From: an uncultured Acidobacteriota bacterium
Lineage (GTDB): Bacteria; Acidobacteriota; JAQAZP01
Direction: 5' to 3'
NCBI GenBank assembly: GCA_963836075.1
Contig: CAWIIB010000009.1
Coordinates: forward strand, 2,944,001 to 3,008,000
Length of the DNA stretch: 64,000 nt
Part shown: positions 1 to 64,000 of the stretch, one piece after another
Position numbering within the stretch: the stretch's first letter is position 1
Layout of the letters: each line of letters starts with the position of its first letter
The notes under the pieces: generated by a model
What the model saw: only the letters and a program-made list of their open reading frames with translations
Database searches by the model: none
What the model was told of the DNA's origin: nothing
Position numbers and translations under genes: made by a program

Positions 1-358
1 CACTTTCGGCGATCCATGTATCGGTACCGGTGACGGCGCCGCCCCGCCGGGGTTGAACCCCTTTTTCCTGGTGGAGGCCATGTCGCAGACGGCGGCCCTG
101 GCTGCCGCGCATCCGGCCGGCGGTGCACTGCCGCCGGGGGAGGGGCGCGCCGGCCGTCCGCTGGTCGGTTTTCTCGCCGCCATCAGGGATTTTCGCGCCC
201 ACCGGCGGGCGGTCCCCGGTGACACCCTGGAGATCCGCGCCGAGGTGCGGGGACGGTTCGGCGGGCTGGTGAAAGTGATGGCCACGGTGGATGTGGACGG
301 CGAGCGGATCGGCGAGGCCGAACTGACGCTCGGCGTACCGCGGGAGGTGGACGGCTGA
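1..358 (+). CDS. FabZ/FabA-like hotdog-fold acyl-ACP dehydratase, 5' truncated by window
   Basis: Frame open from position 2. LVEAMSQ..GFL...F...VPGD.L motif. The usual HFP His is not seen in the visible part. Confidence 0.75.
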   Translation, partial: TFGDPCIGTGDGAAPPGLNPFFLVEAMSQTAALAAAHPAGGALPPGEGRAGRPLVGFLAAIRDFRAHRRAVPGDTLEIRAEVRGRFGGLVKVMATVDVDGERIGEAELTLGVPREVDG

Positions 359-1608
359 TGAGCAACGATAGCAGAGCCCCCGGTTCCCGCCGGGTGGTGG
401 TCACCGGGCTGGGAGCGGTCTCCGCGCTGGGCCCTGACGTTCGCTCCCTGCTCCGGGGTGTCCGCGAGGGGCGCTGCGGGATTCGTCCGGTGACCCTCTT
501 CGACACGTCGCCGTTCCGCACACACACCGGTGGTGAGCTGGACGGCTTCGATGCCGCCGCCCACTTCACCCGCCGCGAGCGGCGGCGGATGTCCCGGGCC
601 GACATGGCCGGACTGGTGGCCGCGGGGGAGGCGCTGGACAGCGCCCGGGTCGGAACGTCTCCGCTCCCCGACCCGGACCGGGTGGGGGTGATTCTGGGCG
701 GCGGGGTGGGGGGGCTGTTCGACAGCGAAGCCTACTACCGTGTGGTGCTGGGCCACGGCTGGAAATCGGTGCCCGCCACCCGCGCCCTGGGCCATTTCCC
801 CTGCGCCACCGCCGACCGCATCGCCGAACGGTACGACTTCGGCGGGCTGCGGACCACCGTGGTCACCGCCTGCTCGTCCAGCACGCTGGCCATCGGCCAG
901 GCCTATGACGCCGTTCGTACGGGGGTGCTGGAGATGGCGGTCACCGGCGGCAGCGACACCCTGAGCCGGCTGACCTACAGCGGGTTCAACTCGCTGCGCT
1001 CGGTGGACCCCGATGCCTGCCGGCCCTTTGACGCCGGCCGCAAGGGGCTCTCCCTGGGCGAGGGGGCGGCGATCCTGGTCCTCGAGCCGCTGTCCCGGGC
1101 CATGGCGCGCGGCGCCGCGATCCACGGCGAACTGCTGGGCTGCGGCATGTCGTCCGACGCCCACCACATGACCGCGCCCCACCCGGAAGGGGAAGGGGCC
1201 GCGCTGGCCATGGAGCAGGCGATCCGCCAGGCCGGGCTGGACCCCGGCCAGGTGGACTACATCAATGCTCACGGCACCGGGACGCCGCACAACGATCTCG
1301 CCGAAACCAGGGCGATCCATCGCGCCTTCGGCGAACAGGGGAAAACGATTCCGGTGAGTTCATCCAAGTCGATGCTCGGCCACTGTCTCGGTTCCGCCGG
1401 CGCAATGGAAGCCCTGGTCTGCCTCCTCGCCCTGAAGGAACAGTTCTACCCGCCCACGGCCAACCTGGAACAGCCGGACCCGGAGTGCGAGCTGAACCAC
1501 GTGCCGCTGGTCAGCCGGCCGGGGAACCCGGAGGTGGCCATATCCAACTCCTTCGCCTTTGGCGGCAACAACGGCTGCCTGGTCCTGAGAAGATACCATG
1601 AACGCTGA
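358..1608 (+). CDS. fabF: Beta-ketoacyl-ACP synthase (KAS II / type II PKS KS-alpha)
   Basis: VVVTGLG start; intact Cys-His-His triad (TACSS, NAHGTGT, KSMLGH); SNSFAFGG. Confidence 0.92.
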   Translation: MSNDSRAPGSRRVVVTGLGAVSALGPDVRSLLRGVREGRCGIRPVTLFDTSPFRTHTGGELDGFDAAAHFTRRERRRMSRADMAGLVAAGEALDSARVGTSPLPDPDRVGVILGGGVGGLFDSEAYYRVVLGHGWKSVPATRALGHFPCATADRIAERYDFGGLRTTVVTACSSSTLAIGQAYDAVRTGVLEMAVTGGSDTLSRLTYSGFNSLRSVDPDACRPFDAGRKGLSLGEGAAILVLEPLSRAMARGAAIHGELLGCGMSSDAHHMTAPHPEGEGAALAMEQAIRQAGLDPGQVDYINAHGTGTPHNDLAETRAIHRAFGEQGKTIPVSSSKSMLGHCLGSAGAMEALVCLLALKEQFYPPTANLEQPDPECELNHVPLVSRPGNPEVAISNSFAFGGNNGCLVLRRYHER

Positions 1609-2854
1609 GACCGCCCCGGCCGAACGTGAAGTGGTGGTGACCGGCATGTCCGCCGTCTGCCCCATGGGAACCGGCGGCGCGGCGCTGCTCGACGGCCTCT
1701 GGTCGGGCCGGAACGCCTGGGTCCCGGTGCCGCGAGGGCCGTCGCCTGGACAGCGGGCCTCGTTGGCGGCCCTGGTGCACGAGTTCGAACCGCGGGCCCA
1801 CATCCCGGTGATGAAGCTGCGCCGGATGGACAACTGCACACGGTTCTCGGTGGTGGCGGCCCAGCTGGCTTTCGAGGACGCCGGCCTGCTCGACGCGGAC
1901 CTCACGACCTGCGGCATCGTCTTCGGTACCGGCACCGCCGGTTCCACCTCGGTGGCCGAATACCTCCAGGGCCTGCTGGTGGAAGCGGCGGAGGGGCAGT
2001 TCCCCATGCTCTTCCCCAATACGGTGCCCAACGCGCCGGCGGGCCAGGTGGCCATCCGTTTCGGCATCCGCGGGCCCAACGCCACGTTGAGCCAGCGGGA
2101 GAGCTCCGGCCTGCACGCCCTGGCCCGGGCCGCGGAGTTCATCCGCCTCGGCCGTTGCCACCGCGTCCTGGTGGTGGGGGTGGACGAGTATTCCACCGAG
2201 CTGCTGGCCTTCTACGACCGGATGAGGTTTCTCTCCCCGGGCCGCTCCGGCGGTGAGGAGTCGTGCCGCCCCTTCTCCGGCCGCCGCAACGGCTGGATGG
2301 TGGGGGAGGGGGCTTACGCCCTGGTGCTGGAATCGGCCGGTCACGCCGGCCGCCGGGGTGCCGCCCCGCTGGCCCGGGTGCTGGGCACCGGCTGGAGCGG
2401 CAGCCGCTGTTCCACCTACCGCTGGCCCGAGGAGCACGGCCCCTACGTCCGCTGTATGCGGGAGGCGCTGGCCGGCAGCGGTCTGGAGGCCGGTGCGGTG
2501 GGGGCGGTGATGGCCTCGGCCAACGGCAACCAGGTGCTGGACCGCATGGAGGCCCTGGCCCTGCAGGAGCTGTTCACCGCCGCCGGTGGCGCCATGCCAC
2601 CGGTCACCGCGGTGAAGTCCCACCTCGGTGAATCGGGTGCCGCCGGCGTGGCTCAGGCCCTGGCTGTGCTGGGCGTGCTGGACCGCGGTTCGGTGCCCCC
2701 CACCACCGGCGGGGGCCCGGATGACGCCGGCGGTCCGGCGGTGAACCTGGTGACCGGGGAGGCACTGCCGCTGCCCCGGCCCCCGCAGGCGGTGCTGGTG
2801 AACAGCTTCGCCTCCGGCGGCAGCAACGTCAGCATGGTGCTCGCCAGGGCCTGA
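1598..2854 (+). CDS. Non-catalytic ketosynthase homologue (chain-length-factor-like)
   Basis: Full KS fold, but TACSS->QRESS, AHGTGT->ASANGN, KSMLGH->KSHLGE. Overlaps the upstream KS. Confidence 0.85.
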   Translation: MNAETAPAEREVVVTGMSAVCPMGTGGAALLDGLWSGRNAWVPVPRGPSPGQRASLAALVHEFEPRAHIPVMKLRRMDNCTRFSVVAAQLAFEDAGLLDADLTTCGIVFGTGTAGSTSVAEYLQGLLVEAAEGQFPMLFPNTVPNAPAGQVAIRFGIRGPNATLSQRESSGLHALARAAEFIRLGRCHRVLVVGVDEYSTELLAFYDRMRFLSPGRSGGEESCRPFSGRRNGWMVGEGAYALVLESAGHAGRRGAAPLARVLGTGWSGSRCSTYRWPEEHGPYVRCMREALAGSGLEAGAVGAVMASANGNQVLDRMEALALQELFTAAGGAMPPVTAVKSHLGESGAAGVAQALAVLGVLDRGSVPPTTGGGPDDAGGPAVNLVTGEALPLPRPPQAVLVNSFASGGSNVSMVLARA

Positions 2855-2884
2855 GCGGCGCGGCGGGCGGTGAGGAGACACAGG

Positions 2885-3367
2885 GTGGGAACCGAAAACA
2901 GTCCCCTGGGACGGCGCACCGCGGACGGCTGGTGGGAACTGCGGCTCCGCGTCCGTTTTTCCGAAGTCGACTCCTACGGAGTTGTCTGGCACGGGCGTTA
3001 CCTCGCCTGGTTCGAGGAGGCGCGCAACGACCTGGCCCGGGGGTATGGCTTCACCCCCTCGGTGCTGGCCCGCAGCGGGTACCAACTGCCGGTGCGGGAC
3101 GTCACCATGACCTTCAAATCGCCTGCCGGACTGGACGACGAGGTCCGGGTGGGCATCCGGTTCCGCCCCACCGCAACAGCGCTGCTCGAGTTCGAATACC
3201 GGGTGCTGGAAGCGGAAGAGGGGCGGCTGATGGTCACCGGCCGTACCCGGCAGGTGGTGACCCGGGCGGACAACGAACTGCTGCTCAGCTACCCCCGGCC
3301 GGTACGTGAAGCGCTGGACCGCCTGGTGGCGGACCAGGCACCACCGGGAGGAGCCGATGACCGGTGA
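2885..3367 (+). CDS. Acyl-CoA/ACP thioesterase (YbgC/4HBT hotdog family)
   Basis: RVRFSEVDSYGVVWHGRYLAWFEEAR motif; GTG start after GAGGAG. Confidence 0.88.
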   Translation: MGTENSPLGRRTADGWWELRLRVRFSEVDSYGVVWHGRYLAWFEEARNDLARGYGFTPSVLARSGYQLPVRDVTMTFKSPAGLDDEVRVGIRFRPTATALLEFEYRVLEAEEGRLMVTGRTRQVVTRADNELLLSYPRPVREALDRLVADQAPPGGADDR

Positions 3368-4292
3368 AACCATCCGCCCGGTATGTCCCGCCTGTCGCGG
3401 CCCGCTGGCGGCGGGCGGCGGGGGGCCTCCCTCCTGCCCCTCCTGCAAGACGGTTTATTCCCGCATCCCCTCCGGCCACCTGCGGCTGCTGCCCGGTGAT
3501 GCCGACGGGTTCCGGGACTGGTGGCTCGACGACGAGCGGAAGCGGGCCCGGTTCATGGGCCAGTATGTCGAGCGCGAGGAGGCGGGGGAACGGCGGCTGG
3601 CCCGGGAGTTCCTGCTTCCCCTGACCCGGCGGCTGTCCGCTGACCGGCCGCTGCGCCGTGTGCTCTCCGTGGGCTGCGGGTCGGGCGAGGACCTGGAGGT
3701 CCTGCGCGAGGCCGGTCTGGAGACCAGCGGCGTGGACAGCGGCGGGCGCACCCAGCGCTGGGGGGACAAGGAACGTTCCCCGGACCGCTATTTCATGGCC
3801 GACGCCCTGCGGCTGCCCTTTGACGACGGGGTCTTCGACCTGGCCTACTCCCTGGGGGTCATCGAGCACGTGGGCACGGTGGGAGACAGCCTGGAACTGG
3901 CCGGGGATGCCGGCGACCTGCGCCGGCGGTTCGCCCGTTCCGTGGCCCGGGTGGTCCGGCCCGGGGGCTGGATCTTCATCAGCTGTCCCAACCGCACCTT
4001 CCCCCTGGACTTCGCCCACGGTGCCGGCCGGTTCGGTTTCCGGCTCCACGGTCCGGGAGATTTTCTCCTTTCCTACGGGGACGTGAAGCGACTTTTCATC
4101 GACCATGCCGGCTGCCGCTCGATCCGGCCGCTCTCCATGCACGGCTATCTCGACCTGGCCCAGGCCGCCTCCGGCGGCGGTTTGATGATGCGGCTGGCCG
4201 CGCCGCTGTTCGGCCTTTACTTGCATGCATTGCCGCGGCCTCTTTATACTTCTCCGCTATACCCGGCCGTATTGGCCCTTATCGAACGCTGA
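3357..4292 (+). CDS. Class I SAM-dependent methyltransferase with N-terminal Trm112-like Zn ribbon
   Basis: CPAC...CPSC; VLSVGCGSG motif I; ADALRLPFDDGVFD; VVRPGG. Confidence 0.85.
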   Translation: MTGETIRPVCPACRGPLAAGGGGPPSCPSCKTVYSRIPSGHLRLLPGDADGFRDWWLDDERKRARFMGQYVEREEAGERRLAREFLLPLTRRLSADRPLRRVLSVGCGSGEDLEVLREAGLETSGVDSGGRTQRWGDKERSPDRYFMADALRLPFDDGVFDLAYSLGVIEHVGTVGDSLELAGDAGDLRRRFARSVARVVRPGGWIFISCPNRTFPLDFAHGAGRFGFRLHGPGDFLLSYGDVKRLFIDHAGCRSIRPLSMHGYLDLAQAASGGGLMMRLAAPLFGLYLHALPRPLYTSPLYPAVLALIER

Positions 4293-4307
4293 ACCGCCGG
4301 AGCAACG

Positions 4308-5363
4308 ATGATCAAGCGAAACATCTGTGTTGTCACCTCACACGTGCCGATGGTTTTCGGCGGCCACCTGATCATCGCCCAGTCGCTGGTCAGCGCGCTG
4401 AAGGAAATGGGCTACAACTCGGATGTGATCTACACCCCGCAGAACCGTTTCGGGCGCCAGCTCTCGGCCTACCTGGCCAACCGGCTCACCGACGTGGGCC
4501 GCACCGGCGGCGACGAGGTGGTGGACCAGATCATCTCCCTGCGCTACCCCAGCTATGCGGTGAAGCACCCGCTGCACGTCTGCTGGCTGAACCACCGCAT
4601 GCGCGAGTACTACGACCTGTGGGAGGACTTCCTCGGAGTGATCCCCACCGGCAAGGGCAAGCTCAAGGAACGGTTCCGCCGCCGGCTGATCCAGCGGCTG
4701 GACAACCACCTGCTGAAACGAAACGTGAAGAGCCTCTACGTGATTTCCGGCACGATCAAGAAACGGCTGGAGACCTGGGGGGGGATCCCTTCCCGGGTGC
4801 TGCTGCCGCCGCCGCCCCTGGGCCGGGACTACCACACCGAGGGCTACGAGAACTTCATCTTCACCGTCTCCCGCCTGCACAAACTGAAACGGATCAACCT
4901 GCTGCTCGACGCCTTCATGCTGGTGCGTGACACCGACGTAAAGTGCCTGATCGCCGGAGAAGGCGACGAATACAAGCGGCTGGCCAAGCGGATCAAGGAC
5001 AACGACCTGGAAGGGCGGGCCATTCTTCTCGGCCGGGTGAGTGACCAGGAACTGGCCGACTACTACGCCCGCTGCCGGGCGGTCTTCTTCGGGCCGCGGA
5101 ACGAGGACTTCGGCTTCGTGACCATCGAGGCGTTCCGCAGCCGCAAGTGCGTCATTACCTGCCGTGACAGCGGCGGCCCGCTGGACCTGGTGAAAGACGG
5201 CGTTTCGGGGTATGTCACCCGGCCCGACCCGGCGCAGATCGCCGAGCGCATCGACCAGCTGGTGGTCGAGCCCGGCCTGGCCGAAAGGATGGGCCAGGCG
5301 GGCTACGAGGCGAGCCTGCCGGTCACCTGGGAGAACGTGGTGCGCACACTGGTGAAAATATGA
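4308..5363 (+). CDS. Glycosyltransferase family 4 (GT-B)
   Basis: VSRLHKLKR, EDFGFVTIEA (EX7E), GGPLDLV. Confidence 0.88.
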   Translation: MIKRNICVVTSHVPMVFGGHLIIAQSLVSALKEMGYNSDVIYTPQNRFGRQLSAYLANRLTDVGRTGGDEVVDQIISLRYPSYAVKHPLHVCWLNHRMREYYDLWEDFLGVIPTGKGKLKERFRRRLIQRLDNHLLKRNVKSLYVISGTIKKRLETWGGIPSRVLLPPPPLGRDYHTEGYENFIFTVSRLHKLKRINLLLDAFMLVRDTDVKCLIAGEGDEYKRLAKRIKDNDLEGRAILLGRVSDQELADYYARCRAVFFGPRNEDFGFVTIEAFRSRKCVITCRDSGGPLDLVKDGVSGYVTRPDPAQIAERIDQLVVEPGLAERMGQAGYEASLPVTWENVVRTLVKI

Positions 5364-6145
5364 TGATGCCCCGAGGGCGGCCGCCCCATCTGACAGTGGT
5401 GATCCCGGCCTACGACGAGGAGAAGCGGATCGGGCCGACCCTGGAACGGGTCCGCGGCTACCTGGAGAAGCGCTCCTATCCCTGGGAGATCGTGGTGGTC
5501 GACGACGGCAGCCGGGACCAGACGGCCCAGATATCCAGGGAGCTGCTCGCCGGCTGCGACCATCACGCGGTGATCGACCGCAAGTTCAACCGGGGCAAGG
5601 GCTACTCGGTGCGCCAGGGGATGCTGGCCGGAAATGGCCGCTTCCTGCTCTTTTCCGACGCCGACCTCTCCACGCCCATCGAGGAGGTGGAGCGCCTCCT
5701 GCCCCCCCTGGAGTCCGGGGCGGCCCAGGTGAGCATCGGCTCGCGGGCGCTGCGCGATTCGCGGGTGGAGGTGCACCAGCCCTGGTGGCGGGAGGCCATG
5801 GGCAAGAGCTTCAACCTCTTCGTGCGGCTGATCGCCCTGGGCGGTCTGTGCGACACCCAGTGCGGGTTCAAGTGCTTCACCCGTGAGGCGGCCAGATCGA
5901 TCTTCAGCGTGGCCCGCATCGACGGTTTCGGGTTTGATGTGGAAGCTCTCTACCTGGCCCGCAAGTTCGGCTTCGCTGTGCAGGAGATCGCGGTGCGCTG
6001 GGTCAACTCGCCCGATTCGAGGGTCCACCCGCTCGCCGATTCATCGCGGATGCTGGCCGACCTGCTGCGTATCCGGTTTACCGATTTCCGCGGGGGATAC
6101 CGTTCGGGGAACGGTCTGGACCGCCGGGGGCGGCAAGGCCCCTGA
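5360..6145 (+). CDS. Glycosyltransferase family 2, polyprenyl-phosphate glycosyltransferase-like
   Basis: VVIPAYDE, VVDDGSRD, NRGKG, SDADL, DTQCGFK, FGFDVE. Confidence 0.9.
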   Translation: MMMPRGRPPHLTVVIPAYDEEKRIGPTLERVRGYLEKRSYPWEIVVVDDGSRDQTAQISRELLAGCDHHAVIDRKFNRGKGYSVRQGMLAGNGRFLLFSDADLSTPIEEVERLLPPLESGAAQVSIGSRALRDSRVEVHQPWWREAMGKSFNLFVRLIALGGLCDTQCGFKCFTREAARSIFSVARIDGFGFDVEALYLARKFGFAVQEIAVRWVNSPDSRVHPLADSSRMLADLLRIRFTDFRGGYRSGNGLDRRGRQGP

Positions 6146-6170
6146 TCAACTGGAAAGGGAGGATGGCACA

Positions 6171-7823
6171 ATGCCCGGATGGAATCGTAACCTGCTGATC
6201 GCCCTGCTGGCGGCCGGCCTCTGGCTTGCCGGGTGCGGCAGTCCGCCCGCCGAAACAGTGGCGCAGTCCGGCCCGGTGCGGGGCGGGACCATGGTGGTGG
6301 CCTGGACCAATGACGCCGATCTGCTCAACCCGGTGGTCCAGCAGACGATGCTGGCCTCCCACGTGGACACGCTGATCTTTCCCAACCCCACCACCGAGGT
6401 GTTCGAGGATTGCCGCCTCACGGTGCAGCCTTTTCTGGCCGAAAGCTGGGTCCGCGGTGAGGACGGCCTGTCGCTGACCATGACCCTCAGGGACGATGTG
6501 GTGTGGGATGACGGCACTCCGGTGACCGCCGACGACGTGATCCTGACCCACCAGCTGATGGCCGACCCGGAGGCGGCCAGCCCGCGCTACAACCAGACCG
6601 AACGCATCGCCGGGGTGGACAAGGTGGATCCGCACACGGTGCGCTTCCGTTTCACCGAGCCATACGACCGGGAGACCCAGCTCTACCAGGCGTCCCAGGA
6701 TCTGCTGCCGGCGCACCTCTACCGTGATGCCGACCGGAAGAACCTGCGCCGCCACCCGTTGGGCGAGCATCCGGTGGGCGCCGGTCCGTACCGTCTCGAA
6801 CGCTGGGAGCGGAACCAGGAACTGGTGCTCTCGGCCAATCCCGACGTGACCCTCACCGATCCGCCCTATATCGAGCGGGTGGTCTTCCGCATCATCCCCG
6901 AGTACACCACCCGGCTCACCGAGCTGATCCTCGGGCGGGTGGACGTGATGGACGGAATCGAGGTGGAGGACGTGGCGCGTCTCCGGCGGGAAAACCCCGA
7001 GATCCGCATTCTGCCCCGCGGCTGGCGCTGGATGGATTATGTGGCCTGGAATAGCCGCGATCCGCTTTTTGCCGACCCGAAGGTGCGCCGGGCACTGACC
7101 ATGTGCATCGACCGCGACCTGTTGATCGAGGTGCTGCTCACCGGCGGGGGCCAGAGTGTGGGACGGCCCGCTGTCGGCACCGTTTCGCCGGAACTCTGCG
7201 GGGCCTGCAACGAGGCCATCGAGCCGCTGCCCCACGACCCCAGGGCGGCTCTGGCCCTGCTCAACGACCTGGGCTGGAAGGACAGTGACGGCGATGGCGT
7301 GCTGGACAAGGACGGCACCCCGTTCAGCTTCACGCTCAAGACCAATGCCGGGAACCCGCGCCGCGAGCAGGCCTGCGTGCTGATCCAGTCCCAGCTCAAG
7401 GAGGTGGGAATCGATGCGCAGTTGGCGCTGCTGGAAGGCATGGTGCTCTTCGAGCAGATGCGGAACAAGGACTTCCAGGCCGCCCTGGGGGGCTGGTCGG
7501 CGGCCCTCTACGTCGATCCCCGGGCTTTCTGGCACAGCGGTGACGAGTATGTCTTCAACTTCACATCCTACAGCAATTCCGCGGTTGACGAGCTGATCGC
7601 CCGGGGGGAAGGGGAGACAGACATCGAGGCGGCCAACGCCATCTGGCACGAGTTGCAGGAACTGATCTACGAGGACCAGCCGTACACCTTCCTCTACTGG
7701 ATCAATAACCTGATGGCGATCCACCAGCGGTTCGAAGGGGTGGAAGCCAATCTGCTCACTCCGTTCTACGGTCTGCAGCGCTGGTGGGAGAACCCTGACT
7801 GGGAGCGGGAACGGGACTATTGA
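6171..7823 (+). CDS. ABC transporter peptide/nickel-type substrate-binding lipoprotein (family 5)
   Basis: Lipobox LWLAGC; LRDDVVWDDGTPVTADDV; VGAGPY; DPKVRRAL. Confidence 0.9.
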   Translation: MPGWNRNLLIALLAAGLWLAGCGSPPAETVAQSGPVRGGTMVVAWTNDADLLNPVVQQTMLASHVDTLIFPNPTTEVFEDCRLTVQPFLAESWVRGEDGLSLTMTLRDDVVWDDGTPVTADDVILTHQLMADPEAASPRYNQTERIAGVDKVDPHTVRFRFTEPYDRETQLYQASQDLLPAHLYRDADRKNLRRHPLGEHPVGAGPYRLERWERNQELVLSANPDVTLTDPPYIERVVFRIIPEYTTRLTELILGRVDVMDGIEVEDVARLRRENPEIRILPRGWRWMDYVAWNSRDPLFADPKVRRALTMCIDRDLLIEVLLTGGGQSVGRPAVGTVSPELCGACNEAIEPLPHDPRAALALLNDLGWKDSDGDGVLDKDGTPFSFTLKTNAGNPRREQACVLIQSQLKEVGIDAQLALLEGMVLFEQMRNKDFQAALGGWSAALYVDPRAFWHSGDEYVFNFTSYSNSAVDELIARGEGETDIEAANAIWHELQELIYEDQPYTFLYWINNLMAIHQRFEGVEANLLTPFYGLQRWWENPDWERERDY

Positions 7824-7845
7824 TGACGGGACCGACGGAGGACGG

Positions 7846-8815
7846 ATGATCCGCTTCATCCTCAAGCGACTGCTCCACGCCGTGCCGATCCTGCTCGGTG
7901 TCTCGGTCCTCCTCTTCTTCGTCATGCACCTCGCCCCCGGTGACCCGTCCTACTACTACTTCACCACCGACAGTTCGCCGGAGACCCAGGGCCGCATGGC
8001 GGAAAACCTCGGGCTGGACCAGCCGCTGGGCGTCCAGTTCATCCGCTGGATCTCGGCTTTTGCCCGCTTCGACTTCCAGGTACTCGTTGATCCACAACCG
8101 GCCGGTGACCGGCCTGATCCTCGAGGCGCTGCCCCGCACGCTGGTCCTCTCCTCGGCGGCGCTGCTGCTGATGTTCGGCGGCGGCATCCTGCTCGGTGTC
8201 TTTTCCGCGGCCCGGCGCAACTCCCTGGCCGACCACGCGGTGAGCGTGGTCTCGCTCTTCTTTTACTCCATGCCCACTTTCTGGCTGGCGCTGATGCTGA
8301 TCCTGCTCTTTTCCCTGCTGCTGCCGATCATGCCCGCCTCGGGCCTCAGTTCGCCCAATGCCGACCTGCTGCCGCCGCTGCAGCGGCTGCTGGACCGGCT
8401 GTGGCACCTGGCGCTTCCGGCGCTGACCCTCGGCCTCTCCGGTGCGGCGGGCATCGCCCGCTACGCCCGGGGCAGCCTGCTGGAGGTGGCCGGGCAGGAC
8501 TACATCCGCACCGCCCGGGCCAAGGGGCTCTCCGAGCGCCAGGTGCTGTTCAAGCACTCGCTGCGCAACGGTCTGATCCCGGTGATCACCCTCTTCGGGC
8601 TCTCGCTGCCCTTCCTTTTTGGCGGGTCGGTGCTGGTGGAGTGGATCTTTGCCTGGCACGGCATGGGCTGGCTGATGGTCAGCGCCATCGGCCAGCGGGA
8701 CTACCCGCTGGTCATCGGCTGCACTTTCTTCTACAGCCTGATGGTCATACTGGGCAACCTGGTGGCTGACCTGCTCTACCGTGCGGCCGATCCGCGGATC
8801 AGGAGGCAGCCATGA
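7846..8815 (+). CDS. ABC permease (DppB/OppB-like), frameshifted near 8076
   Basis: N-half in 7846 frame, C-half (YIRTARAKGL, QRDYP) in 7898 frame; removing one C in ttccagg rejoins them. Confidence 0.82.
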
Positions 8816-9661
8816 ACGGCCCCTTTGCCCGCTTCAGGCAGAACCGGCTGGCCCTGGCCGGGCTGGCCCTGATCGTTTTTATGTATCTCGGCGCACTGCT
8901 GGCCCCGCTGCTGGCGCCCTACGCCCCCGGACCAGTCCCTCGACCTGATCGGCAACCGCAGCGCCGCTCCCTCGGCACGGCACATCCTGGGCACGGACCG
9001 TTATGCCCGCGACATCTTCAGCCGGCTGCTCTACGGCGCGCGGATCTCGCTCACCGTGGGGTTTGTGGCGGTGAGCATCTCCCTGGTCATCGGCACCCTG
9101 GTGGGCCTGCTGGCCGGCCAGCTGGGCGGCTGGGTGGACAGCATACTGATGCGCCTGGTGGACCTGCTGATTTCCTTCCCCCGGCTGGTGCTGCTGCTGG
9201 CGGTGGCCGCCTTCTTCAACCGCTCGATCCTGCTGATCATGGTGCTGCTGGGCCTCACCGGCTGGATGACCACCGCCCGGGTGATCCGCGGCGAGATCCT
9301 CGCCCTGCGCGAGCGGGAGTTCGTCCTCGCCGCCGGCGCCCTGGGCGCCTCGCCGGTGCGGGTGGCCTTGCGCCACCTGCTGCCAAACTGCCTGGCGCCG
9401 CTGGTGGTCACCGCCACCCTCGGCCTGGGCCAGGCCATCCTGGTGGAGGCCGGTCTGAGTTTCCTCGGCCTCGGCGTGCCGCCGCCCACCGCCAGCTGGG
9501 GCGCCATGGTCAACGAGGGGCGGCACCTGCTGCTGGAGGCCCCCTGGATCACCACTTTCCCCGGCCTGGCCATCGTCTTCGCCGTGCTCTGTTTCAACCT
9601 GGTGGGTGATGCTTTGCGGGACGCGTTCGACCCCCGTCTGGAAGGGGTGAAGGAGGGGTGA
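8812..9661 (+). CDS. ABC permease (DppC/OppC-like), frameshifted near 8924-8928
   Basis: HILGTDRYARDIFSRLLYGARISL and EAGLSFLGLG lie in the second frame; one extra C in a 5-C run. Confidence 0.82.
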
Positions 9662-10767
9662 GCGGGGTGATAAACGTTCTCTGCTACGTTTCGGGGCACG
9701 GGTATGGGCACATCACCCGGACCATCGCCCTGATCCACGCCCTGGTGGACGCGCACCCGGAGATCGGCCTCTTCGTGCGCACCGCCGCTCCCCGCTGGCT
9801 GCTGGACGCCTGTGTCGCGCACCCGGTGGACCAGACCGACCTGGCCATCGACGCCGGGGTGCTGGAGCAGGGCCCCCTGCACCAGGATGCGGAGGGGACC
9901 CTGGCCCGCTGCGCGAGGATCATGGAGCAGCGGGACGAGATCATCGGGCGTGAGACCGCCTGGTGCTCGGACCGGAAGATTTCGGTGATCGTCAGCGACA
10001 TCCCGCCCCTGGCCTCGGAGATCGGCGCCCGGGCCGGGATCCCGGTGGTGGCCATCGGCAACTTCTCCTGGGACTATATCTACCAACCCTGGGAGGAGGC
10101 TTTCCCGCAGCACGCCGGCCTGGTGCAGGCGATTCGAGAGGCGTATGACAAAACCAGCCTGTTGCTGCGCCTGCCGCTGGCCCACGTGATGGACGCCTTT
10201 CCCCGGCAGCGGGACATCCCCTTCATCGCCCGTGCCCGCAGCTGGCCGGCAGGGGAGGGTCGCCGGCGGCTGGGGATCCCCGGCGGCGAGTCACGGCCGC
10301 TGGTGCTGGTGTCCATGCGCATGGAGCACCGCCTGGCCCGGGCGGTGAACCGGCTGGTGGCCCACGGTGAGTTCGTGGTGGCCACCTTTGACCAGCGGGA
10401 CCTGGAACCGGCGGAGAACCTGGTGCTGCTGCCCGCCGCGCTGCAGAGCCGTTTCCCCGACGTGCTGGCCACGGCCGATGCGCTGGTCTCCAAGCTGGGC
10501 TACAGTATGTGCGCCGAGGCCGTGGCCGGCCGCACGCCGGTGCTCTACGCCCCGCGCTTCGATTACCGCGAGCACGACGTGCTGGCCGCCGGCATCGGCC
10601 GCTACGTGCCGGCGCTTCCCATGCCCGTGGAGGATCACGGGGGCGAGACCTGGCCCGATCTGCTCCGCCGGTTGCTGGCCGCAGCCATGCCCCCGGCCCC
10701 GCCGGTGAACGGCGCCGACATCGCCGCCCGCTTCATTTGGGGACAGTTACCTGGGAAGAAAGGGTGA
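9658..10767 (+). CDS. GT-B fold glycosyltransferase-like protein (arabinokinase N-terminal-domain-like)
   Basis: YVSGHGYGHITR, IVSDIPP, GNFSWD, VSKLGYS..AEA. Confidence 0.7.
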   Translation: MSGVINVLCYVSGHGYGHITRTIALIHALVDAHPEIGLFVRTAAPRWLLDACVAHPVDQTDLAIDAGVLEQGPLHQDAEGTLARCARIMEQRDEIIGRETAWCSDRKISVIVSDIPPLASEIGARAGIPVVAIGNFSWDYIYQPWEEAFPQHAGLVQAIREAYDKTSLLLRLPLAHVMDAFPRQRDIPFIARARSWPAGEGRRRLGIPGGESRPLVLVSMRMEHRLARAVNRLVAHGEFVVATFDQRDLEPAENLVLLPAALQSRFPDVLATADALVSKLGYSMCAEAVAGRTPVLYAPRFDYREHDVLAAGIGRYVPALPMPVEDHGGETWPDLLRRLLAAAMPPAPPVNGADIAARFIWGQLPGKKG

Positions 10768-10949
10768 CAGTCACCAATTTTCAACTAGGATTTACAAGGA
10801 TTTCAGCTGATTTTCCACGGTGACAGTCACCTGTTTTGATGGAGGCGAGTGGATGGCTGGAAACAGGTGACTGTCACGGTCCTTTGAAGATAGTTAATTG
10901 TAAGATATACATATAAATGTATTTAAAACAATAGGTGGCTGTCACCTTT
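10759..10949. repeat. Nested inverted-repeat element with four GGTGAC(A/T)GTCACC-type palindromes
   Basis: Cores at 10763, 10819, 10866 and 10934; copies 2/3 and copies 1/4 form inverted pairs. Confidence 0.75.
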
Positions 10950-11019
10950 TTCTGAAACACTGCAACGGAACCTGCGTATTGTATTATGACATAGGTACAA
11001 TCGTCCGGAGGCGGTAGCG

Positions 11020-11748
11020 ATGACCGGCAAGCAGGGACAGGACAATGGCCTCATCTTCGACGCCCGGGGCCTGACCAAGGTCTACCACATGGGCGAGGTG
11101 CAGGTACACGCCCTGCGCGGGGTGGACCTGGAACTGCGCCAGTCGGAGTTCACCGTCCTGCTGGGCCCCTCCGGCAGCGGCAAGTCCACGCTGCTCAACA
11201 TCCTGGGCGGCCTGGACACACCCACCGCGGGGCAGGTCTTCTACCGCGGCAAGGAGATCACCCTGGTGGGTGACGCCGAGCTGACCCAGTATCGCCGGCA
11301 CCACGTGGGATTCGTATTCCAGTTCTACAACCTGATCCCCAGCCTCACCGCCCGGGAGAACGTGGCCCTGGTCACCGAGATCGTACCCGACCCCCTGGCC
11401 CCGGCCGAGGCCCTGGGGCTGGTGGGCCTGGGAGACCGGGTGGACCATTTCCCGTCCCAGCTTTCCGGTGGAGAACAGCAGCGGGTGGCCATCGCCCGGG
11501 CCATCGCGAAAAGGCCCGACGTCCTGCTCTGCGACGAGCCCACCGGCGCACTGGATGTCTCCACCGGCATCGTTGTTCTGGAGGCCATCGAAACGGTGAA
11601 CAGGGAACTGGGCACCACCACCGCGGTGATCACCCACAACGCGGCCATCTCCGAGATGGCTGACACGGTGGTCCGGCTCTCCAACGGAAAGATCGCCTCG
11701 GTGGAACACAACACGACCAAGATCCATCCCCGGGAGCTTCACTGGTGA
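11020..11748 (+). CDS. ABC transporter ATP-binding protein (LolD/MacB-like)
   Basis: [25 protein letters not shown]. Confidence 0.95.
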
Positions 11749-11752
11749 TACC

Positions 11753-14116
11753 ATGAAACCGCTGAACATCAAGCTGTTTCGCGACCTGTGGCAGATCAAG
11801 GGCCAGGCCCTGGCCATCAGTATGGTCATCGCAGCCGGGGTGGCGATGTATATCGCCTACATCAGCACCTTCCAGTCGCTGGACCTGACCCAGCAGACCT
11901 ACTACGAGCGCTACCGTTTCGGCGACGTGTTCGCTTCACTGAAGCGGGCTCCGCTGAGGCTCCAGGACCGCATCGAGGAGATCCCCGGGGTGGCCCGGGT
12001 GGAGACCCGGGTGGTGGTGGGGGTGAACCTCGACGTGGAGGGATCCGAGGAACCGCTCACCGGCCGGCTGATCTCGATCCCCGAGCTGGACCGGGCCACG
12101 CTGAACGACATCTTCCTGCGCAAGGGCCGCTACATCGAACCCAACCGCCAGGACGAGGTGCTGGTCACCGAGGGCTTCGCCCTGGCCCACAACCTCGACC
12201 CGGGAGACACCGTGGCCGCGGTGATCAACGGCCGCCGGCGGGAGCTGGAGATCGTCGGTATCGCCCTCTCCCCGGAGTATGTCTACAACATCGCCCCCGG
12301 GGCGATGATGCCCGACGACAGCCGCTTCGGTATCTTCTGGATGGAGCAGAAAGCCCTTTCCACCGCTTTTGACATGGAGGGCGGGTTCAACGACGTTTCC
12401 CTGTCCCTGATGCCCGGGGCCCAGGAGGACGAGGTCATCGCCCGTCTGGACCGCCTGCTGGAACCGTACGGCGGGCTGGGCGCCTTGCCCCGCGCGCTCC
12501 AGGCGTCCCACTTCTATCTCGATGCGGAGCTGGCCGGCCTCAAGGGCGCGGGGCTGATGATCCCAGTGATCTTTCTCGCCGTGGCCGCCTTTCTGCTCAA
12601 TGTGGTGCTGCTGCGCATCGTGGCGGTGCAGCGGCCGCAGATCGCCGCCCTGAAAGCGCTGGGCTACACCAACCTCGAGATCGGCCGGCACTACACCGGC
12701 TGGAGCCTGGTGGTCTCCCTGGTGGGCGGCGCCATCGGCGTGGCCAGCGGCGCCTGGCTCGGTTCAGCCATGACCACCCTCTATGGCGACTTTTTCCGCT
12801 TCCCGATCCTGCAGTACCGGCTGGATCCCGGTGTGCTGGTGGGGGCGCTGGTGGTCAGCGTGGTCGCCGCCGTGCTGGGCGCCTTCGGCTCGGTGAAACG
12901 GGCGGTGGTGCTGCCCCCGGCCGAAGCCATGCGCCCCGAGCCGCCGTCGGGCTACGGAGTGAGCTGGGTCGAACGGCTGGGCCTCAAGCGGTTTTTCAGC
13001 CAGCCGGTGCGGATGATCATGCGCAACATCCAGCGCCGTCCCTGGCGCACCATGGCCTCGGTGATCGGCATCTCTTTCGGTGCGGCGATGATGGTGGTGG
13101 GGATGTTCTGGATCGACGCCATGGACCTGATGATGGACGTACAGTACAACGTGGCCCAGCGCCAGGACATCACGGTAACATTTGTGGAGCCGGCCTCCTC
13201 ACGTTCGCTGCACGAGATCGAGCGGATGCCCGGGGTGATCCATGCCGAGACTCTGCGCTCGGTGCCGGTGCGCCTGCGCTACGGCCACCGTTCCCGCATG
13301 GGCTCGATCACCGGCCTGGCCGCCGGGGCCCGCCTCAGCCGGGTGGTGAACACCGATTTCCGCCCGGTGACCATTCAGCCCCAGGGCCTGGTGCTCTCTT
13401 CGAAACTGGGCCAGATCCTCGGGGTGCGGGCCGGTGACGAGGTGATCGTGGAGGTGCTGGAGGGGCGGCGCCCCACCCGCACCGTGGTGGTCACCGAGCT
13501 GGTTGACGAGTTTCTCGGCACCTCGGCCTACATGGAGTCTTCGGCGCTCCATGCATTGTTGCGCGAGGGGCACAGCCTCTCCGGCGCCTTTATCCAGGTT
13601 GATCCACTTCATGCCGCCCAGCTTTACCGCCGGCTCAAAGCCGTGCCCTTTGTGGCCGGGGTGGCGCTCAAATCGGCGGCGGTGGACAGTTTCTACGACA
13701 CCATCGGCGAGAGCCTGGGCATCATGATCTTCTTCAATGTTCTTTTTGCCGGGATCATTGCCTTTGGCGTGGTCTACAACGCGGCACGGATCTCGCTCTC
13801 CGAGCGGGGCCGCGAGCTGGCCAGCCTGCGGGTGATGGGCTTCACCCGGGGTGAGATCTCTTTTATCCTTCTTGGCGAGCTGGCCCTGGTGACCCTGGTT
13901 TCCCTGCCCATCGGCATGGCCCTGGGCTACTGGCTGTCGGCGCTGGTGGTCACCGCCTACGACACCGAGGTCTACCGCTTCCCGCTGGTGGTCTCGTCGA
14001 ATACATACGCGTACGCCGCCCTCACCGTGGGCGCGGCGTCGCTGATCTCCGGCGCGGTGGTCAAACGCAAGCTCAATAATCTCGATCTCGTCGAAGTCCT
14101 CAAGACCAGGGAGTGA
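11753..14116 (+). CDS. ABC transporter permease, double FtsX/MacB domain
   Basis: Two FtsX motifs (QIAALKALGY, ELASLRVMGF); two TM clusters with large periplasmic domains. Confidence 0.92.
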   Translation: MKPLNIKLFRDLWQIKGQALAISMVIAAGVAMYIAYISTFQSLDLTQQTYYERYRFGDVFASLKRAPLRLQDRIEEIPGVARVETRVVVGVNLDVEGSEEPLTGRLISIPELDRATLNDIFLRKGRYIEPNRQDEVLVTEGFALAHNLDPGDTVAAVINGRRRELEIVGIALSPEYVYNIAPGAMMPDDSRFGIFWMEQKALSTAFDMEGGFNDVSLSLMPGAQEDEVIARLDRLLEPYGGLGALPRALQASHFYLDAELAGLKGAGLMIPVIFLAVAAFLLNVVLLRIVAVQRPQIAALKALGYTNLEIGRHYTGWSLVVSLVGGAIGVASGAWLGSAMTTLYGDFFRFPILQYRLDPGVLVGALVVSVVAAVLGAFGSVKRAVVLPPAEAMRPEPPSGYGVSWVERLGLKRFFSQPVRMIMRNIQRRPWRTMASVIGISFGAAMMVVGMFWIDAMDLMMDVQYNVAQRQDITVTFVEPASSRSLHEIERMPGVIHAETLRSVPVRLRYGHRSRMGSITGLAAGARLSRVVNTDFRPVTIQPQGLVLSSKLGQILGVRAGDEVIVEVLEGRRPTRTVVVTELVDEFLGTSAYMESSALHALLREGHSLSGAFIQVDPLHAAQLYRRLKAVPFVAGVALKSAAVDSFYDTIGESLGIMIFFNVLFAGIIAFGVVYNAARISLSERGRELASLRVMGFTRGEISFILLGELALVTLVSLPIGMALGYWLSALVVTAYDTEVYRFPLVVSSNTYAYAALTVGAASLISGAVVKRKLNNLDLVEVLKTRE

Positions 14117-14119
14117 GTA

Positions 14120-15313
14120 ATGAAACCGAAGCGCAAAACAGTCATCATCTGGTCCATCCTTATCCTGCTGGTGCTGCTGCTGGCCTGGGCCATGCGGCCC
14201 AAGCCGGTGGAAGCCGACTTCGCCACCATCCAACGCGGGTCGCTCCAGGTGACCATCGACGAGGAAGGGGAGACCCGGGTGCGCGACCGCTTCATGGTCT
14301 CGGCCCCCATGGCCGGCCGGGTGCTGCGTATCGAGCTGGAGCCCGGCGACCCGGTGGTGGGCGGCGAAACCGTTGTGGCCACCTTCAGGCCCTCCGACCC
14401 GGTGCTGCAGGATGCCCGGACCAGGGCCCAGAACGAAGCCCGGGTGGGGTCGGCCAAAGCCAGTCTGGGCACGGCCGAGGCCGAGGCGGAGCGGGCCAGG
14501 GCGGAACTGAACTTTGCCCTCAGCGAAGAGAAACGCTACCGCCGGCTGGCCGATGACGGGTTCATCTCAAGCGAGCGGCTGGAACGGGCGGAACTGGATG
14601 CACGGACCAGGGAGAAAGCCCTCTCTGCCGCCGAGTTCGCCGTCCGCTCTGCCGAGCAGGAACTGGCCGCGGCCCGGGCATCGCTGGTGGAAACCCCCAG
14701 GGCTGGTGACAAGCGAAACATCATCATCCGCGCCCCGGTGGACGGGGTGGTGCTGCAGCGCTTCCGCTGGAGCGAAGGGGTGGTGCCGGTGGGCGAGCCG
14801 CTGATCGAGATCGCCGACCCCGCCGACCTGGAGATCGTCTCCGACCTGCTCTCCTCCGATGCGGTGAAGGTGCGCCACGGCCAGAGGGTGCTCATCGAGC
14901 GCTGGGGCGGGGAGAAGGACCTGGAGGGTCTTGTCCGCCGGGTGGAACCATACGGTTTCACCAAGTACTCGGCCCTGGGCGTGGAGGAACAGCGGGTCAA
15001 CGTCATCGTCGACTTTGCCGACCCCCGGGAAGCCTGGGCCGCCCTGGGCGACGGCTACCGCGTCGAGCTGCGCATCGTGACCCAGGAAGCCGACGACGTC
15101 CTGCTGCTGCCCACCAGCAGCCTTTTCCGGGTGGGGGAGGAGCAGGCGGTGTTCGCCGTGCGCGACGGCAAGGCCACCCTGACCACCGTGGAGATCGGCA
15201 AGCGCAACGGCCTCCACGGTGAACTGCTCTCCGGCCTCGAGGAGGGGGACACGGTGATCGTCCACCCCGGCGACGCCGTCGAGGACGGGGTCAAGGTGGC
15301 GGCGAGGTCATAG
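14120..15313 (+). CDS. Periplasmic adaptor / membrane fusion protein (HlyD-like)
   Basis: N-terminal TM, VSAPMAGRV, coiled coil, IRAPVDGVV, SALGVEEQRV. Confidence 0.9.
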   Translation: MKPKRKTVIIWSILILLVLLLAWAMRPKPVEADFATIQRGSLQVTIDEEGETRVRDRFMVSAPMAGRVLRIELEPGDPVVGGETVVATFRPSDPVLQDARTRAQNEARVGSAKASLGTAEAEAERARAELNFALSEEKRYRRLADDGFISSERLERAELDARTREKALSAAEFAVRSAEQELAAARASLVETPRAGDKRNIIIRAPVDGVVLQRFRWSEGVVPVGEPLIEIADPADLEIVSDLLSSDAVKVRHGQRVLIERWGGEKDLEGLVRRVEPYGFTKYSALGVEEQRVNVIVDFADPREAWAALGDGYRVELRIVTQEADDVLLLPTSSLFRVGEEQAVFAVRDGKATLTTVEIGKRNGLHGELLSGLEEGDTVIVHPGDAVEDGVKVAARS

Positions 15314-15367
15314 ACGGATCGTCAATTCCGCCACACCGGATTGGCGCCGTGGGCGGCATCACCACCC

Positions 15368-15432
15368 ATCATCGCGAGGAGCCCGAAGGGTGACGGCTTT
15401 GCCCAATGACAGGAGGCTTCCCTCGCAATGAT
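15368..15432. repeat. Degenerate copy of the TCATTGCGAGGAG...CTCGCAATGA intergenic repeat
   Basis: atcatcgcgaggagc...cctcgcaatgat matches the ends of the 27392 element. Confidence 0.55.
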
Positions 15433-15476
15433 AACTATCTGAAGAATAAATACCTGGATTGATCACCGGCAAGTGG

Positions 15477-15485
15477 TGTTATAAT
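15477..15485 (+). promoter_or_regulatory. Extended -10 sigma70 promoter
   Basis: TGtTATAAT about 100 nt upstream of ATG 15582. Confidence 0.5.
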
Positions 15486-15581
15486 CTCCGCTCTAGCCGT
15501 GGTTGCCCATCTGTGACCGGTCTGCAGGGAATGGTTCCCGCCGCAGCCGGGCCCGGTATTTTATTTCACTGGAGTTTCCTC

Positions 15582-18500
15582 ATGCGTAACAGCCTTGTCC
15601 TGCGGTTGGCCATTGGCCTGCTGCTCATTCCTGCCCTGGCCTGTCTGGTCATGGTCTTCGTCAATGAGAGCGGAGGCCGCAAGTCCGAGACTGTGGCCAC
15701 CACCATCCCGGCGGTGCCGATGCTCGGTAAAAACCCCTCGCCCACGGAGATCGTCCAGTGGAAACAGGACCGCGAGGAGTTCAAGCGGCAGCGGGAGGAG
15801 TGGCTGGAGAGCTTGCACTTCGCGGCCCCGGGGACCGACTGGAAGGCCATCGAGAAGCAGAACCGGCGAAACAATATCGAGCAGCGGCAGGCGCTGGAAA
15901 AGGCACAGCGCCAGGCGGCCGCCCCGGTGCGCGGGGCCCAGTGGAACGAGGTGGGCAGCAACAACCAGGCCGGGCGAACCCGCTGGTCGGCCTGGAGTCC
16001 CGATGACGACACCCTCTACGTTGGTGCGGACAACGGCGGCGTCTGGAAGGGCGACATCAACGGCAGCAGCTGGCAGCCGATCAGCGACGACGTCGGCTAC
16101 GGCGCCAACCAGGTCTATGTCACCCCGGGCAGCCCCAAGGTGCTGACCTACTGCGGCTACAACGGCGAGATCTACGTCAGCACCAACGAGGGCGGCAGCT
16201 GGAACGAGCCGGGCGGGTTCGAGAACGAGGACCTGTGGGAGATCATCCGCATCGTCCGCGACCAGGGCAGCCCCCGGACGCTCTACCTGATGGCCCGCGG
16301 TGCCCACGACACCTCGGGCAATGGATTCCACCTCTACCGCTCGGAAGACGGCGGGCTGAACTACAGCTATGTTTACGACGCCGGCGGCTGGCCCCGCTGC
16401 GACATCTGGATCGACCGGGTGGACCCGGGCCCGCTCTACCTGATGGTCGGCCCCACCATGTATGTCTCCAGCACCGGCGGTGACAGCTTCACCGAACTGG
16501 GCACCGCACCGGTGCAGGCGGCTTACGTGGTACTGGAAGGTTCCGAGGCCGGAGCGCCCACCTTCTACGCCGCCATGCGGACCAACAACGGCAGCTGGCG
16601 GATGTATCGCTCCACCGACGGCGGGATGAACTGGGAGGACCGGCACGCGATCAACGATTTCTGGGAGACGGTGGGGACCTCGATCACCGACCCCGACATC
16701 GTGCTCTTCGCCGGTGTCGAAGTCTGGCGTTCCACCGATGGCGGCTCCAACTTCGCCATCGTCAACGGCTGGGGCGAGTACTACGGTGACCCGGAGTTCA
16801 AACTGCACGCCGACAACCCCAGCATGCAGACCCACTGGATCGACGGCCAGGAGGTCTTCCTCCTCAACACCGACGGTGGGTCCTACAAGTCGTATGACGG
16901 CGTGGCCACGGTGCAGAACATCTCGCTTTCCGGCCTGGGCATCAGCCAGTACTACGACATCTTCACCAGCAGCACCGATCCCTACCTCATCGCCGCCGGC
17001 GCCCAGGACCAGGGCTACCAGGTGTCCAACCCGGACGAGGCAAGGGATCCCTTCCTCAACTTCGAACAGGTCATCAGCGGTGACTACGGCCACCTGACCT
17101 CCACCAATCGCGATCACAATTTCCTCTTCAGCGTCTATCCGGGGTTCATCCTGATCCAGGTCACCGAAGAGTTCCGGAACACCTGGGGGGCCGATTTCCC
17201 GTCCGGCGCCACTTACAACGCCTGGATGCCGCCGCTGCTGGCCGATCCGCTGGACGCCAGCAACTTCTACTTCTGCGCCGACCACCTCTGGTATTACGAC
17301 CGCATCGGTGCCACCAGAGATTACGAAGCCATCGAGCTGCCCTACGATTTCGCCGCCGACGGTGGTGCCTTCGTCTCCGGGCTGGCCATCTCCCCGGCGG
17401 ATCACAACCGCTGGTACGCGGTGGGCAACGCCGGCAACTTCTGGTACTCCTCCGACGCCGGTGAAAACTGGACCATGTCCGAAGACACCGGGCCGGGGAA
17501 CTCCTACCTCTACGGCACCTCGATCATCGCTTCGCCCACCGACCCGCTCACCGCCTGGGCCGGGGGCAGCGGCTACAGCAACCCCGCGGTCTACCGCACG
17601 GTGGACGGCGGGGTGACCTGGGAGCCGATGGGGGAGGGGCTGCCGTCGACGCTGGTCTACATGCTGGCCTTCGACAACGAGCGGGACCAGAGGATCTTTG
17701 CCGCCACCGAGGCCGGGCCGTACGAATTCGACACCTACACCCGGACCTGGTCCAGCATTCTCGGCACCGAGGCGCCGATGACCACCTACTGGGCGGTGGA
17801 GGGCGTGCCCGAACTGGGGGTGGTCCGTTTCGGCACCTACGGCCGCGGCATTTGGGACTACACCCCCGAACCGCGAGTCAACGAGGGCATCCTCGCCGGT
17901 TCCGGCCCGGCCTACGACAACCCGCCGCGGGTCCACGTCTTTCCGCCGGAGGACGGCGCCGCGCCGGCCTACGCCTTCACCCGTACGGCGCGACCCATTA
18001 CGGGGCCAACGTGGCCGCCGGCGACGTGGACGGCGACGGCTTTGACGAGGTGCTCACCGGCGCCGGCCCGGGCGACATCTTCGGCCCCCACGTCCGCGGG
18101 TTCACCGTGGCCGGGGCCCCGATCCCCGGCCTGAACTTCCTGGCCTACGGTACCAACAAATACGGTGTGAACGTGGCAGCCGGCGATATCGACGCCGACG
18201 GTTACGACGAGCTGATCACCGGCGCCGGTCCGGGTGCTGTCTTCGGCCCCCACGTGCGGGCCTTCGATTACGACGGCTCGGGGGGTATCACGCCGGTCTC
18301 CGGGGTGAGTTACTTTGCCTACGGGACGCTGAAATACGGTGTGAATGTGGCCGCCGGCGACCTCGACGGCGACGGCTATGACGAGATCGTCACCGGCGCC
18401 GGTCCGGGCGCCGTGTTCGGCCCCCACGTCCGCGGCTGGAACGTGGACGGCGGGCCGGTGTCATCCATGCCCGGGGTGAGCTACTTCGCCTACGGGACGC

Positions 18501-18886
18501 TGAAGTGGGGGGTCAACGTGGCCTGCGGTGACGTGGACGGCGACGGCATCGACGAGATCATCACCGCACCCGGCCCTTCGGGCTTCTTTGCGGCGCACGT
18601 CCGCGGCTGGAACGTGGACGGCGGGGCGGTCACCACTCTGCCCGGCTTCAACCTCTTTGCCTGGCCGGCCGAAGAAGCGCTTTTCGGCGCCAACGTGGCC
18701 TCGGGCACCGACCTGGACGGCAACGGCCGCGATGAGGTGGTGGTGGGCGCCGGTCCGGACCCCAACGCCGGGGCTGCGGTGCGCGTGTTCCGTTACAGCG
18801 GGTCGGAACTGCAGCAGGCCTTTGACCTGCTGGCCTTCCCCGAAGGCTGGACCCACGGCGCCACCGTGGCGGCCGGAAAATTCTGA
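15582..18886 (+). CDS. Secreted BNR/Asp-box (VPS10-like) beta-propeller protein with C-terminal FG-GAP module, frameshifted near 17981
   Basis: Repeated S.DGG..W Asp-boxes and GTYGRGIW. One added C gives ...YAFTPYGATHYGANVAAGD..., joining the 17852 frame that ends AAGKF. Confidence 0.8.
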
Positions 18887-18929
18887 TGCCTCTGGTGGGC
18901 GGCGGCCGTCAGCCACCGTCGCCCGCCCC

Positions 18930-21305
18930 TCAAGGCAGCACTTCGAACTCGCACCACCCCTCGGACCAGCGTGGTCCGGGCCAGGCCTCACCGGCCCAGG
19001 CCTGGTAGCGGTACGTGCCGGGGGGGATGCCTCCCACCGGCTGTTCCAGCTGCTCCCAGGTCCTGCTTTCACCCGGCCCCAGCACCAGCGGGAAGGGACC
19101 CTTGAGCGGGGAAAGGTCCTGGATACCGGGAACCGGGTTCTCGGTCCAGACCTCCAGCACCAGCGCAGTCTGAGACGGATTGGAGACCGTGAGGTCAAAG
19201 ACGAAGAGTCCGCCCGGCGGCACCTGGGGGGTGACGGCGCTGAGGCTGACCTGGGGTGCCGGCTGGATGGTGAACTCGCCGTCCAGCTCCGGGCCGGCGG
19301 AGGGGTGGGTGCAGAGCGGTTTCCCGCGCACCACCGTATTGGAGAAGCCCGGCCGGATGAGCGGCAGGTGGTCGGCGTCAAAGCCCATCACCGTTGTGCG
19401 GTCGTTGTATGGCGAGCGGTCCTCCAGGCGGATCAGGCTCTGCTCCTGGTTCAGGATGCCGATGGAGGCGTCGTCACTCCAGAGCGAGGGGCGGAGGTAG
19501 ACCAGACGGAGCAGCCCCGTCCGGTTCCCCCCGATGGCGCAACTGAAGTCGAGGCGGTTGCCGAACCAGTGCGGCTGGCACTGGAACAGGGCCGGTTCCA
19601 GGTGCTCCAGCGGACCCGGGGCGCTGCACTGGTTCCCGTTGAGGGTGACCGTGAAATCCTCGGTCATCGAGCTTTCGCCATCCATCCTCAGGCTCCAGCG
19701 GTCCCAGACATAAATGACCTCCCGGTCATGGAGCCGGAGTTTGGGCTGGATGAACCAGGCCCGCGGGTCGTCGGGCACGGTGAAGGTGGCGCTGAAGGTC
19801 TGCATCTCCGGACTGACCAGGAGACCGCCGGCCACCACCCGGTCCTCCCAGACGTATTTGTCGAGGGTCTCCCGGCAGGGGATGCTGACCAGGATGTCCA
19901 GCAGCCCTTCGCCGGCCTCGGTGCGCAGGTCAGCTGAAAAGGTGTAGCTTTTTCCTGGTATGGCGGCCCCGGTGTTGTGGGGTACCTTGCCCTCGACGTA
20001 CACCTGCCGGGCGCCGGAAGCGGCCAGTTCAAGAGTGTTGCCGCCGGCGATGCGGATCAGGCCGTCCTCCTCCCCGGTGAGCCGGTTCAGCGCCGTTTCG
20101 TCGCCGCGCACCGCGTACCAGTAGCCGCCGTTGTGTATGCCGCTGACCTCGTCCGACTCGTGGCAGCCGTCAAGCTCCGGGTTGTCGATCAGCTCGGTGG
20201 TGGCGCTGCCGATCAACTCCAGCCGGTATTCCTCGGCGAGCATCTGGTTGGTCCATTGCCACTGCTGGCCGTCCAGCACCTGCCGCGGGATGCTGAACCA
20301 CTCCATCCCGCTGGCGGCCACCTGGAAATCCCCCGGCCGTTGGTAGGGCACACCGGCCTCCTCGGAATCGATGAAGGCGTGGGCCTCCGAATCCCAGAGC
20401 CGGATGCCCAGCTCATGGCTGCCGATGGTGACGATGTAGCTCCAGGCGTCCTGCCCGTAGTCTTTCCCGGTGCCCGGCACCAGGACAAATGTGCAGTTGT
20501 CGTCCCACATGCCGGCATGGAGGTTGAAGGCCACGGTGTTCCAGGCCTTTTCGTTGTGACCGTGCATGAACAGTCTGACCTGCGGGTTGGCGGAGAAGAA
20601 GTTCTGCCACCAGGTGATGTCGTTGTAAATCTTGTAGTCGTCCGCGGTCCAGGAGGTGGCGCGGAAGTTTCCCTGGCCGGTGGTCTCGTGGATCGCCTGG
20701 TGGGTCAGGATGACGGTGCTGTTGTGGTGGTAGGTGGCGGTCAGATACTCCAGCCAGTCCCGCTGGGTGTGGGACAGGTGGTAGAGCACGTTGGTCTGGC
20801 CCAGGCCGATGAAGAGCACCCCGTTGTGGAGAAAGGCGAAGCAGTTCTCGTTCATCCCGGCCACTGTCCGGCCCAGGCGCTCGTTGAGCATCGGGTTGCC
20901 GCTGGCGGGCATCCGGTCGTAGTTGCTCAGATCGTGGTTGCCGGTGATGAAGTACCAGGGGATCTCCTGCAGGTTGGCGCTGTGCCGGGCGATCTGACGC
21001 CAGACCTCGTCCACATCCAGCCACTCCTCCTGCAGCCGGTTGTCCGACACCCAGTCGCCCAGCGAGGCCACCACGAAATCGAGAGACGGCAGGTCGGGGT
21101 GCTCCATCCAGTCGCGGACCGTGGCGCTCTCGTGAAGCGGGACCGGGATGGACCGCCAGCCGTAGTGCTGGTCGGCCACGAGGGCGAAGTTGATTGTCCC
21201 TGAATCGTGATCCGTGCCGGAGAGCGGGGCTGCGGGTGTGGCTTCGGGGAAGGTGGTGACAAACAAGATCAGAGCACAGAAGAGGACAGTTTTCCGCATC
21301 CGCAC
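18930..21305 (-). CDS. Secreted calcineurin-like metallophosphoesterase with C-terminal beta-sandwich domains
   Basis: Signal peptide; DQH, GDW, GNHD, THQ and GHNE motifs. Confidence 0.78.
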   Translation of the reverse strand: MRMRKTVLFCALILFVTTFPEATPAAPLSGTDHDSGTINFALVADQHYGWRSIPVPLHESATVRDWMEHPDLPSLDFVVASLGDWVSDNRLQEEWLDVDEVWRQIARHSANLQEIPWYFITGNHDLSNYDRMPASGNPMLNERLGRTVAGMNENCFAFLHNGVLFIGLGQTNVLYHLSHTQRDWLEYLTATYHHNSTVILTHQAIHETTGQGNFRATSWTADDYKIYNDITWWQNFFSANPQVRLFMHGHNEKAWNTVAFNLHAGMWDDNCTFVLVPGTGKDYGQDAWSYIVTIGSHELGIRLWDSEAHAFIDSEEAGVPYQRPGDFQVAASGMEWFSIPRQVLDGQQWQWTNQMLAEEYRLELIGSATTELIDNPELDGCHESDEVSGIHNGGYWYAVRGDETALNRLTGEEDGLIRIAGGNTLELAASGARQVYVEGKVPHNTGAAIPGKSYTFSADLRTEAGEGLLDILVSIPCRETLDKYVWEDRVVAGGLLVSPEMQTFSATFTVPDDPRAWFIQPKLRLHDREVIYVWDRWSLRMDGESSMTEDFTVTLNGNQCSAPGPLEHLEPALFQCQPHWFGNRLDFSCAIGGNRTGLLRLVYLRPSLWSDDASIGILNQEQSLIRLEDRSPYNDRTTVMGFDADHLPLIRPGFSNTVVRGKPLCTHPSAGPELDGEFTIQPAPQVSLSAVTPQVPPGGLFVFDLTVSNPSQTALVLEVWTENPVPGIQDLSPLKGPFPLVLGPGESRTWEQLEQPVGGIPPGTYRYQAWAGEAWPGPRWSEGWCEFEVLP

Positions 21306-21574
21306 CTCCTCCGGAGACGACAGACCGCGGCCGAGCGGGCGCGCTGCCGACCCTTCAGGTCAATGATAAATTGTTGGTCGTTAGAGACAGATTCAGCTGT
21401 CGGAACAACGGACAGCGCTCTGGTTACAATGTAGGCACCGGGGACCGGTTTTTCAAGACCCGGGCATAATTTATTCTGGATTGCGGATGGCACCGGCGTC
21501 CCCGGCCCGCCGTGATAGAATTCCGGTCGGCAGGGCAGTGGGAAAGGGCGGGCCTGAGACCGGAGGAGGATGGT

Positions 21575-22813
21575 GTGAAACTTGGATCTGCCACAGCGGC
21601 GACGGGGCTGCGGGCCTGGCTGCCGCTGTCCGTCCTGCTGCTCCTGTCCCTGGTCGCCGGCTGCTCCGGGGGAAATCAGCCCGGCAGTTCCTCACCGCTG
21701 ACGGGGGAGTTGCCGCCGGTCCAGGCGGCCCCGGGCGGAGGAGCGGCCGGAGCCGCGATGGAGATCCGTCACGCTGCGCTGTTCACCGTGGCCTACCACC
21801 CCTGTGGCAAGGAGGTGGCGGTGCAGGTTCCCTGGCGCCCGCCGGAGGACCCGCTGTGCTACCTGCTGATACCCCGGGGCGGGGAGGTGCCCCGCCGCTT
21901 CGCCGGCCATCGTGTGGTGGAACTGCCGGTGCGCAGCGTGGTGGCCCTCTCCACCACCTACCTGGCCCACATGGAGAGTCTCGGACTGCTGGACACCCTG
22001 GTGGGCCTGGCCAATTTCGATCACGTCTGTTCGCCGGCCATGCGGCGGCGCATCGACCGGGGCGGGCTGGCCGAGGTGGGGGAGAACCAGGCGGTGAACG
22101 TGGAACTGCTGATCGACCTGGATCCCGACCTGGTGCTGGGCTACGGTATCGGGGTGGCCGAGGACGACAACCACCCGGCGCTGTTCGAAGCGGGGCTGGA
22201 CGTGGTGCTGACCACCGAATTCCTGGAGTCCACCCCGCTGGCCCGGGCCGAGTGGTGCAAGTTCATCGCCCTCTTCTTTGACCGGGAAGCCGAGGCGGAA
22301 GCGCTGTTCCGCCGGATGGAACGGCGCTACCTGGAGCTGCAGGGCCTGGCCCGGGACGCCGGTTCCCGTCCCGCGGTGCTGCTCAATGCCGATTTCCAGG
22401 GGGTCTGGTACCTGCCCGGCGGCCGGTCCTACATGGCCACCCTGTTGCACGACGCCGGGGCGCGCTACATCTGGGATGACGATGACTCCTCCGCCACCCG
22501 CGCTTTCGACGCCGAGTCGGTGTTCGAGCGGGGGGCGCGGGCCGAGTTCTGGCTCAACCCGGGCCAGGCGCGATCCCTCGATGAACTGCTCTCCCTCGAC
22601 CGACGCTACAATTATTTCGAAGCGGTGCAGCAGTGCCGGGTGTACAATTGCACCGCCCGGCTGGGGCCCGGGGGCGGCAATGACATCTGGGAGACCGGGG
22701 TGGCCAATCCCCACCTGGTGCTGGCCGACCTGGTGCGCATCTTCCACCCCGATCTGTTGCCGGACCATCAACTCATCTGGTACCATCGGTTGAATTGCCC
22801 CGAACAGGACTGA
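21575..22813 (+). CDS. Cobalamin/Fe-chelate ABC substrate-binding lipoprotein
   Basis: Lipobox LVAGC; VVALSTT; ELLIDLDPDLV; TPLARAEW; PHLVLADLVRIFHP. Confidence 0.85.
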   Translation: MKLGSATAATGLRAWLPLSVLLLLSLVAGCSGGNQPGSSSPLTGELPPVQAAPGGGAAGAAMEIRHAALFTVAYHPCGKEVAVQVPWRPPEDPLCYLLIPRGGEVPRRFAGHRVVELPVRSVVALSTTYLAHMESLGLLDTLVGLANFDHVCSPAMRRRIDRGGLAEVGENQAVNVELLIDLDPDLVLGYGIGVAEDDNHPALFEAGLDVVLTTEFLESTPLARAEWCKFIALFFDREAEAEALFRRMERRYLELQGLARDAGSRPAVLLNADFQGVWYLPGGRSYMATLLHDAGARYIWDDDDSSATRAFDAESVFERGARAEFWLNPGQARSLDELLSLDRRYNYFEAVQQCRVYNCTARLGPGGGNDIWETGVANPHLVLADLVRIFHPDLLPDHQLIWYHRLNCPEQD

Positions 22814-22839
22814 CCCTTTCCGCTTGTTGCAGGTGAACA

Positions 22840-23919
22840 GTGACCGGCCCCGGTTCCATCAGCACGCCGTCTTCGTCCCGTCGCGGATGGCCGGTGATCG
22901 GCCTGCTCTTCGGTGCCTTGTGCGTGATCTTTGCCCTGGACCTGGCCCTGGGGTCGGTGCGCATCCCGCTGGGCGACATCATCTCCATCCTTTTCGGCGG
23001 CGGGGCGGAGAGGGAGAGCTGGGAAAAGATCGTCCTGGCCTACCGGCTGCCCCGGGCGCTCACTGCCCTGCTCGGCGGCGCCGGGCTGGCGGTGGCCGGC
23101 CTGCAGATGCAGACCCTGTTTCGCAACCCGCTGGCCGGTCCCTTTGTCCTGGGCATCAACGCCGGGGCCAGCCTCGGTGTGGCCGCGGCGGTGCTGACCG
23201 CCGGGGGACTGGCCGGGGCGGGGCTGATCTCCGGCCTGGGCCTCTTCGGCTCCCTGGGGGCGGTGGTCTCGGCCACCCTCGGTTCGGCGCTGGTTTTTGC
23301 CATGATCATGCTGGTCTCCCGCCGGGTGGAGAGCAACATGACGCTGCTGATCCTCGGTCTGATGTTCGGCCACACCGCCGGTGCGGCGGTGAGCGTACTG
23401 CTGCACTTCAGCGCCGCCGAGCAGATCCGGGTCTTCGTGGCCTGGACCTTCGGCAGCTTTGCCGGGGTGGGCTGGGAGCAGCTGAGGGTGCTGGCCCCGG
23501 CGGTGCTGCTGGGCCTGCTGGCCGCCTTCCTGCTGGTCAAGCCGCTGAACGCCCTGCTGCTGGGTGAGTCGTACGCCCGGAGCATGGGCCTGACGGTGAG
23601 CCGGGCCCGGCTGGCCGTGCTGGCCGGCACGTCGCTGCTGGCCGGCGCCATCACCGCCTTCTGCGGACCCATCGCCTTTCTGGGGGTGGCCGTGCCGCAT
23701 CTCTGCCGCGGCCTGCTGGACACCTCGGACCACCGGCTGCTGGTGCCGGCGGTGACCCTGGCCGGCGGGACGCTGGCTCTCACCGCCGACCTGGTGGCCC
23801 AGTTGCCGGGCAGCCAGGCCGTGCTGCCGCTCAACGCCGTGACCTCCCTGATCGGCGCCCCGGTGATCATCTGGGTCATCCTTCAGCGGGCCAACCTGAG
23901 GTCGACGTTCGCCTCATGA
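22840..23919 (+). CDS. FecCD/BtuC-family ABC permease
   Basis: RLPRA, QTLFRNPLAGP, GESYARSMG, GPIAFLG, IGAP. Confidence 0.93.
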   Translation: MTGPGSISTPSSSRRGWPVIGLLFGALCVIFALDLALGSVRIPLGDIISILFGGGAERESWEKIVLAYRLPRALTALLGGAGLAVAGLQMQTLFRNPLAGPFVLGINAGASLGVAAAVLTAGGLAGAGLISGLGLFGSLGAVVSATLGSALVFAMIMLVSRRVESNMTLLILGLMFGHTAGAAVSVLLHFSAAEQIRVFVAWTFGSFAGVGWEQLRVLAPAVLLGLLAAFLLVKPLNALLLGESYARSMGLTVSRARLAVLAGTSLLAGAITAFCGPIAFLGVAVPHLCRGLLDTSDHRLLVPAVTLAGGTLALTADLVAQLPGSQAVLPLNAVTSLIGAPVIIWVILQRANLRSTFAS

Positions 23920-24977
23920 GCAGACCGATCCTCCAGACCGAAGACCTCTCCATCGGCTACCAGCGGCCGAGGGGCGAGGCGTTCACCGTGGCCCGGGGGA
24001 TTTCCGTCTCGCTGCGGGCCGGGGAGTGCGTCTGTCTGGTGGGACCCAACGGGGCGGGCAAGTCCACTCTGCTCAAGACCCTGGCCGGGATGCTCAAGCC
24101 CCTCAGCGGCCGGGTGCTGGCCGGCGGCGACGATGTCCACGGTCTGCGTCCGCTGGAGCTGGCCCGGCGGTTGAGCGTGGTGCTCACCGACCGGGTCCAG
24201 GCCGGGACGCTCACCGCCTATGCCCTGGTGGCCCTGGGCCGCTATCCTTACACCGGCTGGACCGGCAGGCTCACCGCCCACGACGAAGAACGGGTCCGCA
24301 CCGCCATGTCGGCGGTGGGCGCCGCCGAGCTGGCTTCGCGCAGCGTGTTGGAGCTCTCTGACGGTGAGCGGCAGAAAGTGATGATCGCCCGGGCGCTGGC
24401 CCAGGACCCGAGCCTGATGATCCTCGATGAGCCCACCGCCTTTCTCGACCTGCCCCGCCGGGTGGAGGTGCTGCGCCTGCTGCGCAACCTGGCCCACCGC
24501 AAGTCGCGGGCGGTCCTGCTCTCGACCCATGACCTCGACCTGGCCCTGCGCACCGCGGACACCATCTGGGTGCTGGCCCGGGGCGGCGGTTTGAGCTGCG
24601 GCGTGCCCGAGGACCTGGTGCTGGACGGAGCGTTCGAGACGGCATTCCAGAGCGAGGGCGTGGTGTTCGACCGCGAGACGGGCAGCTTCCGGGTCAGCGG
24701 CGAGGCGCTGGCCACGGTGGCGGTCAACGGTCACGGTGCGGTGCGGCGCTGGACGGTGCGGGGCCTGGAACGGGCCGGCCTGCGGGCGGTCAGCGGGGAA
24801 GAGGCCGCATCGGCCGTGTTCCAGGTGGACGTTTCAGCGGTGGGGGACACGGTGGCCTGGCGGCTGACCCTCGACGGCGGCAAGGCCGCCGAAGGCCGCG
24901 GCGTGGAGGCGCTGCTGGCCGAGGTGCAGCAGGTCAGGTGGGCTGCCCCTCCTTCAGGAGCGCACTCATCGCCTTGA
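23916..24977 (+). CDS. FecE/BtuD-family ABC ATP-binding protein
   Basis: GPNGAGKST, LSDGERQK, LDEPTAFLD, STHD. Confidence 0.93.
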   Translation: MSRPILQTEDLSIGYQRPRGEAFTVARGISVSLRAGECVCLVGPNGAGKSTLLKTLAGMLKPLSGRVLAGGDDVHGLRPLELARRLSVVLTDRVQAGTLTAYALVALGRYPYTGWTGRLTAHDEERVRTAMSAVGAAELASRSVLELSDGERQKVMIARALAQDPSLMILDEPTAFLDLPRRVEVLRLLRNLAHRKSRAVLLSTHDLDLALRTADTIWVLARGGGLSCGVPEDLVLDGAFETAFQSEGVVFDRETGSFRVSGEALATVAVNGHGAVRRWTVRGLERAGLRAVSGEEAASAVFQVDVSAVGDTVAWRLTLDGGKAAEGRGVEALLAEVQQVRWAAPPSGAHSSP

Positions 24978-25533
24978 ACCCCGGGTGGCTGGTGTCCCGG
25001 GCCCACTCGAAACCCACCGACTCGTGGTTGGTCAGCACTGCCCCGGCCTGCTGCATCCGTTCCAGGGCGTGGCGGCGATATTCCTCCCCGCGGCCGCTGA
25101 TGCACTCCCAGCAGAGGTGCACCTGGTTCCCCGCCCGCAGCAGCTCGATCACCGTCTGCATCACACAGACGTGGGCCTCGATGCCGGCCACCACCACCTG
25201 CCGCTGCGCGGCGGGCAGTCCGGGTGATGTCTGCTCGAGGAGCTCGTTGAACCGTTCGTCGCCGCAGCAGCCGAAGGCGGTTTTGTCCAGGTAGTGGTGC
25301 TCGGTCTCCAACTGGTCAAAGACCGTGCGGACCTCGGGGTGGGTGGGCCCCAGGCCCCGGGGGTACTGCTCGGTGAGCAGCACCGGCACGCGGTAATGGT
25401 CGGCGAACCTGAGCAGCCGGCAGGTGGCCTGCACCACCAGCGATGGCCGGTGGATCATCTCCATCAGCTTGCCCTGCAGGTCGATGACCAGCACCACGCT
25501 GCGGCGGATGTCGAGAAGTTCGGACGGATGCAT
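24934..25533 (-). CDS. Isochorismatase-family hydrolase
   Basis: LVIDLQ, TEQYPRGLGPT, K, GIEAHVCV. Confidence 0.9.
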   Translation of the reverse strand: MHPSELLDIRRSVVLVIDLQGKLMEMIHRPSLVVQATCRLLRFADHYRVPVLLTEQYPRGLGPTHPEVRTVFDQLETEHHYLDKTAFGCCGDERFNELLEQTSPGLPAAQRQVVVAGIEAHVCVMQTVIELLRAGNQVHLCWECISGRGEEYRRHALERMQQAGAVLTNHESVGFEWARDTSHPGFKAMSALLKEGQPT

Positions 25534-25549
25534 GATCCCTCCCCGCTGT

Positions 25550-25729
25550 TCAGGGGGGGATACCCACCACCGAGCAGACGGCGTTGGCCGAGTCTCCCGA
25601 AGCGGGATACGGCGGCTGGTTGTAAGGCGCCGGGGTGACGTCGAAGGCCCTGAGGGTGAACATGTTGGTGCCGATCAGCAGGGTGGTGGCGAGCCGCGGG
25701 CGCAGGTTTTGAGCCGGGACTCTTCTCAT
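25550..25729 (-). CDS. Small hypothetical protein (59 aa) or gene remnant
   Basis: GGAGG RBS before ATG; stops 16 nt before the isochorismatase start. Confidence 0.3.
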   Translation of the reverse strand: MRRVPAQNLRPRLATTLLIGTNMFTLRAFDVTPAPYNQPPYPASGDSANAVCSVVGIPP

Positions 25730-25949
25730 GGGATAATCCTCCGTCAACGATAAACCGGGCGGCTTTGCTGGTCAACAGGTTTAACAGGCGCTCTGGTTCA
25801 TCCGGGACGTGGCAGGTCAAGCGCCGATGGGGAACAACCTTTTCGATCCAACCTCTTCCATGTAATATACAGCCTTCCGGCCGTGAAAACCACTCTCCGC
25901 GGGGATCGGCGGCGCGGCCTGGAGGTGCATCAAGGCTCAACTGGAGACT

Positions 25950-26942
25950 GTGGCGGTGAGCGCGAAAAAGAAAAAAATGAGCGAGCCCGACGCCACGGCG
26001 GACGATGCCGTGGAGGACCAGGACCTCGAACTGCTGGTGCCCGAGCTGGTGGAGGAGGATATGGAAGGGCGGGGGGGGGTGGTCCCCTACGACCCGGTTC
26101 GCCGCTACCTGGCGGAGATCTCCCGCTTCGATCCGCTCTCCCGCGAGGAGGAGCACCAGCTGGCCCTGCGCTACAGCGAAGAGGGGGACAAGGAAGCGGC
26201 CCGGATCCTGGTCAGCGCCAACCTCAAGCAGGTGGTGCGTCTGGCGTTCATGTTCAGCCGCTACTACCAGAATGTGATGGACCTGGTCCAGGAGGGCAAT
26301 GTCGGCCTGATGCAGGCGGTGCAACGTTTCGACCCCTTCCGCGGTACCCGGCTCTCCACCTACGCCACCTTCTGGATCCGGGCCTACATGATCAAGTTCC
26401 TCACCGACAACTGGCGGCTGGTGCGGGTGGGGACCACCAACACGCGGCGCAAGCTGCTCTACAACCTGCAGAAGGAGAAGGCGCGGCTGGAGTCCATGGG
26501 CATCGGTTACGGCCCCAAGCTGCTGGCCGAGAAATTCGGCGCGTCGGAGCAGGACGTCCGCGACATCGAGGAGAGTCTCGGGTCATCGGACCTCTCCCTG
26601 GACCAGCCGCTGGGGTTCGACACCGACCGCAGCTTCGGCGATGTCCTGGCGGACGATGAAGAGCCGCTGGAGGACGTATTGGCCAACGAGGACTTCCTCC
26701 GGGTTTTTCGTGAAAAGGTCGCTGTCTTCGCTGAGCAACTTGAAGAGCGTGACCGGTATATCCTCGAAAACCGGTTGATCGCCGAGGAGCCGGTGACGCT
26801 GCAGCAGATCGGCGACCGCTTCGGTATCACCAGGGAGGGGAGCCGGCTGGTGGAGGGCAAGCTGCTGGATCGCCTGAAGGCCTTCGTCCGGGCGGAAATG
26901 GCAAACAGGGCCGGCCCGGACGCGCCGGTGGAGGAAGAGTGA
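25950..26942 (+). CDS. rpoH: RNA polymerase sigma factor, sigma32/RpoH-like
   Basis: DLVQEGNVGLM, RLSTYATFWIRA, RpoH-box-like RRKLLYNL, TLQQIGDRFGITRE. Confidence 0.8.
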   Translation: MAVSAKKKKMSEPDATADDAVEDQDLELLVPELVEEDMEGRGGVVPYDPVRRYLAEISRFDPLSREEEHQLALRYSEEGDKEAARILVSANLKQVVRLAFMFSRYYQNVMDLVQEGNVGLMQAVQRFDPFRGTRLSTYATFWIRAYMIKFLTDNWRLVRVGTTNTRRKLLYNLQKEKARLESMGIGYGPKLLAEKFGASEQDVRDIEESLGSSDLSLDQPLGFDTDRSFGDVLADDEEPLEDVLANEDFLRVFREKVAVFAEQLEERDRYILENRLIAEEPVTLQQIGDRFGITREGSRLVEGKLLDRLKAFVRAEMANRAGPDAPVEEE

Positions 26943-27391
26943 TGAGCGAGAAAAAGAAAATAGAGTACCGCGGCCCCGGGACGCCGCCAAAGGAGCTGGG
27001 TACCGTTACCCTGACGCCGGAGGGGATACTGGAGCTGCCCCAGCGGGTAATGAATACCTGCGTCCGGGAACGCACCGTCTGCCGCCTCTGGTTTGAGGAG
27101 CAGGCCCGGCACGTGGGGATCAAGTTGGGCGCCGAGGGCCGCAAGGACGCCGTGCCCATCGAGGTGGAGGGCGAGGGCCCGACACGCCGCGGCCGCATCG
27201 ACCTCAACCGCATGCTGGCGGCCTACGGGGCGACGCTCCCCGGGGAGCCGGTGGAACTGCCGGTGCTCTGGAAGCAGGAACTCGATTTCTTCGAGGTCAG
27301 CCTCACCGGGGAGGCCGAGGCCATTGTCCCGATGAAGGATCTCGACCGCTCGAAGATCAAGAGCATCCTTGACGACTACGACCCGCTCTAA
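26942..27391 (+). CDS. Hypothetical protein
   Basis: Coupled to the sigma gene stop; host-like codon usage; no recognised motif. Confidence 0.65.
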   Translation: MSEKKKIEYRGPGTPPKELGTVTLTPEGILELPQRVMNTCVRERTVCRLWFEEQARHVGIKLGAEGRKDAVPIEVEGEGPTRRGRIDLNRMLAAYGATLPGEPVELPVLWKQELDFFEVSLTGEAEAIVPMKDLDRSKIKSILDDYDPL

Positions 27392-27502
27392 CTGTCATTG
27401 CGAGGAGCCGTCGAAGACGGTGACGAAGCAATCTCATTGATTTGGAAAAACATCCGAGGAGATCGCCGCGTCGTCGGCTGCGCCGACTCCTCGCGATGAC
27501 AG
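27392..27502. repeat. Structured intergenic repeat (REP/MITE-like) with 16-bp terminal inverted repeats
   Basis: ctgtcattgcgaggag ... ctcctcgcgatgacag with internal hairpins and gacgaagcaatctc. Confidence 0.7.
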
Positions 27503-27620
27503 GAAGCGGGGCTGCACCTGCTCCCTGCAATGATGGAAGCGCAGTGGCTAGGTAACTGGTCCTTCCTGTAATATAATCACTTTTTTCATTGCCCCGGGGG
27601 CAAGGGAGGTCCGCGGTCAA

Positions 27621-28664
27621 ATGCACGTGCTGGTTACAGGCGGAGCAGGCTTCATCGGGAGCCATGTGGCCGCATTTTACGCCGGGCAGGGCGAGCGGGT
27701 GACGGTCCTGGACAACCTCAGCCGGCAAAAGCTGCTGGGTAAATCCGAGGCCAATGCCCTCTGCAACTGGAACTATCTCGACGGGCTGGGGGGAGTCACC
27801 CTGGTCCGGGGGGATGTTTGCGACGCTGCCGCGCTGGACAAGGTATGCCCTGGTGTCGACCTGATCGTCCACGCCGCGGCCCAGACCGCGGTGACCACCT
27901 CCATCGTCCGCCCGGCTGAAGACTTCTCCTCCAACGCCATGGGCAGTTTCAGCCTGCTGGAGGCCGCGCGGCGCCACCAGGTGCCGGCGGTGATCTACTG
28001 TTCGACGAACAAGGTCTATGGCGACCGGGTGAACCGGGTCCCGGTGGTCGAGGGGGAGAGCCGCTACGCTTTCGGCGCGGAGCACGCTTGCGGTATCAGC
28101 GAGGACTTCGGGGTGGACCTCTGCGAGCACACCCCCTACGGCTGTTCCAAGCTCACCGGCGACCTCTACATGCAGGACTACGCGCACATCCACGGCATCC
28201 GCACCGGGGTCTTTCGCATGTCCTGCATCTACGGCGAACGCCAGATGGGCGTGGAGGACCAGGGCTGGCTGGCCTGGTTCACCATCGCCGCCTTGACCGG
28301 CCGGCCGATCACCCTTTTCGGTGACGGCAAGCAGGTGCGTGATGTGCTCTATGTCGGCGACCTTGTCCAACTGTTCAGCAGATTTGCTGAGTCCGACGAG
28401 CCCCACACCGTCTGCAACGCCGGCGGCGGGCCGGACAACACACTCTCCCTGCTCGAGTTGATCGGGCTGCTGGAGGAGCAGACCGGAAAGCGCAGTCCGG
28501 TGGCCTTCGCTCCCTGGCGGCCCTCGGACCAGAAAGTTTACATTTCCGATATCAGCAAGGCCGCGCGGACCTTTGACTGGGCGCCGGCCACCACACCCCG
28601 GGAAGGGGTGCGGCGGCTGGTCCGCTGGGTCGGTGAGAACCTCGACCTTTTCCATGACATCTGA
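27621..28664 (+). CDS. NAD-dependent nucleotide-sugar epimerase (CDP-paratose 2-epimerase-like)
   Basis: TGGAGFIG, AAQTAVTTS, STNKVYG, PYGCSK, RMSCIYG, EDQGW. Confidence 0.88.
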   Translation: MHVLVTGGAGFIGSHVAAFYAGQGERVTVLDNLSRQKLLGKSEANALCNWNYLDGLGGVTLVRGDVCDAAALDKVCPGVDLIVHAAAQTAVTTSIVRPAEDFSSNAMGSFSLLEAARRHQVPAVIYCSTNKVYGDRVNRVPVVEGESRYAFGAEHACGISEDFGVDLCEHTPYGCSKLTGDLYMQDYAHIHGIRTGVFRMSCIYGERQMGVEDQGWLAWFTIAALTGRPITLFGDGKQVRDVLYVGDLVQLFSRFAESDEPHTVCNAGGGPDNTLSLLELIGLLEEQTGKRSPVAFAPWRPSDQKVYISDISKAARTFDWAPATTPREGVRRLVRWVGENLDLFHDI

Positions 28665-28711
28665 TGCCGCCGGCATCTCGACGGCGGCGCGCTCCAGGGG
28701 AAGAAGCACCG

Positions 28712-29953
28712 ATGAAAGTTGGAGTGATCAGTGAAAGCCCGCTGTTGACCACCGGCTACGGAGTGCCCACCAGGCATCTCTGCCAGCGCTTCCACCAGAG
28801 CGGGATGGACGTGGCCTGCCTGGGAATCCACCAGGTGGCCTTCGGCTACCACGAGCACACGCTGCCCTACCGGGTCTGGCCCACCTGTCCCCACGACGAG
28901 AACGGGCTGGAGCTGATGGAGTATTTCCTGCGGGGAGAACAACCCGATGTGCTCCTGCTGCTCAACACGCTGCCGGTGTGCAACGAGTGGGCGGCGCTGT
29001 TGCGGCGCAAGTTCAAAGTGATGATCCCGGCGCTGGCCTATTTTTCCGCCGAGGGTGCGCCGCTCAGCCCGGACTGGTTCAACACCTTCCGCTTCGTGCA
29101 GAAATCGGTGGCCTGGACCGAGTTCACCCGGCAGTCGGCCATGGACGCCTACAACGTGAATACCGAGTCGGTTTACATGGGTGTGGACCACGAGGCGTTC
29201 CAGCCCTACGACGACGAGCGGCGCAAGACGCTGCGCCAGGCGGTGGGGTGGGACGACCGGTTCGTGGTGCTCTTCGTCGGGCGGAATATGTTTGCCAAGC
29301 AGCAGGACAAAATGGTGGAGGCGGCCTCCATCCTGCGCCAGGAGGGGCACGAAGACGTGCTGATCCACCTGCAGTGCAAACCGTTCGAGAGCTACAGCAA
29401 CGGCGGGTGGGACCTGCCATCGCTCTGCCGTCAGTGGGACGTGCGGGAGATGATCTCCTTCCCGCCCGACATGCGCAACCAGGCCTATGCCACGCCCCAC
29501 TCCCGTGACCCGAAGAGCGTCAATCTTTCCGGGGATGTGCTGGCCAACCTCGCCTCGCTCAGCCTGGCCGACCGCTACAACTGCGCCGACCTCTACATTC
29601 ACCCCTCGATGGTGGAGGGCTTCAGCTTCCCCTGTGCCGAGGCCATGGCCTGCGGCGTTCCCATCGCCCACACCGACGACAACGGGGTGATGAACGAGGT
29701 GTGCGGCGAGGCCGGATACCGCATCCCCCGGGTGGCCGAGATGACCGTTTCCTGGGGCTCCCGCTACAGCGTTCTCTCGGCCCGGGATATCGCCGATACG
29801 ATCATCCGCTTCCGCGACAAGCTGCGGGATAATCCGGAAGAACGGAAACGTCTCGGTGGTCTCGGCGTGAAGCAGTCGATGCGCTACAACTGGGACAAGA
29901 CCGCTTCGTCGATCATGAAAATGCTGGAACAGACGGCCGCGATAAGGCTCTGA
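28712..29953 (+). CDS. Glycosyltransferase family 4
   Basis: SESP..TTGYG, FVGRN..K, EGFSFPCAEAMACG. Confidence 0.85.
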   Translation: MKVGVISESPLLTTGYGVPTRHLCQRFHQSGMDVACLGIHQVAFGYHEHTLPYRVWPTCPHDENGLELMEYFLRGEQPDVLLLLNTLPVCNEWAALLRRKFKVMIPALAYFSAEGAPLSPDWFNTFRFVQKSVAWTEFTRQSAMDAYNVNTESVYMGVDHEAFQPYDDERRKTLRQAVGWDDRFVVLFVGRNMFAKQQDKMVEAASILRQEGHEDVLIHLQCKPFESYSNGGWDLPSLCRQWDVREMISFPPDMRNQAYATPHSRDPKSVNLSGDVLANLASLSLADRYNCADLYIHPSMVEGFSFPCAEAMACGVPIAHTDDNGVMNEVCGEAGYRIPRVAEMTVSWGSRYSVLSARDIADTIIRFRDKLRDNPEERKRLGGLGVKQSMRYNWDKTASSIMKMLEQTAAIRL

Positions 29954-29982
29954 TGCTTTATTGCCGCGCCGAGGAGGGAACC

Positions 29983-30414
29983 ATGAGCCGTTCTCATCCC
30001 CTGTATGGTTTTTCAGCCATCATGCTGGTCCTGGGTCTCATTCTTGCCGGAGGCTGCGGCACGGAGAAGGAGTACGCCTCCGGCCTGGTGGGTGGCTATG
30101 ACGAGGCCAAGGCCACCGGCACGGCGGCGGACATGCAGGCCATCGGCCGGGCCCTGGCCGCCTACCAGCTGGACAACGGCGACTTCCCCTCAGCCGCCGG
30201 AATCGACGCTCTCTGCGGGCAGTTGAGTCCGGACTACCTGCGCCTGGGGTCCACGGCGGACAAGTGGGGGAACCCGTTCAGCTACACCGTTCGCGGGGCC
30301 GGGTACCGCTTGGTGTCGAAAGGTGAGGACGGGCGAGAGGGCACCGAGGACGACCTGGTGCTGGAAGACGGCCGGCTGACCCAGACGCCGCCGGGATTCG
30401 GGCCAACCTTCTGA
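29983..30414 (+). CDS. Lipoprotein with type II secretion pseudopilin G (T2SSG)-like domain
   Basis: Lipobox LAGGC; ALAAYQLDNGDFP; DKWGNPFSY; SKGEDGREGTEDD. Confidence 0.7.
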   Translation: MSRSHPLYGFSAIMLVLGLILAGGCGTEKEYASGLVGGYDEAKATGTAADMQAIGRALAAYQLDNGDFPSAAGIDALCGQLSPDYLRLGSTADKWGNPFSYTVRGAGYRLVSKGEDGREGTEDDLVLEDGRLTQTPPGFGPTF

Positions 30415-30427
30415 GCCGCGGGCCGAG

Positions 30428-31177
30428 GTGATCATGCACGTCACAGCAGCACGACAGTTTGTCGCCTGTGCCATTGTTCTTGCCCTGTGCGGTACCCTGG
30501 CGCTTTCCACCGCCTGCTACCGTCCCCCCGACTATGTGGTGGACACCATCATCGACTACATCGCTGCCGTCCAGGGGCAGGACATCGGCCGGCTCTACCA
30601 GCTGCGCAGCGGCCGCCAGCCGCCGCCGGGTATCCTTCCCGGCCTGCCCCACGTCCCCGCCATCTGGGAGGACCGGCCGTTCGAGCCGTCCGGCAACCTG
30701 GGCTTCGACCTGCTGCGCGAACGGGCCCAGGTGGCGTACCACCTCTACGAAAAGGGCCGCGAACGGGGCCGGCTTCGTCTATCACCCCTGGGCATCGTAC
30801 TGATTAAAGGACTGGTCCTGGGACGGGGCGTGATGTACAACGTCGTCGAGCGTGTCGATCATCCGGACGGCCGGGTCAACGTCATTCTCCAGGTGGACCT
30901 GAACTACGAACAGATCAATTACCACCAGTTGCCCGACGGGACCATCGTCTACTTCATGGGGCACCCGCTGGGCGCCACCCACCCGGCAACGGTGGGAGTG
31001 CGGCTCAGGGGGGCGGTGAAGCTGCTTGACCGGCTGCGGGTGCGCGTTGACCTGGCTCCCGCCGGCCCGGCATCGGCCCACGGGTGGCAGGTGCTCAGCT
31101 TCACGCCGCAACCGGGCAGCGACGAGTACATCACGGTCACCGGGCAGATCGGCAACCGCAGCTGGCTGCGTGAGTGA
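30428..31177 (+). CDS. Hypothetical exported protein or lipoprotein
   Basis: Hydrophobic N-terminus ending LSTAC; operonic spacing. Confidence 0.6.
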   Translation: MIMHVTAARQFVACAIVLALCGTLALSTACYRPPDYVVDTIIDYIAAVQGQDIGRLYQLRSGRQPPPGILPGLPHVPAIWEDRPFEPSGNLGFDLLRERAQVAYHLYEKGRERGRLRLSPLGIVLIKGLVLGRGVMYNVVERVDHPDGRVNVILQVDLNYEQINYHQLPDGTIVYFMGHPLGATHPATVGVRLRGAVKLLDRLRVRVDLAPAGPASAHGWQVLSFTPQPGSDEYITVTGQIGNRSWLRE

Positions 31178-31232
31178 GCGCAGCGCGTGATGGAAAGAGT
31201 GCCGTTGGGGGTTGCGGCGATCATACGATTCG

Positions 31233-31261
31233 TTGACACGGTCTGACCCCTGTATTATATT
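31233..31261 (+). promoter_or_regulatory. Sigma70 promoter
   Basis: TTGACA-17nt-TATATT. Confidence 0.6.
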
Positions 31262-31322
31262 TTTTCCACAGCAATCGAGCCGTATCCATTGATGAGCATT
31301 GTGCCCTGGTAGTGGAGTTGTG

Positions 31323-32441
31323 ATGGGTATCGATCAGGAATCCGGCAAACCTGAACATGACGTGGCATCCTACCTGCAGTCTCTCGACTGGTCCGAACGC
31401 GAGGAGCACTGGTGGAGTGTGCTGCGGCCTCTCGGTGTCGATCCCCAGGCGCTGGAACGGGTGGATGAGGAAGGCCGCCAGATCGACCAGTTGCCCCGCT
31501 GGGCCATCGAAATCAGGCAGCAGATTCGCGATTTCTCGCCCTGTCACTACAGTTTCCCCCATGCCCTGGAACTGCTGCTGGAGGGGGTGGGCAATGAAGC
31601 CCCCGACCCGAGTTTTCGCGGCTGCCGCAGTTTCAGCGACAGCCGGCGTGACGAGGCCCGGCACCAGGCAGGCATCCTGCAGAAGTGGTTCAGTGCCAAG
31701 GGGCGTGTCGATGCGCCCTCCTCCCGTGAAGAGCATTGCCCGGATGTCAATCCCCGGGAGATGCTGGCCACCCTCGGCAAGGCCAGTCCGGGCAAGCTGG
31801 AGCAGCTGAAAAAGCTGCTCGCGGTTCTGAGCCGCGAACGGAAAAAGGGCGGCGGGATGGAGCATTTCTCGCTCAACGGCTGGAAGCTCAAACAGCCGCT
31901 TCGCGAACCGCTGGTCTGCGACCAGGCCGGTTGCGGGGGCCTGGGCACGAAGGGCGGCGGCGCGCGGGTCTTCGAAAACAACCCGGTCTGCCATTTCAAG
32001 TATTTCCTCTACGTCAACTTCCACCTCACCGGCATCGGCACCGACGGGCGGAAGCTCGACGTGCTCTCGCGCCGCAGGATCGAGCGGGAGTACAAGAACC
32101 GGGTGAACCTTATCCGCCACTACATCAAGGCGCTGGACCAGTGGCTGGCCAACGAGGTTTTCGTCCGGGCCGTGCAGCACGGCGGCGAGAATGGCGAGCA
32201 GGTGCGCCTGGTCTATTCGCTGTTGGGCGGGGCCACTCCGGTCAAACGCTGGCTGGTCTTCTCGATCCGGGAGACGCTGGCCGTGTTCGGCGACTACTTC
32301 GACAAGCAGATCGTCCCGCTGTGGGAGATGTCCTGTGCGGCCCAGAGCCCGGCGGCTGCCGATTCCGCCCCCCACGACGCCCCGGGGCACGATGACGATT
32401 TCGTCGATGACGAGGATGACGAGTTCGAAGACGACCACTGA
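31323..32441 (+). CDS. Hypothetical protein with two-fold internal repeat and acidic tail
   Basis: GGAG RBS and upstream promoter; repeated CH...L.G(V/I)G...R...H...L..W...LG.A.P.K unit. Confidence 0.7.
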   Translation: MGIDQESGKPEHDVASYLQSLDWSEREEHWWSVLRPLGVDPQALERVDEEGRQIDQLPRWAIEIRQQIRDFSPCHYSFPHALELLLEGVGNEAPDPSFRGCRSFSDSRRDEARHQAGILQKWFSAKGRVDAPSSREEHCPDVNPREMLATLGKASPGKLEQLKKLLAVLSRERKKGGGMEHFSLNGWKLKQPLREPLVCDQAGCGGLGTKGGGARVFENNPVCHFKYFLYVNFHLTGIGTDGRKLDVLSRRRIEREYKNRVNLIRHYIKALDQWLANEVFVRAVQHGGENGEQVRLVYSLLGGATPVKRWLVFSIRETLAVFGDYFDKQIVPLWEMSCAAQSPAAADSAPHDAPGHDDDFVDDEDDEFEDDH

Positions 32442-32477
32442 CCCGGTCCTGCCTCCGCGGCGGGTGATTGGTAACTC

Positions 32478-33293
32478 GTGACCACTCTCACCATCAGCCT
32501 CTTTCAACTGGAGTATGGCCCGGGCGATTCCGCCGGCCGCCTCGAGCGCGTACGGGCCGCCGCCGCCGAAGCTGCGGCCCGCGGGTCCTCGCTGCTCCTG
32601 CTGCCCGAGCTCTGGTATTCGGGCTATGACCTGATCAACTCCGGGGCGCTGGCCGTGCCCATGGGCCAGGGGCACTTTGCCCTGGTCGCTCAACTGGCCC
32701 GGGAGCAGCGGCTGCACGTCTGCGGCAGCATGCTCTGCCGGGAGGATGACGGCACCGTTCGCAACCGCGCCGTGCTCCACGGACCGGACGGCGGCCTGAT
32801 CGGCTGGTACGACAAGCTGCACCTCTTTCCCAAGCTGCGCGAGGATCGCTATTTTCGCGCCGGGGACCGCCTGCCGCTGTTCGATCTCCCCTGGGGGCGG
32901 ACGGCCATGGCTGTCTGCTACGACCTGCGCTTCCCCGAACTGTTTCGCCGCTACGCGTTGACCGGCGACCCGCAGCTGGTGCTGGTGCCGTCGGCCTGGC
33001 CCGAACCGCGGCTGCAGTACTTCACCCTGATGACCCGGGCCCGGGCCTGCGAGAACCAGTGTTTTGTCGCCTCCTGCAACCGTGCCGGCAGGGGCGGGGG
33101 TGGTGAGCCGGCGTTCGGCAAGTCCCTGGCCGCCGATCCCTGGGGCGAGTTGCTGGCCGAAGCGGGCCGGGACGAGGAACTGCTCACCGTGGAGCTGCCC
33201 CTGGGACGGATCGACAAGGCCCGCGGCCAGCTGGACCTGCGCGGCGACCTGCGCCGCGATCTCTTTTATCCCGGCCCGGAGCCATCCCGTTGA
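32478..33293 (+). CDS. Nitrilase / carbon-nitrogen hydrolase family protein
   Basis: LPEL, YDKLHLF, VCYDLRFPE (E-K-C triad). Confidence 0.92.
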   Translation: MTTLTISLFQLEYGPGDSAGRLERVRAAAAEAAARGSSLLLLPELWYSGYDLINSGALAVPMGQGHFALVAQLAREQRLHVCGSMLCREDDGTVRNRAVLHGPDGGLIGWYDKLHLFPKLREDRYFRAGDRLPLFDLPWGRTAMAVCYDLRFPELFRRYALTGDPQLVLVPSAWPEPRLQYFTLMTRARACENQCFVASCNRAGRGGGGEPAFGKSLAADPWGELLAEAGRDEELLTVELPLGRIDKARGQLDLRGDLRRDLFYPGPEPSR

Positions 33294-34972
33294 GCCGCGG
33301 CGCCGCTACCACATTCCGTCTGGACGGTCTCTGCTTCACCCTGGCCGACGATCCGGTCACCGAAGACGCCCTGCGCCACTGGTTCCGCACCATGGCCGGA
33401 GCGGAGGCGGCCGAGGTGGGGCCGGTTCGTTTTCTCCGCCGCAGCCTCGATGCCCGCCGGAAAAACCGCCAGCAGTTCCTCTACTCCCTGCTGGTGGATC
33501 TGGGACCGGCGGCCCGGCACATTCTGGACCGGGAATTGGACGCCGCCGGACACCCCCGGCTGCAGGCGGCGGACCAGGCGGTGCAGGAGCAGGCCCTGCC
33601 GTTTTCCGGCACCGCTGCCCCGGCCCTGCACACCGCTCGCCCGGGGCCGGCGGCTGTGGTGGGCAGCGGTCCGGCCGGGCTTTTCGCCGCCCTGCGCCTG
33701 GCCGCGGCCGGAATTGCGGTGACCCTCTTCGAACGCGGGGACCCGGTTGAGGAGCGGGTTTCCAGAGTGGCCCGGTTCCGGGAAGGGGCCGAGCTTGACC
33801 CGGAGAGCAACATCCAGTTCGGCGAAGGGGGGGCGGGGACATTCTCCGACGGCAAGCTCTACAGCGGAACCAGCGACGGGCGCCGGCGACAGGTGCTGCG
33901 GGTGCTGGCCGACTTCGGGGCTCCACGGGACATTCTTTTCGAAGCCCGGCCCCACGTGGGCAGTGACCGGCTGCGCGGCGTGCTGCTGGAGTTTCGCCGC
34001 CGCCTGGTGGACCTGGGGTGTGATATCCGTTTTCGCACCCGGGTCACCGGCCTGCGCCTGGTGCCGGCGGAGGCATCCGGTGATGCAACCAGGAGTCTCG
34101 AAGGCCTGGAACTGGAGACCGGGGAGTTCTTTCCCTGCCGGCTGGCGGTGCTGGCCCTGGGGCACAGCGCCCGGGACAGCTTCCGCATGCTGGCTGCGGA
34201 CGGCCTCGGCCTGCGATTCAAGTCCTTTGCCGCCGGATTTCGCGTGGAGCACCCCCAGGAACTGATCGACACCATCCAGTACGGTGCGGCAGGCCGGGTG
34301 GCCGGTTTGCCGCCGGCTGAGTACCGGGTGGCGGTGAAGACCGCGGCCGGCAACGGAGTGTACAGCTTCTGCATGTGCCCCGGCGGGGAAGTTGTGGCCG
34401 CCGCTTCCGGCGCCGGGCAGTCGGTGACCAACGGGATGAGCCTGCGGGCCCGCGCCGGCCAGTGGGCCAACAGCGGCATCGTCACCGGTATCGACACGGC
34501 GGCGGCGGGCTGCCCGGCCGGGGATGACCCGCTGGCCGGCCTGCGCTGGCAGGAGGATATGGAGCAGGCGGCCTGGCGCCTGGGCGGTGGGGGCGGCCTG
34601 GCGCCGGCCCAGCGGGTCACCTCGTTCCTCGAGGGCCGGCTGGATAGCCACCTGCCGAAGTCCAGCTACCGGCCCGGGCTGCAGGCCGCCCGCCTGGACC
34701 GCTGTTTCAGTGAGGAGATCACCTCCTCCCTCCGCGAGGGGCTGCGGCTCATCGACCGCCGGATGCGCGGTTTTGTCACCGGCGATGCACTGCTCATCGG
34801 CGTGGAGACCCGCACCTCCTCGCCCCTGCGGTTTCAGCGGGACGAACAGGGGCGGGCCGCTGGTATCAGCGGTCTCTACCCGGCGGGGGAGGGGGCGGGT
34901 CATGCCGGCGGGATCATCAGCTCGGCGGTGGACGGCCTGAAGATCGCCGAAAAGATCCTCGCACTGAAATAG
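33290..34972 (+). CDS. FAD-dependent oxidoreductase (conserved uncharacterised family)
   Basis: VVGSGPAG, GEGGAGTFSDGKL, YSFCMCPGG, ETRTSSP, GEGAGHAGGI. Confidence 0.88.
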   Translation: MSRGAATTFRLDGLCFTLADDPVTEDALRHWFRTMAGAEAAEVGPVRFLRRSLDARRKNRQQFLYSLLVDLGPAARHILDRELDAAGHPRLQAADQAVQEQALPFSGTAAPALHTARPGPAAVVGSGPAGLFAALRLAAAGIAVTLFERGDPVEERVSRVARFREGAELDPESNIQFGEGGAGTFSDGKLYSGTSDGRRRQVLRVLADFGAPRDILFEARPHVGSDRLRGVLLEFRRRLVDLGCDIRFRTRVTGLRLVPAEASGDATRSLEGLELETGEFFPCRLAVLALGHSARDSFRMLAADGLGLRFKSFAAGFRVEHPQELIDTIQYGAAGRVAGLPPAEYRVAVKTAAGNGVYSFCMCPGGEVVAAASGAGQSVTNGMSLRARAGQWANSGIVTGIDTAAAGCPAGDDPLAGLRWQEDMEQAAWRLGGGGGLAPAQRVTSFLEGRLDSHLPKSSYRPGLQAARLDRCFSEEITSSLREGLRLIDRRMRGFVTGDALLIGVETRTSSPLRFQRDEQGRAAGISGLYPAGEGAGHAGGIISSAVDGLKIAEKILALK

Positions 34973-34993
34973 GTGACTGTCACCTATTTCAGT
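34963..34993. repeat. Palindrome (15-bp arms) with GGTGACTGTCACC core
   Basis: actgaaataggtgac-t-gtcacctatttcagt. Confidence 0.8.
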
Positions 34994-35009
34994 CAGCCGC
35001 CGTACAGTG

Positions 35010-35039
35010 AAAAGCCCTCCTCGGTGGGAGGGCTTTTTT
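35010..35039. terminator. Rho-independent terminator, probably bidirectional
   Basis: aaaagccctcc-tcggtg-ggagggctttttt between convergent genes; a second GC hairpin at 35047-35079. Confidence 0.8.
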
Positions 35040-35091
35040 GCCGAAGCCCCGCTCCCCCGGGGTTGCCGGGGAAGCGGGGAGGGGTATCAGG

Positions 35092-37855
35092 TTAGAAGGT
35101 GAAGCGCAGGCCGAGTCGCCAGGACTGCGGGGTCTGGAGATATTTCGGCCGGCCAAAGGGGTTGCCGCCCGTGGCGTCGGGGTCGTCCCACTCCCAGACC
35201 GTGATCACCTTGTCGCTGTCCAGCAGGTTGAGCACGTCGAGGAACGCGCCGACGGCATAACGGTCGCCAAAGGGGAAGGTTTTCTCCAGGTGGAGATCGA
35301 ACCAGTAGACGCTGGGCAGAGTGTAGGTGCCGCGGCCTTCGGGGAAGGCCATGTAGTCGTTGTAGCCGCCGCCGACATATCCTCTTCTGGAATAAGCCTG
35401 ACCGGAGCTGTACTCGAAGGCCAGGCCGACGTCGATGTCCCACGGCGCCCGGTAGAGGCCGTTGAGTTTCACGTGGTGGCGGATGTCGTCGGGCAGGTAG
35501 CCATACCAGCCGGCGTCGTCGTAGATGTTGCCCAGGCCATACCAGGTGTCGTCCGGCGGCGCATTGGGATCGGCGTCCATGAAGACACCGATGGTGTCCG
35601 AGCTGCCGCCGCTGTCACCCCACTCGCCCTGGCCGGGGTTGGTGCCCTTTGACTCGCCCCAGGTGTAGGATCCGAAGATCATGAAGTTGTTCGACATGGC
35701 CTTGTGGTAGGTCAGTTCCACGCCCTGGTAGTCGCGCCGCTTCAGATCGGGGTTGGTCACCAGCCAGTCGCCCGACTCCAGAACCACGTCCTCGATCAGG
35801 TCGCGGGTCTTGCTGTCGATGTAGCGGAGGCCCAGAGCCTGGGTGTCGGTGAGCTTGCGCTCGTAACCGATGATGAACTTGTCCTGGTGGTGCGGTTTGA
35901 GGTTGGGATCAAAGCCGTCCAGCGGGAAGAGGGGCTCGCCCTCGTTGCCGCCCTGGGTGAAGTTGTAGTCCCAGGTGCCGTTCCAGGTGGTGCCGTCGAT
36001 GTCGGTCCACTGGCCGGCGCCGTCCGGGTTCCAGAGGTAGTTGTGATAGGAACTGGTGGAGGATGAGTTCATCACCCAGCTGATGTTCAGTCCGGTGAAG
36101 TCGTAGAAGCGGCCCCAGAAGACCTTGGCCACGTTCACCGAGTCCTTGGTGATGTCCCACACCCCACCGATCCGCGGGGCGCTGGAGTTGATGTCGAAAT
36201 ACTCATCGCCAGCATTGTTCCGCATCGACATCTGCTCGTAGCGGTAGCCGAGGTTGAGGGTCACGTTTTCCGCAACGTCCCAGGTGTCCTGGATGAAGAA
36301 CGTCGTGCCGTCGTTGTCGTTGGGGTCGCCGGCCTGCTGGAAGCGGACGTCGAGGCTCTCCGGAGCGCCTTCATAGTAGGTGTAGTCGTAGCCGTTGCCG
36401 GGCAGCAGCCAGACTTCGTACTTGTCGGCCTCCAGGTATTCGATACCGGCCTTCAGCGAGTGGTCGCCCCAGGCGTCATCGATATACTGGGTGAAGTGCA
36501 GCTTGTAGTCGGTACTGGGTGGTGTCGTAGCTGTAGGTGCTGGCGCCGCCCCAGCTCTGGCTGGTGCCGCGGTCGAAGTACTGGGCGTTTTCGGTGTCTC
36601 CGTACGGCAGGATCTGCCGGTCCACCGTGGTGCTGCCGAACTTCAACTCGATGAACGAGTCGGGGGTCAGGATGCCGCGGTAGATGGCCCCGAAGTGGTC
36701 GAGGTCCCGCTTGTCGCTGCGCTGGGATTCGGGAGCGGTGTCGAAGTCGTCGCGGTTGTCGCGGTCGAAGCGCTGGCCGATCCAGGAGGCGTTGATCGAG
36801 TGGTTTTCGGTAATCGACCAGGACGCCTTGAGGAACGGGGCGATGTTTGTATCATCCCGCTCATACGAGTATCCGTAGTTTGTCTGCTGACTGGGGTCTT
36901 TCCAGGTCTGGGTGAGATACTCGAGGGAACCGAAATACCACAGCTTGTCCTTGACGATGGGGCCGCCGATATTGAACACCGGGGTGAAGTATTCCTGCTC
37001 CACCGAGCCCACTTGCGAGCCGTCGACGTTGGTTTGCGGGTTGCCGTCGCTGGGAATCAGGTAGGAGGCGATCAGGCTGCCTTCGACGCTGTTGCCGCCG
37101 CTCTTGGTGATCACGTTGGCCACCAGGCCGGTGGCCCGGCCATACTCGGCGGCGAAGCCGTCGGTGAGGATCTGGATCTCCTCGATGGCGTCGTAGTTGA
37201 TGTTGTGGCCGTAGCCGTTGGTCTCCGGGTCGCGGGCCGAGATGCCGTCGATGAGGAAGTTGTTCCCCACCTGGCCCTCACCGCGTGCGCTCGGGTTTCC
37301 GTCGCCCGAACCGCCGTACTGGGTGTCGGTGCGGCCCTGGACGCCGGGGACGAAGTTGAAGAGGTCCTGGTAGCTGCGGGTGGTGGGCAGGCGCTCCATG
37401 GCGTCCGACTCGAAGGAGGTCCCCACCTGGGTGGTGGTGACGTCGATCACCGGGGCCTGGGCCACAACGGTGATCTCGTCGGAAACCTGGGCCGGAGGCA
37501 TCTCGATTTCGATGATGGTGTCGGTTCCGACAGAGACCCTGATTTCAGTCTGAATGACGGTCTGGAAACCGTCCATTTCGGACTTGATGGTGTAGCGGCC
37601 GGGAGGGATCTGGACGAAACGGTAGGTGCCGTCAGTGTCGGTGACGACCTTGCGAGTGCCCTGGAGGTTGTCAGATTCGATTACAACTGTTGCACCGGGA
37701 AGCGGAACCCCTTCGGCGTCCATGATCACGCCCTGGATGGTTCCCACCTCGGCTGCCATTGCTTCCTGAACGGGAAGCGCCCACATGAACAGGAGAATGA
37801 GCGCTGCTCCCAGAGCAGCGTGCATCGAGGTTCTCGCGAACTTCAGGTTGCTCAT
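35092..37855 (-). CDS. TonB-dependent receptor (Oar-like, carboxypeptidase-regulatory N-domain), frameshifted near 36518
   Basis: G.PLPGATV, NNFLIDG, GFAAEYGRATG..NVITKSG, FIQDTW, APRIG, C-terminal LGLRFTF; removing one base rejoins the halves. Confidence 0.85.
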
Positions 37856-38197
37856 TCCGATCACTCCTCCTTTCGGCCGTAGCGGAGAAGCACTGACTTC
37901 GCCGTCAGCGGGCCGATCTGTTTTTATTTTTGTAGTTGTTTAGGTTGCTTTTTCCGCCGCGTCGTTCACCTGAGACGGTGCGGCCAGCCTTGCATTCACC
38001 TCCTTTCTCCTTTCCGGCCCCGGGGCCGGACCTTGACCGATACTCACGGCCGGTATGGTACCTGTGCAATCGCCTCTAAACCAGGGGTATCGGCAACAGG
38101 GCATGCCCTGTTAATGGCATCGGATCGGTTTTCCGAACCCCCTGGTCCGCGGGATGCGATTGTTCCGGTCATTGAAACCAGTCCAAACCAGTTGAGT

Positions 38198-38213
38198 TGC
38201 AATATTTCTGCCA
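38198..38213 (-). promoter_or_regulatory. Sigma54 (-24/-12) promoter for the TonB receptor
   Basis: Minus strand TGGCAG-AAATA-TTGCA with correct GG-N10-GC spacing. Confidence 0.62.
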
Positions 38214-38550
38214 TGATTTATTGGATAATCTCTAGTGGTCCCTTTATACCAAATTAATGAAAAATTGACAAGTTATCCCCGGCCGGGCTGTGTCTGGCCT
38301 TTGGGGAAGATGATTTTCTATCCATTTTCTTGGAGACTGGTTCAAGATTTTGAACCGCTGTGCGGAAGGCTGGTTGCCCGGCGGAACGGCGTACCCTGCA
38401 TATGATTGACATGGAAAGGGGTTGAAGGTATTCTGCCAAAGTTGCGCTGAAGCCGTTTTTATCCTTAGTTTTTTCCGGGGGAAAAAGGGAATACTGCCCG
38501 GATTCATCAGCCTGGTGGCCAGAATCATGGAGTGTGAACTGAAGAACCGA

Positions 38551-40221
38551 ATGTGGATCAGAGTGATGCTCCCCGTGATGGTGGTTGCTGTCCTGCTGGT
38601 TACCGGGGTATCGGGCCCCGCGGCGCACGGTTCACCCACACTGCATCAGGCTGCGGCCGGCAGTGGTGATGCGCTGCCGGTGAACGGGGTGAGCGAAGAC
38701 GAACCGCTGCGGTCGGCCCGTGATGGTGGAGCGGTGGACGGGGGAGGGGTTGTCCTGGCCACCGATACCCGCGCCACCGAGGGGGATACCCACCACCACG
38801 GGGAGTCCGGTCCCGCTGACGGTGCACACGCTGAAGACGAGGGGCACGGCGACGACCACGGACACCACGGGCCGGGCCTGGGCCGGCTGCTGCCGCTGTG
38901 GAGCGTAATTCCCTTTGCCGGGATCCTGCTCTCCATCGCCCTCTTTCCGCTGCTGGCGCCGAAGTTCTGGCACCATCACTTCCCGAAAATCTCCGCCGGC
39001 TGGGCGGTGCTCTTTGCCGTGCCCTTCCTCTTCGCTTTTGGCGGCGATGCGCTGTACGAGATTCTGCACATCTACTTCATCGACTACATCCCGTTCATCA
39101 TCCTGCTCTGGGCGCTCTACACCGTCTCCGGCGGCATCCGGATCAAGGGCACCCTGCGCGGCACGCCGGCGGTGAACTGCCTGCTGCTGCTCATCGGCAC
39201 GGCCATCGCCTCCTGGGTCGGCACCACCGGGGCGGCGATGCTGCTGATCAGGCCGCTGCTGCGGGCCAATCAGGACCGCCGGAACAAGGTCCACACCGTG
39301 GTCTTTTTCATCTTTCTGGTGGCCAACGTGGGCGGTTCGCTCACCCCCCTGGGGGACCCGCCGCTCTTTCTCGGTTTCCTGCACGGGGTGCCCTTCTTCT
39401 GGACGCTGAAGCTGCTGCCGGAGATGCTCTTCGTGGTGGCCTGCCTGATCACCATCTACTACGGCCTGGACAGCTACCACTACCGGCGGGAGGTCCGCGA
39501 TGGCGGCGGCATCCCCGATGACGGTGAGCGGGAACCGATCGGCTTCGAGGGGCTGCACAACCTGGTGTTCCTTGGCGGCATTCTGGGCGGAGTGATCCTC
39601 AGCGGCTTCTGGCGGCCCGGCTCGTACACCCTGCTGGGCGTCCACATGGACATCCAGAACACCGTCCGCGACATCATGCTGGTCTGCATGGGGCTGCTCT
39701 CACTCTGGACCACGAAGAAGACGGTGCGCAAGGCCAACGAGTTCACCTGGTTTCCCATCACCGAGGTGGCCTACCTCTTTGCCGGCATCTTCATGTGCAT
39801 CATCCCCGCCCTGGCCATTCTCAAGGCGGGCAGCGAGGGGGCGCTGGCCCCGATGCTGAGCCTGATCCGGGAGCCGGTGCACTATTTCTGGGTGGTGGGC
39901 TTACTCTCCAGTTTTCTCGACAACGCCCCCACCTACCTGACGTTCCTCAACTCGGCCCTGGGACAGTTCCATGCCGGGATGGCCGAACTTCCGGCAGTGA
40001 CCGCGCTGATTCACGACGAGGAGATCTACCTCAAGGCCATCGCCACCGGCGCGGTCTTCATGGGGGCCAACACCTACATCGGCAATGCTCCCAATTTCAT
40101 GGTCAAGTCCATCGCCGAGGAGTCGGGAGTGTCCATGCCGAGCTTCTTCGGCTACATGATCCGCTACTCGCTGATTATCCTGGTGCCGGTGTTCGTGTTG
40201 GTAACTGTTATCTTCTTTTAA
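38551..40221 (+). CDS. Ion-transporter superfamily protein (putative Na+/H+ antiporter or citrate transporter) with His-rich N-terminal extension
   Basis: GTTGAAMLLIRP, NVGGSLTPLGDPPLFLG, SSFLDNAPTY, TYIGNAPN; start codon uncertain. Confidence 0.85.
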   Translation: MWIRVMLPVMVVAVLLVTGVSGPAAHGSPTLHQAAAGSGDALPVNGVSEDEPLRSARDGGAVDGGGVVLATDTRATEGDTHHHGESGPADGAHAEDEGHGDDHGHHGPGLGRLLPLWSVIPFAGILLSIALFPLLAPKFWHHHFPKISAGWAVLFAVPFLFAFGGDALYEILHIYFIDYIPFIILLWALYTVSGGIRIKGTLRGTPAVNCLLLLIGTAIASWVGTTGAAMLLIRPLLRANQDRRNKVHTVVFFIFLVANVGGSLTPLGDPPLFLGFLHGVPFFWTLKLLPEMLFVVACLITIYYGLDSYHYRREVRDGGGIPDDGEREPIGFEGLHNLVFLGGILGGVILSGFWRPGSYTLLGVHMDIQNTVRDIMLVCMGLLSLWTTKKTVRKANEFTWFPITEVAYLFAGIFMCIIPALAILKAGSEGALAPMLSLIREPVHYFWVVGLLSSFLDNAPTYLTFLNSALGQFHAGMAELPAVTALIHDEEIYLKAIATGAVFMGANTYIGNAPNFMVKSIAEESGVSMPSFFGYMIRYSLIILVPVFVLVTVIFF

Positions 40222-40358
40222 AAATACTGTAACGTTTTCGGCTCTGATCCATCTAACTGTTGAGAGAGTGGTACGCTGAAGGTCCGGAACGGCCGGAAGG
40301 ATGACCCGAAATGGATAACGGAACTGCGGAAAGAATTCCGGAAAAGAAGGGACGCAAG

Positions 40359-40553
40359 ATGAGCGAAGTTCTGATCATCGTGCTTTTCCTGGTGGGCTGG
40401 TACGTGCTCAATGCCTTCATCCTGCCCTGGTGCGGTGTCTCAACGTGAATGAGCCGCAGTTGCGCGGTCGAGGATCGACCGGTCCAGGCGATGAGCGGGG
40501 ACGAGGATGGCGCGGTGAGGCCGGAGCCGGATAAGAAACCCATCGGAGAATAG
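40359..40553 (+). CDS. Candidate small membrane selenoprotein (64 aa, in-frame TGA at 40446-40448)
   Basis: MSEVLIIVLFLVGWYVLNAFILPWCGVST-U-MSRSC...PIGE-TAG; hairpin 40465-40481; TAG lies 4 nt before the next ATG; alternative start 40311. Confidence 0.6.
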
Positions 40554-40557
40554 AGCT

Positions 40558-40788
40558 ATGCCGATCTACGAGTACAAATGTCGTGAGTGTGAGCTCGTTT
40601 TCGAAGTGCTGAAGCGCTCCAGGCTGGCGGAAGATGAGCCGGAGCGGTGTCCGGGCTGCGGCGGGGAGGAAACGGACAAGCTCTATTCCTCCTTTGCCGG
40701 GATGGTGCCGGTGGCCGCCGGTGGCGGGTGCCCCAGCGCCGGGAGCAGCGGCTGCGGCGGAGGACAGGGAGGTTTTTCCTGAGGGTAG
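40558..40788 (+). CDS. FmdB-family zinc-ribbon protein, candidate selenoprotein ending GGFS-U-G-stop (ends 40782 if TGA is a stop)
   Basis: MPIYEYKC..C....E...CPGC; TGA GGG TAG followed by hairpin 40793-40811 with a GTG loop. Confidence 0.75.
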
Positions 40789-40897
40789 GACGACCCGGCG
40801 GTGCGCCGGGTGAATCCGAGCTGCGGAACCGATTGCAGATCCACAGGCCCCGGAACCGGGTTGGACCGGCCGGGGCCTCGTCTGGTACCGCCCCTGT

Positions 40898-41200
40898 TCA
40901 GGGCAGCTTTTTCCCCAGCTTCTCCTCCACCGCTTCGAGTTTGCGGCGGATGGCGCCGTCGGCGCCGTCCCGGTCGTCGATCTTGACCACCGTGGAGACC
41001 CGCGAGGAAAAGTCGCGCATCCTCAGGTGGCAGCGGCGGATCAGGTCGAAGACCTCGTCACAGGGGCCTTCAACCACCGTGCCCATGGGGTTTACCAGGT
41101 AGTCGAGGCCGCTCTCTTCCACCAGGCGCAGGATCTCGGCCACCGGCCCCGACATGCCACTGGCCCGGTCCACCGGAGCCACGCTGAATTCGGCTAGCAT
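40898..41200 (-). CDS. Thiamine-binding protein (MTH1187/YkoF family)
   Basis: MLAEFSVAP, SGLDY..NPMGTVVEG, RVSTVVKIDDR. Confidence 0.9.
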   Translation of the reverse strand: MLAEFSVAPVDRASGMSGPVAEILRLVEESGLDYLVNPMGTVVEGPCDEVFDLIRRCHLRMRDFSSRVSTVVKIDDRDGADGAIRRKLEAVEEKLGKKLP

Positions 41201-41214
41201 GATTGCATTCCTCC

Positions 41215-41955
41215 TCAGTACAACCCGCCGTCCACGGTGAGTACCTGGCCGGTGATGTAGGCCGCGTCGTCGGAGAGCAGGAAGAGCGCGGCGGCCGCGG
41301 CCTCGTCCACCGAGGCCATGCGGTTCATCGGGGTCATGGCCAGCAGCCGCTGGCGGGCCAGCTCGGGCAGGGTGGCGGTCATGTCCGTCTCCACCAGGCC
41401 CAGGGCGAGGCTGTTCACCCGCAGTCCCAGCTTGCCTACTTCCCGGGCCAGCGATTTGCCAAAGGCGATGGCGCCCGCTTTTGATGCCGCGTAGTTGGCC
41501 TGCCCCTCGGTGCCCATCAGGCCGCTGATCGAGGCGATGTTGAGGATCACCCCCGACTTGCGTTTCATCATCGAGACGATCACCGACTTGGTGAAGTTGA
41601 ACACCCCCTTCAGATTGACATCCAGCACCCGGTCCCAGGTCTCCTCGTCCATCATGAACAGCGCCCGGTCGGAACGGATGCCGGCGTTGTTCACCAGGAA
41701 GTCCACCTTGTCGTCGAAGGCCGTACGGAATGATTTCACCGCCGCGGTGACCGCCGCGCTGTCCGAGGCGTCAACCCGGGACGAGAGCGCCCGCACTCCC
41801 AGGGACTCCATCCGGGTCACCAGGCTGGCCGCCTCGTCCTCCCTGCTGTGGTAGGTGAAGGCCACGTGGCAGCCCCGGGCGGCCAGGGCCAGGGCGATGG
41901 CCCGCCCGATGCCTCGCGAGGCGCCGCTGACGATTGCGGTCTTGTCCTTGAACAT
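41215..41955 (-). CDS. fabG: 3-oxoacyl-ACP reductase (SDR)
   Basis: SGASRGIG, VNNAGI, YAASK, ITGQVLTVDGG; true start MFKDK. Confidence 0.88.
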   Translation of the reverse strand: MFKDKTAIVSGASRGIGRAIALALAARGCHVAFTYHSREDEAASLVTRMESLGVRALSSRVDASDSAAVTAAVKSFRTAFDDKVDFLVNNAGIRSDRALFMMDEETWDRVLDVNLKGVFNFTKSVIVSMMKRKSGVILNIASISGLMGTEGQANYAASKAGAIAFGKSLAREVGKLGLRVNSLALGLVETDMTATLPELARQRLLAMTPMNRMASVDEAAAAALFLLSDDAAYITGQVLTVDGGLY

Positions 41956-42034
41956 CGCTGTCTCGATTCCTCCCGTGCTGTTTCGCTGCTCCGCCGGCTG
42001 CCGATCCAGATGTATGGTATCACGCGACAGGCGG

Positions 42035-44299
42035 TCACCGGGGCGGCAGGGTGGAGTGGTAGATCTCGAAGTTGCCGTCCCGGTGGTCGTCCCACACCAC
42101 GTGCAGCGTGCCGTCGGGCGCGGGGTAGATCGAGGCGTCCATGGAGACGGCGCCGTCCCGGGTGATCCGGGTGGTGGGCGACCAGCCTGCGGGGCCCCGG
42201 GTCTTGTGGAAGACCTCGAAGTTGCCCACCGCCGAATCGGTCCAGACCAGCAGCACCGGCCCGTCGCCGTCCTGGGCCACCGAGGGGTGCCTGATCTCGT
42301 AGGCCCGCACCCTCGGGTGGTGCCAGGTGACCCGTTCCTCGGCGCCGCGGTCGCGGCCCAGCAGGCGGTAGTAAATCTCCTGCTGCCCATGGCGGCTGTC
42401 CACCCAGACCAGGTGCGCGCCACCTCCGGCCGCCGGCCAGGCTGCGGGTTGACCGGCGGCAGTGCCCTCCGGGGTCAGCCGGGTCACCGGCCCCCACTCC
42501 CCGTGGGCCAGCCTGCGGTAGTAGATGCCCGGCGCTCCCCGGGGCGGGGTCATTTTCCAGACCAGGTGCAGCGAGCCGTCAGCGGCATCGGGAACCAGGC
42601 CGGGGAAGAAACAGCGGCCGCCGGCCGGTGTCTGGCCCACCGGTTGCGGGGCGCCGGGCGGGCCGGCGTCCAGGCGGTTGTGGAAGATCTCCCGGCGGTC
42701 CTCCAACTGCCCGGGGAAGGCGAGGTGCAAGCGGCCGGCGCTGTCGCTGCAGAAGGAGGCCTTGTAGGCCACCAGGTCCTCAGGAGAGATTCGGCGGTCG
42801 GGGCTCCAGCCCTCCGCGGTGAGCGAGCGGGTGTAGATACCCATGGTGCCGGTGCGTTCGTCGGTGTAGAGCAGTGAGAGATTCCCCTGCTGGTCGGCCA
42901 GCAGGTCGGGGGTGCGCGAGGTCCAGCCGTCGCGGGGAGAGAGGCGTTGGGGCGGCGACCACTGTCCTCCGCTGAGCACCGAGTGGTAGATTTCATAAAT
43001 AATCCGGCCGCTCTTCTCATCATCCGGGCTGCCGGTTGCCGTGTCCCCCCGGGTGTAGTCGCTGGCGTCGAACCAGACCAGGTGCGGCCGGCCCTTGCCG
43101 TCGAAGGCCACGCTCCGGTCGTGGAGCGCAGCAGTGTGCGAGTTCCCCGGGGTGCGGGTGATCCGCCGGGGTTCGCTCCAGCGGTCACGGCCACCGGGCG
43201 GCAGGGGGAGCAGACCCTGGTTGTCCAGGCCCCGGGCAATCAGCTGGGCGAAGCGGAGGTGGCCCTGGGGGGACGGGTGGGGGTCGTCGGGAAGATAGAG
43301 CCGCGCCGGTTCCGGCTCGCCGGCCAGGGGCGTGAGCAGGTCGATCAGCGGGATCTCCAGCCGGCCGCAGGTCTCGGCCAGGGCAGCCCGGACCGGATCC
43401 TCTGCCGGGTCGGCGTCGATCAGTTGAAAGAGGGCCGGCAGCAGTACCACCACCAGGCGCCGGTGTTCCCCCGCATCGCCCACCACTTCCCGCGTCCTGA
43501 GCAGTACCCGTTCGAGGCGCTTCCGCTGATCAGCATCGGACCAGAGACGGTCGTATCGCCGGCGCTGGTCCTCCGCCTCGTCGGGGCGCGCACCGCCGAG
43601 GCGCAGCAACCGGTCCCAGCGCGTGCCCAGGAAGCGGTAGAAGTAGGAGTTGGCCCGCAGCCAGCCGCGGGGCGAGAAACCGCCGGCCGCAGCCAGGCCG
43701 GACTGCGGCATCTCCAGCTCTTCGTCCTGACCCCGGGCGAGGAACGGCTTTTCCATATCGTTGACGAAGAGGCAGAGCAGGACCAGCCGCGGGCGGTAGC
43801 GGTCGATGCTCAGTTCCACCAGCGCCGCCTGCTGTTCGAGGTTGTAGCCCGGGACGCCGAGGTTGAGCAGTCGCGGGCTCTTTCCGGGCCGGGCCAGGCC
43901 GGCGGCAGAAGTTTCCAGCAGCCTGGGAAAGGCCTGCTCCACGGCCACGCCGAATCCGGCGGTGAGCGAATCGCCCACCACGGCCACCCGCAGCTCTTTT
44001 GGCGAGAGCTGCTCGGGGAACGGGCGGTCGCGGAACCCGGCCTTGTTGGTGCGGAAGGGGACGCCGGCCACCTCGATCTCCAGTCCGGGGGCCAGGCTGT
44101 AGACCAGTGCCTGTTGCTCCGCCGGGACACAGCTCTCCCGCCAGTCCCAGCGCAGACCCATCAGCATGCTCTCGGCAATCCGGCAGGCGGCCTCACCGAT
44201 GGCCGCGGCCGCGGCCATGGTGAGAACGAGCAGGAGCAGGGAGGGCCAGAGCCGCCGGGTTCGCCGTCCCTCATCGTTCTGTTTTCGCTTGCCGGTCAT
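42035..44299 (-). CDS. Membrane-anchored SGNH/GDSL hydrolase fused to a C-terminal beta-propeller
   Basis: GDSLTAG, NLGVPGY, FVND, DDPHP; then repeated H(L/V)VW.D...EIY units. Confidence 0.78.
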   Translation of the reverse strand: MTGKRKQNDEGRRTRRLWPSLLLLVLTMAAAAAIGEAACRIAESMLMGLRWDWRESCVPAEQQALVYSLAPGLEIEVAGVPFRTNKAGFRDRPFPEQLSPKELRVAVVGDSLTAGFGVAVEQAFPRLLETSAAGLARPGKSPRLLNLGVPGYNLEQQAALVELSIDRYRPRLVLLCLFVNDMEKPFLARGQDEELEMPQSGLAAAGGFSPRGWLRANSYFYRFLGTRWDRLLRLGGARPDEAEDQRRRYDRLWSDADQRKRLERVLLRTREVVGDAGEHRRLVVVLLPALFQLIDADPAEDPVRAALAETCGRLEIPLIDLLTPLAGEPEPARLYLPDDPHPSPQGHLRFAQLIARGLDNQGLLPLPPGGRDRWSEPRRITRTPGNSHTAALHDRSVAFDGKGRPHLVWFDASDYTRGDTATGSPDDEKSGRIIYEIYHSVLSGGQWSPPQRLSPRDGWTSRTPDLLADQQGNLSLLYTDERTGTMGIYTRSLTAEGWSPDRRISPEDLVAYKASFCSDSAGRLHLAFPGQLEDRREIFHNRLDAGPPGAPQPVGQTPAGGRCFFPGLVPDAADGSLHLVWKMTPPRGAPGIYYRRLAHGEWGPVTRLTPEGTAAGQPAAWPAAGGGAHLVWVDSRHGQQEIYYRLLGRDRGAEERVTWHHPRVRAYEIRHPSVAQDGDGPVLLVWTDSAVGNFEVFHKTRGPAGWSPTTRITRDGAVSMDASIYPAPDGTLHVVWDDHRDGNFEIYHSTLPPR

Positions 44300-44492
44300 G
44301 ACGCTCCGGGGGCCGGGTTCGAACGGTTGGAAAGACCGCCACCATCTTAGGGACGGCCCCGGGCAGTGTCAACGACCCGGGAATTGAAGTGCCGGATCAA
44401 GAAATAGTAGTATCGTTACCACTTCCGTGGAAGACAGTAGACGTTTTCCCAACGGTTTCTGGGGTAACACATAGATCAGCCGGGAGGTTGAG

Positions 44493-45173
44493 ATGAGCTT
44501 TTCCGACGGCATCTTTGCCGAGATGACAGACACCGTGGTCCGCTGCGACCGCGAGGCCGCCACCGAACTGGCCCGCCGGGCCCTGGACCAGGGGGTGCCG
44601 CCGGTGCGGGCACTGGAGGAGGGGTTCGTCCCCGGGATCCGCCGGGTGGGGGACCTCTGGGAGGAAGGGGAGTATTTTCTCCCCGAACTGCTGGCTGCTG
44701 CCGAGGCGATGAAGGCGGCGATGACCATCCTCGAGCCGGCCCTGCGCGGCGAGGGCGGCCAGGCGCCGGAGAAACGCGGCACGGTGGTGATCGGCACCAT
44801 CCAGGGCGACATCCACGACATCGGCAAGTCGCTGGTGGCGGCGATGCTCGCCGCCATGGGTTTTCATGTCATCGACCTCGGGCCCGATGTGGCCTACCAC
44901 CGGTTCGTCGACACCGTGCGCGAGGAGAAGGCGGACCTGCTCTGCATGTCCGCCCTGCTGACCACGACCATGAGCGGTCATGGCGACGTGATCCGCATGC
45001 TCGAGGAGCAGGGTCTGCGCCAGGACGTGAAGGTCCTGGTGGGCGGTTCGCCGGTGGACCTGGCCTGGGCCGAGCGCATCGGCGCCGATGGCTACGCGCC
45101 CAATGCCATGGACGCGGTGCGGGCGGCGGAGAAGGTTCTGGGCCTGGAACAGGCGGGGCCGGGAGGCGCGTGA
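44493..45173 (+). CDS. Corrinoid (B12-binding) methyltransferase protein, MttC/MtgC-like
   Basis: Cap domain (EYFLPELL) plus DIHDIGK (DxHxxG), SALLTTT, VGG. Confidence 0.92.
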   Translation: MSFSDGIFAEMTDTVVRCDREAATELARRALDQGVPPVRALEEGFVPGIRRVGDLWEEGEYFLPELLAAAEAMKAAMTILEPALRGEGGQAPEKRGTVVIGTIQGDIHDIGKSLVAAMLAAMGFHVIDLGPDVAYHRFVDTVREEKADLLCMSALLTTTMSGHGDVIRMLEEQGLRQDVKVLVGGSPVDLAWAERIGADGYAPNAMDAVRAAEKVLGLEQAGPGGA

Positions 45174-46069
45174 TGGATATTCTCCAACATCTGGCCCAGC
45201 GCACCGTGCTCTTTGACGGCGGCCTGGGCTCGGCACTGATCGCCCGCGGCCTGCCCGTGGGATCGGGGCCCGAGCGCTGGAACCTCGAGCGGCCGGAAGA
45301 GGTGCGCGAGGTGCATCGGGCCTACTTCGAGGCCGGCGCAGAAGTGGTGCAGACCAACACTTTCGGCTGTAACCTGGTCAAGCTGGAAAGCGAGGGCCTG
45401 GGTGACCAGGAGGAAGAGATCAATGCGGCCGGGGCCGAGATGGCGGTGGCGATCCGGCCCCGCGACCGCTTCGTCTGCGGCGACATGGGGCCCACCGGCA
45501 AGCTGCTCAAGCCCCACGGCGAACTGGACCCGGCGGCCGTCGAGGACGCCTATGCCCGGCAGGCGCTGATGCTGTTGGGCGGCGGGGTGGACTTCCTGGC
45601 CGTGGAGACCATCTTTCAGCTGGCCGAAGCCGAGGCGGCGCTCCGCGGCATCCGCCAGGTGAGTGACGGGCCGGTGCTGGTCTCGCTGACCTTTGAACGG
45701 AAAAAGCGTGGATTCTTCACCATCATGGGCGAGACGCCGGCCATGGTGGCCGAGACCCTGGGCGAACTGGGCGTCGACGTCCTCGGCGCCAACTGCACCC
45801 TCACCACGGGGGACATGGTGGCGCTGGCCGAGGAGTTCCGGCAGGTCACCCGTCTTCCCCTGGTGATGCAGCCCAATGCCGGCCAGCCCCGGGCGTCCGC
45901 TGACGGCGGGCCGCCGACCTACGAATTCGACCGGAACGATTTTCTGGAGAACATGATGCGCATGGCCGACATCGGGATCAACGGCCTGGGCGGGTGCTGC
46001 GGCACCGACCCGGGCCTGATCGCCGACCTGCGGCAGCGCCTGGATCAGCGGCAAGGAGGGGGGAGATGA
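45170..46069 (+). CDS. Homocysteine S-methyltransferase domain protein (stand-alone MetH Hcy domain)
   Basis: FDGGLG, QTNTFG, GPTG, GANC, PNAG, GGCCGT (Zn ligands). Confidence 0.9.
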   Translation: MMDILQHLAQRTVLFDGGLGSALIARGLPVGSGPERWNLERPEEVREVHRAYFEAGAEVVQTNTFGCNLVKLESEGLGDQEEEINAAGAEMAVAIRPRDRFVCGDMGPTGKLLKPHGELDPAAVEDAYARQALMLLGGGVDFLAVETIFQLAEAEAALRGIRQVSDGPVLVSLTFERKKRGFFTIMGETPAMVAETLGELGVDVLGANCTLTTGDMVALAEEFRQVTRLPLVMQPNAGQPRASADGGPPTYEFDRNDFLENMMRMADIGINGLGGCCGTDPGLIADLRQRLDQRQGGGR

Positions 46070-47559
46070 AGGGGATCAGACCGACCGTGCGGCCCTTGAG
46101 CGAGGAAATGGTGGAGCGGGTCTACAGCGAGGCGCTGGACGTCCTGGCCCGCAAGGGCATCTTCGTGGAGAACGACGAGGCCCTCGAGCTTCTCGACGGG
46201 GCGGGGGCGCGGCCCGAGGGGAGCGGGCCGCAGAGCGGCGAGGCCAGCCGCGTGGTCCGCCTGCCCGGGGATCTGGTGGCCCGGGCCCTGGAGAGCGCCC
46301 CGAAACGGATCCGGGTCTACGATGCAGCCGGTGAGCTGGCCATGGACCTGGGGGAGGACCGGGTCCATTTCGACCCTGGTTCAGCGGCGATCAATATCCT
46401 CGACGGCGACAGCGGCCTCCAGCGGAAGCCGACGTCGCAGGACGCCCTCAACTTCTCCCGGCTGACCAATGCCCTGTCCCAGATGAATGCCCAGAGCACC
46501 GGGGTGGTACCGGCCGACGTCCCCGAGGGGCTGGCCGACCGCTACCGGCTCTATCTCGCCCTGCACGGATCGCGGAAACCGGTGGTCACCGGCACCTTCG
46601 AGGTGCAGGCCATGGCCCCGATGCTGGAGATGCTCACGGTGATCAGGGGCGGGGCGGATGCGCTGCGGGAGAAACCGCTGGCCATCTTTGACGCCTGCCC
46701 CTCGCCGCCGCTGCGCTGGAGCCGGCTGACCTGCCAGAGCCTTATCGACTGCGCCCGGGCCGGCGTGCCTTCGGAGATCGTCTCCATGCCCCTGTCCGGG
46801 GCCACCGCGCCGGTGACCCTGCTGGGCTCGGTGGTCCAGCACTGTGCCGAGGTGATCAGCGCCTATGTCATCGCCCACCTGGCCGCCCCCGGGGCACCGG
46901 TGGTCTACGGCGGCTCGCCGGCCATCTTCGACATGCGCAAGGGCACCACGCCCATGGGGGCCATCGAGACGATGATGATCGACTCGGCCAACGTCCAGGT
47001 GGGCAAGCGCCTGGGCCTGCCGACCCACGCCTACATGGCGCTCAGCGATTCCAAGACCCTCGATGCCCAGGCCGGGCTGGAGAGCGGCATGGGCGCCATG
47101 CTGGCCGCGCTGAGCGGGGTGAACATGGTCTCCGGACCGGGAATGCTCGACTACGAGAGCTGTCAGAGCCTGGAAAAACTGGTGCTGGACAACGAGATCT
47201 GCGGCATGGCCCAGCGCCTCATCGCCGGTCTCCAGCCGCGGGAGGAACAGCTGGCCGCCGACCTGATGGAGGAGTCGTTCACCGATCCCCGTTTCCTCTC
47301 CCGGCCCAGCACGCTCAAGTGGTTCCGCCAGGAGCAGTACATCCCCGGCAAGGTGATCGAACGTTCCACCCTCGGCGAGTGGGAGCAGGCGGGCCGCATG
47401 TCGCTGACCACCAGGGCCCGGGACGAGGTGGTCCGCATCCTCGCCGAAGAGGAGAAGAACGGCTACCGGCTGGACGAGGCAAAGAGCCGCGAGCTGACCA
47501 GGATCATCAGCAGCGAGGCAAAGGGGTTCGGCCTGGAGAAGCCGCCCGTCACTTTTTAG
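46066..47559 (+). CDS. Trimethylamine methyltransferase (MttB) superfamily protein, non-pyrrolysine
   Basis: SGATAPVTLLG, PGAPVVYG, DMRKG, ALSDSKTLDAQAGLES, GML; no in-frame TAG. Confidence 0.9.
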   Translation: MKGIRPTVRPLSEEMVERVYSEALDVLARKGIFVENDEALELLDGAGARPEGSGPQSGEASRVVRLPGDLVARALESAPKRIRVYDAAGELAMDLGEDRVHFDPGSAAINILDGDSGLQRKPTSQDALNFSRLTNALSQMNAQSTGVVPADVPEGLADRYRLYLALHGSRKPVVTGTFEVQAMAPMLEMLTVIRGGADALREKPLAIFDACPSPPLRWSRLTCQSLIDCARAGVPSEIVSMPLSGATAPVTLLGSVVQHCAEVISAYVIAHLAAPGAPVVYGGSPAIFDMRKGTTPMGAIETMMIDSANVQVGKRLGLPTHAYMALSDSKTLDAQAGLESGMGAMLAALSGVNMVSGPGMLDYESCQSLEKLVLDNEICGMAQRLIAGLQPREEQLAADLMEESFTDPRFLSRPSTLKWFRQEQYIPGKVIERSTLGEWEQAGRMSLTTRARDEVVRILAEEEKNGYRLDEAKSRELTRIISSEAKGFGLEKPPVTF

Positions 47560-47885
47560 CCCGGGCACTTCTGGTAGTCTGAAGGCCGTGGCCATGTCCG
47601 CCGCGGTCTTGTTTTCATCAGACAAGCTGTTTCCAATAGCACGATTTTTTGTCACCACCAGTAACAAGGGGTCACCCTTGTTGTCCGCCACTGTTCTATC
47701 CCTCCTGTTTTCAAAGCTTGACCCGCCTCCTAATTCTGTCAACGCCTTGACATGTGAATCACATCTCTGTCATCCGGGGCCCAGAGAAACGATCAAGAAA
47801 CTTGTCCGTGCCGCCGATAGGTAAATTGTGAATGTGACCGTAGTTGCTGTGGTTTACGGCGCCAGGTCAACGGTGATGAAGCATT

Positions 47886-47901
47886 TGGCACGAAGATTGC
47901 T
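47886..47901 (+). promoter_or_regulatory. Sigma54 (-24/-12) promoter
   Basis: Consensus TGGCAC-GAAGA-TTGCT, 70 nt upstream of ATG 47971. Confidence 0.78.
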
Positions 47902-47970
47902 CGAACGTCCATGGGAATGTACTGATCATAATCTTTGCTGAGGAAATTAGGGACATCGGAGGTGCATGAG

Positions 47971-49221
47971 ATGTATTCGACCAAGTTGAGCCCCAGACAT
48001 GAAAAAACCGGAGCAGCGCTTCTTGCGGTGCAAAGCCATCGCAAGCTGTGGTTTGGCCTTCTCTGTATCCTGACGGTCCTGTTCCTCTCTCTGCCTGCAT
48101 TGGCGCAGGTGGATGTCCAGGTGACCTGGGACGCCAACACCGAACCGGACCTCGCCGGCTACAATGTCTGGTGGGGCACCGAGGCCGGCATCTATCCCAA
48201 CTCCCAATCGGCCGGGACCGCCACCTCCGACATTATCTACGGGCTGAGCGAGGGGACCACGTACTACATTGCGGTGACCGCGTACGACCTGGCGGACAAC
48301 GAGAGCGCCAAGTCCCAGTGGGCCAGCATCACCCCCGACCTGACACCGCCCGCCTTCTCCAACATCTCTGCCGGATCGATCACCGAAAACAGCGTGACCA
48401 TCACCTGGAACACCGACGAACCGGCCACCTCTCGCGTGGAGTATGGTGAGAACCTTTCCTACGGCAGCCAGACCGCGCTCGACCCGGCGCTGGTGATCAG
48501 CCACAGTGTGGTGGTCAACGGCCTCGATGCCTGGACCACCTACCATTACCGGGTGAAGTCCAACGACGGCGCCGGCAACCAGGGGATCTCCGGTGACAAC
48601 GTCTTCACCACCGACGACACCACCGACCCGGTGATCAGCGACATCCAGGTTATCGACATCGGTGACAACGGGGCCACCATCACCTGGACCACAGACGAGC
48701 CGGCCACCTCCCGGGTGGACTATGGCGAGACCGCCGCATACGGCAGCAACGTGCAGGACCCGACGCTGGTGACCAGCCACTCGATGTCCATCACCGGTCT
48801 CGAATCGAACACCACCTATCACTTCAGGGTGCGCAGCGTCGATGAGAACAGCAACCTGGCCCAGTCGGCCGACGACACCTTCCAGACCACCGACAGCGGT
48901 GCACCAGTGATCACCACTATCGTCGCCACCGGCATCACCGCGGACAGCGTGACCATCACCTGGACCACCGATGAGCCGGCGACCTCCTTGGTCCGCTACG
49001 GCGAGACGGCGTCCTACGGCAGCGATGCCAGCGTCGGCGGTATGACCACCAGCCACAGCGTGACCATCACGGGTCTCACCGATGACACCACTTATCACTA
49101 CCAGGTGGAGAGCACCGATGCCTCGGACAACACCTCCACTTCCAGTGACCGGACCTTCGACACCCTCGACGAGACGGCGCCGGCGGCTCCCACCGGAGTG
49201 GATGTGGTTGTGGTGAGCTAG
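47971..49221 (+). CDS. Secreted fibronectin type III repeat protein (4 FN3-like domains)
   Basis: Signal peptide; WDANTEPDLAGY domain; three ITW.TDEPATS.V.YG....YGS repeats. Confidence 0.85.
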   Translation: MYSTKLSPRHEKTGAALLAVQSHRKLWFGLLCILTVLFLSLPALAQVDVQVTWDANTEPDLAGYNVWWGTEAGIYPNSQSAGTATSDIIYGLSEGTTYYIAVTAYDLADNESAKSQWASITPDLTPPAFSNISAGSITENSVTITWNTDEPATSRVEYGENLSYGSQTALDPALVISHSVVVNGLDAWTTYHYRVKSNDGAGNQGISGDNVFTTDDTTDPVISDIQVIDIGDNGATITWTTDEPATSRVDYGETAAYGSNVQDPTLVTSHSMSITGLESNTTYHFRVRSVDENSNLAQSADDTFQTTDSGAPVITTIVATGITADSVTITWTTDEPATSLVRYGETASYGSDASVGGMTTSHSVTITGLTDDTTYHYQVESTDASDNTSTSSDRTFDTLDETAPAAPTGVDVVVVS

Positions 49222-49248
49222 AACTGAACTTCAAGGAGTGGAAACAGC

Positions 49249-49284
49249 AAAGCGCCGGGAGGACAACCTCCCGGCGCTTTTTTT
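49249..49284 (+). terminator. Rho-independent terminator
   Basis: aaagcgccgggagg-acaa-cctcccggcgc followed by a T7 tract. Confidence 0.88.
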
Positions 49285-49295
49285 GCGTCAGTGCG

Positions 49296-49361
49296 TCAGG
49301 GACGTACATGAATATATGAATATTTCCTTGGAAATATTCATATATTCATGTACGTCCCTGA
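49296..49361. repeat. Perfect inverted repeat, 32-bp arms, 2-nt loop
   Basis: tcagggacgtacatgaatatatgaatatttcc-tt-ggaaatattcatatattcatgtacgtccctga. Confidence 0.9.
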
Positions 49362-49383
49362 AAGAACTGAAAGAACGCGATAC

Positions 49384-51858
49384 CTACTTCTCGTCTTTTT
49401 TCTCGTCCTCCTCGGGGGACGGGTTCAACTCGTCCAGGCGGTCCTGCACCAGACGGTTCACCGTTCCGGGGGGGAAGAGGCCGCTGCGGGACTGCCGGCC
49501 GGCAGCCACACCGGTGAGCACCTCGATCCCACGGTCGATGCTGTCCACGGCGAAGATACTGAACTGCCCCGTCTCCGCCGCTTTAACCACGTCCTTGCGG
49601 AGCATCAGGTCCTTGACGTTGCGCGTGGGGATCATCACGCCCTGTTCGCCGGTGAGGCCACGGGCGGCGCAGACGTCGAAGAACCCTTCGATCTTCTCGT
49701 TCACCCCGCCGATGGGCTGGATCTCGCCCAGCTGGTTCACCGAGCCGGTAACCGCGATCCCCTGAGCCAGGGGTACGCCGGAAAGGCTGGAGAGCAGGGC
49801 GTAGATCTCGGTGGAGGAGGCGCTGTCCCCGTCCACGCCGCTGTAAGACTGCTCGAAGCAGAGCGAGGCGGAGAGGGTCAGCGGCGCCTGCTGGGCAAAA
49901 CGCCGGCGCAGGAACCCGCCGATGATCAGCACGCCCTTGTCGTGTGAACTGCCGCTGAGCTTGGCTTCCCGTTCGATATTGATCAGCCCGGCCCGGCCGA
50001 AGGATGTGGTGGCGGTGATGCGGGTGGGGCGACCGAAGCGGTGGTCGCCCATATCGAAGACCGAGAGCCCGTTGACCTGGCCCACCACCTTGCCGGCGGT
50101 GTCGATGATCAGCGTGCCCCGCTCGATATACTCCTGCATGTGGGTTTCCACCATGTTGTTCCGCTCGAGGCGCATCTGGATCGCCTGGTCCACGTGATCG
50201 CGGCTGGTCAGCTTGCTGCTGCCCGACCAGTAGTCGGCTTCTCGAACCACATCGGCGATTTCGCTGAACCGGGTGCTCAGCTTCTCCCGCCGGCCCGCCT
50301 CGCGCACGCCGTATTCCAGCAGACGGCCGGCGGCCTCGCTGGTCAGCGGCTTTAGTGACTCGTCGGCGCAGACCTTGCTGATCACCGAGAGAAACTTTTT
50401 GGCATTGCTTTTGTTCAGCTTGATCGTCGAGTCGAAGTCGACCTTGACCTTGAAGATCTGCTTGAAGTCCTCGTCCTGGCGGTAGAGCAGGTGGTAGAGG
50501 TGGCTCTCGCCGATCAGGATCACCTTGACGTTGAGGTCGATCGGTTCCGGCTTGATCGGCGAGGAGAGCAGGCCCAGCTGCGACTCCATGCTCTGGATCT
50601 CCAGCTGACGGTAGGTCAGGGCCCGTTTCAGTGTCTTCCAGACCTGGGTCTCGGTGAGGGCGTCGGTGGCGTTGAACACCAGGTAGCCGCCGTCGGCCTC
50701 CAGCAGGGAGCCGCCGCGGATGTTCATAAAGTCGGGCGGCGTGCTGCCGATGCCCTGCCGGGCGGACTGGATGTGGCCGAAGAGGTTCTTGAAGTTCGGC
50801 GTGGTCTCGATCACCACCGGGCAGCCCTCGCGGTTCGAGTTGTCGAGGACCACGTTGACTCCGTAGGCCCGGAACGCGTCGGTGGCGCCACCCCGTATGC
50901 CCAGCGGCATCCCGTCACCCTCGTCGTCGCCGTCATCCTCCTTGAAGACGTCGACGTTTTCGGCCACATTGTCCACCAGCTGCTTGAGGAAACCGTCGAT
51001 CTTGGGGTTGGGGAACTTGACGCGGATTTCTTCGGCCATGTGCGCCGCCAGGTCGCGAATGGTCTCCTCTTCCAGCAGTTCCAACCGGGCCATCATCTCC
51101 TTGGACAGCCGGCGGTTCTCCCGCAGCATCCCGTCCAGCTCGGAACGCAGTTCCTGGTAGCGGGCAATCATCGGGTGGCCGGCAGCCGCTTCCGGGCCCT
51201 CGGCCTCGCGGATCTTCCCGGCGTACTCCTGGATCGTCATCTCCTTGTCATCCACCATGGGCAGCAGGTCCGGCCTGGAGACCGGCCCCATCTGCACCTG
51301 CCCCAGGGCAAACCCCTGCTCCCGGACGGCGGCGTCGAAGGTGGCGAACATCTTGTTCCCCTGTTCCTCATATTCGCGGCGGATCGAGTCCCGCTGCTGC
51401 TGGAAGTCGTCGCCCTCCAGCTCCAGGGGAACGCGGGCCCGGAGAAAGCGGATCATTTCGTCCACCACCCGTTTGAATTTCCGACCCTGGCCCCGGGGCA
51501 GGGTGATCAGCACCGGTGTGTTGGGATTGATGAAGTCGTTCACGTAACACCGGTCGAGAGGCAGCGGGCAGCGGGGTTTGATGTGGTCCAGCAGCAGTTC
51601 CACCGTGGTCATCTTGCCCGTGCCCGAGAGGCCGCAGACAAAGGCGTTGTACCCGGGTCGGAACAGCTCCATCCCCAGCCGCAGGGCTTCCACCGCCTTT
51701 TCCTGGCCCACGATGCCGGTGGCCGGCGCCACGTTGGTTGAGGTTTTGAAGCCGAGCCAGGAGGTGGGGCAGTTCCAGCGAAGCTTCTCCGGGGGAACCG
51801 TCTTCGGTGCGGAGGCCTGAACTGGGGTGGCGCTGGCTGGATTCCCTCTCTTGCTCAT
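49384..51858 (-). CDS. Lon-like protease (AAA_32 + Lon_C; LonC type)
   Basis: IVGQEKA, GLSGTGK, GGSLLEADGGYL, GQVNGL, FEQSY.GVDGDSAS (Ser), GGVNEKIEGF (Lys). Confidence 0.9.
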   Translation of the reverse strand: MSKRGNPASATPVQASAPKTVPPEKLRWNCPTSWLGFKTSTNVAPATGIVGQEKAVEALRLGMELFRPGYNAFVCGLSGTGKMTTVELLLDHIKPRCPLPLDRCYVNDFINPNTPVLITLPRGQGRKFKRVVDEMIRFLRARVPLELEGDDFQQQRDSIRREYEEQGNKMFATFDAAVREQGFALGQVQMGPVSRPDLLPMVDDKEMTIQEYAGKIREAEGPEAAAGHPMIARYQELRSELDGMLRENRRLSKEMMARLELLEEETIRDLAAHMAEEIRVKFPNPKIDGFLKQLVDNVAENVDVFKEDDGDDEGDGMPLGIRGGATDAFRAYGVNVVLDNSNREGCPVVIETTPNFKNLFGHIQSARQGIGSTPPDFMNIRGGSLLEADGGYLVFNATDALTETQVWKTLKRALTYRQLEIQSMESQLGLLSSPIKPEPIDLNVKVILIGESHLYHLLYRQDEDFKQIFKVKVDFDSTIKLNKSNAKKFLSVISKVCADESLKPLTSEAAGRLLEYGVREAGRREKLSTRFSEIADVVREADYWSGSSKLTSRDHVDQAIQMRLERNNMVETHMQEYIERGTLIIDTAGKVVGQVNGLSVFDMGDHRFGRPTRITATTSFGRAGLINIEREAKLSGSSHDKGVLIIGGFLRRRFAQQAPLTLSASLCFEQSYSGVDGDSASSTEIYALLSSLSGVPLAQGIAVTGSVNQLGEIQPIGGVNEKIEGFFDVCAARGLTGEQGVMIPTRNVKDLMLRKDVVKAAETGQFSIFAVDSIDRGIEVLTGVAAGRQSRSGLFPPGTVNRLVQDRLDELNPSPEEDEKKDEK

Positions 51859-52109
51859 CTGGGTCCCTCCGGAAGATAGTGGTGGATCTGCTGGGTCGTG
51901 AGAAGAACGAAATGTACCAGAGCGGGAAAATGCTGTCAATTTTCCTCAAGACGAGATGTGGGATGTCCACCACCCGTGAGAAGACTTACGTGAAAGCCTG
52001 ATGAGCGCACCAGGGAATTCAAAATGCACAAAAAATGACCATTAATGCGAATGCGATGGGTTTATAATACATAATGAACAGAAAAACAGCATCAATACGC
52101 ATTATTGTG

Positions 52110-52139
52110 ATTGACATGTCGCGTCAATGGAATTATTGT
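52110..52139 (+). promoter_or_regulatory. glnA sigma70 promoter with overlapping palindromic operator
   Basis: TTGACA-17nt-TATTGT; ATTGAC-N7-GTCAAT at 52110-52128. Confidence 0.65.
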
Positions 52140-52227
52140 GTGGGTGGAGCGGGAAGACCGGTCCGGCGCCACTGCCGGATCAATACTGATACGGCGGGAC
52201 CCGGGCCCGCACTCATCGAGGTGGCAC

Positions 52228-53556
52228 ATGACGACCGCGGAAATCCTGGCCCTGGCCAGGGAAGAGGACGTGAGATTCCTCCGCCTGCAGTTCACCGACA
52301 TCATGGGCGCGATCAAGAACGTGGAGATCCCCCAGCGGCAGTTCGAAAAGGCGCTCACCGAGGGCGTGCTCTTTGACGGCTCTTCGATCCAGGGTTTCGC
52401 CCGCATCGAGGAATCGGACATGATCCTGATCCCCGAGCCGGCCACCTTCCGCATCTTTCCCGGACAGCATCGGAAGGACGAGGGAAAGCGCGCCCGGCTG
52501 ATCTGCGATATCCGGCACCCCAACGGCGACGACTTCGAGGGCTGCCCGCGCAGTGCCCTGCGCCGGGTGGTGGACCGGGCGGCCAGGATGGGCTTTACCA
52601 TGCAGGCCGGCCCCGAGGCCGAGTTCTTCCTCTTCCTCACCGACGAGCAGGGCAAGGCCACCACCACCACCCACGACGCCGCCGGCTACTTCGACCTCAC
52701 ACCGGTGGACAAGGGGGAGTGGGCCCGCCGCGACATCGTCACCGACCTCGAGTACATGGGCTTCGAGGTCGAGGCGGCGCACCACGAGGTGGCCCCGGGC
52801 CAGCACGAGATCGACTTCAAGCACGCCGACGCCCTGACCTGCGCCGACAACGTGGCCACCTTCCGTTTCATTGTCCGCCGGGTGGCCGAGCGCTACAAGC
52901 TGCACGCCACCTTCATGCCCAAGCCGATCTTCGGCATCAACGGTTCGGGGATGCACGTCCACCAGTCGTTGGAGAAGGACGGCGAGAACATCTTCCACGA
53001 CCCGAAGGCCGAGTACGAACTGAGCGAGACGATGATGCAATACATCGGCGGGATCCTGAAGCACGCCAAGGGCTTCGTGGCGATCACCAACCCGCTGATC
53101 AACTCCTACAAACGGCTGGTGCCCGGATACGAGGCGCCCACATACATCGCCTGGTCCGAGCGCAACCGTTCACCCCTGGCCCGGGTGCCCGACCGCCGCG
53201 GCCCGGGCACCCGGGTGGAAGTCCGGGTTCCCGATCCCTCCTGCAACCCCTACCTCGCCCTGGCGGTGATGCTGGCCGCCGGTCTCGACGGCATCGAGAA
53301 CAGGATCGACCCCGGCCCGCCGGTGAACAAGAACATCTACACCATGAGCCAGCGGGAAAAGCGGCGGCTGAAGATCGACGAGCTGCCCCCCGACCTCACC
53401 GGCGCCCTCGACTGCCTGGAGAAGGACAAGGTGATCGGCGCGGCGCTGGGCGGGCACATCCTCGAGCACTTCGTCAACGCCAAGCGCCAGGAGTGGGCCG
53501 CTTACCAGGCCCAGGTCCACCAGTGGGAGGTGGACTCCTACCTCTCGTATTACTAG
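52228..53556 (+). CDS. glnA: Glutamine synthetase type I
   Basis: FDGSSIQGF, HHEVAPGQHEI, ATFMPKP, GSGMHVH, RLVPGYEAP, NRS, NPYLA. Confidence 0.97.
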   Translation: MTTAEILALAREEDVRFLRLQFTDIMGAIKNVEIPQRQFEKALTEGVLFDGSSIQGFARIEESDMILIPEPATFRIFPGQHRKDEGKRARLICDIRHPNGDDFEGCPRSALRRVVDRAARMGFTMQAGPEAEFFLFLTDEQGKATTTTHDAAGYFDLTPVDKGEWARRDIVTDLEYMGFEVEAAHHEVAPGQHEIDFKHADALTCADNVATFRFIVRRVAERYKLHATFMPKPIFGINGSGMHVHQSLEKDGENIFHDPKAEYELSETMMQYIGGILKHAKGFVAITNPLINSYKRLVPGYEAPTYIAWSERNRSPLARVPDRRGPGTRVEVRVPDPSCNPYLALAVMLAAGLDGIENRIDPGPPVNKNIYTMSQREKRRLKIDELPPDLTGALDCLEKDKVIGAALGGHILEHFVNAKRQEWAAYQAQVHQWEVDSYLSYY

Positions 53557-53580
53557 GAGTAACGGCGGCGGGGCAGGGGC

Positions 53581-55869
53581 TCAGAACCGTCCCGCCGCCA
53601 CGTTGACCCCGTGGGTGTAGACCGGGGGGAATGCATCGAGAGTGAAGTCCAGTGTCACCTGGCCGGCCTGGTAGTCGTACACCTTCACTGTGGAGCCGTT
53701 GGCCGGTCCGGGGCCGCTGCCGACAATGATTTCGCACCGGCCATCCGCGTCGAGGTCAGTGCCTGCCCAGACCCGGGCGCCGTAGCGCACCTCTGCAGCC
53801 GGCCAGGCAAAGAAACTGAGCCCCGGCAACTCGCTGATCGTCGAGCCATCGTAATTCCAGCCCCTGATGTGGCTGCCGAAAGCCGGTGAGGGTCCCGGGG
53901 CGGTGACAATCTCGTCCATCCCGTCACCGTCCACGTCACCGCAGCCCACCACCACGCCGTAGCGGGGTGTTCCATAGGCGAAGAAACTGACCGCCGGCAT
54001 GGCTGCGGCTGTCCAGCCGTCCACGTTCCAGCCCCGCACGTGTGGTCCGAAGACTGCGCCCGGCCCGGCGCCGCTGACGATCTCGTCGAAGCCATCGCCG
54101 TCCAGGTCGCCGGCGGCCACGTTGACCCCCCACTTGAGTGTGCCGTAGGCGAAGAAGCTCACCCCGGGCAGTGGCACTACCTCCTGACCGCCGTCGAGTT
54201 CGAAGGCCCGGATATGGGGCCCGAACACCGCCCCCGGCCCGGCTCCGGTGAGGATCTCATCGAACCCGTCGTTGTCCACGTCACCGGCGGCCACGTTGAC
54301 GCCGTATTTGTTGGTGCCGTAGGCCAGGAAACTCACCAGGGGGTTTGGTGTGCCATCGGACATGAAACCGCGTACATGGGGGCCAAAGACGGCACCCGGC
54401 CCGGGGCCGGTGATGATCTCCATGCCCGGCTCCCCGTCCAGTTCACCGCAGCTAATGTTGACGCCGTATTTTTGAATTGAATAGGACTCGAATTCGACCA
54501 GCGGCCTGGCGTCCTGGAGGGGGGCCAGGAGGTGAACCGTTGTGGGGTTGGACGGGTGCGGACCGAGGCCGGCGGCTATGAAAAGGCTGCCCGGCAGCGG
54601 ACTGTCGGGATAGTGGTACCCCATGTCCACCTGGCCGTTGTCCGTCTCCAGGTCGGTACGGGTGCTGAACCGGTCCATACAGACCATGGCTTCGTAGATC
54701 TCGTAACAACTGTCCTGCGCCGGGCTGCTACCCGCATCCACACAGGGGCTGTCCGCGGCCTGGCCCGCGGCCGTCTGGCTCAGGTAATACTCCCCGGCCG
54801 GGCCGGTGGCAAACGACGGGTCAGCGTCGATATTCCCCTCGCCGGGCCAGCCGCCTTCCACCAGGGACCAGCTGATTTCCGGCTCGCCGAGGATCACCGG
54901 GTCGACGTTGTTCCAGAAGATACTGTCGGTTACCGTGCCCCTGCTGGCAAGGGCCTGCCGGCCGTTGCCGACGAAGGTGCAGTTGTGGATGCCGAAATCG
55001 GTGTAGCCGCTGTCGTAGATAACCGAACCATAGTCTGCGATGTTTCCCTGGAAGAGATTGTTACCGAGAAGAACCAGCGGTAAACCGTCACCTGGCGGCG
55101 CAGCGGCATCCGGTTCGGAGCAGGTGATGGCGCCCCCGATGCGGGCGCTGTTGCCGGTGAAGGTGTTGCCGGTCACCGTGGCCCCCACCATGCCATACAC
55201 GAAGTAGATCGCGCCGCCGTTCTGGGTCGAGCTGTTGCCGATGAACTGGTTGCGCACGATGACCACGTCGGAAAAATGCCACCCGACGCACAACGCGCCC
55301 CCGCCATTGAGCTGGTGGTCGGAGATGCAGCGGTTGTTGATGAATGTGTTGCCGAGGATCACGGGGTTTGAGTTGTAGGTCATCAAACCGCCACCCAGGC
55401 TGGTTGACGTGTTGTCGCGGATTACGTTGTTCAGGATCATCGGCGAGGATTCGTCATACAGGCAGATGATCCCCGAGTCGGTGTGGTTCATGATGATGTT
55501 GTTCCTGATCGTCGGCGAGGTGTCGCTGCAGTAGATCCCCGTATCTTCCATCCCGCTGTTCTGGATGGTGAACCCGTCGAGGATCGAGTCCCGGCCCTCC
55601 TCTCCGACGAAATAGACACTTCCCTCGACAATCGTCGACTCCGGTCCTGCAAGGCTCCGCACCTCGACGGCCTTTCCCTGAAAAGCGAAAATCTCCCAGT
55701 AGAATCCGGGCCGGACGAGGATCGTGTCACCGTCCTCGGCCGCGTCGATCGCATCCTGGATCATCGTGTAGTCGTCGGGAACGTAGATCTCGTTGCCGGC
55801 GGCCGGAGCCGACATCAGCAGGCAAGCAACAATGATGACCGTTTGAGTGTAGAGGTTTCTGGCGATCAT
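53581..55869 (-). CDS. Secreted right-handed beta-helix (pectin-lyase-like) protein with C-terminal FG-GAP module
   Basis: VPDDYTMIQDAID; GG(A/G)I and N..F.GN repeats; NIDADP...VDMGYHYP linker; FG-GAP repeats; ends AAGRF. Confidence 0.85.
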   Translation of the reverse strand: MIARNLYTQTVIIVACLLMSAPAAGNEIYVPDDYTMIQDAIDAAEDGDTILVRPGFYWEIFAFQGKAVEVRSLAGPESTIVEGSVYFVGEEGRDSILDGFTIQNSGMEDTGIYCSDTSPTIRNNIIMNHTDSGIICLYDESSPMILNNVIRDNTSTSLGGGLMTYNSNPVILGNTFINNRCISDHQLNGGGALCVGWHFSDVVIVRNQFIGNSSTQNGGAIYFVYGMVGATVTGNTFTGNSARIGGAITCSEPDAAAPPGDGLPLVLLGNNLFQGNIADYGSVIYDSGYTDFGIHNCTFVGNGRQALASRGTVTDSIFWNNVDPVILGEPEISWSLVEGGWPGEGNIDADPSFATGPAGEYYLSQTAAGQAADSPCVDAGSSPAQDSCYEIYEAMVCMDRFSTRTDLETDNGQVDMGYHYPDSPLPGSLFIAAGLGPHPSNPTTVHLLAPLQDARPLVEFESYSIQKYGVNISCGELDGEPGMEIITGPGPGAVFGPHVRGFMSDGTPNPLVSFLAYGTNKYGVNVAAGDVDNDGFDEILTGAGPGAVFGPHIRAFELDGGQEVVPLPGVSFFAYGTLKWGVNVAAGDLDGDGFDEIVSGAGPGAVFGPHVRGWNVDGWTAAAMPAVSFFAYGTPRYGVVVGCGDVDGDGMDEIVTAPGPSPAFGSHIRGWNYDGSTISELPGLSFFAWPAAEVRYGARVWAGTDLDADGRCEIIVGSGPGPANGSTVKVYDYQAGQVTLDFTLDAFPPVYTHGVNVAAGRF

Positions 55870-55885
55870 CGTTTCCCCCGCAGTC

Positions 55886-58450
55886 TCAAAACCTCCCCGC
55901 CGCCACGTTCACTCCGTGGGTGTAGACCGGCGGGAAGGCATCGAGGGTGAACTCGAGCTCAATGCTGTGCGTGGTACTGTCATAGACCCTGACCTGGCTG
56001 CCCATGGCCGGGTCGGGGCCGCCGCCCACCAGCAGCTCGTCCCGGCCGTTGCCGTCCAGGTCCACACCGGAGCAGACACGGGCTCCGCAAGCCGCTTCGC
56101 CCGCCGGCCAGGCAAAGAAATTTACATTGGGCAGGGCCACCGGTTCGCCGCCGTCCACGTCCCAGCCCCGGATGTGGCTGCCGAATAGTGACGAAGGGCC
56201 GGGTGCGGTGATGATCTCGTCGATCCCGTCGCCGTCCAGGTCGCCGGCGGCCACGTTGACCCCGAACCTGTTCGTGCCGTAGGCCAGGAAGCTGACCCAG
56301 GAGAGCGCCACGACGGCTCCGCCGTCCACGTTCCAGCCCCGGACGTGGGGCCCGAACACGGCGCCCGGGCCGGCGCCGGTGATGATCTCGTCGAAGCCGT
56401 CGCCATCGAAATCCCCGCAGGCCACGTTGACACCCCACTTGAGCGTGCCGTAGGCGAAGTAGCTGATCTCGGAGATGGCCTCGGCGTCTCCGCCGTCCAC
56501 GTTCCAGCCCCGGACGTGGGGCCCGAACACGGCGCCCGGGCCGGCGCCGGTGACGATCTCGTCATAGCCGTCGCCGTCCAGGTCGCCGGCGGCCACGTTG
56601 ACCCCGAACTTGTTCGTGCCGTAAGCCAGGAAGTTGACGCCGGGAACGGGTGTGCCGTCCGAACCGAACCCGCGTACGTGCGGGCCGTAGATCTCGCCCG
56701 CGCCGGCGCCGGTGATGATGGTCAGGCCTTCGTCGTCGGTGAGCTGTCCAGCGGTCACATTCGCCCCCCAGGACGGCGAGCCGTACGCCGAAAACTCCGA
56801 GACCGGATCGGCATCCGCGTGGGGCGGGAAGACCCGGATCAGCGGCGGGTTGGCCGCTGACGGCCCGGGAGCTGCGACCAGCCCGAGGATGTGACTGCTT
56901 GACGGATAGTGGTATCCCATGTCCACCTGGCCGTTGTCGATTGCGCCGTCGGTGCGGGTGGTCAGCTGGTCGAGGCAGGTGGTCCCCTCCACCGTCTCAT
57001 AACAGATTTCACCCGCCGGGGCAGACCCCGAATCGATACAGGGGCTGTCGGCCGGTTGACCGGCTGCCAGGTGCCCCAGGTAGTAATCCCCCAAAGGGCC
57101 GCGGGTGAAGAGCGGGTCCGCGTCGATGTTCGTCGGGCCGCCGTATCCCCCTTCGATGTCGCTGTAGGTCACCGACGGGGTGCCCTGGATCTGTTCGCTG
57201 GTGTTGCCGTAGATGATGGAGTTGGTGATGGTCAACTGCCCCGATGAGCCCTGCCGGTAGATACCGAGGTCGTTGCCCGCAATGGTGCAGTTCACCACTC
57301 GAACGTCCTGGTTTTCGTGAAATATGGCGCTGCCGCTGTTACCCACGAAGAAGTTGTTGATGACCAGGATTTCACTACCACGACTGTTGGGGGGGGCGGC
57401 TGGGCGCGGGGGAGTACCTTCAGGTGCTGGCGGACGGTCCAGGTCCGTAGTCGCAATTCCGAACGAGATGCAGGCTCCTGCCCCGGAATTGTCGGTCATT
57501 ACATTCCCGCTCACGGTGCCGTATGCCCCGAACGCCTCATTGTAGAACCAGATGGCACCGTAGTTGCCGCCGAAATTGCCGGTGAAGAGATTGTCAGTGA
57601 TGTGGGCCGTGGCGCCAAAGGCCACCGTAATGCTGCCGCCGTGCATTTTGCATTCGTTTCCCGAAAAGGTGTTTCCGGTGATAAATGCTTCATTCTCAAG
57701 GGTACAATATATGGCCGATCCCAGGCGGCTGCTGTAATTTTCGATAAAGCGGTTCCCGCTGACCAGGCAGCTGGCAATGCAGGCCAGTCCGGCGCCATAC
57801 TCGGAGTTGTTGCCGGTGATGCTGTTGCCGGTGATGGCCGGAGAGCCTACCGAGCAGTAGATGCCGCCGCCAGAATGCGATGACGTATTGCCATGAATTG
57901 TGTTGCTCTCGATGACCGGTGAGCACTCCTCGCAGCAGATGCCGCCGCCGTCACGATCGGCTTCGCAACCGGTGACCTGGTTTTGCCGGAACAACGGCAA
58001 GCCCCCGGTACAGTAAATGCCTCCACCCTCATCGCTGTGGCAGTCCTCGATGCTGTTCGCTTCGATGACCGGGGAGGCATTGAGGCAGTATATGCCGCCC
58101 CCGTCGGCGAGCTTGTAACCGTTCCGCACGGTGAATCCCCGGAGGATGGAATCCGGTCCTTCATCGTTGACGAACTGGAACCCGCGGTCCTGACCCTCGC
58201 AGTCGATGATGCAGGCCGTGAACCCGTGTTCCGATTCCACGGTGATCGCCTTGCCGCCGAAGTTGATGTTCCTGTTGCTGGAGCCAACGTAGACGCCGTT
58301 GGCCACCAGCACCGTGTCGCCGCTCACGGCGGCGTCGATACCGGCCTGGATCGTGGGCTGGTCGGCCGGGACGCGGATGGTGGCGGCAGTGGAGGATATG
58401 GCGGCGAGGCAGGAGAGCAGGACAAACAGAACCAGGCTTCTCGAGGACAT
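55886..58450 (-). CDS. Secreted beta-helix protein with C-terminal FG-GAP module (duplicate copy A)
   Basis: GGAGG RBS before MSSRS; same architecture as neighbours. Confidence 0.87.
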   Translation of the reverse strand: MSSRSLVLFVLLSCLAAISSTAATIRVPADQPTIQAGIDAAVSGDTVLVANGVYVGSSNRNINFGGKAITVESEHGFTACIIDCEGQDRGFQFVNDEGPDSILRGFTVRNGYKLADGGGIYCLNASPVIEANSIEDCHSDEGGGIYCTGGLPLFRQNQVTGCEADRDGGGICCEECSPVIESNTIHGNTSSHSGGGIYCSVGSPAITGNSITGNNSEYGAGLACIASCLVSGNRFIENYSSRLGSAIYCTLENEAFITGNTFSGNECKMHGGSITVAFGATAHITDNLFTGNFGGNYGAIWFYNEAFGAYGTVSGNVMTDNSGAGACISFGIATTDLDRPPAPEGTPPRPAAPPNSRGSEILVINNFFVGNSGSAIFHENQDVRVVNCTIAGNDLGIYRQGSSGQLTITNSIIYGNTSEQIQGTPSVTYSDIEGGYGGPTNIDADPLFTRGPLGDYYLGHLAAGQPADSPCIDSGSAPAGEICYETVEGTTCLDQLTTRTDGAIDNGQVDMGYHYPSSSHILGLVAAPGPSAANPPLIRVFPPHADADPVSEFSAYGSPSWGANVTAGQLTDDEGLTIITGAGAGEIYGPHVRGFGSDGTPVPGVNFLAYGTNKFGVNVAAGDLDGDGYDEIVTGAGPGAVFGPHVRGWNVDGGDAEAISEISYFAYGTLKWGVNVACGDFDGDGFDEIITGAGPGAVFGPHVRGWNVDGGAVVALSWVSFLAYGTNRFGVNVAAGDLDGDGIDEIITAPGPSSLFGSHIRGWDVDGGEPVALPNVNFFAWPAGEAACGARVCSGVDLDGNGRDELLVGGGPDPAMGSQVRVYDSTTHSIELEFTLDAFPPVYTHGVNVAAGRF

Positions 58451-58511
58451 GGGATCCTCCATGGGTATCCGGGATGACACACCGATCGTACAAATTATGA
58501 CCCAATCCAGG

Positions 58512-58672
58512 TCATTGTCCATGAAAAAGTAAAGGCTCACCGAAATCGGGTAGCTTTTGACCCAGCCGGATCAGGTGGCCTGGACAGCCCTCTGTGCAGT
58601 CGGAAGCACCGATCCGCCCCGGAAGGGTGGAGGCGCCGGGGAGGCGGGCCACCCTGCGGGCCGTGGCGCACT
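58512..58672 (-). pseudogene. 3' fragment of the DUF123/GIY-YIG gene, carried along by the duplication
   Basis: Near-identical to 62212-62372; no in-frame start before an upstream stop. Confidence 0.75.
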
Positions 58673-58950
58673 TGCCGTCGGGGCCGACGGTGCAGCGGGG
58701 AAAAGCAGTAGCGAACTTAAGATCGAAATACTGCCCGCCTTAATGCACTGTTGGCCTCGACTCCTTGGGGACTGACAGGGTGCTACCCAAGACTCAGGCG
58801 CACTGATGGGAAGTGGATTCATGCCAGCCTTAATATCTGAATTGATGGCGGCGGGATGAATTCAGAACCGTCCCGCCGCGAGATTGATGCGGCGGATTGC
58901 CGTGAAGTATCAGAAGCCCACGGGCCGGGCCGCGGGGGCGGCATCCCGTT

Positions 58951-59274
58951 TCATTTCAAATCGAGCTGGACCTTGATCGCCTCGCCGATTTTCCGCATCT
59001 CTTCCAGCGAGATTTTTCCGGCGATACCGACCAGGCGTTTCTTGCTCACCGTGGTCAACTGGTCGGCCATGGCCTTGCCTTTGTTGTCGTTGAAGGTGAC
59101 GTAGGCTTCACTGGGGTAGAGGCGCGCGGTATTGCTGGTCAGGGGGACCACCTGGACCCGGTTGAGGAATTTGTTTGCCGAGTCATTGCTGACGATCACC
59201 GCCGGCCGCCGCTTGCGGATCTCCCCACCGACAGAGGGATCGAAGTTTACCCACCAGACCTCACCCCTGGTCAT
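58951..59274 (-). CDS. mazF: Type II TA toxin, PemK/MazF endoribonuclease
   Basis: [45 protein letters not shown]. Confidence 0.92.
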
Positions 59275-59488
59275 TGGCGTCTCCAACGGTTGCTTCGGCC
59301 CACTCGAGGGCTTCGTCCTCCCGGTCCCGGTCCCCGGCCATCTCTTCGTACGCCGCATCGAGATTGACGTTGACCACGTGCGATCTCACCAGGTCTTCGA
59401 TGAACTTGCTGATCTTCCTTCGGCCGATGTGGGTGTGCAGACCCCGGTAGACCTCTTCGTCAACCGTGATGGTCAATTTTTTCTGCAT
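59261..59488 (-). CDS. Cognate antitoxin (ribbon-helix-helix-like N-terminus, acidic C-terminus)
   Basis: [14 protein letters not shown]; overlaps the toxin start; GGAGG RBS. Confidence 0.85.
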
Positions 59489-59510
59489 ATGCGATCCTCC
59501 AATTCTCTAC

Positions 59511-59545
59511 ACGTATAATATACGTATAAAGTGGCCGCTGGTCAA
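59511..59545 (-). promoter_or_regulatory. TA promoter with palindromic operator
   Basis: TTGACC-17nt-TATATT; ACGTATA-A-TATACGT overlaps the -10. Confidence 0.7.
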
Positions 59546-59585
59546 GATCCGATTGAGAAGGAGGGAGACCTCGGCGATAAGAGGA

Positions 59586-62150
59586 TCAGAACCGTCCCGC
59601 CGCCACGTTGACCCCGTAGGTGTAGACCGGCGGGAAGGCGTCGAAGGTGAAGTCCAGTGTCACGTCGTGAACGGCGGCGTGGTACGCCCTGACCTGGCTG
59701 CCCATGGCCGGGTCGGGGCCGCCACTCACCAGCAACTCGTCCCGGCCGTTGCCGTCCAGGTCCACACCGGAGCAGACACGGGCTCCGTAAGCCGCTTCGC
59801 CCGCCGGCCAGGCAAAGAAATTTACATTGGGCATGGCCACCGGTTCGCCGCCGTCCACGTCCCAGCCCCGGACGTGGCTGCCGAAAAGGGACGAGGGCCC
59901 TGGTGCGGTGATGATCTCGTCGATCCCGTCGCCGTCCAGGTCGCCGGCGGCCACGTTGACGCCGAACCTGTTCGTGCCGTAGGCCAGGAAGCTGACCCAG
60001 GAGAGCGCCTCGACTGCTCCGCCGTCCACATCCCAGCCCCGGACGTGGGGCCCGAACACGGCGCCCGGCCCGGCGCCGGTGATGATCTCGTCGAACCCGT
60101 CGCCATCGAAATCCCCGCAGGCCACGTTGACACCCCACTTGAGCGTGCCGTAGGCGAAGTAGCTGATCTCGGAGATAGCCTCGGCGTCTCCTCCGTCCAC
60201 GTTCCACCCCCGGACGTGGGGCCCGAACACGGCGCCCGGCCCGGCGCCGGTGACGATCTCGTCATAGCCATCGCCGTCCAGGTCGCCGGCGGCCACGTTG
60301 ACCCCGAACTTGTTCGTGCCGTAGGCCAGGAAGTTGACGCCGGGAACGGGTGTGCCGTCCGAACTGAACCCGCGCACGTGCGGGCCGTAGATCTCGCCCG
60401 CGCCGGCGCCGGTGATGATGGTCAGGCCTTCGTCGTCGGTGAGCTGGCCCGCCGCCACATTCGCCCCCCATGACGGCGAGCCGTACGCCGAAAACTCCGA
60501 GACCGGTTCGGCGTCGGTGTGGGGCGGGAAGACCCGGACCAGCGGCGGGTTGGCCGGTGACGGACCGGGAGTTGCGACCAGCCCGAGGATGTGACTGCTT
60601 GACGGATAGTGATACCCCATGTCCACCTGGCCGTTGTCGATTGCACCGTCGGTGCGGGTGGTCAGTTGGTCGAGGCAGGTGGTCCCCTCCACCGTCTCAT
60701 AACAGAATTCACCCGCCGGGGCAGATCCCGAATCGATGCAGGGGCTGTCGGCCGGTTGACCGGCTGCCAGGTGCCCCAGGTAGTAATCCCCCAAAGGGCC
60801 GCGGGTGAAGAGCGGGTCCGCGTCGATGTTCGTCGGGCCGCCGTATCCCCCTTCGATGTCGCTGTAGGTCACCGACGGGGTGCCCTGGATCTGCTCGCTG
60901 GTGTTGCCGTAGATGATGGAGTTGGTGATGGTCAACTGCCCCGATGAGCCCTGCCGTTTCACGCCGGTGGTATTCTCTGTGATGGTGCAGTTCACCATCA
61001 GTACATCCATGTGATCGAGGAATATGGCGCTGCCGTTGTTCCCCGCGAGCAGGTTGCTGGTCACCAGGATTTCACCACCCCGGCCGCTGGACGGTCCGGC
61101 GGGGCAGGGGTCAGGACATTGAGGTACCGGCCGGTCCAGGGCCGTTATGGCAAGCCCGAAGGAGATGCAGGCTCCCGTCCCTGAATTGCCGGTCATTACA
61201 TTCCCGCTCACGGTGCCGTATGCCCCGAACTCTTCGTCGTAGAACCATATGGCGCCGTAGTCACCGCCGGAATTGCCGGTAAAGGTGTTGTTCACGATAT
61301 GGGCAGTGGCGCCGAAGGCCACGGAAATGCTGCCGCCGAACATGGAGCACTCGTTCTCCGCAAAGCTGTTCCCGGTGATAAGGGCTTCGTTCTCACCGGT
61401 ACAATAGATGGCCGATCCCGTTATCTCACCGACGTTTCCGGCAAAGCTGTTCCCGCTGACCAGGCCGTCGCCAAAGCAGCAGAGCCCGCCCCCATGGTCG
61501 GTGCTGTTGCCGGTGATGCTATTGCCGGTTACGGTCATCGACCGTGCCCAGCAATAGATGCCGCCGCCAAAAGTCGATGACGAGTTTCCAACTATTGTGT
61601 TGTCCTCGATGACCGGCGAACTTTCCTCGCAGCAGATCCCGCCGCCGGCACGATCGGTCTGGCAACCGCTGATCGTGTTTTGCCGGATGACCGGTGAGCC
61701 CCCGGTGCAGTAGATTCCACCACCCTCATCCCCCGAGATGCAGTCTTCGATGCGGTTCGCTTCGATGACCGGCGAGGCATTGAGGCAGTATATGCCGCCC
61801 CCGTCGGCGAGCTTGTAACCGTTCCGCACGGTGAATCCCCGGAGGATGGAATCCGGTCCTTCATCGTTGACGAACTGGAACCCGCGGTCCTGACCCTCGC
61901 AGTCGATGATGCAGGCCGTGAACCCGTGTTCCGATTCCACGGTGATCGCCTTGCCGCCGAAGTTGATGTTCCGGTTGCCGGAGCCAACGTAGACGCCGTT
62001 GGCCACCAGCACCGTGTCGCCGCTCACGGCGGCGTCGATACCGGCCTGGATGGTGGGCTGGTCGGCCGGGACGCGGATGGTGGCGGCGGTGGAGGATATG
62101 GCGGCGAGGCAGGAGAGCAGGACAAACAGGACAAGGCTTCTCGAGGACAT
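59586..62150 (-). CDS. Secreted beta-helix protein with C-terminal FG-GAP module (duplicate copy B)
   Basis: Same length and architecture as copy A. Confidence 0.87.
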   Translation of the reverse strand: MSSRSLVLFVLLSCLAAISSTAATIRVPADQPTIQAGIDAAVSGDTVLVANGVYVGSGNRNINFGGKAITVESEHGFTACIIDCEGQDRGFQFVNDEGPDSILRGFTVRNGYKLADGGGIYCLNASPVIEANRIEDCISGDEGGGIYCTGGSPVIRQNTISGCQTDRAGGGICCEESSPVIEDNTIVGNSSSTFGGGIYCWARSMTVTGNSITGNSTDHGGGLCCFGDGLVSGNSFAGNVGEITGSAIYCTGENEALITGNSFAENECSMFGGSISVAFGATAHIVNNTFTGNSGGDYGAIWFYDEEFGAYGTVSGNVMTGNSGTGACISFGLAITALDRPVPQCPDPCPAGPSSGRGGEILVTSNLLAGNNGSAIFLDHMDVLMVNCTITENTTGVKRQGSSGQLTITNSIIYGNTSEQIQGTPSVTYSDIEGGYGGPTNIDADPLFTRGPLGDYYLGHLAAGQPADSPCIDSGSAPAGEFCYETVEGTTCLDQLTTRTDGAIDNGQVDMGYHYPSSSHILGLVATPGPSPANPPLVRVFPPHTDAEPVSEFSAYGSPSWGANVAAGQLTDDEGLTIITGAGAGEIYGPHVRGFSSDGTPVPGVNFLAYGTNKFGVNVAAGDLDGDGYDEIVTGAGPGAVFGPHVRGWNVDGGDAEAISEISYFAYGTLKWGVNVACGDFDGDGFDEIITGAGPGAVFGPHVRGWDVDGGAVEALSWVSFLAYGTNRFGVNVAAGDLDGDGIDEIITAPGPSSLFGSHVRGWDVDGGEPVAMPNVNFFAWPAGEAAYGARVCSGVDLDGNGRDELLVSGGPDPAMGSQVRAYHAAVHDVTLDFTFDAFPPVYTYGVNVAAGRF

Positions 62151-62211
62151 GGGATCCTCCATGGGTATTCGGGATGACACACCGATCGTACAAATTATGA
62201 CCCAATCCAGG

Positions 62212-62670
62212 TCATTGTCCATGAAAAAGTAAAGGCTCACCGAAATCGGGTAGCTTTTGACCCAGCCGGATCAGGTGGCCTGGACAGCCCTCTGTGCAGT
62301 CGGAAGCACCGATCCGCCCCGGAAGGGTGGAGGCGCCGGGGAGGAGGGCCACCCGGCGGGCCGTGGCGCACTCACCGGCCGGATCTTTGTCGGTCAGCAG
62401 GATGTGGGCGAGCGAGGCATAGCGGTGGGCCAGAAGATAGTCCACGTGCCAGCGGAGTTTGAAGGGATGATCTCGGCTTCCGGCGATGCCCAGGTAGCGC
62501 TTGAGCCTGCCGGCCAGCGAGCGGGAGGCCCGGCCGGCGTAGGCATAGTACCCCGGTTCCAGCTTGTATTGGCCCCGGGCGCCAAACTTCACCAGGGCTG
62601 GACGGCTGAGCCGGACCACCAGCAGGTAGGCGCCGCATTGAATATGTTCTTGAACCATCCTGCCCGGCAT
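62212..62670 (-). CDS. DUF123 / GIY-YIG (Uri) family nuclease-like protein
   Basis: GAYLLVV, GYYAYAG.A, RWHVDYL, EC, GASDC..C..HL. Confidence 0.8.
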   Translation of the reverse strand: MPGRMVQEHIQCGAYLLVVRLSRPALVKFGARGQYKLEPGYYAYAGRASRSLAGRLKRYLGIAGSRDHPFKLRWHVDYLLAHRYASLAHILLTDKDPAGECATARRVALLPGASTLPGRIGASDCTEGCPGHLIRLGQKLPDFGEPLLFHGQ

Positions 62671-62726
62671 TCTACACTGTCCGGGCCGTATCCGGTCCTC
62701 TCCGGAGCGGCCTGGAGCATTGAATA

Positions 62727-63671
62727 ATGGCTGACGAACACGAAGCGCTGACCGTCTCGGCGGTGGGGCCGGACGGGGTGCGCCGCCGCCTGCCCCGCTG
62801 GCTCAAAGTGCGGGTGGGGAAGGGAGCGTCCTTTCGCAGGGTCGACGCCCTCTTGAAGGAGAACGGGCTGAACACGGTCTGCCGTTCGGCGCTCTGTCCC
62901 AACGTGGGCCGCTGCTTCGAGCGGGGCACCGCCACTTTCCTGATCCTCGGCAATACCTGCACCCGCAGTTGCCGTTTCTGTGCCGTGGGGGGCGGGAAGC
63001 CGGCGGCGCTGGACCCCGAGGAGCCGGCAAAGGTGGCGGCTGCGGTCCACAGTCTCGAACTGCGCCACGCGGTGATCACCTCGGTGACCCGGGACGACCT
63101 GGCCGACGGCGGGGCCGGGCATTTTGCCGCCACGGTCAAGGCCATCCGCTCCGCCTCCCCCACCTGCCGGATCGAGCTGCTGGTCCCCGACTTCGGCGGC
63201 AGCGCCCCGGCCCTGGAGACCGTCCTCGACTCTGGTCCCGACATCCTCAATCACAACATCGAGACCGTGCCCCGGCTCTACCCCCGGGTGCGGCCCGGCG
63301 CCGATTACCAGCGGTCTTTGGAACTGCTGGGCCGGGCCCGGCGCCGGTATGCCGAAGACGGGCGCGAGGGCCTGACCAAGTCGGGGGTCATGGTGGGCCT
63401 GGGGGAGACGATGACCGAATTGGAGCAGGTGATGTCCGAGGCCGCGGCTGCCGGCTGCCAGATGTTCACCATCGGGCAGTATCTCCAGCCGTCACGGGAC
63501 CATCTGCCGGTGGTTTCCTTCTATCTTCCCACCGCATTCGAGCAGCTCAAGCGTTACGGCGGCTCCCTCGGGTTCAGCCACGTGGCCTCCGGACCACTGG
63601 TGCGCAGCTCCTACCTTGCCGATGAGCAGTTCGAGGGGCCAACGCCCCGGTCCGGGGACGGCAGCCGCTGA
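62727..63671 (+). CDS. lipA: Lipoyl synthase
   Basis: CX4CX5C (CRSALCPNVGRC), radical-SAM CTRSCRFC, NHNIETVPRLY, VRSSY. Confidence 0.96.
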   Translation: MADEHEALTVSAVGPDGVRRRLPRWLKVRVGKGASFRRVDALLKENGLNTVCRSALCPNVGRCFERGTATFLILGNTCTRSCRFCAVGGGKPAALDPEEPAKVAAAVHSLELRHAVITSVTRDDLADGGAGHFAATVKAIRSASPTCRIELLVPDFGGSAPALETVLDSGPDILNHNIETVPRLYPRVRPGADYQRSLELLGRARRRYAEDGREGLTKSGVMVGLGETMTELEQVMSEAAAAGCQMFTIGQYLQPSRDHLPVVSFYLPTAFEQLKRYGGSLGFSHVASGPLVRSSYLADEQFEGPTPRSGDGSR

Positions 63672-63757
63672 TCTTTGACTTCCGTTACCGCATCATGTAT
63701 TAATGCCGCTTCCACCGGCCCGGCGGACAAGGTCCGGGGCAGGAGAGAGGCTGGACA

Positions 63758-64000
63758 ATGAGCCCGGAAGAATACAGAAAACAGCGTTCCATGGCCGAAA
63801 TGCGGCAGGAGGGCCTGTCCGGCCTGATGGCCGTGCGGGTGGGGATGTTCCGTTTCACCCGCTGGGTGGTGAACAAGGCCAAGCTTGCCGACTACACCTT
63901 CAACGTCATCGTGGCCCTGGTCATCGGCCTGCTGGGCGGCTTCGGGGCGGTGGCCTTCCACTACCTGATCGGAGGCGTGCAGAAGATCTCCTGGGGATCC
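63758..64000 (+). CDS. Probable ClC chloride channel protein, 3' truncated by window
   Basis: Open to the window edge; ALVIGLLGGFGAVAFHYLI resembles the first ClC TM helix. Confidence 0.55.
   Translation, partial: MSPEEYRKQRSMAEMRQEGLSGLMAVRVGMFRFTRWVVNKAKLADYTFNVIVALVIGLLGGFGAVAFHYLIGGVQKISWGS

Follow-up and report, generated by a model that had tools for sequence, protein, structure and literature searches.

Two adjoining small genes of an uncultured Acidobacteriota bacterium probably encode selenoproteins that gene calling has shortened

The consensus bacterial SECIS element (bSECIS) has a small apical loop with G in its first two positions, lying 16 to 37 nt past the UGA (available part of PMC13188914). 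In fdhF-type genes the SECIS is directly 3' of the UGA; according to the same partial source, these genes have in common with the two described here an in-frame UGA, the loop model, exchange of selenocysteine (Sec, U) and Cys, and a need for selA, selB, selC and selD (PMC13188914). The protein families differ, since the first of the present genes (gene 1) encodes a one-helix membrane protein of roughly 60 aa with T-U-x4-C. The motif UxxxxC was not found in the available part of the family table of PMC13188914.

Sec near the C-terminus is known from NCBIfam families built by Haft and co-workers, namely 'UXX-star' 1 and 2 (NF041114, NF041211), 'KCU-star' (NF033934) and a GUXX-star fusion (NF041212) (PMC13188914, available part). 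The second gene described here (gene 2) encodes neither a glutaredoxin-like nor a DUF466 protein but an FmdB zinc ribbon, and NF041211 gave no match at it (best in the genome elsewhere, E 0.08, 15.7 bits). NF041197 ('CxxC_Se_CxxC', OS_HP3 or hypothetical protein DW) likewise describes small proteins in which two CXXC motifs accompany a single Sec; it too had no match at gene 2 (best elsewhere, E 0.3, 14.4 bits). FmdB-family selenoproteins were predicted from the GOS metagenome by Zhang and Gladyshev in 2008 (PMC2398784) and are given with the motif UxxU in the part of the list available from PMC13188914. As far as the accessible text of PMC2398784 goes, they belong to the same family as gene 2 (TIGR02605/COG2331), but in them Sec takes the place of one Cys in a CxxC knuckle, whereas the four knuckle Cys of gene 2 are ordinary and its predicted Sec is penultimate. 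Neither CxxU nor UxxU of the GOS type occurs in gene 2.

The -Gly-Cys-Sec-Gly end of mammalian thioredoxin reductase and the engineered Sel-tag likewise place Sec-Gly-stop on a flexible tail, with a bacterial-type SECIS (PMC4936982, available part). The likeness is in design only: gene 2 has no adjacent Cys, the nearest being 6 to 10 residues upstream, and a zinc ribbon instead of a flavoenzyme carries the tail. The Sel-tag, a construct of 1999, reportedly had its SECIS past the stop codon. Recoding of UGA by a bacterial SECIS, even one beyond the stop codon, is already known, so the mechanism is not new. We could not find either family in current selenoprotein catalogues, and the NCBIfam models given for the families in the available part of PMC13188914 match neither.

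The window (the whole 64,000-nt stretch of DNA analysed) contains two adjoining small ORFs on the + strand, gene 1 and then gene 2 (Table 1). As the earlier note described, each has an in-frame TGA and closes on TAG, and the gene 2 ATG lies 4 nt past the TAG of gene 1. Comparison among relatives reveals the putative UGA recoding, the hairpins, Sec/Cys exchange in gene 1 and a recurring gene order. On this comparative evidence, the TGA of gene 1 is almost certainly a Sec codon and that of gene 2 very probably so; that both encode Sec is likely. Public calls for both genes end at the TGA, and gene callers shorten them because both TGAs look like stops but probably represent Sec. The proposal that ORF calling had overlooked two selenoprotein genes therefore appears sound on every one of its tests covered here.

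Table 1. Positions of the two genes, their predicted Sec codons and their SECIS-like hairpins in the window
Feature	Position	Strand	Description
Gene 1	40359..40553	+	64-codon one-helix membrane mini-protein, MSEVLIIVLFLVGWYVLNAFILPWCGVST-U-MSRSC..., TAG at 40551-40553
TGA of gene 1	40446..40448	+	read as selenocysteine U30 (predicted)
SECIS-like hairpin of gene 1	40462..40483	+	within coding sequence
Gene 2	40558..40788	+	FmdB-family zinc ribbon, 76 codons, end ...GGQGGFS-U-G, TAG 40786-40788
TGA of gene 2	40780..40782	+	read as penultimate selenocysteine U75 (predicted)
SECIS-like hairpin of gene 2	40793..40811	+	in 3' untranslated region

The unit had been placed at 40311..40811. Its features lie there, except that ATG 40359, not 40311, is the likely start of gene 1, since AAGGGA precedes it by 6 nt and the distance to the TGA is then 29 codons, which nearly all relatives share. 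The ORF that starts at ATG 40311 (40311-40448, 45 aa) has 16 extra, poorly conserved residues and closes on the TGA, after which the same frame continues for 34 codons to TAG.

Gene 1 carries the motif LPxxGVxT-U-MSxSC, and P23, G26, T29, U30 and C35 are invariant in an alignment of 18 sequences (A1). In a scan of 401 genomes of the source phylum, the family was present in 112, and TGA lay inside 103 of the 114 matches. Nine of ten matches without a stop ended at model position 29, just ahead of the TGA column; in eight of these nine and in three short matches (11/11) the next codon was TGA. A related-loci search seeded with an alignment of Cys forms gave 79 loci (Planctomycetota, Acidobacteriota and others) in which the Sec column was TGA in 46, TGC in 22 and TGT in 11. 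The aligned site thus holds TGA or Cys with both flanks conserved, as was expected of a Sec codon.

There were 357 relatives of gene 1 in one-genome-per-species data, and 2058 matches in a profile search of called proteins. Among 31 of these matches that were inspected, the Sec column was mostly C, with five W and one entry (P0120) that is a repetitive 592-aa protein in which the motif is absent. Cys forms became visible because a profile search was used; a plain protein homologue search with the window's gene 1 returned only six truncated close relatives. No model matched gene 1 in Pfam and NCBIfam scans, and in a protein atlas a Cys form fell only in a 'hypothetical protein' cluster (0.86), with no family.

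The genome encodes the Sec machinery whose presence had been proposed as a check: selA (488 bits), selB (366 bits, above cut-off), two copies of selD, each with an in-frame TGA, and tRNA-SeC with anticodon tca. In the source phylum, 110 of the 112 gene 1 carriers have a selA match. One of the others (G359) lacks selA and selB and has TGT at the Sec site; the second (G329) is a genome only 64% complete. Every genome in which the tail form of gene 2 was found has Sec machinery, apart from one with a completeness of 64%. An FmdB match with TGA in a genome without selA or selB (G266) was rejected as an exception, since this Cys-rich paralogue has an ordinary stop.

The hairpins, noted earlier as tight, with a G-first loop 18 to 23 nt past the TGA, are as described. 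In gene 1, a 7-bp core stem (40465-40471 with 40475-40481) closes the loop GGA (40472-40474), which starts 23 nt past the TGA; in gene 2, a stem of 7 to 8 bp (40794-40800 with 40804-40810) closes GUG (40801-40803), starting at 18 nt. Both fit the published bSECIS model, with the loop 16 to 37 nt past the UGA and starting with G in its first two positions, and both covary. Each hairpin alone is not beyond chance (gene 1, z -1.56, 18/200 shuffles folding at least as well; gene 2, z -1.57, 15/200), and the same hairpin test is passed by 161/600 ordinary TGA stops in the genome (27%). The significance of the hairpins comes from comparison with relatives, not from single folds.

For gene 1, the hairpin test was passed by 32/34 and 10/12 contexts. 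Among the 79 loci a hairpin was present in 42/46 TGA forms as against 9/33 Cys forms, and in the hairpin-bearing TGA forms the loop starts tightly at 23 to 25 nt past the TGA; the putative SECIS of gene 1 goes with TGA, not with Cys. In structure-fitted covariance-model alignments of related sequences, paired cells made up 78.1% for the gene 1 hairpin (56.3% when shuffled; alignment A5) and 94.7% for that of gene 2 (65.2%; A6), with 43 double-change cells (13.8 shuffled) and 22 (4.8 shuffled), respectively. RNAalifold on plain MAFFT alignments yielded only three consensus pairs per hairpin because 3- and 4-nt loops shift the register, which is why covariance-model alignments were used instead. 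An Rfam scan of 38000-43000 (E up to 10) gave no SECIS family and no credible other family, and scanning three related loci gave no match either.

Gene 2 runs for 74 codons from its ATG to the TGA, followed by GGG and TAG, and GGAGA lies 8 nt ahead of the ATG, within the end of gene 1. Its N-terminal domain of about 45 residues with two CxxC motifs places it in the FmdB family, above curated cut-offs (PF09723, 5.5e-14, 52.3 bits, cut-off 34.4; TIGR02605, 6.5e-15, 54.9 bits, cut-off 31.3). The knuckle residues C8, C11, C31 and C34 all have Cys codons, and the sole TGA is codon 75. In the AF2 model, the core has a pLDDT of about 80 and tail residues 47-72 fall below 50. No selenoprotein model matched gene 2 in NCBIfam and Pfam scans at E up to 10.

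The 30 distinct relatives that share the gene 2 tail all have F-x-TGA, 1 to 4 codons (1 to 2 in 29) and a stop, as do 22/22 of the FmdB genes that adjoin gene 1. Among the best 120 called homologues (named sources Acidobacteriota, Thermoanaerobaculaceae, FCB group and KSB1), 116 end exactly in ...F-[STGRA], as though truncated at the predicted Sec codon; one ends GFG-C-CPH. Twelve full-length phylum matches without a stop were fetched, of which 11 are Cys-rich paralogues and one (L076) lacks an FmdB start by the pattern used.

Other readings of the two TGAs were weighed against Sec. Without any recoding, gene 1 could be two coupled mini-genes joined at TGA-ATG, encoding a membrane peptide of 29 to 45 aa and a 34-aa peptide. 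ATG does follow the TGA in the window and in many relatives, and the 45-aa piece is what gene callers report. However, U is often followed by A, T, R, L or I; the codon after the TGA is GCC, GCG, ACG, AGG, CTG or ATC in many relatives, and as none of these is a start codon, the division into two genes fails. In addition, 33 of the 79 loci have Cys in one unbroken frame with the Met internal, the hairpin accompanies TGA rather than Cys and the TGA form tracks selA; two mini-genes are very improbable. That the TGAs are read as Trp, Cys or Gly, through stop reassignment or leaky termination, is a reading to which the W at the gene 1 site in some public gene calls lends some colour. These W forms are most simply TGAs called as Trp under a TGA=Trp table, and TGA is the main stop codon of the genome, as it ends 5422 of 7807 long open frames. 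With a complete Sec machinery in the genome, and a position-specific, SECIS-fitting hairpin that goes with TGA, insertion of a standard amino acid is exceedingly improbable.

A closer contest concerns gene 2, for which gene 1 might be the only selenoprotein, the gene 2 TGA being a true stop, the next stop a tandem back-up and the hairpin an element of transcript end or stability. Readthrough would add just one or two residues, and no clear Cys orthologue was found among the best 120 called proteins and the 12 fetched phylum matches without a stop. Hairpins after stops are common, as the ordinary TGA stops show, and occur in 4/11 other FmdB paralogues (27/30 gene 2 contexts); a covariance model of the gene 2 hairpin (R2) recovered 19/30 loci at E up to 0.01 but missed the window's own hairpin and genus. 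Against this, the first stop is TGA in 30/30 relatives, never TAA or TAG, whereas the second may be TGA, TAG or TAA. The first residue after the TGA is Ala in 25, through all four codons (GCG 14, GCC 6, GCA 3, GCT 2), and Gly in five (GGN), so that the codons past the predicted Sec vary synonymously with the residue kept, as the suggested homologue check would have it: the tail appears conserved at the protein level. A second stop is near in 0/11 other FmdB paralogues, which have Cys-rich tails without GFS and run for 25 to 497 codons to the next stop. Across the genome, a second stop 1 to 2 codons on follows 3.8% of TGA stops, and only 9/600 ordinary TGA stops combine it with a hairpin. The family also keeps a GU-containing loop motif 17 to 25 nt from the TGA, no T-run follows the hairpin, scanning 40100-41000 for promoters and terminators gave no hit, and the tail form keeps to the genomes described above. 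A true stop in gene 2 is thus improbable, and Sec is the preferred reading for both genes.

The expected recurrence of gene order was seen within the source phylum, where 19/30 of the best gene 1 loci have an FmdB gene downstream on the same strand, versus 1/79 in other phyla. The pairing is not universal; therefore, the two proteins need not act together. One family of the phylum has, in this order, a cysteine-desulfurase-type class-V aminotransferase, a YgaP-like TM protein, gene 1, thioredoxin and the FmdB-U gene. A YgaP-like gene lies 170 to 620 nt downstream of gene 1 in 24/79 loci of other phyla, and PF11127 matched 8/8 of the YgaP-like genes tested; the YgaP-like NWCP motif was not found within the 64-kb window. 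One called protein (P0097) has a gene-1-like N-terminus that runs into a thioredoxin domain; it represents a natural fusion or else the merging of two neighbouring genes. The earlier note proposed a redox or metal-handling module; the neighbours (thioredoxin, the cysteine-desulfurase-like gene and YgaP-like proteins) favour a role in thiol or sulfur chemistry. Upstream, a split TonB-receptor gene was considered as a Sec site and rejected as a frameshift.

RNA libraries of two studies yielded contigs over 40289-40587 and 40566-40771, and not over 40100-40288 or 40782-41000. One of these contigs runs through the first TGA and across the junction of the two genes with 100% identity, which is no proof of transcription.

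In the proposed mechanism, the UGA of both genes would be decoded by SelB and tRNA-Sec, aided by the hairpin just downstream, the SECIS lying within the coding sequence in gene 1 and past the real stop codon in gene 2. The gene 1 product, of about 64 residues, would have a short N-terminus, one membrane helix, U-x4-C at the inner face and a charged tail, with the pair T-U-M-S-R-S-C placed directly at the inner membrane face. This membrane-tethered U/C-x4-C pair would cycle between a selenenylsulfide and the reduced state and be re-reduced by thioredoxin. The gene 2 product, of 76 residues, would carry two CxxC knuckles with four Cys in all, and a flexible tail, rich in Gly and Ser, that ends F-S-U-G; its C-terminal selenol may act as a swinging arm, much like the GCUG tail of mammalian thioredoxin reductase, passing sulfur, selenium or electrons to or from the gene 1 pair. 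The setting may be the handling of reactive sulfur or selenium, together with YgaP-like membrane proteins.

Tentatively, we infer that gene 1, thioredoxin, the gene 2 arm and YgaP-like proteins might form such a thiol/selenol relay. More doubtful is the wider proposal that gene 1 and gene 2 constitute an undescribed selenium-dependent relay at the inner membrane face, working with thioredoxin, YgaP-like (NWCP) proteins and an enzyme of the cysteine-desulfurase type; this relay would deliver sulfur or selenium in persulfide or perselenide form, or reducing power, to a partner in the membrane and would be spread over anaerobic Desulfobacterota-like bacteria, Planctomycetota and Acidobacteriota. 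If this is true, the relay pathway was overlooked because every component has fewer than 80 residues.

Selenoproteins mark sites where cells need chemistry stronger than that of a thiol, and each new selenoprotein family is a pointer to a reaction of this kind. Two very small and very widespread families appear to be systematically truncated in databases, the gene 2 tail form being the rule among its best 120 database homologues, and fixing these calls would alter selenoproteome counts. To our knowledge, FmdB zinc ribbons are a family without known function, and the Sec reading would give them a first chemical handle. With the calls corrected, a link of gene 1 to thioredoxin and YgaP-like proteins could also be put to the test.

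Two adjacent genes in the window, encoding a one-helix membrane mini-protein (gene 1) and an FmdB zinc ribbon (gene 2), each carry an in-frame TGA followed by a GC-rich hairpin. The earlier note had described them as a candidate selenoprotein operon, and its coordinates, 4-base gap, loop distances and TAG ends were all exact. Each judged alone, the hairpins are unexceptional. Their z-scores are about -1.6, and 161 of 600 ordinary TGA stops of the GC-rich host genome also fit the bSECIS model (G in the first two loop positions, loop 16-37 nt after UGA; hereafter the hairpin test). The selenocysteine (Sec) machinery that the note proposed searching for was all found in the host genome: selA, selB (above the curated cut-off), tRNA-SeC (anticodon tca) and two copies of selD. 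As both selD copies carry one in-frame TGA within the family match (L023; G000:C9:892330-893256), SelD of the host is probably itself a selenoprotein.

Features of the two-gene locus and its surroundings, in window positions
Feature	Position	Strand	Remarks
TonB-dependent receptor gene	35080-37864	-	two ORFs: 36476-37864, 35092-36264
CitMHS_2-type transporter	38422-40221	+	138 nt upstream of gene 1
Gene 1 frame	start 40311, ATG 40359 more likely; TGA 40446-40448; in-frame TAG 40551-40553	+	
Gene 1 hairpin		+	7-bp stem, loop GGA, 23 nt after TGA
Gene 2	start 40558; TGA 40780-40782, then GGG, TAG	+	4 bases after gene 1
Gene 2 hairpin		+	7-8-bp stem, loop GUG, 18 nt after TGA
Inverted repeat	40843-40880		GGCCCCGG...CCGGGGCC
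Metatranscriptome contigs	40289-40497, 40348-40587, 40566-40771, 40573-40757		two studies

The gene 1 product falls in no family of Pfam or NCBIfam. When 60 relatives were searched in six frames, another 17 genomes matched across its TGA, each with a single in-frame TGA at the identical position. In the aligned products, two to four N-terminal residues precede a hydrophobic helix, which is followed by the motif L-P-(K/R)-x-G-V-x-T-U-M-S-x-S-C and a charged tail. P, G, T, U and C are the same in all 18 aligned sequences. A profile search across the phylum found gene 1 in 112 of 401 genomes, with TGA inside 103 of 114 matches. Nine of the ten matches without a stop end at model position 29, directly before the TGA column, and TGA follows immediately in 11 of 11 cases (eight of those nine as fetched, plus three short matches). 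These short-ending matches form a second subfamily (L056-L066, L082), in which T-U-(A/G)-V-P-x-P follows the helix and position +5 lacks Cys. Its 12 contexts all contain TGA, with a hairpin that begins about 15 nt later, and in three an FmdB-family gene with a C-terminal F-x-U tail like that of gene 2 (FmdB-U) lies alongside. The tenth match, in genome G359, spans the Sec site and reads TGT; this genome lacks both selA and selB. A selA match was present in 110 of 112 gene 1 carriers versus 312 of 401 genomes overall, tallies that include three genomes flagged as unpublished (G025, G048 and G151), none of which supplied a locus used. The other carrier lacking selA, G329, is just 64% complete, and in G229 the selA match is weak and selB is full.

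In wider searches, the gene 1 profile had 2058 matches among 1.84 billion representative proteins (126 at E ≤ 1e-10). Of the 31 examined, most are full-length and carry Cys in the Sec column (T-C-M-S-G-A/S-C). Five have W in this column, taken to be TGA called as Trp, and one (P0120), a repetitive protein of 592 aa, lacks the motif. One-genome-per-species data gave 357 stretches encoding relatives, the best 80 being mostly from Planctomycetota, with Acidobacteriota, Verrucomicrobiales, Thermodesulfobacteriota, Desulfuromonadales, Myxococcales, Syntrophobacteraceae and a spirochaete also represented. In 79 of these 80 the Sec column reads TGA (46), TGC (22) or TGT (11), so TGA or Cys stands at the aligned site, the pattern that the earlier note had proposed looking for. 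Reading gene 1 as two genes, a stop followed by a new ATG, fails because in many members the codon that follows the TGA is no start codon and because the Cys forms are single frames.

The hairpin test was passed by 32 of 34 main-subfamily contexts in the phylum and 10 of 12 of the second subfamily; stems vary in sequence while their position is constant. In a model-fitted alignment, 78.1% of cells were paired versus 56.3% after shuffling (none of 500 shuffles as high), with 43 double-change cells versus 13.8. The sharpest test is the comparison of TGA and Cys forms in other phyla. The former passed in 42 of 46 cases, with the loop starting at 23-25 in 36 of the 42, and the latter in just 9 of 33, the background rate, with scattered loop positions. 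The hairpin therefore tracks the TGA rather than the encoded peptide. One Planctomycetales Cys form (TGC; L107, MKTT01000121.1) has kept the hairpin that characterizes its Sec-form relatives, GCGGTG-TCA-CCGC, as if Sec had been replaced by Cys only recently.

Gene 2 belongs clearly to the FmdB zinc ribbons (PF09723, 52 bits; TIGR02605, 55 bits). Readthrough adds U-G alone, and its TGA resembles an ordinary stop at first sight. However, all 22 FmdB genes beside gene 1 end in TGA, one or two codons and a stop, and all 30 distinct contexts with the tail, eight from genomes where the FmdB gene does not adjoin gene 1, end G-F-(S/T/G/R)-TGA, one or two codons (four once) and a stop. TGA is the first stop in every context, and any of TGA, TAG and TAA serves as the second. 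Directly after TGA, the codon is for Ala in 25 contexts (GCG 14, GCC 6, GCA 3, GCT 2) and for Gly in five; the one following it is mostly for Gly or Ser. Conservation of Ala/Gly across synonymous codons indicates protein-level selection past the apparent stop. The three genomes of the window's own genus have TGA GGG TAG (twice) and TGA GGA TAG. As controls, 11 other FmdB paralogues with Cys-rich tails (type ...CSSCSASSCAGCKGH) have their next in-frame stop 25-497 codons on. In the host genome, a second stop lies one or two codons on in just 3.8% of 5422 TGA-ended long frames, and coincides with a hairpin in only 9 of 600 TGA stops.

The hairpin test was passed in 27 of 30 FmdB-U contexts. For the three that failed, another hairpin was chosen as the minimum-energy fold, and a stem of the GGTGC-CGTGA-GCACC type is present in the sequence. 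Most loops are CGUGA, GUG, GGU or GGUC. In a model-fitted alignment of the 19 of 30 loci recovered by the model, the window's genus not among them, 94.7% of cells were paired (65.2% shuffled, 32-55% with the partner slid), with 22 double-change cells versus 4.8 shuffled. No T-run follows the gene 2 hairpin and a terminator scan there found nothing. The interval from gene 2 to the convergent thiamine-binding-family gene holds another, longer GC-rich inverted repeat. Its Rfam matches were only weak and at chance level, and it may be the true transcript end for both directions.

Among the 120 best database homologues of gene 2, 116 end exactly at ...F-(S/T/G/R/A), bearing out the claim that ORF calling misses the Sec form. 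Those named by source (Acidobacteriota, Thermoanaerobaculaceae, FCB group, KSB1) are called FmdB or zinc-ribbon. No clear Cys orthologue was found, including among these 120, which is the weak point of the gene 2 case; one called homologue ends GFG-C-CPH.

A same-strand FmdB-U gene follows gene 1 at 19 of the phylum's 30 best loci but at a single one of the 79 from other phyla. The window's own neighbourhood, where a thiamine-binding-family and a FabG-like gene converge on the gene 2 side, is common to two congeners only. One family has the order class-V aminotransferase (cysteine-desulfurase type), YgaP-like TM protein (64-80 aa, NWCP motif), gene 1, thioredoxin and FmdB-U. In other phyla, 24 of 79 gene 1 loci have a YgaP-like gene 170-620 nt downstream, and all eight tested match PF11127. 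P0097, a 208-aa database protein, continues from a gene-1-like N-terminus (helix and T-C-M-S-G-Q-C) into a thioredoxin domain (WCGPC), either by natural fusion or as a merged call of adjoining genes. Further neighbours include DUF302, ArsR, Usp and RND pumps, and a sulphur-transport (YeeE/YedE-type) gene side by side with a rhodanese/metallo-beta-lactamase-fold gene; a CoA-disulfide-reductase-like rhodanese fusion adjoins a Cys form.

Nine genomes (L028, L030, L036, L037, L043, L046, L048, L049, L053) share two invariant DNA words, GTTACC and GCATCT, upstream of the cluster formed by the YgaP-like gene with gene 1, thioredoxin and FmdB. The spacing between the words is about 15-17 nt, and their distance to the YgaP-like gene about 60-100 nt. 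A promoter or operator role is possible; the site matched no Rfam family. The metatranscriptome contigs, one of which (40348-40587; 100% identity) bridges the gene 1 TGA and the gene junction, show presence in RNA libraries, short of proof of transcription. Elsewhere in the window, a TonB-dependent receptor gene is split in two. A Sec codon at the break was rejected: readthrough of TGA as U gives a garbled, Arg/Pro-rich second half, so the break is a frameshift (pseudogene or assembly error).

Conserved TGAs, covarying hairpins and Sec machinery support the proposal of two selenoprotein genes. By sequence comparison, both UGAs are probable Sec insertion sites directed by hairpins at SECIS distance, the SECIS-like element lying within the frame in gene 1 and after the stop in gene 2. 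Lys/Arg just after the helix and a short acidic N-terminus would, by the positive-inside rule, place U-x4-C on the cytoplasmic face. As the zinc ribbon and thioredoxin lack export signals, all three would meet in the cytoplasm. The U/C-x4-C pair could be a redox or sulfur- or selenium-carrying centre, cycling via a selenenylsulfide and reset by thioredoxin, and the flexible tail of the gene 2 product, with its terminal selenol, could act as a carrier arm. An AlphaFold model (ribbon core pLDDT about 80, tail residues 47-72 below 50) is compatible with a flexible arm. This joint scheme is a tentative guess and may well be wrong. The main functional alternative, rated somewhat less probable, is a metal or metalloid-binding role, to which the ArsR and RND neighbours, the His-rich transporter and the Cys-rich tails of FmdB paralogues point. 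The CitMHS_2-family transporter has an N-terminal extension of about 150 residues with a His/Asp/Gly-rich stretch (HHHGESG...GHGDDHGHHG), which hints at metal binding.

Both genes would work as known bacterial selenoprotein genes do. In design, gene 2 is like the C-terminal-Sec families "UXX-star" and "KCU-star", of which it is not a member; neither NF041211 nor NF041197 matches it, and no selenoprotein model appeared in family scans of the genes. FmdB selenoproteins in the available text of PMC2398784 and PMC13188914 have Sec within the zinc knuckle, whereas gene 2 has it at another site. Neither form is described in the available text of the literature searched (including the deep-Sep and BSepDB papers; Haft and Tolstoy 2025 lay outside the comparison). 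Both would be additional bacterial selenoproteins, each widespread and each truncated in databases.
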